64,000 bases of DNA. It comes from the human T2T-CHM13v2.0 reference genome, Homo sapiens. The position numbers and the translations under genes are program-made. Of the stretch, positions 1 through 64,000 are shown one piece after another. Numbering within the stretch: position 1 is the first letter of the stretch; the number at the start of each line of letters is the position of its first letter. The DNA lies in NCBI RefSeq assembly GCF_009914755.1, contig NC_060933.1; one strand, given 5' to 3'. A model generated the notes under the pieces. It saw only the letters and a list, made by a program, of their open reading frames with translations. It searched no databases and was not told the origin of the DNA.

Positions 1-16
1 TAAAAATTATTGAAGA

Positions 17-358
<342 letters not shown>

Positions 359-610
359 TCAGAACAATGAGAACCGGCCAGTGGGGGAATTATTGCCTCT
401 GAGGTCAACACTGGAGCCAGGCAGTCTAGGTTGGAAGCTCTAGGGACTAACACCCAAAACATCGAGATGTGACTGTCCCTGAGACTCAGGAAATCAAAGA
501 TAAACACTGGAAAAACTTAGAAGAAATCCATGACTCTCCTGAACCCACAGTGAAAGACAGAAGCTGTAGGGAGGCCCAGCTTCAGCCCTGGCTCACCTCT
601 TGCTCCACAT

Positions 611-812
611 CAGGGGCCAGCAAACATGCACTAGAAAGGGCCAGAGAGTCCAGATTTGTGGCTTTGTGGGCCATAGACTCTCTGTCACAGCCACTCCACT
701 CTGCCATTACAGTGTTGAAACAGCCAAAGTAATAAGTAAATGAATGAGTATTCTGTGCACCTGTTTACAAAAATAGACTTGGTCCCTGGGCCATAGTTAG
801 CCAATCTTCACT
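611..812. mobile_element. MER58A-like hAT-Charlie MITE
   Basis: Starts CAGGGGCCAGCAAAC; internal AAAGGGCCAGA...GGCTTTGTGGGCCATA...CTCTGCCATT resembles recalled MER58A. Confidence 0.75.
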
Positions 813-1129
813 CTAGTGAATCTAAATGACACTAATTGACCTCCAGAATCCTAGCTGCAAAGGAGTCTTGAAAATGTATTTTTTAGTTTTCTAATTAAAT
901 GCTCCTGAGACCATGAAGGAGTACCACATTCCTGTCTGATGAAAGCACATCCCTCCTGCTGCTTTCTATTTATTTGAATGTAGAGAAAGCGTTAGCCAAT
1001 ACAAAAGGTGCATACCAGGAGACAAGGGCTGTGTTGATTTGCTCCACCAAAAAAGCTACCTCTTGAAGAATGGCTACAGTTGTAGTCATATATTATTACA
1101 CGTATGACAATTTATTGTCATTCTCCAAG

Positions 1130-1910
1130 AATCGCCTGTCCTCTGCATGAAGAGGACACGAGAGTCGCCTCCCCTGCATCTTGCAAGTTTCTGATGGTGC
1201 ACCATCTTTGAAATTCACCAGATATGCTTGTTGATTTTGGTTTTATAGGGAAAGGTAGTTCCAGGGGTTTCCATGTGACCATTTCTACCAGAGGGACCCT
1301 AGCCCCACCCTCCACATTGATAAGGACATCAGTGTAGAGATTTGAGCAGTTGTCGAGTATTTCTATCTCAACTTTACATTCAGGAGCTAGAAAAATAACC
1401 ACAAGATGGGCTCCCAGAGCCACTGGCCTACTGTGAAATAGACTTCGGCCAAAATTCTATTTCTCCCCTGACCATCTCACCTCCCACATCAATCTCCAAT
1501 CTGGTTTGGATTCGTATCAGCCCAGAGCCTGTGCCTATGTATCCCTGAAAATCTGAGTTTCTCCCTTTCCCCTGTGCATGGCCACCCTAGTTAATGGCTT
1601 CAGGTAATTTCTTGGATGGTAGGAGGAAGATAGAGTATGCTCTTGTGGCAGTTTCTCTAGGGTCTGGGCTCAAGGGGAACAAACCACCTCTTCTCTCAGG
1701 GACTTTCCATAGTGTGTGCTCACTCAGATTCAGGAGTGTTAACTCAAGTGCTTTTCAGTTTATAGATCAGATAGGTTGTCTGTTGATTTCATGGACACCG
1801 TGACCCCACCCTGGAAACCTTTGGGCCCAACCATCCTGACCCACCACCATTGGCCCTGATGCTGGTCATGGTGGTCACTCTCATCTTGTCACTGACAGCA
1901 GAGTTAATTC
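1130..1910 (-). mobile_element. ERVL-class internal remnant (gag end/protease/RT start), decayed
   Basis: Minus ORF 1118-1423 contains WKPLELP and TIRNLQDAG, resembling HERV-L pol WKPLELP..ATIKDLKDAG; upstream on the minus strand GGCACAGGCTCTGGGCTG reads as a degraded DTGSEL protease site. Confidence 0.75.
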
Positions 1911-2619
1911 TTCTGGAGTTAAGGCTTGTGAAGGAAAGTTAGAGGTCCAGGCCACCATCAGATGAATCCATCACTCAACTGACTATGACAGGAATATAAA
2001 GCTAGCTTTTACTTTTTTAATTTGTTAAATAAAAGAACTATGATTGTATTTAACACAGACTTCATGCTTGATTTCTTCTCCTATTTACATATGACTGATA
2101 TCTATGAAAAACTGTGTTTTTGTTGTATTTCAGTGCTTATGGCAAACTCAAAATTTGGAATTTAAGTTGGCACTATTTGGGGTTTTGTCTCTTTGCTGGG
2201 ACAGATGACAAAGCCAGGGGTAAATAGGCCTTATGAGGCATTTTCTGTCAACAGCCAGAACCAGAGTCCCTTGAAGAATCACAAATCTATTTAGCTGAAG
2301 ATTTATGGTATCCTATCATGGAACCATTGTGATTTCCAACTCTGAGAAAGGCTGTAAGTCTCTGTGATTTGGAATGATTTATCTGCCACAGCCAGATTCC
2401 ATAAGGCTCAATTCTGAAGAAGTGTGAAGCAGGGGAGGCGAGACCCGGGCCCAGAACCGGGTCTAGGGGAGACCCATGTCCGGGCGTGAGCCCCACTATG
2501 CCAGTGTCATTATTCCTCTGCAGAATGGGTTAGTACTGCCCGGGATGAGGATGGAGTTTGTCCCTGCAGGAAGGAATGCAGCTAACAGGAATGGCTTTGT
2601 GCTCCAGCACAAATGAGTT

Positions 2620-2835
2620 CAGCAAAAAAGCACAGACTCTGGAAACAAACTAGTTTGAATTCCCACCTCCAACATTTCCCAGAGAAATTACTTAATTTGT
2701 GTCTGAGTTTCCTCATCTCTAAAATAAGGATGAGGGAGTTCCTAACTTACAGGATTGCTTAGAGAATTAAGTAAGTTAACTCATGTGAAACACTGCAAGT
2801 GGTGGCCGGCACATGGCGAGTTCACTGAATCAGCT
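2620..2835 (+). mobile_element. MIR SINE
   Basis: MIR core GAGTTTCCTCATCTCTAAAATAAGGATG...CAGGATTGCTTAGAGAATTAA. Confidence 0.8.
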
Positions 2836-3719
2836 ACGCCATCTATACGGGGCGACAGGGCAGGAACGGGGGCCCAGAAGACGAAGGCAGAGTAGTAGAG
2901 GGAGGACCTTACTCCCCCGAGCTCCACCTATCCCTGCAGGGGTGTTTGGATGGGATTGCCCCTGCTCTGCCAATCCTTCTGTCTTTAATAATTGAGCTTC
3001 TCTCCCACAGTAGAAAACATTGAGCTCTGCCACCCGCTCAGGTGATATGCTCCAGGCACAGGCATTACGGAGCTGTGGTTAGCTTTCAGGTGGCCTCTAG
3101 GTGTCTCTCGGGCCTGAATATAGGAGAACAGCCCATTCCACTGACATCTCTCTTCCTAGCCCTTCTCCTTTCTTTCCTTCTTCCCTTCCTCCCTTCCACT
3201 CTTCACATTTGTTAAACTAAACTGAATCCCAGCAGAAGTTCCATATTATCTTCTAGAAAGTCCAAAACACTCTAATTCAAGCCACACTCCCCAAAAGCAT
3301 CCAAAGAGCTGCTGAAAGAAATGTGCTTGGTCCCAGGCACAGTGACCTGTAGTGAGTTATCCCCCTCATCTGTTTTCCTGGGATGTATTCGGTGTTCTCA
3401 GGCAGGCCACTCTCCTGCCACAGACATTTCCTTCGAGCTCAGGCAACCCCAGCACAGGCAACCATATAATATAATGTCTTAGCGCACCTCACTCAGGGAT
3501 CCATGCTTATCAGGGACATAGGCTTGGTATGAAGAGACACAAACACTCTGGAGTTGTATGCAGAATGGACTACCCAGGGCTTTGTCAGTATCAACACACT
3601 CTAGAGTAGCACTCTGTTCATCAATGGAAGCAAAAGCCTCCCACCAGGCAGGAGAGATGGTCAGGATGACGGGAGGGGCCCATCAAAGGAGGAGGGACAA
3701 AGAGAGAAGATAGATGGCA

Positions 3720-6235
3720 CATGGCAATGGAGGACTAACTTAGTCCATTCCTGCCACATGAGAATAACAAGAAAAGATGGTAATTGTTGTTCTTGTTGTT
3801 GTTGTTAGAAAGCCATCTACTTGAAGGCACCAGAGAACAAACAAGCCAATAAATTGTTACAGAACATGATTTGGGAGCAAAAGGAAGGACAGAGAGTGAG
3901 CCTAGCACCTGCGGCCAATCTTCCCAGAGACACCTGCTGCTTCCAGAAGCAGTCCAGAGGCAGGGATAGGGAGCAGAAGAGCGTCTGGCAGCCTTTCAGT
4001 GCAGCGAGCATAAGGTCTGGAGTTCAGGGCCCACCAAAGGGCAGGGAAGGCTCCTAAACCATCCATTCTCAGTCAGGACCATGAAAGGCTACATCCTATG
4101 AGCAAGGGTGATCCATTTGTGAATCAGCCCTTGTGGGCACTGAATCCCGGTGTCAAATCTCTTGTGAAATTGGATTATGGGGAACCTGAGTTGCTCAGAC
4201 CCCAGCTGCCAACCAGGAGAAAATATAAATCTTGCCTGAGGGAGATAACATCAGACTAGGCCTCAAACTGTTTCTACTACTCTTAATAAACAATATTGCA
4301 ATTCAGTCAGAAATAACCCAATATTCTCAAAACCAAAGCATGGGAATATAAAGCAAGAAAGGCAATTTAAAAAATAGAAGCAGTATCAAATCATCAAGTT
4401 GTATACCTTAAATATACACAAATTTAAGAAAAGAAAGACGATAGAAGCAAACTCTGGCATTGCCCCCATAATGGAATTATCAGAACTGACTTTTTAAAAA
4501 CTTTTTTAAAGCCTACATCAAAGGAAGAATACCAGAATGAGCTCCCATGTACAAATTATGCATCCTCACCAGTTATATATACACACACACACTTTTTTGG
4601 AGTATTTAAAAATAAATCACAGACATAATATCATTTCCCCTCTAAGGACTTCACTATACAATTTTAATGACCTAACCATTATACCATTATCACACCTAAG
4701 AAAATAAACAAAAATTTTTCAATAGCATTTAAAATCCAGTTTGAGTCGCAGTCTATAAATTAACTACCTCAATATATTTAAGCAGATTATGAATAAGACT
4801 GAAAATTTCAACAGAAAACTGGAAACTTTTAAAGAAAAACAATGGACATTCTTCTGAAAAATAAAATTGTTGCTATTAAAGCTTATAATGGGCTAAATAG
4901 CAGAAGAGATACAGCTAAGGAGAAAATATGTAAATAGGAATATAAACTAGAAGAAAAGATTCCAAATAAAGCACAAAGAGACAAACAGATGTGAAACATA
5001 AAAGAAAGGGTGAAAAACAAGAGAATACAGTGTCCTGTTCAGAGGTAACAGCACAGACTGGAGCAGAAGCAACATTAAGAGATACTGGGTGAAGATTTCC
5101 CCAAACTAATGAAAGATATTTCATTGAACACAATTTATGCCCCTTATCAGATGCATTCAGCCTCTCCTGACTCCAGGGACCCGCACCCCTTGTTTGCAGA
5201 GGTCCCCAGCTGCTTCTGCCCCAGCTGCCACCACATCACCTCCAGGCCCATTGAGGTCTTGGCCATATTCCATGAGGTGAGCCCAGCTTCTCCTTGTCCC
5301 ATGGAGCTGTTTGATCACTGCTCAGTTAATCTGGAAAATAATAATGAAACGCTAATTAGAAAATTCCCATATGTTTGGAAGGTAAGGGATAAATTTCTAA
5401 AGCACTCAAGGATCAATGAAGACATTACAATGGAAATTAGGAATTATTTTGAACTTGATAACAAAAATCTAAACACTTGTGAGATGCAGCTAACACGGTG
5501 CTTAGAGGGAAATTTTAAAACTTAAACAGATACATGAAGGAACATAAATAACTAAATACCAAGTGGTCTAAGTATCCATCTAAAGAAATTAGAATGAGAT
5601 TACCAAATTAATTTTTTTTTAAAAAAAGGCAAAGTTGGAGAAAGAGAATAAAATGAGAGGACAGAAATTTATGTAATAGAAAATAGACATCTAATACAAA
5701 GGCTCAATAAAGCGAAAGTTCTTTCTTTGAAAGAAGCAACTTGTCAAACTCCTGCTAAGACTTATCAATGTAAAAAAGAGGACACAAATCCCAAGAATCA
5801 GAAATGGAGGTCAGGAGGGGGGCACATCACTATAGCTTCTGGAGATAGGAATGTGATAGTAAGATGATAATTACAATAAACCAATAAACTTAAATTTTTA
5901 AGAGAAAAGTAAACAAATTCCTAGGAAACTCCAACTCACCAAAGCTGACTCCAGAAGAAATAATAAACAAGGATAATCCTTTAATATTGAAGAAATTAAC
6001 ACCATAAATTAAAACCTTCTCTTAGAGAAAACTCCAGACCCAAATGGCTGCCCAGTGAAAAACTAATGCAAATCTTACACAAACTCCTCCAGAGAACAGA
6101 AATCAATGAAACCCCCAGGAACCTGTTTTCTGAAGCCTGCATGACCTTGACACCAAAACCAAGCAACATCATTGTAAGAAAGGAAAAGAACAGGCAAATT
6201 CCTCTCATATATATAGATGCAAAAATACTTTTTAC
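3720..6235 (+). mobile_element. Old L1M LINE fragments (5'UTR/ORF1/ORF2 pieces)
   Basis: A-rich plus strand; ORF2-like peptides (WKVRDKFLKHSRINEDITMEIRNYFELD; LFSEACMTLTPKP; IDAKIL). Interrupted by a minus L1MC-like 3' piece near 4495-4745. Confidence 0.75.
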
Positions 6236-6560
6236 AGGGAAGGGAAGGAAGGTGAAGGGATGAAGAAAAGTTGATTCATGTGTACAAGAATATCGTTAGA
6301 AGGAATAACTTCTAGTATTCTATAGAACAGCAGAGAAATTATAGTTAACAATAATTTATTGCATATTTCAAAATGGCTAGAAGAGAAGAATTGTAATGTT
6401 CCCAACACAAAGAAAATATAGTCTTGAGATGGTGGATATTGCAGTTACCGTGATTTGATCATTACATAATGGATACAGGTATCAAAATATCACATGTAGC
6501 CCCAAAATATGTATAGCCATGATATATCAACAAAAATACAAACAACATTTTTTTTAAATA
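6236..6560 (+). mobile_element. L1MA-type 3' end
   Basis: ATAGTTAACAATAATTTATTGCATATTTCAAAATGGCTAGAAGAGAAG...ATCAAAATATCACATGTA typical of the L1MA 3'UTR. Confidence 0.8.
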
Positions 6561-7680
6561 AACGAGTGATGATTGAGAGAGACAGGAGACTTTCGAGAGC
6601 AAAGTGGCAGGGTCCTCTTCACTGTGGAGGTTTGTCAGGAGGTCAACTTTGGCTGGCTGGTGTGGAGCATTCATAGAGTGTCCTGTCCTCCCTCACCACC
6701 TCCTGCCCAGCAGCCTGTATCACATAGGCCTTGTTGCCATCTGTGGTCTGACTCCACCCGCTTTTATTTGTGGTTTGGGAGACACCTTATCAACTCATTT
6801 TGTTATGTTATTCATAGATAATGAGTTTTTATTATTTCAATTGCTCTGGTTGGATTTGTTGAGGGTTTCCAGAACATTCACAATTATGCCACCACTGCTG
6901 CCTTCTTATGCCTTCTTACTCAGGGTTTAACCCACGCCTTTAATATCAATGCTAGTGCACAGTATGTATGCTGCATTGTTTTTACAGCAATTCCACCATG
7001 GATAGATATTCAGATTGTGTTCTGTGTTTTTCTGTTACAATAAATGCACGAGAATATCTTTGGGCATATTTCTATTTTTTTAATTTTTGTAAAACATATT
7101 GCTAAAAGTGGGATTTCTCCATCATAGAGTTAACAGATACTGTCAGATTACTTCCTCTAACATTTGGGGCAATGCACACTCCCATCTGTAAAATCAGGGA
7201 GTACAGTTTCTCTAAATCCTTTCCAATATTGGATCCTATAAACTTTCTCTAATTTGTTAAAATTTGATAGTAAATTTGGCATTTTGTTGTTTTAATTTTA
7301 ATTGTCCTCATACTAATGAGGTCGAGAGTTTTAATTTTCTCTTACTTTTTGCATTTTCTCTTGCCTGTTCATATCCTTTGATACTTTTCAACTGGACCTT
7401 TATTTTTCCTTTTCTGAAGAAGTTCTTTGTATATGAGAGATATTAAACCTTTCTCCACATATAGTTCAAATGTTTTACCCTGTCACTTGCTATTTGACTC
7501 TCTCTGTTTTTTTGCCATATAGAAATGATTAACTTCCATCGTGAAACCAGCCTCTGTCTGCCTGTATGTCCTTTGAGTTTTGTTTGTTGCTTGACAAGGC
7601 CTTTTTCACCCCAAGATTAGGCAACATTCTTCTATATTTTCTTCTAATACTTGTATGGGTTTGTTTTACACTTAGTTATT

Positions 7681-8078
7681 TGATATGGTTTGGATCTGTG
7701 TCCCCACCCAAATCTCATTTTCAATTGTAATACCCAATGTTTGGCAGTGGGGCCTGGTGGGAGGTAATTGGATCACAGGGATGGTTTCTCACGGTTAAGC
7801 ATCATCCCCTTGGTGCTGTCTCATGATAGAGTTCTCATGAGATCTGGTTGTTTAAAAGTGTGTGGCACCTCCCTGCTCTCTCTCTTGCTCCTGCTCCTGT
7901 CGTGTAAGACATGCCTACTCTCCCTTTGCCTTCCGCCATGATTGTAAGTTTCCTGAGGCCTCCCCGACCATGCTTCTTGTGCAGCCTGCAGAACTGTGAG
8001 CCAATTAAATCTCTTTTCTTTATAAATTACCCAGTCTCGGGGTATTTCTTTACAGCCGTGCAAAAATGAACTAATACA
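7681..8078 (+). mobile_element. MSTA-type MaLR solo LTR
   Basis: TGATATGGTTTGGATCTGTGTCCCCACCCAAATCTC ... AACTAATACA; 5-bp TSD TTATT at 7676-7680 and 8079-8083. Confidence 0.92.
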
Positions 8079-8209
8079 TTATTTAAACTTGGACTTTTTG
8101 TGCACGGAACAAGGTAGGAGTCTATCTTTGTTTTCTTTCAAGTGACTGATTGTTGTTTACTTAGAATTAATTCATTTCCACCTCCTCCTTACTAACGAAA
8201 TCTCAAACT

Positions 8210-8680
8210 TGTTCAGAACATAAACTCTCTGCCATATTCTTCAGAGAAAGATAATCCTAATCCAGAGATTACATTAGGTTGTCTAAGCTCATAGCTCTTT
8301 CCAGAGACTGGCTCAAAAATTGGCACGTGAACCAATTCTGGTGGAAAAGATGTGAGGAGTGCTGTGCTGGGGGATTTGGGGAAGGTTCTCCCTTGCTCTT
8401 CTGGGTCCACGTGACATGCTATCATCTCTCTTCCTCAGAGAAGGGGCCCTGAGTGGGTGTGAGGCCTGGGGGTGCTATGGCATCTGCCCGCCTATGCAGA
8501 AGGGTCTGGCACAGAAGAGGCACCACTGAGAGACTCTCTGGGAGTGGAGGCAGAGCCATCAGAAACCCTGTTCTGAAGGCCTGCATCTCTACGGTTCCAT
8601 CCTCCTTAAAACTGAGGAACAGCCTTCCTTTATGTCTAAATGTGTCTCGTTAAATTCATTTTCATTTACTTGATAGCTTT
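8210..8680 (+). mobile_element. Old MLT1-type MaLR LTR
   Basis: GTGAACCAATTCTGG...AAGATGTGAGGAG...TGCTGGGGGATTTGGGGAAGGTT motif typical of old MLT1 subfamilies. Confidence 0.55.
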
Positions 8681-10639
8681 TATTGTTATTATACATTGGC
8701 AGTTTTTCATTTAATTTCTATCTATTGATGTTATCTTTAAAGGTATTAATTTTATGTTTTATTTTGTGTACAAAATATCTTTTGAATGCAACAGTTTTTA
8801 AAATCTGGCCTATTGTATTTTCCAAGCCTGTAATCCTATTGCCTACAAATAAAGTTAATTTTGATCTTTCTATCCTAACCTTGGTATGACTTACTTGTTT
8901 TATATTTTATTACATTAGCTAGACTCTCAAAAATAATGTTGTTTAATAATGGCGATTGGGGCATTGCAGTCATGTTCCACATTTCAGTTGTTTAATATTT
9001 CAAAATATGTAGTTTTTTACGAACCACCTTCATTATCTCTCAGTAGCTTCCTCCTAGTTCTATTTTATTTACAGCTTTTGCAATAAATAACTAAAAATTA
9101 GTCAAATGTGATTTTTAAATCTGTTGATTTAATTATATGTTTGTTTACTGTGTTCATATAATGAGTACGCTAAGCATGTTAAACCTCTTTTTCATTTCTG
9201 GAACAAGCCCTGCTTGGTCAAGCAGGATTCATTTTCTAATTTACTGCTGAATTTGATTCACTAATATTGTACAGTTTTTTGGTTTCGTGTCTATATTCCC
9301 AAAGGGAATTGATTCATTGTTTTTCCTTTTACTTTGTTATTTTTAAAATCAGATTTTATTCTATACAAAGTCAAGGCATAGTAAAAAATAATAATAATAA
9401 ATAAAAAAGAAGGAAATAAAGATCAATAAAGTCAGATTTTTGTATTAAAATTATAATGAGCGAAATATAAAATAAATGAGAAATTTTCTTCTTTTCCTGT
9501 GATCTGCCACAGTTTGAGTAACATGAAAATTATATTTTATTAATTGAGACATGTTCTCAATGCGCTATCATGTTGTGCTTCCTAATGCACATAGTACCAC
9601 AAAAGTGTTTTCTTGCCTGAATAAACAGCTTCTTTGAAGAAGCTTCTTCTGTAAAAAAGTAATAATAATAATAACACAGGCCCCAGAATTTTAACATTTG
9701 GGGAGAAAGTACAAATTTAGAGAAAGCATTCCAATTCTTGTAAACATCACATCATATTTCATGCTCAAATTATATTTTCAAATCAATATTATTCATAAAA
9801 AGGTATTATTAAATGGTTTCATTGAAACAAATAAATATGTACTTTTGAGGCAGTGGAAAATATACTTATCAAGGATCCACGAAGTTCATCATCACGACAA
9901 GAGCAGCAGTAAAATGGAAATTGTACCACTGAAATGCACAATAGCCCAATCCACTGAACTTAAGGAAATGGTCATTTGACACAAACAATTACTTGTCCAT
10001 TTCCTACTTTACAAGGATACAGTGAAGATAAAAAGATTTCCATGAGAATGCTTCAGGGTGTTTCAAAGGAAGCTACATTCTTTGTATGATCACCATTATT
10101 GTCAAGACTACCAATTTAAAAATGACCTATCTCTGGGGTGACCAAAGGGTATGGACATTTATGGTGTGGTTTGCAAAGCCTTCAACTATGAAACATGATT
10201 ATTATTTTTGGCTTTGCTACAAAATGGAATTATTCAATAGGTACCATGTGCCAGAACAACAGTAGGCTTTTCCAGAGAGCTCTCAGGCTAAAATTAGATG
10301 ATAGTTGCCCAGCTGTATACCAGTTATTAAAGGATCCATAAGCATATTGCTAGGCTATCTCAGTTGAGTAAAAAGTCATATAATTTTATGAGTAAAACTT
10401 GAAGCCTTACATATAATCATGTGATCTAGCTCTATTGTCTTATAGAATGTAAGTTGGTTATCGAGGTGAAGTGATTTGTACAAGGCACAATAAATGTACC
10501 TTCCATTTATTCTGCAAGTATATAAAAAACAGTACAAGAGGTTGAGGAAACAGTGGTGAGCAAATATAAATGGTCCTTGCTCTCAAAATATTTGCAGCTC
10601 AAGGAAGAACATAAAGATCAAAAGAGATGATCGTGTGAT

Positions 10640-11148
10640 TCATGGTACTGAAATAGACCAAGTTTTCAAAGATTGCCACTTTTTTCGCACATCCTGTTTT
10701 CTTTTCTAATGTAAATTTTTCTTTTTCCATCAAGATATAGAATCTTCTTCCTTGTCCCTGTGATCTGTTTCAAGCAATAACAGATGTGGCAGATGCTGGG
10801 CAGTTGTGAGGCTGGGCCTCAGGAGTCAGGCAACCTCTGCCTCACTTCACGTAACATTCCTCCTCAGAATCCAGCTGCCATATTGTGAGGAAGCCCAAGT
10901 ACCCAGAAAAGATCACAAGGGAAACTACTGAAGGCCCCAGCCAACAGCCCCAGCTGAGTCTTAGCCGCAGCTAACACCAACCACCAGCCATGAGACTCAG
11001 GCACTTTGAAATGGGGCATCCCAGTGCCCCAGCCAAGTAGATGAACCAGATGCTTCTCCTGGAAAGAATCATGAAAAATGATAAACTGTTGTTTTAAAAC
11101 CACTACATGTGACGTGGTTTGTTATGCATCAACAGATGATTGAAACAG
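10640..11148 (+). mobile_element. MLT1-type MaLR LTR within an L2-like remnant
   Basis: GCTGCCATATTGTGAGGAAGCCCAAG, CCCAGCCAACAGCCCCAGCTGAG; 3' end GTTTTAAAACCACTA...GTTTGTTATGCA...GAAACA. Confidence 0.75.
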
Positions 11149-12859
11149 GTATGAAGACAGACAAAAAAAATGTTGCTATGAAATAGCAGAGCATGAAAAC
11201 CTACTTAGGGAGGGGAGGAGGAGTTAGGAAACTGAATAATTGTTCACCTGGCCATGACTGGAGCAGGAGCACTTCAGTCAGAGGGCAAGGGAACCTGTGG
11301 AGGCCTTCAAGAAGGAAAGAAGGGGTTTGGCCTAGGAGCTGACATGGCCTGGAATGGCTAGACAGTTTTGATTCAAGGGGAAAGTGGGTAGATATGAATC
11401 TGGGGAGGGTGGCACAGCCTGGCAGGGATTACCTAAGGCCAGTGGGAAACTACACAGCTTCCCGTAGACAGAACCCTGATTAAGATCCAGAATTGCTGGC
11501 TCTCACTTTAGTGGTTTTTCATCTAAATGACATCATCCTCAACGGATGCCTCCAATTCAACAAAACAACACAAACAGCCACAGAGACAGTGCTACTGTGT
11601 CCCCCATGGGCTGCCATCAGCCATGCTGGGTCCATGTGCATTCAGCTGTGGTCCAGGAGATTGCCTGAGCCCCTCCTCTGCATGTTTGCTCTTACCCTGT
11701 CGCTCTCAGCTCTCAGGGGGCTGGCATCAGGAGTCTGGCTCCTTCACCTCTCTTCCCCAGAGGAAGAAGATGGGGCAGAACCTGTGGTCAAGGCACATGT
11801 CCCCTAAGGAAGCCCTGAATGGTCATCAACAACAGCCTGTGTGTATGTATCATGTCATGTATGGGATAGCTGGGTCTTACACACCTTATTGAAAGGAGGT
11901 TGTTTCACTGTACTTCACACAGGAACCAGGCAGGGTCATCTCCAGATACCACAGAGAAGCAGGAGAACCCTCATGGGAAACCAGAGACAGGTTGCCTCAC
12001 ACCTGGCTCTCCCTGTAGCGAGGCAGCTTGCGGGCGACCCAGGAGAGACCAGCCCTCAGTCATCAGATGCAGAGACAGGAAGGAGCGTGGAGGAATCAAA
12101 ATTACGAGGAGGGAGGACATTCCCTCTCTGCCAATAGCTCTGGAAACGATATAATGTGCACTGCACTGGCTCCTGTCTCAGCCCTTGCTGTTGGCTGGTA
12201 GGCACCCTCCTTTTATATCTTCTGCTCAAGTTTCCTATCAAGTTGCATTTGATGAATTCAATATGCCTGTCCAAAGTGATGCCTAAAACCCCTGCATATT
12301 GGCCACTGAAAAGCAGCCATTGGCTGCCACCAGGACAAGAGGGTGACGGGAGGAACCGAGCAGTGGTGAAGGATTGTTCTGGTCACTATCCAACCTTGCA
12401 CCATTTGGGGCAGGTCTCTTCAATGCGACCGTCATTTCTTCCTCTGTGAAGCAGGGGTAATAACAGAGTTCTCTCCACCTCCCAAGACTGTGAGGAGCAA
12501 ACAGAAGAGTGGGGTAATATTCTCATAAACTGTACATCACAATTCAATGGTGAATTATATATTTGATTGAACCATACAAAGTAGCCAAGAGTCAACTAAA
12601 AAATTATCAATTTAGGTCAAAAATGACAACAGTAGGTAACTCTTGGCAATGTCACATGGTTCAAGCTAAGTTTTAGCCTGTTATATAGCAACTACCTTTT
12701 TCATTAAAAAGTAAAACACAATAGACTCTATGATAATTTAGTTTCATAAATTCTCACTGCACCCTGTCCCATGACTGATACTTTAATATTCTGATATGCA
12801 CATTTGACAGAGCTAGGAGCAAGCAAAGAGGTTAAAATATGAACAGAGCATATTATCAT

Positions 12860-13085
12860 AGAGAGGTCAAGAGCATGGCACCAGGATCCCATTGCTCCGG
12901 TTCCAATCCTGGATTTTCCAGTACTCCCTCTGTGACCTTGGACAAGTTGCTTAGTCTCCCTGTGGCTCAGTTTTCTCATCTGTAAAATGAAATTAATAGT
13001 AACACCGACTTCACAGGGATGAAGTAAGGAGGACATGAGTCAGTAAGTTGTGAAGCATATAAAAACAGACCTTGCCCATTTACTA
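12860..13085 (+). mobile_element. MIR SINE
   Basis: TGTGACCTTGGACAAGTTGCTT...CTCAGTTTTCTCATCTGTAAAATG core. Confidence 0.85.
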
Positions 13086-13762
13086 CCTCATCTGATGTTA
13101 TTTTTACTGGATTTTGCATTTTGCCCTAGATAATTTTGAATTTAATTCTAAAAAAATAACATTTTAGAGCTGGAAGGAAACTTTTAAATATTCAGTGGGT
13201 TTTTATATGTCTGTAGGTCTACCTGCTTTAAGAGTGGTGAAAGGCAATTAATTTTATAGAGCCTCTCTGAATCGTTTCACTCTGAAAACTCCAAAACATT
13301 TGATTCCTGCATTACCCTTGAAGTTGGAACGTGGAGAGTCTCGTTCTCTGTTTCCACAGGAAGCCTTGGTATTTTAAGCCTACTAGCCACAAAATCGAAC
13401 TTTTTGATCAACTTTAATAAGACATGACATGGGTTCTCATAAGTGATACCCTTAGGACTAAAAGAACCCTGGAATGCAAATTTTGCTAGCATGTTAAGAA
13501 GAAAAGTTTAGCATGTTCCCTAACATGAAAAGCCCTCTTTGATTCTTAAATTGTCTCAATATATAATTTGTTCTATTAAATTATAAAAAAATACAGGAAT
13601 CCCCATTGCAGGCAATTGTGCTGTACAATGGACATTTTTACATTTTAGGAGTCATATCTGTATTTCTCCAAGTGTTTTCTGAGGAATAACTGCATTGTAA
13701 TTAACTAGAATATTTATAAAAATGCAGATTCCTAGATACCACAGCATTATACATCTAGTAGC

Positions 13763-14470
13763 ATTTTTGGCTTTTTAAAATTTGACAAATAAAAATTGTA
13801 CCTATGTATAATGTACAATATGATGTTTTGAAATATGTAGACATTGAATGCCTACATCAAGCTAATTAACCTGTGTATTACCTCACACACTTACCTTTTT
13901 TTTGTGGCAAAAACACTTAAAATCTACTCTTAGCAATTTTTAAGTATACAATATATTGCTATCAACCATAGTCACCATGTTGTACAACAGATCTCTTGAA
14001 TTTATTCCTTCTGTCTAATTGAAATGTTATATCCTTTGACCAAGATCTCCCCAGTCTCCCTGCCTCCAGTCTCTGGTAACCACCATTCTACTTTCTGCTT
14101 CTAGTGATTTCAACTTTTTTAGATTCCACATATAAGAGAGATCCTGTGGTATTCGTCTTTCTGCACTTGGGTTATTTCACTTAGTGTAACTTTCTCCAGG
14201 TTCACCCATGCTGTTGCAAATGACAGAATTTCCTTCTTCTTATGGTTGAGTACACAATATTTCATTGTGAGTGTATACCACATTTTCTTTATTATTTCAT
14301 CCAGTGATGAACGTTTAGGTTAATTCACATCTTGACTATTGTGCATAATGCTGCACTGAGCATGGGAGTGCAGATATTTCTTCGACATACCAAGTTCATC
14401 TCCTTTGGATATGTACCCAGCAGTGGGATTGCTGGATCATGAGGTAGTTCTATTTTCAATTCTAATTTTT
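13763..14470 (-). mobile_element. L1MA-type 3' end (antisense)
   Basis: TTGACAAATAAAAATTGTA...AGCTAATTAAC...TTAGATTCCACATATAAG...TTGCAAATGACAGAATTTCCTTC. Confidence 0.88.
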
Positions 14471-14854
14471 TATTTAGCAATAAGGTTTCTATTTACTGAG
14501 CACCTAATGTGTGCTTGACACTGTGCTAAGTACTGCATTATATTATCTCTTTGGACCTTATAAAACCCATATGCTGTAGAGCTTGCTATCATCCTTTCCA
14601 TTTTACAAGTGCCATAAAGAGGTCTTCAGTCACTTAGTAGGATACAGTTAGCAAACGAGAGAGCTTGATTGTGCTGATGGTTTTATGGTTTATCTATGTC
14701 AAAATTTTTCAGATTGTACCCTTTAAGTATGTACATCATTATATATCAATTATATCTCAATAAAGCTATTTTTAAAAAATTAAAGCAAAAGTAGTAACTG
14801 ACTAGCAAGTTAGATGAAGTCACAAGCCATAATCCTGCAGAGGACTCTGATGAA

Positions 14855-15100
14855 GTGAGCCAAATGAAGAGGCTGATTAATGGATCTAAAAGCACAGCTA
14901 GGGTGGAGGAACAAGTTCTAGGGTTCTACAGCACTGTGGGGTGACTACAATAAACAGCAGCTTATGCACATTTTCAAATAGCTAGGTGAGCAGATTTTGA
15001 ATGTTTTCAACACACACTCAAAAAATAAATGTTTGATGGATATGCTAATTACCCCGATTTGATCATTGCACATTGTATACAAGTATCAAAATATCACACT
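14855..15100 (+). mobile_element. L1MA-type 3' end, host of the L1PB insertion (continues at ~21590-21655)
   Basis: ...ACAAGTATCAAAATATCACACT resumes as ...TTTACTCCATAAATATGTACAATTATTATGTGTCAATT after the inserted L1. Confidence 0.8.
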
Positions 15101-17340
15101 GGAGTAGAAGAAAAATGGTGGATAGGAGGCAGGACTAACTTGCAGCTCCTACTTGGCTGGACAGGGCAGTGTGTGGAGACCCACATTGTAAACTTTTGCT
15201 CCAAGAACTACTGCAGAAACATACCAAAAAAGCCGAGAGAATCCACAGACCCTTTGAAGGAGGTGGATTGCTGCTTCGGGCTCCGCCGGACAGCCGAGGA
15301 AGTGTAAGTCTGCTTGCTTTCTCAGCTGGGAGGCTTGTAGCCTGGGGCAAGTTCTCAGCCCTGCTCACTGGGTGCCTGGAAATAAACTCAGTGTTGTTGG
15401 AGGGGCACAGTGAGAGTGAGACCAGCCTTTTGGGAGCTTGGCAAGGCCTGTGGCTGCCAGCTTTCCCCTATCTCCCTGGTAACATGTATAACACAGCAGA
15501 GGCAGCTGTAACCCCCCCTCGGATTTTTAGCTTTTTAAAACTTGACAAATAAAAATTGTGCCTATGTATAAAGTACAATATGATGGTTTGAAATATGTAG
15601 ACATTGAATGCCTAGATCAAGCTAATTAACATACGTATTACCTCACACACTTATCTTTTGGGAACCACACTCCCATCCCCTACAGCAGCCTCAGCAAGCC
15701 CCACCCAAGGAGAGTCTGAGCTCAGACCCACCTAACCCTGCCTCCACCTGATAGTTCTACACCCACCCCGGTAGTCAAAGACAAAGGACATTAATCTCTT
15801 TGGAGCTCTATGGCCCTGCCCACCACCTGATCCTCCCTATATGACAGCAGCTGAGGTGCTCTTGAAAGCATCATCTCTTGGCTGAAGGCCAGCCAACACA
15901 AAACCAGCACACTTAACTAAAATACAACCAAGGACCCTTACACAGTCCACTTCACTCCCCTGCTGCCTCCACCAGAGCAGGTGCTGGTATCCATGACTGA
16001 GAGACCTGAAGATGGATCACATCACAGGACTCTTTGCAGACACTACCCAGTACCAGCCCAGAGCCCAGTAGCTCCAATGGGTAGCTAGATCCAGAAGAGA
16101 AATAACAATCACTGCAATTAGGCTCTCAGGAAGCCCCATCCCTAGGGGAAAGGGGAGTGCACCACATCAAAGGAGCACCCTGTGGGACAAAAGAATCTGA
16201 ACAGCAGCCCTTGAGGCCCAGATATTCCCTCTGACACAATCTACCCAAATTAGAAGGAAACAGAAAAACAATTGTAGTAATATGACAAAACAAGGTTCTT
16301 TAACACCCCAAAAAGATCACACTAGCTCACCAGCAATGGATCCAAACCAAGATGAAATCTCAATTGCCAGAAAAAGAATTCAGAAGGCCAACTATTAAGC
16401 CAATCAAGGAGGTACCAGAAAAATGTAAAGTCCAAATTTGAGAAATCAAAAAAAAGAAATGATACAGGATATGAATGGAAAGATCTCTAGTGAAATAGCC
16501 TAAATAAAAAACAATCCCAACTTCTGGAAATGAAGGACACACTTAGAGAATTGCAAAATGCACTGGAAAGTCTTAGCAATAGAATCAAACAAGTAGAAGA
16601 AAGAATTTCAGAGTTTGAAAACAAGGATTTTGAATTAATTCAATCCAATAAAGACAAAGAAAAAATAATTTTAAAAAATGAACAAAGCCACCAAGAAGTT
16701 TGAGATTATGTTAAATGACCAAACCTAAGAATAATTGGTGTTCTTAAGCAAGAAGAGAAACCTAAAAGTTTGGAAAACACATTTTAGGGAAAAATCAAGG
16801 AAAACTTCCCTGGCCTTGCTAGAGATCCAGACATCCAAATAGAAGGAGCTGAAAGAACATCTGGGAAATTCATCACAAAAATATCATTGCCTAGGCACAT
16901 AGTCATCAGGCTATCCAAAGTCAAGACAAAGGAAAGAATCTCAAGAGCTGTGAGGCAAAAACATCAGGTAACCTATAAAAGAAAACCTATCAGATTAACA
17001 GTAGATTTCTTGCAGAAATCCTATAAACTAGAAGGGATTGGGGTCCTATCTTTAGCCTCCTTAAACAAAACATTATCAGTCAAGAATTGTGTATCCAGCG
17101 AAACCAAGCTTCCTAAATGAAGGGAGGATACAGTCCTTTTCAGACAAATGGTGAAAGAATTTGCCACTACCTAGCCAGCACTACAAGAACTGCTAAAAAA
17201 AAAAGCCCTAAATCTTGAAACAAATCCTCCAAATACACCAAAATAGAATCTTCTGAAAGCATACATCTCACAGAACCTATAAAACAACAACACAATGAAA
17301 AAAAAAAAAACTAAGGTATTCAGGCGACAAATAACACAAT

Positions 17341-21300
<3,960 letters not shown>

Positions 21301-22099
21301 ATAAAGAAAATGTGGTATATACATACACCATGGAATACTACTCATCCATAAAAAGGAATCAAATCATGGCATTTGCAGCAACATGGGTAGGATTGGAGAC
21401 CATTATTCTAAGTGAAGTAACTCAGGAATGGAAAACCAAACATCATCTATTCTCACTCATAACTGGGAGCTAAGCTACAAGGTCACAAAGGCATTAAGAA
21501 TGACACAATGGACTTTGAGGACTCAGGGGAAAGGGTGGGGTGTGAGGGATCAAAGACCATGGTAAATAGATACTAAGTAAAACTAATGAAAAAATCATAC
21601 TTTACTCCATAAATATGTACAATTATTATGTGTCAATTAAAAATAATTATTTTTTAAGGTGAGTCAAATGCACCACAAAATACCAGAAAGCTTCAGAAAT
21701 TTGAAGCACAAAGGCTCTTGGAAGGCTTAGTGGAAGGGCGCTGGATCACAGTGTTAGACAAAGCACCAGGGCCCTTCTCCATCCTGGCAGCCTGACTCCC
21801 TGACCCCTCCCGGCCCTTTGCTGTAGGATCCGCCCCCCACCGCCCTCTACTCTGCTCCGTGACTGGGAACAGTAAGACTTGTCCCTGGCTAGCTATTGGC
21901 ATATTCAGCTTTGTGGAACAAGAGTGGCATATGGGTTTCTACCTGCACATATGTACAGAAAACTAGCATGCCATGCCACCTCTGTGCAGTGCAGCCCCAG
22001 GTGGCATAACCTACCCCTTCTTGTTAACAACAGTTGCAAAAAGTCAGCTTTTTGGGCACTCTCTCTTTAACATGAATAGATAAGTATTTCCCAAACATT

Positions 22100-22548
22100 T
22101 AAGGAAGGCTTCCAATATGAAAGAGGAAAGAGAAAGTTGAAAGAAAGGCCAGGGAAGGGAAGGCAGGCAGAACAAACCAGAGAAAATAGAAACAAGACAA
22201 GAAGCAAAACACTACCTCAGAAAAATTGTCATTAACATCTTCAGAGAAATAGGAGATGCTACATCCGTAAGTCAAGAAAGAGTAGTATAAAAGAGAACAA
22301 TTAGATATTGAAAAGAGCTTCTGAAAATTCAAATTATGACTGCTGAAAAAAAAAACATTTCAATAGAAACATTGAAAGATAAAAATCATGGACATCTACC
22401 AGAAAGTAAACCAAAGGATATGTCTACAGAACAGTAAATCAAATGTGTGCCAAGTAAGAGGGAAAAAATAAAATAAGAGAATCAGTTATGTGGGCCCAAC
22501 ATCTAATTAATAAGAGCTTCAGGAAGAAAGAACAGAGAAAAAAGAAGG
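22100..22548 (+). mobile_element. HAL1-like (L1 ORF1-related) fragment, resumes at 24160-24300
   Basis: ATTAACATCTTCAGAGAAATAGGAG...CAATAGAAACATTGAAAGATAAA; the later TCCAGATTGAAAGGGCC...CCCAGCACGATGGAGG resembles the recalled HAL1 continuation. Confidence 0.65.
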
Positions 22549-22650
22549 GCTTGCGAACAGCTGAGGTTCGTGGAGGGTGGGGCATCCAGGCAGGGCATGG
22601 AAGCTCCGCGTCCCTTCCCCCATCCCTCGCCCTATTTATCTCTTCATCTG
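22549..22650 (+). mobile_element. MER21-like LTR fragment
   Basis: GGAGGGTGG...GGGCATGGAAGCTCCGCGTCCCTTCCCC...CTCGCCCTA...TCTCTTCATCTG. Confidence 0.7.
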
Positions 22651-23194
22651 AGCTGAAAAGCACCAAGGCTTGGCCTTAGCAGAAGGTTCATGAAGGGCTG
22701 GGTCCCAACACTGGTGTGAAGAGAGCTACCTGGGAGGCTGAGAAAAATCACATGAAGGAGAACTCAGCCCATTCATCTTGCTTGGAACTAAGAATCTTGA
22801 GTGATCCATTTCCTTAAAATTCAGGCTTCCCTGGACCCCAAGAAAGAAAAGTGAGTTTTCCAGCACTTGTGTTTATAGGACTCTTGCTACGAAACTGTTT
22901 TCAGAATCAAAAATAAAGCAGATGGCCATCTGAGACTGGATACCAGATTGTTTATATCAATGAGTTGACCCGTGAAACAAAGAAGCAGAGGAACATAAGC
23001 AGATTACAATGGATGCTGGATTTGGACAAGGAATTTTTGACGTGAAAATCTCTTCGAATCAGCCCTTCCTCTGAGGTAATAATCAAGACATATATTGAGT
23101 TATAGCAGAAAGTTATATTTTAGGGACAGAGGGATCAGGGTTACAATTTAGACCTAGGGTTACAATTTAGACTGGTCACCTAGTCACCTAGTCC

Positions 23195-23375
23195 AAGGCC
23201 TGTGTGAAGCCTTGGACAAGACACATGTCTCAGCCTCCATGTCTTTATCTGTAAAATGTGGATGGTAATACTCTACCTTCAGGGTTATTGCAAAGATTGA
23301 AGGAAAAAGTGAATATGAAGGATCTGATGACCTTTCTAATTTATAATAGGTACTTAATAAGTGGCCATTCATATT
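23195..23375 (+). mobile_element. MIR SINE
   Basis: CCTTGGACAAG...ATCTGTAAAATGTGGATGGTAATACTCTACCTTCAGGGTTATTG. Confidence 0.75.
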
Positions 23376-23436
23376 AGATATCCTGTTGGGAAAATAAGGA
23401 GGTAGCATCATTCTTCAAGATGAACAAGACGAGACT

Positions 23437-24158
23437 GGAGCAGACACTCCCTGCTGTCTCCCCACTATTCATTCTCTCTTTCTTTCTTTCTTTTTTTTTT
23501 TTTTGAGATGGAGCCTCATTCTTTCGCCCAGGCTGAAATGCAGTGGCGTGATCTCGGCTCACTGCAACTTCTGCCTCCTGGGTTCAAGTGAGTCTCTGCC
23601 TCAGCCTCCTGAACAGCTGGGATTACAGGCGCCCGCCACCACATTCAGCTAATTTTTGTATTTTTAGTATAGACAGGGTTTCACCATCTTGGCCATGTTG
23701 GTCTCGAAATCCTGACCTCGTGATCCGCCCATCTCGGCCTCCCAAAGTGCTGGGATTACAGGCGTGAGCCTCCGCTCCTGGCCTCTTCTTCTTTATTAAC
23801 AAGTAAGTCTCTTCTTTCTTAGAGGGCAGCGCTATTTGTAATTACAGAACTACATTTCCCAGCCTCTCTTGCAGCCCCCAGGTGGCCCTGCCCCACAGTG
23901 TTAGCCAATGGGACTTCTATCAAAGTCTACCAGAGGTTCTATTATATTTACTCCTTGCCCCTTCCTCCTGCTTCCCTGACACAGGGGTTGGGCTGGGATG
24001 CAGAGGTCATTTTTTGATCAGAAGAGACCATGAGGGGGAAGGCAGAAGAGAAGACAAAGGATAGAAGAGAGCTGAGACACTGGTGACACAATGGCCACTG
24101 CCCCTCAGGACCTCACATTGCAATCATCTGTGCGAGAAAAGTAAACCCTATGTGGTGC
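23437..24158 (+). mobile_element. MLT1J-like MaLR LTR interrupted by an Alu
   Basis: ACTACATTTCCCAGCCTCTCTTGCAGC ... GAGAAAAGTAAACCCTATGT. Confidence 0.7.
23478..23783 (-). mobile_element. Alu (AluS-type)
   Basis: T-rich tail then antisense Alu ending GGCGTGAGCCTCCGCTCCTGGCC. Confidence 0.96.
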
Positions 24159-25504
24159 AAAAAAATAGAAAAGGAGGAAAGAACTGATGTAAGAACATTT
24201 CCTGTAATGAGAGATGAATCTCCAGATTGAAAGGGCCTGTAGAACACCCAGCACGATGGAGGAAAATCCCTGGACCGAGAAGCATCATCACGTTTCACAA
24301 CCTGTGGAATCAGCGCCAGTGGAGCCCACTGTGTGGCTCAAAGACTTAGGAACATCAGGGCCTGGATACCTCGTGCGTGTGGACCACTTACCCAGCTGCT
24401 CCCACTGACTGATCCAAGCACGATGAGGTTGAGATGAGACAATTACACCCAGAAAAGTCAGAGGGGAAAACGCTGCATTAGCATTTGGTTCTAGTCAATA
24501 TCTTTGGATTTCAAGAACCAGAAGAACTTAAGGGAGGTGGGGGCTAGGGAGTTGGAGGTACTGGTGCTCTAAGAATCAAAAATGCTGCAGGACTGAGCCA
24601 GAATATAACTATAAAGTCTTTGGTAATTGGGGTCATGCCTTCCATGTCTCAGGGGTTACATTTTCTCTCTCTCCCCTGCTTCTTTCCAAGCATCTACTCC
24701 CTCTGGCTATTCCACCTTGATGCATAAGCTTGCACAGGGTTCAAAGTGGCCATCGACCTGCCATGACTTTCTGTTCACCCACCTCCTTCTTTGGCTCCTC
24801 TCTGAGCTTGCCAGTTAGGTGTAATTGCAATTGCAGTTCAATGACTAAATGATAATTCATCCCCAAGCCTTGAGACTGGCAATCCTAAGGGAGAGAGTAT
24901 AGTGGTTCTAATCAGCTATGACAGAAAAAGAAGAGAGGGAGTAGAAGGGTCAGGAGAGCAGGGGTAGCATGGAAAAGACCCTCTGACAATGCTCTGACAG
25001 TAGGCATGCTGATCACATGCAAACTTATAAGCTAGTCCAAAGTGATGACCACCGACGGGAAGAAGCATGGGGTCGGGCAAAACTTGCATGGGCTCATTTA
25101 GTGTTGCTGCTGCAGACATGTACTGAAGTATTGATCTTCAGACTTTCACAACTAGCCAGTCAGTTTGTGCACCATCCCTGAGTGGTCTAATTTTCCTCCC
25201 TGGCCCCTATGCTCCTTGAACCCAGCACTTGCATCTTTTTTGTGTTGCATGAAATGAAGAACTAAATGCACTATGTTTACATTGTGTATTTACACTTTGT
25301 ACCAATAAGTGCATAATTGATTGTCTAGTCTGAGTGCTCATACACAGTTGTTTCAATAGAAACCTGATATTAATTGATCGATTAGCAAAGTATTTCACAG
25401 TCTATATGGATAGTATCTCTGATTTAATAAAACCCCAACTTTTTATGTAATGTTTTTTCATTTTTCTCATTAAAGGCATCAAGAAAAGGTTTGTGCATCC
25501 ACTA

Positions 25505-25888
<384 letters not shown>

Positions 25889-26234
25889 TCATACAACGAG
25901 TGTGTTCCAGAAACCTCAGTGATGTAATATGGGCCAGTGTTGTAGCAAAGCGGATTAAATATTTGGGGTGAGCAGGGACAGTTAACACCTGGGGGTTCTG
26001 AAGATGCTTGAGCTGAATCTGACACAAGCCTGGAGGTGGTGCAGTGCCACTTGGAGGTAGTGGGGACAGTTCTGAGACATCAAAGATGGTGCCAAAATTC
26101 TGGAGACATATTGACTAGTTGATGCCTACTTTGTCAAACTGCTCTGGGGACATTAGGCCAAAATACCAAGAACACAGGGACTCCCCTTCCTCCCCACCTC
26201 TTGGGAAGGGCTGCCTGCTGTTTCCCCACTAAGG

Positions 26235-26680
26235 CAAATGGAATTTTCCCACCTGGCCACAACATCTCCCGCATGCTCTTTTGACAATGTGATTTTGATA
26301 CTTCTGCCTTAAAGAGATGGCTGGTGGCTCTGGTGAAGACTGCTGTGGACTTCTGAGGCCAGTCATTGAGGACAACATGGCTTCTGCCTGGCTGTTAGTA
26401 GCTTTCTGGCTTCCCTGAAGCCGCCATGCTGAGAGGAAGCCCAAATGCGTCCATGTGGAAAGACCACACTGAGCGGCCTTGAGGCTATATGTAGAGATGC
26501 CTGGCTGGCCCCCAGCTGCTCCATCCCGCTCCCATACAGCTCCAGCTGGAACCACTTGGAAGGCCCTGAGTCAGACCGCCCAGCTGAGCCCTTCCCAAAT
26601 TCCTGCCCAGCAGAGACCACGAGAGATAAGGCACTAAGATCCACAGTTCTCGCTGCACAGCAGCTCTAGGATCACTACAG
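26235..26680 (+). mobile_element. MLT1H-like MaLR LTR
   Basis: GCCGCCATGCTGAGAGGAAGCCCAA...CCCAGCTGAGCCCTTCCCAAATTCCTG. Confidence 0.7.
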
Positions 26681-28340
26681 CAGCCTCCTATTGCCCACCA
26701 TCCCCATCATGAGAAGATGCTTCCTCTTCTCCCATTTGAGAATGGGCAGCTGGGCCCAGAAGAGAAGTCAACCACAAAGGGACTCCCGGCATTGTGGGGC
26801 ATGATGCCGCATGGCTCTAACTGAATGTGTCTTATTTATTTTGAGACTGAGCCTCAACGTTTCTGAACATCGGAGGTTGACTCTAAGTCAAAATGGTCAC
26901 TCTAAAATTACCAGAACTTTCCTTCCTGTGGTCCTGAGGGTAGATGTCGACATTGTCCTTCTGAGAGAGGCATTTGGAGACCCAGGGAGGATTCAATGTG
27001 ACCATGTATCACCCACAGGGGGCTGCCCCACCATTGGAGGATCGACTCAAATTCAAGATGGAACACTGTAATTATTCTGTGGAAAAATACAAGGCTGTGT
27101 CCTTACAGGTGAGTCCAGCTCTGAGGGGCGAACTTTTTCATGTCAATGGATTTTCAATTCTCTCCACTGGAAGAAGCTGGAACTTGAGGAAAAGAGGGTT
27201 TGGAGGAAGGGTGTGTAAACATGCTGAGCTGGTCTGTGCTGGCCAGGTCTAGGAGGAGAGGAGAGGAGGCCCAGGCCCCTAAAGGCTCTGTGTGCTGGCA
27301 CACGTCCAGTGGACCTTACTAGGATGGAGAGCTGGGCTCCGTTTTATATTTGCTTTTGTTGTTTGTTTGTTTACACTGAAATTTTCCTTGATACAAATGT
27401 TCAATAGCATCAGGTAAACAAACCCCCACTTCTTGAGTTTCAGGCTTTGGGGAATCAACAGACAGACCACACCATACCTGAAGGATCATTTCTCAGAGAG
27501 CTTGGCAGCCTGAAGTGCAGCTGCAGGAGAAAGAGGTGAACAGCCAGGATGTCGGCTGTGTCTCGGATGAGAGCAGGAAAACAGTGTCAGGGTATGCAGA
27601 CTCTCCCCACATCCTCAGGCACCCTGGGGCAAGGGCAGGACTTTCCGTCTTATGCGTCTTATGCGATAGGACTGTCGCCTGGTCTGGAATACGCTCTAAA
27701 TACTTCCAGCCCCGGGGGCCACCGCTGTCCTGTTGGGAGAGCAACAGCCTCTGCTCCCTCCAGAGGCAGCTTCCGTGAGGGCGTCAGCTCTCCCTGTGGC
27801 AGATCCACACTGGTGGCTTTGAGATTAGTAAAATAGATGTGAGCACATCATTTTCATGCATGAGGTCAGACATGCGAAATTGTATTTAAGAGATGTAAAT
27901 TGGCTAGAAATGCGATGGCAGCAGTCTCTCATTTGCATGCGTAGAACATAAGAGTGCTGTGACTCCAGTGGCCTGAATGCCCATGAATGTTGTCCCGGGT
28001 GACTCCCAGGCCCTGGTCTGGAGCGTCCAGGGTTGTCTGACCCCATTAAATGATTCCAGTCCTGTTTGTCTTGGATGAACTTTCCATGCTCTGTAGATGG
28101 TGTGCTTGTGGGACAGAATCCGGTCTGAGACTTGCTTCACAACCGGTTGTGAGGATGTCAGGAGGTACTGTAAGCCTTACCAAGCTCCAGCTATTGATAC
28201 TAACAATGAAAAAAAAACACAAATAACTTTGAAAGACTAAGCTGGCTTAGGTCATTTTTAAAACACACATTCAAGTTATTTTGTGTGGACATTAAAATAA
28301 AGAGGAACCTCAGGCAGCTAAAAACCCCAAGCACCATCTA

Positions 28341-29126
<786 letters not shown>

Positions 29127-29449
29127 GTGTGTGGAGTTTGCCTCTTTTCTTCATCAATTGCCCAGCCTCAGGTATGCCTTTGTAGCAACACAAGTGGACT
29201 AACACTGTGTGTGGACGTTTGTGTATTGGGTGAATGTGCAGAAGCACACACGCGCTCTCAGCAGACACACCCGTGGGCTGCTTCTCCACATGGGAATGTC
29301 ACCCGGCACTGCCAGAGCTATAGAGATAGTGCACACATTCTCACTCTTCTTTGCCTCTGTGATGTCTCTTTGCCACATCACCCTGGGGGTACCGATGATG
29401 TGCAAGATGAGGATAAAGCCAATATTTGACAGATTCTCAAAAAGTACTA

Positions 29450-29532
29450 TTAGGTTGGTACAAAAGTAATGCAGTTTTTGCCATTTTTTTAAAAAGTAAT
29501 GGCCAACCGCGATTACTTTTACACCAACCTAA
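29450..29532. mobile_element. MADE1 mariner MITE
   Basis: TIRs TTAGGTTGGTACAAAAGTAAT and ATTACTTTTACACCAACCTAA; preceded by TA. Confidence 0.92.
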
Positions 29533-30526
29533 GACTTCCCTTTCCAGGAGTCCTTTGGCTCCCAGTTCACTGCTGGGTTTTCCCAGCTCCTCTTAACTTG
29601 CCTCAGTGCTTGAAGGATTCTGCCAGCCCGCAGCCTCCCACCCTACACCTGCAGGCCCCAGAGGCTCCCTGCGGCTCAGCCTGGTGTTGAGCAGTAGTGT
29701 TTGCTCCATCTACACCACAGGAACCAGACTCTTGACCAATTGCAGGTTTTGTATGCACACAGGACTGCATATCCTGGTGGTGGTCACCACCCAGGCCCCA
29801 TGCTCAGCACTTTCATGCATTACCTACCCTCTAGACTAGGTTTTATTTACCCATGTTGCAGATGAGACACGCAATCCAAGAAGTTAAGTAAGCAACCCAG
29901 GTTCACACATTTTCTTTCCTTTCCTTCTCTATTTGCCCTGTAGCCAAGATGACTGAAGTACCAACTCCCTGTGGTCGCTTTCACCAAGCTGGTGAGACTC
30001 AGCCTGCATTACAGCCAGCGGTGGCTCGTGCCAGGACAGCAGCCTCTTCCCTTTAGAGAATCAGGACAGCCAACAAGCAGAGGAGGCTGCGTGGGGCAGC
30101 TCAGGCAAACACCTAGGAGTCCTTGATACCGACGACTGCAGCCCAGTCCTCAATCACATCACTAGAGGTACTTAAAAGATGTCAGCAGGTTGGGAGGGAA
30201 AGAGAAAGCTGTCCTTCTGCTGAAGGGAAGCACAGCCCGACACAGCTTCAGTGTTAGCATTGCATCTTGCTGGACAACCAGTGGCAGATTCTTCCTGGAG
30301 CAGTTCCAGGCTTGAGAATGTGCTGCAGTCTGTGGTTTTTCCAGGTCTATACTTTCCTGGAGCCTCATAACTGATGCAACCTCAAAGGGGATCCCTCTTC
30401 ATGGAGCGGTGTTCAGGTTGTTCACTCTCATGCCTGCTCACCTGGGGCTGTGGTCACTTGCAGCCTGGGGTCATTAGCTGCCTTTTCTCAAGATGGTTTT
30501 TACTGCCTGGAGTATAGGAGCTCTAA

Positions 30527-30953
<427 letters not shown>

Positions 30954-31447
30954 TGACATTCTAATTATTCTTTTTATGATCCCTTCACAGATTGTCATAA
31001 TAGACTCCAAATTCACTCTTGTTCACCCACAAGCATGCATTTACTTGCAATTTGAATGGACTTATGTGCAAAGATAAAAGGAAAATGACCTTCTTTTTTA
31101 GCAGCACTCACTTAGTTCCATCTCTAAAACTAATACTCACTTTTTAAGTTTTGACTATAAAAGTAGAAAAGACCATTGCCTGTCCATGGAGGAGACACTC
31201 AGGCAACTGAGTAGGGCATCTGGGTGCAGCTGTCACGGGAACACTGCACACTCCAGGAGGTGCGAAAGGTCATCCCTGGAGTTACCTGCACATCCCAGAG
31301 GCCCTGGCCTCAAGATGCCCACAAGAAGCTAGTGAGGAAAGACAAATGTGCATCCTCTCTGGCCTCGGCATGGCAGAGCAGAGGGAAGCAGATGGAAGGG
31401 CTCCCAGGCTGGCCCACCTGAACCACAACCAGGATAAAGGCCCGAAT

Positions 31448-31646
31448 CAGGAGGCGGCAAACAATAGCCACTGGCTAAACCCAACCCTTGGCCTGAGTGT
31501 GTGTGGCCAGTCAGCTAAGAATGGTTGTTACAGCTTTGTTTATTTTTTTTTTTAAGGAATATGCGACAGGAACTATCTGGTCAGCTGGTTGGCCAAGACA
31601 ACTATTTTCTATCTGGCCCTTTGTAAAAAAGATTTGCCGACCCCTG
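31448..31646. mobile_element. MER58-type hAT MITE (internally deleted)
   Basis: TIRs CAGGAGGCGGCAAAC and ATTTGCCGACCCCTG; CTATCTGGCCCTTTGTAAAAAA. Confidence 0.75.
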
Positions 31647-32037
31647 GTCTACAGCATGAATGTGTCCCTGGGAAGAGCAGATTGTCCTGACACCACTACA
31701 AAGGAGGCCCAGGGCAGCTGAACTGCTCCATCTCTGCCTCATCTGTTATAAACTGGGCATGGCCAACACCCTGCAGTGGCCCCACTGCCTGGCAAGCCAG
31801 ACCTGCCTCTCCTGGCCCTCTTCATATGCGCCAAGCTAGTGCCCACCAACAGGAGGCGCTGCTGATCCAGCCTAAAGATGTGAGCAAAGAGAGGTTTGCT
31901 ATTATTATCTGGAGGTGGTTTGCAGGCAGGTGTGAGCACATATGGGTCCAGGGCCTTCCAAGTGAGTTCCTCAGTAACCACCCCCTCAGTGCTGTCAGCT
32001 GAGAGGTAGCGGGGCCTCCAGAGGCTCTTGAGATTTA

Positions 32038-32559
<522 letters not shown>

Positions 32560-32733
32560 TTAGCACCACAGACATGTAGGCCACTCGTTGTTCAGTCACA
32601 AGCAGGTGTCCTTCCTTCTTCCTCACTCACCAAGGACGCAGTGTTTATCACAGACTGCATGCACGTGATCATGTCCAGAAGCAAAATAAGCTACTGAAAC
32701 ATTAAACCAGCCTTCCTCTGATCCTGAATCTGA

Positions 32734-33207
<474 letters not shown>

Positions 33208-36200
33208 TAACAGCCCTGTGCTGTCTTCCTGAGGGGCAGAAGCTCAAGGACAGGTGCCTCTCAGGCCCTCAAGCCTCCCATCTCCCAGGGCTGTCTTCTT
33301 CTGTCTTCAAATTGGCAACCCAAATATGGCATGCCGCTCACTAAACAAAACTCCTCCGGGCATCCTCCCACAAGGACAGTCATATGTCCCAGACTTTTGC
33401 AGAACATCTGGAAGCCACAGGACAGCACCCTGCATGTCCCAGCCACCCTAAGAGTTGGCCAGCAGGCACCTGTCCCTAAAAGCCCTCCGCCGCTGCCTGG
33501 CCACAGAAACATTCTGGGCCACCTCTTCAGCTCATGGGCCCCTCTTGCCTTTCTCATGCCTGACACAGGATGTTCCACAAGTGGAAGAAGTTAGCTTCTC
33601 GTCTCACAATTTTACTTTTGAAACCATCTTTCCTCAACCAAAATAGCGCCTGGGGTTGTTTTGCAAAACAAAACAGTTTTCGGCCTCTGCTGACTGTAAA
33701 AAATAACTTCCTCCTGCCTGCTGTATAATCTACTCCTAAACCCACCCCAACATCACAAACGCACAAGAAAAACCTGAAAGGTTTGGCCATCAAATACACA
33801 CAAGGGCTCTCTGGCATGTAGAACCGTAGCTGCCCCGAAGCCACTTCCAGCTGGACCCGAGGGAGGCACGGCCATAGTCCAGCAGGTGTGGCCCCCAGGC
33901 CTGGAGGACGGAGTCTGTCCCACATGGCCAACAGCAGATGGGCCCAGGTCCCCCTGCCCATCACAAGAGACGAGGCATAAAACCGTAATGCTAATGTATT
34001 TGTTTACGGTGAGGTACAGGCTCCAAAATGACAGGTTCTACCTGTTTTCTGTCCTGAGCAAAGACAGGTGTGGACGGGAGAGAAAGAATACATATTCTAT
34101 TTTTCTTTTTACTCAGAAACTAATTCCTCAGGATAGTCTCCTGATACTGTTGCCCCCACTATCCTCACTATCCCCTGAAACCCCTGTTTCAGAGCAGGGC
34201 TGCCTTCTGCCCTCCCCTCCTGGGGGCTGGGCGCGAGTTGTTAGAGCAATGCAGGAGGTGGGCAGTTCAGGGCAGCTTTGGATGCCTCAGGTCCCACAGG
34301 AGCAAATAAACCCTGGACTTCTTGATGCCGTCACAGCCTGGCAGCACCTGCTTGTCCAGCAGACCAGCCACCGCTCCCCGATTCACCATGCCTCAGCCAC
34401 GTGGGCCAACATTCCCTTCCACTGAAGGCACCTGTGAGACTACAGGGACCACCAGCCACAATATCAAGCCCTCCTCCTCCTGCCCCATCACCCCTAGCCA
34501 CCCAGGCTCAGGAAGATGCCCTTCAGAGCACCATGCTCAGCCGCCCGCTCATGAGAGTGCAGGCCAGCCCCCTCGCCCATCTCACTCACACCATTTCCAG
34601 AAATGCCAGCACGGCCTTCTGAATAAGAGTGAGGCAAAATTCAAACCACGTTTAAATTGTTTGAGGATCACATCCACCACCAGTTAGCATGGGTGAAGAG
34701 TCCGTGGAGAGGGTACTGCAGGGCTTCCGTGGAAGCAACTGTATTTTTACACAGCCGTAGTGCTCGGCTCACCAGGTTCGGCTCACAGCCCCCGATACCT
34801 GGCTGTGTCCAGCAGAGGGGAAGTCTCCTGGGAAGAGGCCTTTGAGAGGTTTATACACATGTGCGATGTGGGCCAGCGGGCGGCCCCGGGAGCCAGCAAA
34901 GGTCAGACATTTGTCCTTCCAGACACAGCTCCCGCGAGGTAGAACACGGCACCAAGATGCAGCGTGGACCCCACGACCACCATTGGGGTACCCAGGCGCC
35001 CAGAGAACACATGCCACGCGGCAGCGTTTGTACCACGGAGGGCAATGCAAACAGCTGACACCTGGCAGCGCTCCAGAACTGCCGCTGGGGCGTTTTGCTT
35101 CTGAAAAAACCACCCTCCTGTATCCTCTGTTCACACAATTCCCTCCGCCCCAGGGCTCCCCTCCCGCTGCAACGGCTGCATCCTGCACACCCCTTTGCAC
35201 TCCTCTCTCATACCAGGACACTGGGGGGCAGTCATCCGACACACCACACAACTCCGTCCTCTGCTCCAGCTTCCGCTCAGCGGAGAATGGCTCCCTTATC
35301 TGATGGTTCCAGGATGCTCTGTGGCAACACTGAGTGTAAAGCAAACAAGGCCATCGGGTGCTGCAGCCTGCACACCAGCGTGGTCCTGGGCCACACACCG
35401 GGCAGCCGGAGAGAATCTCTGCAGCTCCCAGGCGGCAGGGTGCACAAATCACAGCCTTTCCTTGACCCCGCGAGCTGAGAGAGCAAAGTCACAGACAGAC
35501 TGTTTTAAGTGGATTCAGGGAAACACCCCCCACTGCTGTCCCCCCTCCCGCCCCAACGCACACATACATGCACACACAGCTTTGTTTCCTTGTCATTCCT
35601 CTCATTCCCTCAATAACCCCTGATAGGCTTCTAGGAATACTTCCTCTCTCAGCAAAGGAAAAGTGTATGGTTCTGTGTTACAAGATGATTGGGCTTTAAG
35701 CAAATGAAATTGAAGGCCTACAGCACTGGGGTAAACCTCCTCCAGGCAGCAGCAGGCATTGAAACAGTGCTCATTAGAGCTTAGGATTCTTCCTCCTTCT
35801 CACTACAGCATTTTAATTAACTGGAAACAATACCTCAAGGCAGTATTGCAATACCTTTGGACTGAAACATTAATAAACAGAGAAAATTTGCTTACAAAAT
35901 GGCAAGTTAGAGGAAATGGAGGCCGACTAATAAATAAATGAGCCAAAGTTCAAAGGCTGCAGGATGACTCACACGTGCCGTGCCTGCCTCGCAGCCAGGA
36001 CTTTCAAAAACAAAGGGGTGGTGGACGGATTCCACAAGAACGGCTGTTAAAGTCCACGAGGCTGACCCAGGCTGGGACTTCCTGGAAACTCCAAGGAGAG
36101 GAACTGCCCACAGAGCCAGGGACTCAGGACTGGCACAAGAAATGGCACAGCGCCTGTGCTGCACGTTTGCAAGTGACCTGCTCTTCTGACCGCAGAAGCG

Positions 36201-36384
36201 CCACTGAAGGTGGTCGGCTCGAGTCACCAGGCAACCTGGTATGATTCTCAGTGCACGGTCCGCCTTCAGAAGGCAAAGCTGGTTGTGTGGAAGAGAAACC
36301 AGAGTCCTGCTGAGGCTGGACAGAGTTTCTTCATCAAGATCATGAACTATTTTCAGATTCGTGTCCAAATGAAAGACAGAAAGG

Positions 36385-36710
36385 ATGTGTGAATGTTTTC
36401 ATGTGCACGTGTATGGTGGATGCATATGTGGTATGTGCAAGTATGTGCATACACATGCATGTGTGGTGTGTGACTGTGTTCATGTGTGCTAGTGCGTATG
36501 AGTGTGCATGTGTGGTGTGTGTGCATGGTGTGTGAGTGGGTGTGAGTATGCTTGTGTGCCTGTGAGTGAGTGCATGCGCAGTGTTTGTGTGCATGGTGTG
36601 TGAGTGGCTGTGTATGTACGTGTGAGCCTGTGAGTGGTGGGTGTGTGTGCATGGGTGGTGTGTTTGGGGTATGTGCACACACACACATGTCTTTGTGCAC
36701 ATACACTTAG
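36385..36710. repeat. Degenerate (TG)n/(TGCA)-rich simple repeat
   Basis: Alternating purine-pyrimidine tract TGTGTGCATGGTGTGTGAGT... Confidence 0.9.
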
Positions 36711-37339
36711 GACAACAGACCCGCACCCAGGGGCTCCTGAGGGTTAGGGTCACAAAAAGTCATCTTTAACTGAAGAAAGTATCATTTGAAGTGGATTTAT
36801 TTATGAGGGGAATGTCGAAAGCACATAAGGAAAGGATGTGTGTACGTGCACATAAGGATGCACACAGAGACAGACACGCATTGCTGGAGCAAGGCTTGTG
36901 AAGCCCTGTCTCTGCCTGGGAAGTTCAGACTGGTTTCATGTTTTGTTGAAAAACAGATGCTGCAAGTCCAATCCTCATGCACAGTGTGAGCAGACGGACC
37001 GGTGGAGGAGAGGGGCTGCCTCTGCTGCTGAAGCCGGATGGCCTCACTTGTCGGAGAGGCTTTCTGCCTCCTTTGCTTCCAACCTTTGTCTGCCAGAGTC
37101 TCAGCACTCCTGGTCAGTGGGGGCCCCAGCTCTGAGCTGTGTAGGCCTTGTGGTGTCACTGTGCCCCTTTGGGCAGATGACCTCAGCTCCACTGGCCATG
37201 CTGGAGGGATGCGGTGAGCCTAAGAATTGGAGACAAGCTGTGGTAATAAAAGGATGGGGCCTTCCCAGTGCGGGGGCAGGGGCCACAGGCTACTCGCTTG
37301 TGTTGCAGGACCCAGCGCAGGCCAGGTGTTTCATGCCAT

Positions 37340-37445
37340 TGCTCACACACACTCATGCACACACACATGCATACATACATCATGACACACACAAACATGC
37401 ATGCATTCACAGCACACACATGGATGCATTCACAACATACACATT
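37340..37445. repeat. Degenerate (CA)n/(CATG)-rich simple repeat
   Basis: CACACACACTCATGCACACACACATGCATACATAC... Confidence 0.88.
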
Positions 37446-38649
37446 CCAGTCCTCAGCAAGACCATACCAGTCCCACACCTCCCAACTCCAAGGACTTCCA
37501 CCTCATCCCATGCCTAGCCTTGCTGTCTGAGGAGGGGGCAGACCCCGGCCCCTCATCTTCTACTTGCTGACTTACAAGGTGCCTCCACCACTGTCTTCAG
37601 GGACTCCAGACTGGGCCACCCATTGGCATCCTGGTGCCTATAAGGACAGGCTGCCACTACTCAGGGCACCACCGCCCCCAAGAGAAGGGACAAGGCTGCT
37701 GGGGTCACACACCCCACCCTTCCCCATGGGGGCTTCCTGCCTGTGGTGTCAGCTTGCACACAGCCATTTCCTGGCCCCATTTCTTCTCCTCAGGACCAAA
37801 GAAGCATCCGCACTGCCCACTCCCCACGTGCTGTGGCAGTGCCTGCCCCATGCGGCCACGCTTGGGAAGTTGCTCCCGGTCAGAACAGATGGAGGTGGGG
37901 GTCCCTGCTCAGAAATAGCAGGGCTTCTTGAACATTCCACCTCATCCATGGCAAGCGTGCCTCAAAGCCGCCCCTCCCCTGTGATGAGCTCCTGCCTGAG
38001 GCTTGTCACAAAGCAAGATGCAGCGAGGACTGGGCTAAGCACCAGCCTGAAAATTTCACTCAGACCCCTCAAAATACCGGTAGGCCAGAGTTTGTGCTGC
38101 TATGAATGCACGATCACTTAAAATTAAACAGTTTTATCTCCATAATGAAAACAACATACTTGTAATGCCAACTGGAAGACCGAGAGGTCTTTTTTGCCGG
38201 CCTGGAGTTTCACCACAGAGCGATCCTACATATTCAAACATCATCATGTTGGCCTCCCACTGCCGCCTTCCGTAGACTGAATCGGCACTGAGTTACTCTA
38301 ATCATGCCTCATTTTGCTTCTTCACCCAGAAGCAAGATCTAAGAGCCTGCCTTCTGAACGCTGCTGTTCAAGTTTCACCCGCTGACTTCCCTGTCTATAT
38401 TTGCTCTCTGGTGCCCTCAGCCAGGCTCCCAGCTTGAAGGGGACTCCAGGCCAGCAATGGCCCACGGCGTAACTCTAGGCAGACCCTTCCCTTGAACCTC
38501 ATACTCATGTGCCCAAGGATCTCCTCAAAGCCTCCTCTGGATATCAAACATGTCCTCACGCCACCCACACCCAAGGTCAAACTCATGATGTCCATGGGTA
38601 CAAGAAGTCCCTTTCCTCCTCCTCCTTCTTTTTTGGCCAGGTCAGGTGA

Positions 38650-39836
<1,187 letters not shown>

Positions 39837-39844
39837 TGTCTGCG

Positions 39845-40235
39845 TTTACTTTTTTATTTTGAAACAGCTTTAGACTTACAGAAAGTTGCAAAAATAGTAG
39901 AGAGATTTCCTGCATAACCTATAGCCAACTTCCCTTACCATCGGCATCTTCCATAACATGGGGCAGTGATCAAAACCAAGAAACTAACTTTGGTAAAGTA
40001 CTATGAGCCAAACTCCAGACCCTACCCAAACCTCAGGTTGTCACACCAGTGTCCCTTGCTGCTCTGGGACCAGAGGGCCTGCAGTCACCCTCTCCTTGGC
40101 CTCCTTCTCCTGAACTGTTCCTGAGCCTGTCCTTAGCTGCTGTACCCTTGACTCTGGAAGAGAACTGGGCAGGTATTTTGTAGCTTGTCCCTTCGTGTGT
40201 GTTTATCTGATGATTTTCCCGAGTAGATGAGATTG
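39845..40235 (-). mobile_element. Old L1M 3' end fragment
   Basis: TTTTATTTTGAAACAGCTTTAGACTTACAGAAAGTTGCAAAAATAG start, typical of antisense L1MC/MD/ME tails. Confidence 0.7.
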
Positions 40236-40373
40236 TGGAGCAGAGAGAGGGTCGGTTTTGCTCATTTTTCCTTTTGCTTCAGCCAATTTCCTTTTCCTCC
40301 ATGGCCCCACCACTGAGTTTTTCTCTATTTAACCATCATGGAGTGTATTTGCATTAATTTTGATTTTTAAACG

Positions 40374-41010
40374 ATTGCATTGAAATACTATTGACCTTGA
40401 TGACTGAGTTTCTTGCACTCCCTCACCCCTCCATTAAACTTGACTCCCAAGGCAAGTGCCTCACTCATCTCACCCGAACCCCTGAGCTGATTGGTCAAGG
40501 CAAGGCCCCGGCCAGCCTGGATTTAAGGGGAGGGGGTGGGCTCCCTGTTGCCTACAGTGGTGGGAGGGGGTGTTGAAGGCCATGGCTGGAACAATCCCTC
40601 ACTCATCCCTTCCAGTTCTGCTTTCTGTCATGTCCAAAGATGTGGCAGCTCCCCTGCGATTCTCTCCTGCCCACTTTCCTTTCTTGAAATGCAGAAACAA
40701 TGCACTAGGTACAAATGAAAAAGAGAAGTCTCGCCAGTGAGGAGCTAGCTAGCCCTGAGGTTGCCTCCCCTCAGCAGGCTCGGGCTTCTGGGATCCAGCC
40801 ATGGCCTTCAACACCCCCTCCCACCACTGTAGGCAACAGGGAGCCCACCCCCTCCCCTTAAATCCAGGCTGGCCGGGGCCTTGCCTTGACCAATCAGCTC
40901 AGGGTTTCGGGTGAGATGAGTGAGGCACTTGCCTTGGGAGTCAAGTTTAATGGAGGGGTGAGGGAGTGCAAGAAACTCAGTCATCAAGGTCAATAGTATT
41001 TCAATGCAAT
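40374..41010. repeat. Inverted repeat: 217-bp arms (40374-40590, 40794-41010), 203-bp spacer
   Basis: Arms are reverse complements with a single mismatch (40479 C vs 40905 T); the same peptide appears in ORFs 40391+ and 40808-. Confidence 0.98.
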
Positions 41011-41732
41011 ATGTACTCGGGTAGAAAGGAAGAAAACACGCCAGCAGGCGGCTGCTGGGACGTTTTGTCCTCCCATGGTTTCTCTGAGAACGTTCTGTTC
41101 TACATCCTCTCCATCCATGCTCTGGAGTTATGGGAACAATAAAAGAAGAATTAAAATCTGGAAGCCAAGTGTGCCTGACTGCCAAAGGGGCTCCATATGG
41201 GAGAGGGGGGTATGCGGCCAAACCACTCCCGACTCCCGTGGCAGGACCGCACAGCCATCTGCAAACACCTGGGAAAAGCACGTGGGTGTTTTCCAGAGCC
41301 CCCCATAAGCTGCAAGAGCTGCTGCCCCTGCAGAGACATGACGCCAGCCTTCCGCACCCTCCCACACCGAGTCCCACAGCCGCTGCTCAGAACCCCTCCT
41401 GCCTACCCTTCTCTCTGGCTCCACTCCCAGCGCACCTTCCTCCCTTCCAGCCATGCCCCTGGTGGTTCCTAATGCCAATCACTTTCACTGCTTCTATCCC
41501 GCCATTCTCCAATCGGGCTGCAGCAGCCCCTTACAGGGCCTGGGACCTAAGTAGGCAAACCCAAACTTTCCTTAGAAGGCCGGAGAGCAAGAGGAAGTCA
41601 AGTACTGTAATAACTCACACTCCCTGCACACAGGAAGGATCAGGCTGAGCTCAGGCCCTCATGTGCATGCACCCACCTAGTCCTCACCACCAGCCTCCTT
41701 TTTGCAGGAGAAGAAACAGGCTCAGTGACCAG

Positions 41733-42225
41733 TGAAAAGGGAAAGAAACTTTTAGTCTATGGAATGCAAGCCCCCTTTAATTATCAGGCCCAGAGAGGTG
41801 CTGAAATATGTCCGTGTGTGACTGCAGTCACGCCTCACTCACCCCTTGAGCTAAGTAATTACTTCTTGAAGGCTCTTGCAGTGTGCACTCCAGACTGACG
41901 CCAAGGAGCCATAAAATGCCTTACGTTGGACACAATAATTCATACCCTAGAGCTTAACCGTGTACAGCCAATCACCAATGTTACTTCTATAAACCTATGA
42001 GAATTCCTCAGGAACAACTTTGTAATGGTCCCCCTCCTGATTCACTGTCTTTTAAAACACACACACACATACACACACACACACACATGTACTCGAGCCT
42101 TTCCTTTGTTTTCTGGTGCACTCCCCAAGGCAACTTGGAAGTGTGTCCCAGGCTGCAGTCCTCAACCGTGGCCCAAATAAACTCTCTAAATTAATTTGGC
42201 TTGAGTCTCTTTCTTTAGATGGACA
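41733..42225 (+). mobile_element. ERV1-class solo LTR (MER67-like) inserted in a MIR
   Basis: TG...CA termini, 4-bp TSD CCAG (41729-41732 and 42226-42229), CCAAT boxes, AATAAA near 42176, internal (CA)n. Confidence 0.8.
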
Positions 42226-44280
42226 CCAGCATAGCGCATGCTCATGTCCCATATACCATGTATCACAGCATGAGCTGCACCCCAGGACCAGTGAAGAGCA
42301 CTCTGCCTCCAGGACTGTGCTCTTAACCACCATACATCCTCCCACTCTGTGCCACTCCAGTGACGTCAGCTGAGCCAGGGATGCCCAAGGTCCACAATGG
42401 AAATGCCAAACAAGGCTGTCAAAGTGAGCCACGGCATCACTCTGAAGGGGAGCCAGGGATGCTGGGCAGAGCCCCTGGGCCAGGCCAAAAAGGAGAAGGC
42501 AGCGACCTTTGTGGTGTGAGTGGGGAACCCCAATCCTGCCTCCTGCAAACCCACCCTCCTCAGTCTGCAACTTTAAGTTCTTTGTACAGCAAGTTCTTTT
42601 AACAGGAACAAAGCCTTTTCTTTCTCAGCCTACCTTAGGATGAAAATGCAAATCCCTTAGCAGAGCCCTCCCCAAACTCTCCCTAAGCCAGCAGCGTGCA
42701 CCCCCTTCCCAGTTTCTCCCCTTGAGCTCCAGGGTTCTGCGTTGCAGTGCTTCCCACCTTAAATGTTTGGAAAGAATGATTTGCAGTGTTTGGGACACAT
42801 GTCTACTAAAGGTGACTCCGTGCTCATCTGAAATTCCAATGTACTGGGCCACCTGTGTTTTCATCTGCTAAGTCTGGCAACGGTGATTGCAGCCGTGTCT
42901 TCATATGTGGGCTCCCCACTAGGTTATCGGCCCATTTTTGTTTGTTTCTGCTTTTTATTTTGAAAAACGTCATACAGCAAAATTTCAATAGCAACATGAA
43001 CCCCTGTGTGCCCTTCACTAGATCCCAGAGTTGTAGTTGTTAATGCTTTGCCCTGTTCTCCTTCTCTCCTCCTCTTTCTCCCCCTCTCTCCCTCCCTCTA
43101 GGTCAATGACATTCCTGTGCTCACAGGAACCAGAGCTGGGAGTGGAACACTCCTCTCTCTGAATAGTATTCTTATGCATTCCTCTACACACTCTACGCCA
43201 TCACTGAAGTCAGCAGGTTACTCTAAATGTTGTGTAGCTGATATGATATTCTTAAGTTGGATTGGTCTTCCTGGGAGCAGGGGACAATAATCAGAATGCA
43301 TCAGCCCCCTCAGGTAGACCACAGCTGTTCAAGGATCACCCATGCCTGGAGCCTCCTACTCACAGAGGCTCCAACATGCCCTGCAGCTGCCAGGAATGCA
43401 GATTTGCTGGACCAGAATCCATGAGCACCTGAAAATTTAGCCCATTCGTGAGCTGAGGAGAGAATGAGAAGTCTAGAATTAGCTGTATGTGTCATCACAA
43501 GTTATCAATATATAGACTACAATTGTGGCCATCTCCGTGGTGGGAGGGCTGGCAAGAAAAATTAGGAAAGATTTGTATATTTTGTTTATTTTCATTTTCA
43601 GCCTATCTGCAAGGAGCTTCTACTGCTTGGGTAGGCTCTATGGGGCAGCTGACATTCTCTTTCTCCAAAAGCAAGAGAAAAACAAATAGAACATCAACAA
43701 TAACAAGGAAACAAGATGTATTTGTTTCTTCTTCCCTGAAAGGACAAGATAATCTTTTGGAAGCGTGTTCTGCCCTAGACAAGGCATTTGGGCTGCCCAG
43801 CTATGGAGGAAGATTGTTGCAAGGATTTAGAGTCAGTCTCAAGGGTCTCCAAGGTGCCCTGGAGACTGAAACAGTCCCAACCCAGTCCTGGGGGTACTCC
43901 TGAGGTCTTCTATGGGGCTTCTAGGTTTCCTAGTGTGCTTCTCTCTGCAAACAACTTCCTTCTCTGACTGGTGGCTTCTCTGCTCCCCCTGACCTGCCCA
44001 GAACCCTACAGACCAGCCAAGAAGGCTCTGCGTGGCCCCTCCATTCAAATGCCCATGGTGCCCAACTGATTCTCCCTGTCCAAGTTTCTATTGCCATTTC
44101 CTGGCAGAGAGAATCTGATGATCTCTGCTTGGGTACAAATCCATCCCTAGGGCAAGTCATTGATGGCCAGGGGGCAGACCCCAGGTAAGAGGAGGAACTT
44201 ATAGATGGGAAGAAGAGATAGGCATATAGACTTACCCAAAAGTTAATTAACTCCTTTGGACAAATATATTTAAAATCAGG

Positions 44281-44614
<334 letters not shown>

Positions 44615-44743
44615 TTACAAACATAATCACAAACATATTTTAAAATGTTAGGAGACTTCAGATGGTTTCTGGCACTTAGCACAGTGTCTGGAACATATTA
44701 GAAGTAGATGCTCAATTTTTTAATGAATAGCTCTGAGAAATTA

Positions 44744-45085
<342 letters not shown>

Positions 45086-45399
45086 TCAAATTATTCCCAG
45101 AGGCAGGTAAAAACTTATCTATCCTTGAGGATTCTTTTCCTCATGAACCTTAAGGTATTCCTCCAGGTCCAGGAGTGGAGAGACCACCTTTAGGTAAGGA
45201 TAACCACCCCTCAGTGACACAGTCTTCGAGTTTTAAGGTGACAAGTATGGAAGGATCTCAGTATCCTGTTTCACCCAATTAAAGTGCCTCTTTTAAAAGA
45301 TAATGTTATAAAATATCTCACCCACTCACAGTATCAGCAATAATACATTTGGAGTTTAAATCAGCCAGTGTCCTCCAACTGAGGATGAAATTACAATCA

Positions 45400-45630
45400 C
45401 ACACATTTATAAAGTGCTCCTCTATGATAGGCTCCGTTCTGAGCACTTTACATATTTTTCTTTATTTCACTTTTACAGTAACTCTGGGAGGGTTATTATC
45501 CTCTGTGATAGATGAGAACACTGAGGCACAAGTTGCTTAAGTAACGTCTCCAACGTCACTCAGCAGGTGAGTGGCAGAGATTCAAGTCCACGTGGCACAG
45601 CCCAGAGTTTTGCTTCAAACCACTGCACAA
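45400..45630 (-). mobile_element. MIR SINE
   Basis: GATGAGAACACTGAGGCACA...TTAAGTAAC...GTCACTCAGCAGGTGAGTGGCAGAG. Confidence 0.8.
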
Positions 45631-46327
45631 TTGACTCCACCATTAGCCTGGGGCTTTCACTTTCTACACGATGAAGATTATATATGGATAAGAAAGACTT
45701 CAGAAGAAAGAAACCAGATTGGTTTCCTTTACTTTAAAGTTCAAATCTAATTCATCAAAAGAAGGAAATGATATGCTAGTTTTCCTTTTTTTTTTTTTTT
45801 TTGCAACCTACTGCCATACTTAAATTTCAGTTTTGAGTCTCTTTAAAAACTTCACAAAAATCCCTCCATGCTTGATCGGTAATTTCTAGTTGTCTAATTG
45901 AGTGGAATGAGTAGACATGTTGCCAAAGAACATCAGCAACTTGTCACAAATCAAACCCACATATCCAAAAATCTAGTACGTTTCTACACTTGAGTCATCA
46001 GAGAGACAGGATGATGGCAGGCTTCTCTCGGTGCCTGAGGTCTGCCTTACAGCAGGAGTTGTGTTTTGTTGTACTTTTTTTTCCACTTCAAGAGCATAAG
46101 CAAGTGTGAGTTGTCCCATTGGCATTTCCAGTCTGTCACTGTGTGAAAGGTTATCCAATGGAGTTTCTGATGGAAATGCCAAAAACTTTTTCTGGGTTCT
46201 AAAGTTTCTTACTAGCAGGGGACACGTGTTCTCTGTGACATCCCTTCCTGGCTGTATTTATAGGCAATTCATTTAACATCTCTAAGCCTCAGAATCCCCA
46301 ACTCTATACTGCGGACAGTAATAACTA

Positions 46328-46805
46328 CAGTGGTCTTCCCTTATCCACAGGGGACACGTTCCAAGAACTTCGGTAGGTGCCTGAAACCGCGGATAGTACC
46401 AACCCCTACATAAAGCGCTCATCTGCACTGTGGCCATAACTTTTGCAGTTGGAGATGCAACAGCAAGAGCAGCATGACTTTGTTTTTCCTTCTTCACAAT
46501 TTCACAGGACGAAGATTTGTTCTTAAAAAGATCTTAGCAACTTCAGCATACAATACTTTACTTGGCTTACTATTGGAACTTTCATCTTTTCACTTAAAGG
46601 AAGCACTTTAAGGCTTTCTTTGGCATATATGAATTGCCATCATCACCACTCTTGCCGTTTGGGGCCATGATTAAATAAAATAAGGGTTTCTTGTGCACAA
46701 GCCCTGTAATACCATGACAACTGATCCAATTACCCAGCCAGCTGCTAAGCAACTAATGGGCAGGAGGCAGGGAGGTGCTGGACAAAGGGAGGATGCACAT
46801 CCCTG
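46328..46805 (-). mobile_element. MER44/Tigger7-type DNA transposon fragment
   Basis: TIR CAGTGGTCTTCCCTTATCCACAGGGG...GCCTGAAACCGCGGATAGTACC, the reverse of the MER44 right end. Confidence 0.8.
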
Positions 46806-47387
46806 CCCTCTGACTGTCAATCCCACGAGGGCAGGGGTCTTCTCTCTGCTGTCCTTCCAGCATCTAGCCCTTTGTGACCACTGAGTAAATATTTGACAAA
46901 TAAAGGAATGAGTGAGTAAATGATTTCTAAGACTCCTTTCAATTCTGAGTCAATGAGGCACCAGGCTACCCTTGTTTTACCCTAGAGAATGTGTCTTTTA
47001 AAAAGACAAAGATGTTCTTTTGGCACAACTAGGCAAGAACAAGAAATAAAAGAAAAACAAGAAGTAAAACTATATTCACAGATGATATGACTTTGTATAT
47101 AAAGGATTTTAAGTACTTCACAAAGTAATCTATTAGAGGCAATAAACAAAAGCTGAAGGAGCTCATCACTACAAGACCTGCCCCACAAGAAATGCTGAAG
47201 GCAATTCTTCAAGTTGAAATGCAAGGGTGCTAAACAATAACATGAAGGCATATGCAAATGTAAATTTGGTAAAGACAAATATGGAAACAAATACATAATA
47301 CCGTAATACTGTAATAAAAGCTTGTAAATCTCTTTTAACTCTAGTATAGAAGTTAAAAGACAAAAGTATTAAGAATAGCTATAATTA

Positions 47388-47713
<326 letters not shown>

Positions 47714-50128
47714 TTAATGGATATGCAATATATAAGATATAAATTGTGCTATCATTTACATAATGTGGAATGTGGGGAGACTAAGAGTATAGTTTTTGTA
47801 TATGATTGAAAGCTTGAAATAAGATGATTTACATAAGTAAGCTTTATGATAACCACAAAGAAATTACCTATGGTAGATACACAAAATAAAAAGAGAAAGG
47901 AAGCAAAACATATCATTACAAAGAAATCATCAAATCACAAAAGAAGACAGTGAAAAAACAAAAAAGGGACAAAAGAACTACAAAACAAATAAAGCAAATA
48001 AAATGACAATAGTCCTTGATTATCAATAATTTCTTTAAATAAAAATGGATTAAACTTCTTAATCAAAAGATATAAAATAGCTGAATGGATTTTAAATAAC
48101 AATGGATTAGAGATTTAACTGTGCTATCTAGGAGAGACTAACTTTAGATTTAAGGACATACATAGGCTGAAAGTAAAGGGATGGAAAAAAAATATTCCAC
48201 GCACATGGAAACCAAAAGAGAGTGGGGGTGGCTGTATTTATAACAAACAAAATATGCTTTAAGGTAAAACTGTCCAAAGAGACAAAGAAGGTCAGTGTAT
48301 AATAATTAAAAGGTCTATTCATTCGGAAGATGTAACAAGTGTAAATATACACTGTATGCACACAACATCAGAGCACCTAAATAGATAACGTTGACAGGTC
48401 TGAAGAGAGAAATTGACAGCAATATAATAATAGTAGGAGACTTCAATACCCCACTTTCTGTAATAAATAGAACATCCACACAGAAAATCAGTAAGAAAAC
48501 AGCGGGCTTTAACAATACTACATGCCAAATGAACCTAATAAACATGTGCAGAATATTTCATCCAATAGCAGCAGAATACACATTCTTCTCAAGCTCAGAT
48601 GGAACATTCTCCAGGATAGATCACATGTTAGGTCACAAAAATAAGCCTTAACAAATTTAAGAAGATTGAAATCATGTCAAGTATCTTTTTAAACCACAAT
48701 GGGATAAAACTAGAAATCAATAACAGAAGGAAAACCGAAAAATTCACAAATATGTAGAAACTAAACAACACAATATTGAATAACCATTGAGTAAAAGAAG
48801 GAATCGAAAGGAAAATAAGAAAATATCTCAAGACAAATGAAAATGAAAACACAACAAACCAAAACTTACGGGATGCATCAAAAGCAGTTATAAGGGAAAG
48901 TTTACAGCAATAAATGCCTACATTAAAAAAGAAAGATCTCAAATCAACAACCTAACTTTAGAGCTCTAGGAACTAGAACAAACTGAGCCTAAGTGAGCAA
49001 AGCGAAGGAAATAATAATTATTACAGCAGAAGTAAACAAAACAGAGAACAGAAACACATTTTTAATATCAAGGAAACTAAGTGTTTGGTTTTGGGGAAGA
49101 TAAATAAAATTGACAACCCCTTAGTTAGACTAAGAAAGAAAGAGAGAAGACTCAATTAAATAAAATCAGAAATAAAAAAGGAGACATTACAACCGATACC
49201 ATGGAAATAAAAAGAATTATAAGACATTATTAGGAACAAATTTCTGCCAATAAATTGGATAACCCAGAAAAAATGGACAAATTCCTAGAAGCAGGCAACC
49301 TACTAATACTGAATCATGAAGAATTAGAAAATCTAAACAGACTAATAATAAGTTAAGAAGATTGAATCAGTAATCAAAAACCTTCCCAAAACAAAATCCC
49401 AGGACCACACGACTTCACTGGTGAATTCTACCAAATATTTAAATAATTAGGACCTGTTCTTCTTAAACTCTTCCCCAAAAAATGAAGAAAAGGAAATATT
49501 TTCAAACTTATTTTAAGAAGCTATAATTACCTCAATACCAAAGCCAGACAAAGATACTGCAAGAAAAGAAAACTACAGATCCTGTATTTTTACATTCATT
49601 CCTGATTAACATAGACGCAAAAACCCTCAATAAAATACTAGCAAATTGAATTCAGCAGCCCATTAAAAGGATCATACATTATGATCAAGTGGGATTTATC
49701 CCTGGAATTCAAGGATGATTCAACACATGCAAATCAATAAATGTGATACATCATACTAACAGAATAAAGGATAAAAATCACATGATTATCTCAACAGAAA
49801 TAGAAAAGCCATTTGAAAAAATTAACACCTTTTCATGATAAAACTTCTCAAAAACCTAGGTATAGAAGAAATTTACCACAACATAATAAAGGCCACATAT
49901 GAAAAGCCCATCACTAACATCTTACTCAATAGTGAAAACCTGAAAGCTTTTCCTCTAAGATTAGGAACAAGGCAAGGATGCCCACTCTTACCACTTCTAT
50001 TCAACATAGTACCAGAAGTTCTAGTCAGAACAATTGCTAAAGAAGAAGAAAAAAATGTCCACATTGGAAAGGAAGAAGTAAAATTACATATTTACAGTTG
50101 ACGTGATATATGTAGAGAAACCTAAAGA

Positions 50129-50130
<2 letters not shown>

Positions 50131-50173
<43 letters not shown>
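50131..50173. repeat. (CA)n microsatellite within L1 ORF2
   Basis: About 20 CA units with one interruption. Confidence 0.95.
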
Positions 50174-50174
<1 letters not shown>

Positions 50175-52414
50175 TGGTTAAAACTAATAAATGAATTCAG
50201 TAAAGTTGCAGGATATGAGATCTACCTACAAAAACTAGTTGTATTTTAATATACAACTAGTATCCCCTAACAACAACTATCCCCCAAACTATCCCCCAAC
50301 AAACTATCCCCCAAAAATTAAGGAAAAAATATCCATTTACAACATCATAAAAAAGAATAACATACTTAGAAATAGATTTAAGCAATGAGGGGAAAGACTT
50401 ATGCACTAAAAACTACAAAATGTTGATGAAAGAAATTAAAGAAGACACAAATAAATGGAAATACAACCTATGTTCATGGATAGGAAGGCTTACTATTGTT
50501 AAAATGTTCCCATTAATAGTATATGGCTCAAAGTGGTCTACAGATTTAATGCAATCTGTCAAAATCCCAACGGCATTTTCTATAGAAACAGAAAAAACAT
50601 TCCTAAAATTCATGGGATCCATGAAAAATCCTGAGTAGTCAAAGCAATCTTAAGAAAGAAGAACAAAGCTGCCTTCATAATACTTCCTGATTTCAAAATA
50701 TATTACAAAGCCATAGTATTAAAACATATGGTACTGGTATAAAAAAGACATACAGACCCATGGAACAGAATAGAGAGCTCACAAATAAACCCACACATAC
50801 ACACTCAACTGACCTGTGACAAGAGTGCAGAGGATACACAATGGGAAAAAGATAGTCTCCTCAACAAATGGTGTTGAGAAAATTGGATATCCACATGCAA
50901 AAGAAGAAAATCGAATCTTTATCTGACATAATACAAAAAATCAACTCAAAATGGATTAAAGAGATGGCATAAGACCTGAAACTGTAACACTCCTAGAAGA
51001 CAATGTACAGGAAAAGCTCCATGGCATTGGTCTTGGCAGTGATTACTTTAATATGATACCAAAAGCACAAGCAACAAAAGCAAAAATAGACAAATGAGAC
51101 TACACGAAACTAAAGATCTTCCACATGGCAAAGGAGACAAACAGCAGAGTGAAAAGGCAAACCATGGAATAGAATAAGATATTTCCAAGCCATATATCTA
51201 TAAGGGGTTAAAATCCAAAATATGCAAGAAACTCCTACAATGCAATAACCCCCCAAAAAAATTTTAAAATGAGCAAAAAAATTAAATAGATATTTCTCCA
51301 AAGAAAATATACAAATAGTGAACTGGTATATGAAAAGATGCTCAACATTACTCATGAATAACTAGGGAAATGCCAATCATATCACCTCACACATTTTCTG
51401 ATGACTTTAATCAAAAAAAAAAAAAACAGAAGATAAGTGTTGGTGGGGATGTGAAAAAATTGACATCCTTGTACATTGTTAGTGGGCATGTAAATTGGTG
51501 CAGCTGTGATGGAAAACAGCATGGAGGTTCCTCAAAAAACTAAAAGTGGAACTACTATATGATTCAGCAATCCCACTTCTGAGTATATATCCAAAGGAAT
51601 TGAAATCAGGATTTCAAAGAGATATCCATACCATCAGTTTGTTGCGGCATTATTCACAACAGCCAGTTTGGAAACAACCTAAAGGTCCATCAACAAATGA
51701 ATGGATAAAGAAAATGTGGTACACATATACACAAAGAAATATTATTCCGCCTTAATAAAGAAGATGCTGCCATTTGTGATGACATGGATGAACCTGGAGG
51801 ATGTTATGCTAAATTAGATAAGCCAGGCACAAAAGGGCAAATACTGCATGATTCCACTTATATGAGTTAAACTCATAGAAACAGAGAGTGGAATGGTGGT
51901 TGCCAGGGGTAAGGGGAGCAGGATATGGAAAGTGTTGCTGTTCAAGAGGTACAAAGTTTCAGTTATAGAAAATGAGTAAGTTTTAGATACTTACTATATG
52001 GCATTGTACCCACACTTAACAAGAAAAAGAATATAACAAAATCCATAATCTACTAAACTTTGTAAGATCTGAAGATTTCATCATATTTGCTTCCGACAGA
52101 TCTTTTATTGCATAAGAAATAAAGTTTTACATTGTAGTTGAAGACTCTTGAATACTCTTCACCAATCACATCCCCTCTACCCACACCCTAAAGTAACTGC
52201 CACCTTAATTATGGAGTTCATATATCCCACACATATTTTTTATGTTTACTCTTTATTATGTATCCATGAACGATATATAATATTTTACCTTATAAAATTA
52301 TACATGTTGTCATGTTGTAAATATCCCTTTGTAAATTACACGTTTTCATCAACATTACGTTTCTGAGGCTTCTCAATGTTAATTCATTCATTTTACTAAA
52401 TAGAAAAACAGATA

Positions 52415-52915
52415 GTTCCATAAAGACACATACACGTGTATGTTCACTGCAGCACTATTCACAATAGCAAAGACATGAAATCAACCTAAATGCCCAACAA
52501 TGGTAGACTGGATAAAGAAAATGTGGTACATATTCACCATAGAATACTATGCAGCCATAAAAAGAATGAGATCATGTTCTTTGCAGGAACACGGATGGAG
52601 CTGGAGGCCATTATTCTTAGCAAACTAACACAGGAACAGAAAACCAAATATTGCATATTCTCACTTATAAGTGAGAGCTAAATCATGATAACACATGGAC
52701 ATGTAGAGGGGAACAACAGACATAGGGGCCTACTTGAGGGTGGAAGATGGGAGGAGGGACAGGAGCAGAAAAAATAAGTATAGGGTATTAGGCGTAGTAC
52801 CGGGGTAATGAAATATTGTGTACAACAAACCCCCATGACACAAGTTTACTTATATAACAAACTACATATGTACCTCTGAACCTAAAATAAAAGTTTTTTT
52901 GAAAAAAAAAAAAAA
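52415..52915 (+). mobile_element. 5'-truncated L1PA13-16-type 3' end
   Basis: GGAGCTGGAGGCCATTATTCTTAGCAAACTAACACAGGAACAGAAAACCAAA...poly(A); possible TSD AGAAAA(A)CAG. Confidence 0.88.
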
Positions 52916-52949
52916 GAAAACAGTTCACGTTACATAGACCTCACTACAA

Positions 52950-55680
52950 TTTATTGACACATTCTCCTGTATATGTATGTTTAAATTGTTTATGCATTTT
53001 CTACTATTATAATCTACCTTGTTATGAACATTCTAGAGCATGACTCTCTGGGCATCTGTTTGAGTTTCTCTAGGTTTTCACCTGGCAGTGGAATTCTCAG
53101 TAAGGGATGCATGTCCAACCAGATATTGCCAAATTGCCTATCACCATGGTCTTCTAATTCACCCTCCTACTCTCAAAGTCAGATAGTTCCTGACTCCCTA
53201 TGTCCCCACCCATATATATTACTGCCAACTTTTACTTTTTCCAATCTACTTGCTATTTCAAATTTTCATCTTCCTGATTACCAGTGACAGCGAGCAGATT
53301 TTCACGTTTATTGGTCTTTGGGGATATGTCTCCTGTGAATTGCCTATATTCTTTTGCCCATTCTTCAATTGAATTGTTGGTTTTTTCTTAGAAATTGAAA
53401 GAGTTCTTTATATATCTTAGATGCTAATTATTGGTCAGTTATATGTTTGCAAATATCTCCTGGACTAAAACTTGTATTTCCATTGAGGTTGTTTGTTTGT
53501 TTGTTTGTTTGTTTTTAGAGATGGGGTCTCACTTTGACATTCAAGCTGGAATACAGTGGCATGATCACAGCTCACTGCAGCCTTGAATGCCTGGGATCAA
53601 GTGGACCTCCCACCTCAGTCTCCTGACATGCTGAGATTACAGGTGTGAGCCATCCTGCCCAGCCCTCCACCTTTTTCATATTGTATTTTATGCCTGTTTT
53701 TACCTCTAATATAGCCAAATGAATAAAGTTTTTGTTTTATCATTTTGCCTTTTGAGTTTTGGGAAATACTTGTCAATTCTAGATTATAAATACCTTCTCC
53801 TATATATAGACTTCGAATTTTTTTCATTTCATTTTTCACTTTTAGTTCTTTAATCCACCTTATGTTTGGTGGTGGTGTAAGGGGAAAATCTAATTGTTTT
53901 TCCAACACTTCCCTCAGCAGTACTGACTAAGCTGTTCGTCATGTTCTCATTGATTCATAAGGACACCTCTGTCCTGTTAATTTTCCACGTATGTACTAGT
54001 CTATTTTTAAGTTTTCTATTGTGTTCCTCTGATCTATTTTTTAAAGAAGTCCAAACACATGGTAAGCAAATCTTCCCACCTTGATCAGTCCTGATTATTC
54101 TTTACCATTTCTTCTTCCATGTGAGTTTTTGATTAGCTTGTTACATTTCCAAAAGTTATTTGTTGGACATTGTTTGAAGTTTCAATGAATTCTTGGAAAA
54201 ATTTGAGGAAATGGACGTCTTTGTGCTGTGAGTCTCTTCATCCATGAACATCTTCATTGCCTCATCTATTTTTTGTGTACTCCTCTTATGTAATCCAATA
54301 ACATTTTGAAATTTTCTTCATAAATACCTTTCATGGCTTTTGTTAGCTATATTCCTAGTTACTATATTTTTTTGTTGCCACTATAAATGGTATGTTTCTT
54401 AAATTGCATTTTATGTTATCTGCTGCAATGGATAGCACATTGATTTTCATATATATTACACATATCCAGCGAGATAGCTAAACATCCTCACTGATTCTAT
54501 ACATTCGTCTGTAGATACCCTTGGATTTTCTATGTAAACAATCTTACCAACTACGGATCATTTCAGTTTTGCTTCCCCTTTGGAAATTCTTATACTTATT
54601 TCCTTTTAATATCTTATGACAGTAGCTCAGTAAAATATTGGATAAAAAGAATGATAGCAGACATTCATAGTTTTTTTGACTTTAAAGAGATTTGTGCAAT
54701 GTTTCACCATTTACGCTGCTGGCTGTACATTTATTTGGTAGGTGCTTTCTACCAGGTTAAAACCCTTTGTTTCTCTTCCCCATTTTCTATAAGTTTGTAT
54801 TATAAATAGATGTAGAATTTTAAACTGTTAATGTGGTGAATTACACTGATAAATTTTCAAATGTAAAGCCAGTAATACATTCCTTAAATAACTTAGATTT
54901 GTCATGATCTGTTTATGTTTACAAATTGCTGGACTCTGCTAGTATCTATTAGGATTTTCATGCCTGGGTTTCTAAGGAAGGTGACCTTCCCTTTCCTGTC
55001 TGCTTTGTATAAAAAATAAAGTAGCCTCAGAAAATGAGTCAGAGAGCAGGCCCTCCTTTCTATTCTCTGAAACATTCTGTATGATATTGGGATAACTGTT
55101 ATTTGAATGTTTGGTAGAATTCTCTTATGAAAACATCTGGTCCTAGCATTTTGTGTATGATATTAACCAGAGCAGATTTTTAACCCATTTCTTTAATGGT
55201 TAAAATATATTCAGGTTAGTTTTTTTTTTAGTTTTGCTGAGTTACATTTTTGGAGGTGATTAGTCTTCTCTCTGTGTTTTTGTAGTTTTTGTTGCTGCTG
55301 TTGTTCTTATTGCTGTCTTACTTTTAGTCTCTGTCTCTCATGCTGTGCCTTTGGTTATTCCTAGAGTGGTTTATTTGTGCCTTCTCAATTTGGGTTCTTT
55401 TCCCCCCTTGCAATCTATGTTGACTAAATTTGTCTATTTTATTTGTTGTCTTAAAGAACCAGCTGTTGGATTTGTTGACTCTCTCTATTTCATACTTGTT
55501 TTCTATTTCATCCATTTTCCTCTTATTTCTTGTGCCTTCATCCTTCTATATTCTGTAGTTTTACTTGGTTTTTAAAATTTTATGTCTTCCTGAGTTTTCT
55601 GCTTTGCTATTAAGTTTGAACATTTCTTCTTCTCCGAAATAAATATGTATTTTCTTCCAAATACCAGTTTAGCTGCATTC
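52950..55680 (-). mobile_element. Old L1M(E) ORF2 remnant (antisense)
   Basis: T-rich decayed L1; minus ORF EIENKYEIERVNKSNSWFFKTTNKIDK is ORF2-like. Confidence 0.75.
53488..53664 (-). mobile_element. FRAM-like Alu monomer
   Basis: Single ~150-bp right-arm-type monomer with (TTTG)n tail. Confidence 0.8.
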
Positions 55681-55681
55681 C

Positions 55682-56102
55682 TGATATGGTTTGCATCTGT
55701 GTCCCCACCCAAATCTCATGTTCAGTTGTAATCCCCATTGCTGGAGGTGGGGCCTGGTGGGAGGTGATTTGATCATGGGAGTGGTCCTTCATGAATGGTT
55801 TAGTGCCATCCCCTCAGTGCTGTTCTCGTGATAGTGAGTAAGTTATTGTGAGGTCTGGTTGTTTAAAGGTGTGTAACACCTCTCCTGTCTCTCTCTTCCT
55901 CCTGCTCCAGCCACATGAAGTGCTGGATCCTCACCTCACCTTCTGCCATGTTTGTAAGTTTCCTGAGGTCTCCCCAGAAGCCTGGCAGATGCCAGCATCA
56001 CGCTTTCTGTACAGGCCGTGGAACTGTGAGCCAATTAAACTCCTTTTCTTTATAAATTACCCAGTCTCAGGTATTTCTTTATAGCAATGCAGGAACAAAC
56101 TA
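55682..56102 (+). mobile_element. MSTA/MSTB-type MaLR solo LTR
   Basis: TGATATGGTTTGCATCTGTGTCCCCACCCAAATCTC...TAAATTACCCAGTCTCAGGTATTTC; ATTCC flanks both ends. Confidence 0.92.
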
Positions 56103-56847
56103 ATTCCAAAGTTTTAAAATATAATGTTTTATCACTCCATTCTAAATATATGTATGCATATATATGCATATGTACATACTAAGTGATTTTTTAACTTAAG
56201 TTCATTATAATCAGAAAAATTGAGTCTGTGTAACTACTAACTTTTTGTTTAATAAATACTTGTTTTCTGGTTAGGACATGGTTAATTGCCACAAATATTC
56301 CATGTCTGCTGCTTGAACACAATGTACGTATTTTTTAGTTGGCCTTTAGATCAGTCTGTGTCTATTCCGTAGTTTCTCTCATCCACAGAGTTGTTCACTA
56401 GCAATTAACCTCTATCTGAGAGTTCTAGTTTCTGAAATTCTTGGCTATGCCTGCTCAATCCCGTAACTGAGAAGATGCTGAGTTCCACATATATCCACAA
56501 ATGTTTCTTTGAGATTGTCTTCTAAAATTAAATTTTTCTGTGGGACTTTCATTGGGTATTAACAAAATTCCTCCTTTAAACCACCATTCCCTTTCCGTCC
56601 AACCCAGATTGTCTGCAGAAGTGTTCTGGACATTCTTGAACTTTCCATTCTTCTCACAGGACCCAAACAATAGGGAGTGGGTTTTTTGTCAGAAGTTTTT
56701 TTTTTTTTAAAGCCTTGCTAAGGCGAGGGAACTGAGACCCAAGGTAAGTTACAAGACATAGGAAGATCCCAGAGACAGATCTGCACTCCAGAGCCAGTAC
56801 TGCCATAGGGAGAGCAAGGGTGAGTGGTGCTAGGACCATTGCCAGGG

Positions 56848-57160
56848 TTTGTTAGTTTGTTTGTTTTGAGATGGGGTCTCCTTCTATTGCTCTGTCGTCC
56901 AGGCTGGAATGGAGTGGCACAATCTTGGCTCACTGCAGCCTCTGCCTCCTGGGTTCCAGCAATTCTCCTGCCTCAGCCTCCTGGGTAGCTGGTATTACAG
57001 GCATAAGCCATCACACCTAACTAATTTTTGAATTTTTAGTAGAGACGGGGTTTCACCATGTTGGCCAGGCTGGTCTCGAACTCCTGGCCTCAGGTAAGCC
57101 ACCCACCTCAGCCTCTCAAAGTGCTAGGATTACAGGCATAAGCCACCGCACCGAGCTGCC
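56848..57160 (-). mobile_element. Alu (AluS-type)
   Basis: Antisense Alu; TSD AGG(GT/A)TTGTT. Confidence 0.95.
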
Positions 57161-59883
57161 AGGATTGTTTTAAAATATTTAAGGTCTAACAGTGACACGG
57201 GCATGAGATACTCGGAGAATTTTCAGGGTAATTGTTTTATAACTCTACTGAACACCTGTAAAATGCAAATGAATAACAGACATCTGAAAATAATCTTTCC
57301 TCTCAATAATAATGATAATGTAGCTACAAAATAATAATGTATCTACAAAACTTTAAATTAAGATTTAATTTGAACAATGAAAACAACAATGAGATAGCAT
57401 TTTTTACCTCTTAGATCAGCAAAGAGTATAAAGTGGTAACATTTGTGGCTTTACAAGGGCAGAAAACAAGCTGGTGGAACTATAAAAATGGTGTGTCTTA
57501 GAAAAAAAAAGTTGGCAAAACTCAATAACTCCCATTCTAGGACATCTACCTTAAGTAAAAGCCATACCCTCATACAGGCAGAATGTTATCATTGCCCAGG
57601 CACATCCTGTTCTCTTCTGTGTTGGGTATATAGAAAAATACAAACCCCCCTCCTTCACAGGTAGATGGGGCCAGGTGACTGGCATGGGCCAATGGGCTGT
57701 GGGTGGAAAGGAAGCGTTTCCTACATGGTAAGCCTGGCACTTGTGAGTTCCCATTGACTCTGGGCTCTCTGTGCCAATTCTAGAGGGAGGATGGCAATGC
57801 TGGCACTTCTTCAGCCTGGTCACCGACTAACTATGCAAAATACAGCTAATAACAAACAGCCCCAAAGTCTCAGTGGCTTAACACAACAAAGCTTTATTTC
57901 TTGTTCTCTTACAAAGGATGTGAACAAGATGTCCAACAAAGGATGTTTATCAGCTTAAGCCTAGAAGATCCTAACAACTACACAGAGATTTATATCAAAT
58001 GAGATTCATTGTAGCATTACTTATAACAGTATAATTTTAACAACACTCTAAATGTCAAAACATAAGAGATGACCAAATAAGTTATGACCCATGGTATAAT
58101 ACTATAATAAATATCTTACAAAAAATAGAAGTGATATGTTGAAGATATCTAGCAGCAATGGAGAAATTCTCACAATAAAATACTGAGGAAAAAAGGCAGA
58201 ATATTAAACAATTCATACAGTAAAATCACATTATTTATTTATTTAAAACAATTGACTAAATGCAAAGGAAAAATAAAGCCCAAACACCTCAGCATTAGTA
58301 ATGATCATGGTAGTGAAGCAACACAAGATTAGTGATCAAAAGGCTGAAGGTGGCTGTCAGGGAGTTTGTAAAATGAAGTATTGATGATGAGCTTGAATGA
58401 TGCTATTTCATGTTAATATAGAAAAAAATAAGTAAAGACTATTTTCCCAAACCATGCAAGCAGCAAGTGGGAATGAGTCATGACTGGTTATGGGGAATTT
58501 TTTCATTGAGCAAGCATACCCACGACTTTCAAAATCGTAGCATGGGGCATTGGGCCAATGTGTTTGTTTATTTTCCTTTGTTTTCTCTGACAGCAACCCT
58601 AATCTCAGGTTACAGTTTGGCTGGCCATAGTTAAAGGGAAATAGAGATGAAGTGATGAAACATGCAGGGGGATTCAAAGAGCATTCTCGTGGCTTGCTAA
58701 CCTTAAAATCAAGTGTTGAGGTGTGGATTATTAGATATGCCATATAACAGCACAGACAACTTGAACTTGCCATCCTCAGAGGTTTGAGAAATACGCCAAA
58801 CCATCTGACTGCCCATAAACATTGTGTACTTAGGAAGGGTGTTGGCTTGCAGAAAAAAATAGGAATGTTTTGAAATTATCAGGGCCCATTCCAGGAAAAA
58901 ACAGGGGAGTGGAGGATCACTGTGGTTTCAGAAATGGCCATCGGACTGATCAAAGAACTTTCACATCTCAGCAACAAATAGAGTTCCAACAAATCCAACT
59001 GTTTCTTCTCTGGGGAAGTCCTTCAGGCTAAGGACTTCCTTTCTCGTCTTTGTGGGTTTTTCCAGAGGCGATCACGTGAAAGTTCATGTCTCAGCACAGT
59101 TTGGGCTGGAATGACTCCCATATAGATGCTGATAAACCTTTTTCCAGAGGCTACAAATTCTGTTGTGTGACATCCACAGCTCCTGAATGTCACCAACTAG
59201 GAGGTTACTCAGATTCTCTTCCACTGCAGGAGTGACAATTGATAACTCACTGTGAGTGCAAAGTAATACTGCTAATTTTTAAGACAAGGATGACAATGTT
59301 TTATAGGATAACTCCCTGAGGATATTTGAGAGAGGAGTAAGCAAAAAGAATTGAGGAGTATAAGGAGCCAGTTGGAATCATTTTTTAGACTCAGGACATA
59401 GCAAATTAATCATTTGGAGCATCTGTCATTTGTTATTCATTTAGCAAATTTTTATGTAGCACCTACTGTGTGCATTGTTCTGGCCACTGGCAACAATGTG
59501 GATCCTACATCCATAAAAGCTACCATCTAACAGAGGATGTGGATATTTACAAACTAGAGTAATGAAAGAGGAAGTTATTGGGGGATCTGGGCAAGGAGGC
59601 AACCTTGAGCTGAACCCTTAAGGAGCAAGAGCAAAAAGCAACTCTAGAAGTCTGTGGACATGGGCTCAAACAGTCTGTCCCTGGTTCGTGGAAGAAGTTG
59701 ATGGGTTGTGAACAGGTTACTTAGGAACTAGGAAGTCAATGTTAGAATATCGCTAAGATGGGCAATACTTCAGAGATTCCCCACAGAAGCTCAGAGGGAG
59801 TCTTAGGGGAAACCTCGCTCTGCCTCACGTTCATTAGCTAATTCTTCTAATCCACTCAGTTGAGTGGTGGTTTCTATCAAGTG

Positions 59884-60365
59884 TGTCAGTTTGGTCCTTT
59901 GGAAAGCAGACACCAAGACAGAGTTTGAAGTGCAAAAGATTTATTGGAAGTAACACCTAAGATATGCGGAGAGAAAGCAAGATATCCAGAGAAAGAAAAC
60001 CTTCACACCATGGTGCAGGCTGACACCTCTAACAGGTGAGAGTGAAGGAAAAAAGATGGGGTAGGAGAGCCTCAGCTGGTGGTGCAGCCAAGAGAAAGTC
60101 TTCGCCAGGCCCACAGGAAGCTCCAGCACAGAGAGAACATAGAGAAGCCCTACAGTGGGCAGAGATGTCCAGGCCTTGTTGCCCTGTCATCTTCAGGCAT
60201 TGGTTGAGGGCTGCCTAAGAAAAATACAGCCTCAGCTTAAATGCTGCAAGGGCTCCTGAAGGTGTCACAGCTGGAGGCTGTCAGCTACGTGTGCTCCTCA
60301 CAGCCCAACAGCATGTCTTTCCTGAAGGAAGAGCCAAATGTCATTTATCCATGGCTGCAACACAC
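59884..60365 (-). mobile_element. LTR16-type ERVL LTR
   Basis: AAGCAGACACCAAGACAGAG...TGCAAAAGATTTATTGG, CATTGGTTGAGGGCTGCC, CAGCTGGAGGCTGTCAGCTA. Confidence 0.65.
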
Positions 60366-60444
60366 AGCCACATGGCTTGGTAGCAGTAGAGGTGAGACTA
60401 GGCCATCACTTGCACAATTTCAGGGAGGAGCTAATTCAGGAAAA

Positions 60445-60589
60445 CACATTGGAGATATTTTTACCTTTCGTCTATAGCTGTCTGCTTAGGAACAAAAGGA
60501 AAGGCAGTTTCTTGCATGACTCAGCTTTTAGCTTAATTTTTCCCTTTGACAGAGTAATTGGGGTCCCAAGTTTTTATTTTCCTTTCACA
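60445..60589 (-). mobile_element. MER4-family ERV1 LTR 5' fragment
   Basis: Reverse complement reads TGTGAAAGGAAAATAAAAACTTGGGACCCCAATT...GCTGAGTCATGCAAGAAACTGCC. Confidence 0.75.
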
Positions 60590-60866
60590 CCTGCTTACAG
60601 AAACTTTGGGTTCCCTGAGTTCAGGCTTCCTCTCCTGCGGTCGATGCACATGCAGGCATCACCTGACCCTCTTCACATTGCCCTGGGGGATCTGGGGCTC
60701 AGGGAACCAGCACAAAAGTGCAGCTACCTTGGCTACTCTTACTGCTGTCAGTAAAAAACTGTCCTTTGTCTCTGACCCAGGAATCTCCTATCTTCTGCCA
60801 GCACCAGTGAAAATGATTGCTAGCTTGCAAGAAGGGTAAAATCTCAGAGCCTTCACGGTTCTTTCA
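60590..60866 (+). mobile_element. ERVL-class LTR 3' part (LTR40-like)
   Basis: CTGTCCTTTGTCTCTGACCCAGGA...GGGTAAAATCTCAGAGCCTTCAC. Confidence 0.55.
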
Positions 60867-62004
60867 AATTCAAACGTACTGGGAGAGAAAACATGCACGT
60901 ATAAGAATACCAAGATGGAGAAGACGCAATAAGCTTCTCAGCAAGATAACCAGAGTATAAATGGGGTAGGAAAATTTCTGTCCCTAAGGAGACCAGGTTC
61001 CAAGAAGCGGGGGCCACCCCCACTGGACCTCTCTCCCTCTTCCAGGTTCAAGTCCCCACTTCCCAAGTCAGAGTGAGAGAAATAATAAGATGGGGGAAGC
61101 AATGACTGCCTTGACGACCTGGCTATAAATAGCCAATATTTATGTTAAATAATAAGAGTGAAAATAAATAGCTGTCACAGGATCTCATTTCTGGAGTTAT
61201 TTATAGGCTTCATATGACAACCTAATGAGATGGATCACATTTTAATGCTGCGAAGCTTTTGGTCATAAGATAGTCTATCACAAAGGTCAACATTTCCCTG
61301 GAGGGAATCTGGCACCTCAGGAACCAGCAGAGCACGGGTGGTTCTTAATAAGCACTTCTGGGTGCTCTTACGGAGCCCAATTTCCAAAACATCAGTGGAA
61401 GATGAACCAAGGAACGCATCCGGCACCCCCACTTAGCAGCAGCCGCTACCCAGTGGCCCTGCCATGGGATATCAGTTCTCCATGCTGATACAGGGCAGTC
61501 CCTGTGGGCGGTGCAGCCCACAGATCCTCCACAGTATCACTCTAGCAGGTTCTAGGGTGATTTTTTTCACACTTGGTTTTTAGCATTGGTGTGCCAAGGA
61601 TTCCATCATGAAGTTCCAATCGGGAAGTGCTGAAGCCAGCAGTCCTTCCTCGCAGACACGCTCCTCCCCGCAGCATCTCCCACAGCACTGACTGCTCTTC
61701 CGCTGGCCTATCTGCTGGAGGCACGGGTCCCTCAGTCTAATCCTTCCAAATTGCTTTTCTATTCCCTAAAATGGGCCCTGGGGTGGAGGGGTAAAGTAAG
61801 GGTCTACACTGAAAAGGCCTCTTCTTGCAGTTGTGTGGAGGAAGGACCGCCTTCGGAAGAGGCTAGGAATCTTAGTAACCAGTACTTGGCCCCCAAAAGC
61901 AGAAAAGCAAGTAACAACAACATTTGCCTAACTCTTAATAATGTATCATGTTTTTCATAGGCTTGCCTTTTAACAAATATCATGTATTTTAGACACTTGT
62001 TAAT

Positions 62005-62362
62005 TAATTTTTTAAATTGTTAGATAATTGTAGATTCACATGCAGTTACTTTTACCCAGTTTTCCCAGTGGTAACATCTTGGCAAAACTAGAATACGATT
62101 TCACCGCCAGGTATTGACATTGATGCAACCCATGTGTCATGTTCAGATTGCCCAGTTATATATGCACAAGGACTCATCTGTGTGTATGTGTTTGTGTGTG
62201 TGTGTTCGTGTGTGTGTGTGTGTTTAGTTCTATACGATCTTCTCACATATACATTGGTGTATTCACCCCCACAGTCAAGATACCAAACATACTGAACATT
62301 TTCATCACCCAAAGGATCCCTCCTGCTGTCCTTTCATGGCCACATCCACCACTGCCCTCCCC
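62005..62362 (-). mobile_element. L1MC1/2-type 3' terminus (antisense)
   Basis: GATAATTGTAGATTCACATGCAGTT...GGTAACATCTTG...CATCACCCAAAGGATCCCTC. Confidence 0.82.
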
Positions 62363-62405
62363 GACAATTAACTTAGTAATATTTTATTTTAGGAATAATA
62401 AAGTA

Positions 62406-62830
62406 TTGGTGAGCTGTAAACTGGTACAGCCACTCCGAAAAACAGTTTAGTCATTTCTCATAAAACTAAATATGCAACGCCCGTACAGTTGTGTTCTTGA
62501 GCATTTATCCCGGAGAAATGAAAACTTACATTCACACAAAAACTTGCACCATGAATGTTCATGGCAGCTTTATTTGTAGTAGTCAAAAATGTGTAATCGT
62601 CAACCCAGATGTCCTTCAGCTCACAGGTGAATGGTTAAACACTGTGTGCACACCCAGACTGTGGAACACCACTCAGCCATTAGACGGAATGGACTGTTGA
62701 TACATAAAACTTGGATGAATCTCCAGAGAATTATGCTGAGTGAAAAAAGCCAATCCCAAAAGGTTCCACACTGTATGATGCCATTTACACATCATTCTTG
62801 AAGTGACAATATTTTGGAAATGGACAGACT
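62406..62830 (+). mobile_element. L1MC1/2-type ORF2 end/3'UTR segment (sense)
   Basis: GAGAAATGAAAACTTACATTCACACAAAAAC...GGATGAATCTCCAGAGAATTATGCTGAGTGAAAAAAGCCAATCCCAAAAGG. Confidence 0.82.
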
Positions 62831-64000
62831 GCTTTCAAGTGCTCCTTATCACGGCCTTGGGGCAGGAGGCAGCATTTGCTGGTATGGTGATCAGTAGTGA
62901 ACCCATAATGAAGGCTGGGTCAACAAAAGCATTGCATTTGCCCCCTTAGCCTGTTTCCTCCCCATCACTCATTTGTATCTGCCCTGGGTAAAACACTCAA
63001 TGGCACACAAAGAAATCTGAGATCCAGCCACGGCAGTTAGTATTACATGATGAACCTGGGTCACACATGATGTAACTGGGATTATCTTTCCAGAACCCTC
63101 TTCCATGTAGAGAGTTGGCCAAAAGAGGGGTTCTGCCTGAGATTTGCAAAATGGAAGTGAAGCAGCAGCTTGTACCCTGAAGGTTGTCATGGCCTCTACA
63201 GTGACAAGCAAACACAGAGCTGCCCTCCCTCCTCTGGGCCTGACCCTTCCCACTGACCACAAGAGGCCCCAGGCCCAGCAGCAGACATTGAGCCTGGACT
63301 TTATGCTAGAGGTGGTGGCAGTCCATAGACCCCACCTACTCCCCTTTGTGCCCCATGGCCCATGCTCTGACTTGCCTTTCTTGCCACAGGCCAGGGATTC
63401 AGGAAGGCTGGTTGATGCCTTTTCTCAGATTCTCCAACACCCCTTGTACTTTTCTGCCCAGCTCCCCCATGGTCCTGCAGGGTCTAACCACTGGAAAGAA
63501 TCCCTCATCTGCACCATGCATCTTGCTTCTGCTCTCCTGCTGGGACCCTGCCCTGCAAAGCTCACCAGGAAGATAGCTCCCCACAACAGCCAGCAGTCCA
63601 CAGAACCATGGCGGGACAGGAGGCATGAACTCCAGGAATCACCAGGGCTGACCTTCTGGCAGAGAGGAGACAAGTTCCGATTGGAAGTGAGGAGGAGTTC
63701 TGAGTAGGGGCAAGGAGGGAATAACATACAGGGTTTGAGACTATTTTATTCACCCGTTCACTCAGCAGACTTTCCTGGGACCTGCTGTGTCCCTGCTCAC
63801 ACCAAGTCCTCACCCTCTGGTGGGGTCAGGAGTCAAGAGATGGTGCTGGGCCAGGCTGGCACCAAAGGCTGGCTTCCCACCACCAGGAGCTCAGATCCGG
63901 ACAATCCCCAGGGAATGTTTGAACCACGGCCCAAGTCATTGGAACCCAGAATGACTGCCAAGACACACTCATGGCATAATTTGCCCAGGGGCTTGGGCTT

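What the first reader, a model, noticed from the sequence alone, without database searches (positions are those of the whole stretch)
40374..41010. Near-perfect 217-bp inverted repeat flanking a 203-bp spacer
Seen: arms 40374-40590 and 40794-41010 are reverse complements at 216/217 bases, with a sharp outer boundary. The inner boundary possibly extends by TCCC after a 4-nt indel. I do not recognise the arms as any TE, and every other repeat in the window is far more diverged. Established: close, near-identical inverted repeats can extrude hairpins or cruciforms, mediate recurrent inversion of the spacer, and be homogenised by gene conversion. Inference: this is either a very recent fold-back/template-switch duplication or an older IR kept identical by arm-to-arm conversion. 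It could be a polymorphic micro-inversion, or yield a ~217-bp dsRNA stem if transcribed.
Basis: partly seen in the sequence, partly recalled or inferred. Interest (0 to 1): 0.8.

Follow-up and report, generated by a model that had tools for sequence, protein, structure and literature searches.

The report
Young inverted duplication, non-coding chr9
A 217-base stretch of non-coding human chromosome 9 was copied backwards and inserted 203 bases downstream, leaving a near-perfect inverted repeat that is real but an ordinary kind of replication or repair mistake with no sign of function.

Summary
Arms 40374-40590 and 40794-41010 are reverse complements at 216 of 217 bases with a 203-base spacer. 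It is the only near-perfect close inverted repeat in the window.

It is not a transposon. The arm has only these two close copies in the 3.1-Gb assembly, and the inner arm, spacer and right flank are unique.

The outer ~100 bases of each arm belong to an old, high-copy interspersed repeat. That repeat runs on 26-46 bases past the outer edge of the left arm in 29 of 31 family copies compared. It stops at the outer edge of the right arm in all 31. So the left arm sits in its ancestral setting, and the right arm is the derived inverted copy.

Both edges are sharp, with no decayed homology beyond them. With one mismatch, this favours a recent one-step inverted duplication by template switching over an old repeat kept identical by conversion. 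Ape comparisons, population data and transcription could not be checked here.

Ordinary kind; unusually large for a short-range template switch; no evidence of function.

The parts
40374..40590 (+). Arm 1, the parental (source) copy of the inverted duplication
   Evidence: the repeat finder. An old interspersed repeat continues uninterrupted across its outer edge in 29 of 31 family copies compared.
40591..40793 (.). 203-nt spacer, unique in the genome. Its orientation relative to the ancestral state is unknown.
   Evidence: Own-genome searches found only self matches. There is no internal palindromic symmetry: spacer halves score 14, and 333 of 500 shuffles do as well.
40794..41010 (-). Arm 2, the derived reverse-complement copy. 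Its outer end at 41010 is a novel junction (breakpoint).
   Evidence: 0 of 31 family copies align 10 nt or more past its outer edge. The right flank 41011-41400 is unique.
40328..40490 (.). Copy of an old, high-copy interspersed repeat that I could not name (no TE library here). The inverted repeat's outer boundary at 40374 lies inside it. The right end is approximate.
   Evidence: 94 first-look candidates, 40 scored, 38 of them elsewhere in the genome at 71-86% identity, starting at window 40328-40350. Alignment. The window copy is 86.4% identical to the majority consensus (108 of 125 columns).
40479..40479 (.). The only mismatch between the arms (partner position 40905)
40595..40598 (+). TCCC, complementary to GGGA at the spacer's 3' end (40790-40793). 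Possible priming microhomology or a remnant of a slightly longer arm; weak.
   Evidence: Chance 2.5-4.8%.

Best explanation
This is a one-step inverted duplication. A DNA strand being synthesised during replication or break repair left its template at about the present spacer/arm-2 border. It primed on the complementary strand, or on itself, at the inner end of arm 1 and copied arm 1 backwards for 217 nt. It then returned to the original template at the present right flank. In the four-point template-switch model this is type 3-2-1-4, or 3-1-2-4 if the spacer was inverted as well. Arm 1 is the source and arm 2 the copy. The event is evolutionarily recent. Without conversion, one difference in 217 sites gives about 2-5 Myr, with a Poisson 95% range of about 0.06-26 Myr using recalled mutation rates. 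The product is most likely neutral, sitting in an unannotated stretch between lncRNA genes. What is shown: the repeat, its uniqueness, the polarity, the sharp edges. What is inferred: the template-switch mechanism, the age, the neutrality.
For: 1. The repeat is 216/217 identical with a 203-nt spacer.
2. The 3.1-Gb assembly holds only these two close copies of the arm. The other 5 of 7 matches are 45-101-nt stretches at 71-89%.
3. The inner arm, spacer and right flank are unique even at E<=10.
4. Polarity: the outer ~100 nt of the arm is part of an old repeat family. In 29 of 31 family loci compared, homology continues 10 nt or more, and up to 46 nt, past arm 1's outer edge. In 0 of 31 does it continue 10 nt or more past arm 2's outer edge; the maximum is 5 nt, and 2 loci gave no right-side hit (alignment). 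Of the 5 loci found with the arm alone, which are not biased towards the left flank, 3 extend on the left and 0 on the right.
5. There is no decayed homology beyond either edge.
6. The arms differ by 0.46%, whereas the host repeat copy is about 14% from its family consensus. The duplication is therefore far younger than the repeat insertion.
7. Template switches that create inverted repeats in one step are documented in human and ape evolution (PMC5453318 passages; PMC7954356 passages; PMC10710096 passages).
Against: No outgroup or population sequence could be examined, so the ancestral state (arm 2 absent) is inferred, not seen. Published short-range template switches are tens of nt: 28-83 nt in PMC10710096, and a search space of +/-100 nt in PMC7954356. 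A 217-nt copy across a jump of 200-420 nt is larger than that class. Microhomology at the switch points is not demonstrable: the only candidate is a 4-nt TCCC/GGGA offset by 4 nt (chance 2.5-4.8%), and none can be read at the return junction. The family loci were selected with a query that included the left flank, so the '29 of 31' is partly built in; the informative number is 0 of 31 on the right. The age rests on a single mismatch and recalled mutation rates. Arm-to-arm conversion would make it an underestimate.
Confidence: 0.78

Rival explanations
1. An old inverted duplication, predating the ape radiation, whose arms have been kept nearly identical by repeated arm-to-arm gene conversion, as in the large sex-chromosome palindromes.
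For: Identity of 99.5% alone cannot separate youth from conversion. Close inverted repeats are known substrates for intrachromosomal recombination: inverted repeats of 140-300 bp mediate polymorphic inversions in humans (PMC13629690, Table S1 part 1).
Against: Both edges are sharp, with no diverged margin of former homology. Conversion tracts need flanking homology, so an old converted repeat should have eroded edges (inference from general knowledge). The arms are only 217 nt, near the lower limit for efficient homologous recombination (recalled).
Confidence: 0.12
2. A non-autonomous DNA transposon (MITE-like) with 217-nt terminal inverted repeats, or two head-to-head copies of a young repeat.
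For: The layout (long inverted ends and a short unique core, 637 nt in all) looks like one. The outer arm matches an interspersed repeat.
Against: No other copy of the arm's inner half, the spacer or the whole unit exists in the genome. The left end lies 26-46 nt inside an older repeat copy that continues outward. There is no target-site duplication: the left flank ends ...AAACG and the right flank starts ATGTA.... The matching family is old, at 71-86% identity.
Confidence: 0.02
3. An assembly or consensus artefact, such as a fold-back chimeric read carried into the assembly.
For: Palindromic artefacts occur in single long reads (recalled). I could not inspect reads.
Against: The arms differ at one base and are separated by a 203-nt unique spacer. 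A fold-back read artefact would give an exact palindrome running to the read end (inference). The region is otherwise unique, ordinary euchromatin.
Confidence: 0.03
4. A sub-variant of the best explanation: an inversion with staggered breaks, or a 3-1-2-4 template switch. In this case the spacer is inverted relative to the ancestor and the ancestral arm/spacer junction is the right-hand one.
For: Type 3-1-2-4 events made up 23% of high-confidence human-chimp events, against 31% for the 3-2-1-4 type (PMC5453318 passages). Nothing in the sequence fixes the spacer's orientation, since the spacer and both inner junctions are unique.
Against: None specific. It cannot be told apart here.
Confidence: 0.3

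Closest known systems
Short-range template-switch mutations (four-point model; Loytynoja & Goldman 2017, PMC5453318; Walker et al. 2021, PMC7954356; Monttinen et al. 2023, PMC10710096)
   Same: A nearby segment is copied in reverse complement in one event. This creates a perfect inverted repeat or hairpin beside unchanged source sequence. The geometry matches type 3-2-1-4 (or 3-1-2-4).
   Different: The copied fragment is 217 nt and the jump is 200-420 nt. The published sets deal with tens of nt (28-83 nt examples; +/-100 nt search space). The ancestral state was not seen here.
Replication-based CNV mechanisms (FoSTeS/MMBIR; fold-back inverted duplications, PMC2621351 and PMC3907307, seen in a search listing only)
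   Same: Template switching or fold-back priming gives an inverted duplication with a single-copy spacer between the arms.
   Different: Those events span kilobases to megabases, often with terminal deletions or triplications. This one is 217 nt, interstitial, and has no clear microhomology.
Inverted repeats that mediate polymorphic human inversions by NAHR (PMC6748972; PMC13629690)
   Same: Highly identical inverted repeats flank a short unique segment. Catalogued repeats go down to 140 bp and inverted segments down to 197 bp.
   Different: This locus was not found in that catalogue of 612 regions. Both orientations have not been observed. The small catalogued repeats in the part I read are typed SINE, apart from one 418-bp LTR pair.
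Conversion-maintained palindromes of the sex chromosomes
   Same: Arm identity above 99% with a unique spacer.
   Different: Those arms are kilobases to megabases long and carry genes (recalled). Here the arms are 217 nt and hold no gene.

Membership tests
Template-switch inverted duplication (four-point type 3-2-1-4 / 3-1-2-4) | A fragment is present as a reverse-complement copy of nearby sequence | tested here: met
   216/217 reverse complement 203 nt away
Template-switch inverted duplication (four-point type 3-2-1-4 / 3-1-2-4) | One copy lies in ancestral context and the other is bounded by novel junctions | tested here: met
   The old repeat continues past arm 1's outer edge in 29 of 31 comparisons and past arm 2's in 0 of 31
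Template-switch inverted duplication (four-point type 3-2-1-4 / 3-1-2-4) | The ancestral or outgroup sequence lacks the second copy | not testable with these tools
   No primate genomes or human pangenome are held
Template-switch inverted duplication (four-point type 3-2-1-4 / 3-1-2-4) | Microhomology at switch points (usual but not obligatory) | tested here: inconclusive
   Only a 4-nt TCCC/GGGA offset by 4 nt, with a chance of 2.5-4.8%. The return junction cannot be read without the ancestor.
Template-switch inverted duplication (four-point type 3-2-1-4 / 3-1-2-4) | Size within the published short-range class (tens of nt) | tested here: not met
   217 nt against 28-83 nt examples and a +/-100 nt search space. 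This is a limit of the published searches rather than of the mechanism.
DNA transposon / MITE with terminal inverted repeats | Multiple dispersed copies of the whole unit | tested here: not met
   Only self matches for the inner arm and spacer
DNA transposon / MITE with terminal inverted repeats | Target-site duplication flanking the ends | tested here: not met
   The flanks ...AAACG and ATGTA... share no direct repeat
DNA transposon / MITE with terminal inverted repeats | The ends of the repeat coincide with the ends of the element | tested here: not met
   The left end lies inside an older repeat copy that continues 26-46 nt outward
IR-mediated polymorphic inversion (NAHR) | Highly identical inverted repeats long enough for NAHR | tested here: met
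   217 nt at 99.5%. Catalogued repeats start at 140 bp.
IR-mediated polymorphic inversion (NAHR) | Both spacer orientations observed among individuals | not testable with these tools
   No population assemblies are held. There is no chr9 entry at about hg38 90.91-91.09 Mb in Table S1 of PMC13629690; the hg38 position is my approximate, recalled conversion.
Conversion-maintained palindrome | The same inverted repeat present in distant species, with arms more alike within than between species | not testable with these tools
   No outgroup genomes. The indirect sign (eroded margins) is absent.
Hairpin RNA gene (miRNA / long hairpin RNA) | Match to a described RNA family | tested here: not met
   Rfam at E<=1 over 39500-42000 gave 3 weak hits, none on the inverted repeat
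Hairpin RNA gene (miRNA / long hairpin RNA) | Evidence of transcription | not testable with these tools
   The hub's gene table lists no gene at 40374-41010. No expression data are held.

The most novel reading that the evidence does not exclude
A single, unusually long (217-nt) template switch in the human or African-ape lineage created a locus that is still active in one of two ways. Either it is a flip-flop micro-inversion, whose 203-nt spacer changes orientation recurrently between the arms. Or it is a newborn long-hairpin RNA source: if transcribed, it would give a 217-bp near-perfect dsRNA stem (predicted RNA fold -539 kcal/mol). Such a stem could feed A-to-I editing, endo-siRNA production or dsRNA sensing. 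It would also show that the template-switch process known for tens of nucleotides extends smoothly to hundreds.
Probability: 0.07. Interest if true: 0.6.

Novelty: new member of a known kind. Interest (0 to 1): 0.25.

Why it matters
The locus is a clean, datable example of an intermediate-sized inverted duplication. It is larger than the tens-of-nucleotide template switches catalogued in ape genomes and far smaller than CNV-scale fold-back events. Unusually, the direction of copying can be read from the sequence alone, because an old repeat is cut at one arm only. It could serve as a test case for template-switch detectors, whose search space is currently about +/-100 nt. It could also extend inversion catalogues towards small non-TE inverted repeats. 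There is no evidence that it affects any gene.

Tried and rejected
- **Transposon with terminal inverted repeats.** Rejected on copy number, missing target-site duplication and the end lying inside an older repeat.
- **Known RNA family.** None on the repeat.
- **Coding or exon origin.** There are 23 stop-to-stop frames of at least 40 aa over 40200-41200. The three tested (192, 186 and 84 aa) gave 0 Pfam families.
- **Residual palindromy in the spacer, or homology beyond the arms.** None.
- **A second templated piece.** The right flank's first 11 nt match the reverse complement of 40218-40228 at 10/11. However, 133 of 3000 random anchors do as well, so I treat this as chance.
- **5-nt and 'AT' microhomologies.** I had noted these early (note). 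They were an indexing slip, corrected; only the 4-nt TCCC remains.
- **Using an old repeat across the inner junctions to fix the spacer's orientation.** Not possible, because both junction regions are unique.
- **Naming the old repeat family.** Not possible without a TE library. My recollections did not fit, so I give no name.
- **Catalogue of 612 IR-mediated inversion candidates.** No entry near the locus. This depends on my approximate hg38 conversion.

Full report
**Observation.** The window is T2T-CHM13 chr9:103168001-103232000 (hub note; confirmed). Bases 40374-40590 and 40794-41010 are reverse complements over 217 nt with 203 nt between them. A base-by-base comparison finds one mismatch: 40479 C against the complement of 40905, which is A. 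Among inverted repeats of at least 40 nt within 3 kb in the whole window, 6 pairs were found. The other five are 80-85% complementary; by their length of about 105-290 nt and a partial SRP-RNA hit nearby they look like Alu pairs.

**Not a transposon, not a multi-copy sequence.** I searched the 3.1-Gb assembly with arm 1, which gave 7 matches. Two are the arms themselves. The other five are 45-101-nt stretches at 71-89% identity, and all fall within the first 102 nt of the arm. The inner arm plus spacer (40476-40793), the right flank (41011-41400) and both inner junction regions matched only themselves, even at E<=10. The tool warns that its counts are lower bounds and that very common words are skipped. 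There is no target-site duplication: the flanks are ...AAACG and ATGTA.... Rfam at E<=1 gave nothing on the repeat. Of 23 stop-to-stop frames of at least 40 aa over 40200-41200, the three tested (192, 186 and 84 aa) matched no Pfam family.

**Polarity of the duplication.** A query of 40150-40480 returned 94 first-look candidates, of which 40 were scored. Thirty-eight of these lie elsewhere in the genome at 71-86% identity. Their matches start at window 40328-40350 and end at 40392-40475. So the outer ~100 nt of the arm is part of an old, abundant interspersed repeat whose copy here begins 26-46 nt to the left of the arm's edge. I could not name the family because no TE library is available.

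I compared 31 family loci with both contexts. These were the 33 fetched, minus two that duplicate the same places.

- In 29 of 31, homology runs 10 nt or more past arm 1's outer edge.
- In 0 of 31 does it run 10 nt or more past arm 2's outer edge. The furthest reach is 5 nt, and 2 loci gave no right-side hit (alignment).

The 28 loci were selected with a query that contained the left flank, so the left-side count is partly built in. The right-side zero is the informative result. In addition, among the 5 loci found with the arm alone, 3 extend on the left and none on the right. Hence the left-flank/arm-1 junction is ancestral and the arm-2/right-flank junction at 41010|41011 is a breakpoint. 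Arm 2 is the derived copy.

**Young, or old and converted?**

- Beyond both edges there is no decayed homology. Outer flanks score 14 and 17, with 215 of 500 and 185 of 500 shuffles doing as well. The spacer halves score 14, with 333 of 500 shuffles doing as well.
- An old repeat held together by conversion should show eroded margins, because conversion tracts need flanking homology (inference).
- The arms differ by 0.46% (Poisson 95% range 0.012-2.57%). The host repeat copy is about 14% from its family's majority consensus (108 of 125 columns match).
- With recalled mutation rates of 0.5-1.0e-9 per site per year, and no conversion, this gives about 2.3-4.6 Myr, with outer bounds of about 0.06-26 Myr.
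- The upper bound of 2.6% is below the human-orangutan divergence as I recall it. I therefore predict arm 2 is absent from monkeys and probably from orangutan. This is a prediction, not a result.

**Mechanism.** The geometry is that of a template switch and return in the four-point model. Replication reaches the end of the spacer (point 1) and jumps to the inner end of arm 1 (point 2). It copies in reverse complement to 40374 (point 3) and returns at the right flank (point 4). This is order 3-2-1-4, a type that creates an inverted repeat and made up 31% of high-confidence human-chimp events. The 3-1-2-4 type also inverts the spacer and made up 23% (PMC5453318, passages). I cannot tell these two apart, because the spacer and both inner junctions are unique. 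A break-repair version, in which a resected 3' end snaps back, primes and is then rejoined, would give the same product.

Support from microhomology is weak. The spacer's 3' end GGGA is complementary to TCCC 4 nt inside the spacer's 5' end, which happens by chance in 2.5-4.8% of random segments. A 10/11 inverted match of the first 11 nt of the right flank to 40218-40228 is matched by 133 of 3000 random anchors. The return junction cannot be read without the ancestor.

Published short-range template switches are tens of nt: 28-83 nt examples (PMC10710096, passages) and a +/-100 nt search space (PMC7954356, passages). This event is larger than what those screens could see.

**Likely consequences.** As single strands the 637 nt fold into a 217-bp stem. 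The DNA fold is -328 kcal/mol (z -43) and the RNA fold is -539 kcal/mol (z -43); 0 of 20 shuffles do as well in either case.

A review read in passages (PMC7999016) reports three relevant points:
- Alu inverted repeats with a 12-bp spacer stall forks, but with a 52-bp spacer they do so only in E. coli, not in eukaryotic cells.
- The eukaryotic Okazaki initiation zone is 100-200 nt.
- Longer spacers lower the risk to genome stability.

With a 203-nt spacer, I therefore expect this locus to be stable against hairpin or cruciform breakage.

Inversion of the spacer by recombination between the arms is not excluded. A catalogue of 612 candidate IR-mediated inversions includes repeats down to 140 bp and inverted segments down to 197 bp, and several polymorphic cases have SINE-derived repeats of 140-300 bp (PMC13629690; passages; Table S1 part 1). 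I found no chr9 entry at about hg38 90.91-91.09 Mb in that file. My hg38 position is an approximate recalled conversion, and the catalogue was not built to find small non-TE repeats.

The hub table lists no gene at the locus, and expression could not be checked. My best reading is a neutral, lineage-specific structural mutation.

**Verdict.** The feature is real and is explained as a recent inverted duplication with a readable direction of copying. It belongs to a known kind of mutation, at an unusual size, with no evidence of function. Ape and pangenome alignments would settle its age, the spacer's orientation and whether it is polymorphic.

Noticed in passing
window 40490-40584 (mirrored in 40800-40894 on the minus strand): By eye, each arm carries a promoter-like layout pointing into the spacer: an inverted CCAAT box (ATTGG, 40490-40494), a TATA-like ATTTAAG (40521-40527), a G-rich GC-box-like run (40530-40539) and an ATG in a good Kozak context (40582-40584). 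The duplication would thus place two such units convergently. The motif names are recalled, no statistics were done, and the frames behind the ATGs are short with no Pfam hit.
   Followed up: partly
window 28424-33126: A cluster of diverged inverted repeat pairs (80-85% complementary, 123-288 nt arms, spacers 0.5-2.2 kb), probably Alu elements in opposite orientation. They overlap the stretch where RefSeq lists enhancer elements (31913-33777).
   Followed up: no
window 39500-39579: Partial match to metazoan SRP RNA (36 bits, below the gathering score) and a weak mir-1268 hit. Both are typical of an Alu copy.
   Followed up: no
window 40808-41648: Two long stop-to-stop open frames (192 aa on the minus strand at 40808-41386; 186 aa on the plus strand at 41088-41648) in a stretch of 54-64% G+C (windows from 41100 to 41699) just right of the repeat. 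Neither has a Pfam match; probably chance in GC-rich DNA.
   Followed up: partly
window 40372-40373 versus 41011-41012: The two bases just outside arm 2 (AT, read as reverse complement) match the old repeat family's consensus at that position (…AAAAT|ATTGC…), while the bases outside arm 1 (CG) do not. The chance is about 1 in 16; it is left unexplained.
   Followed up: partly
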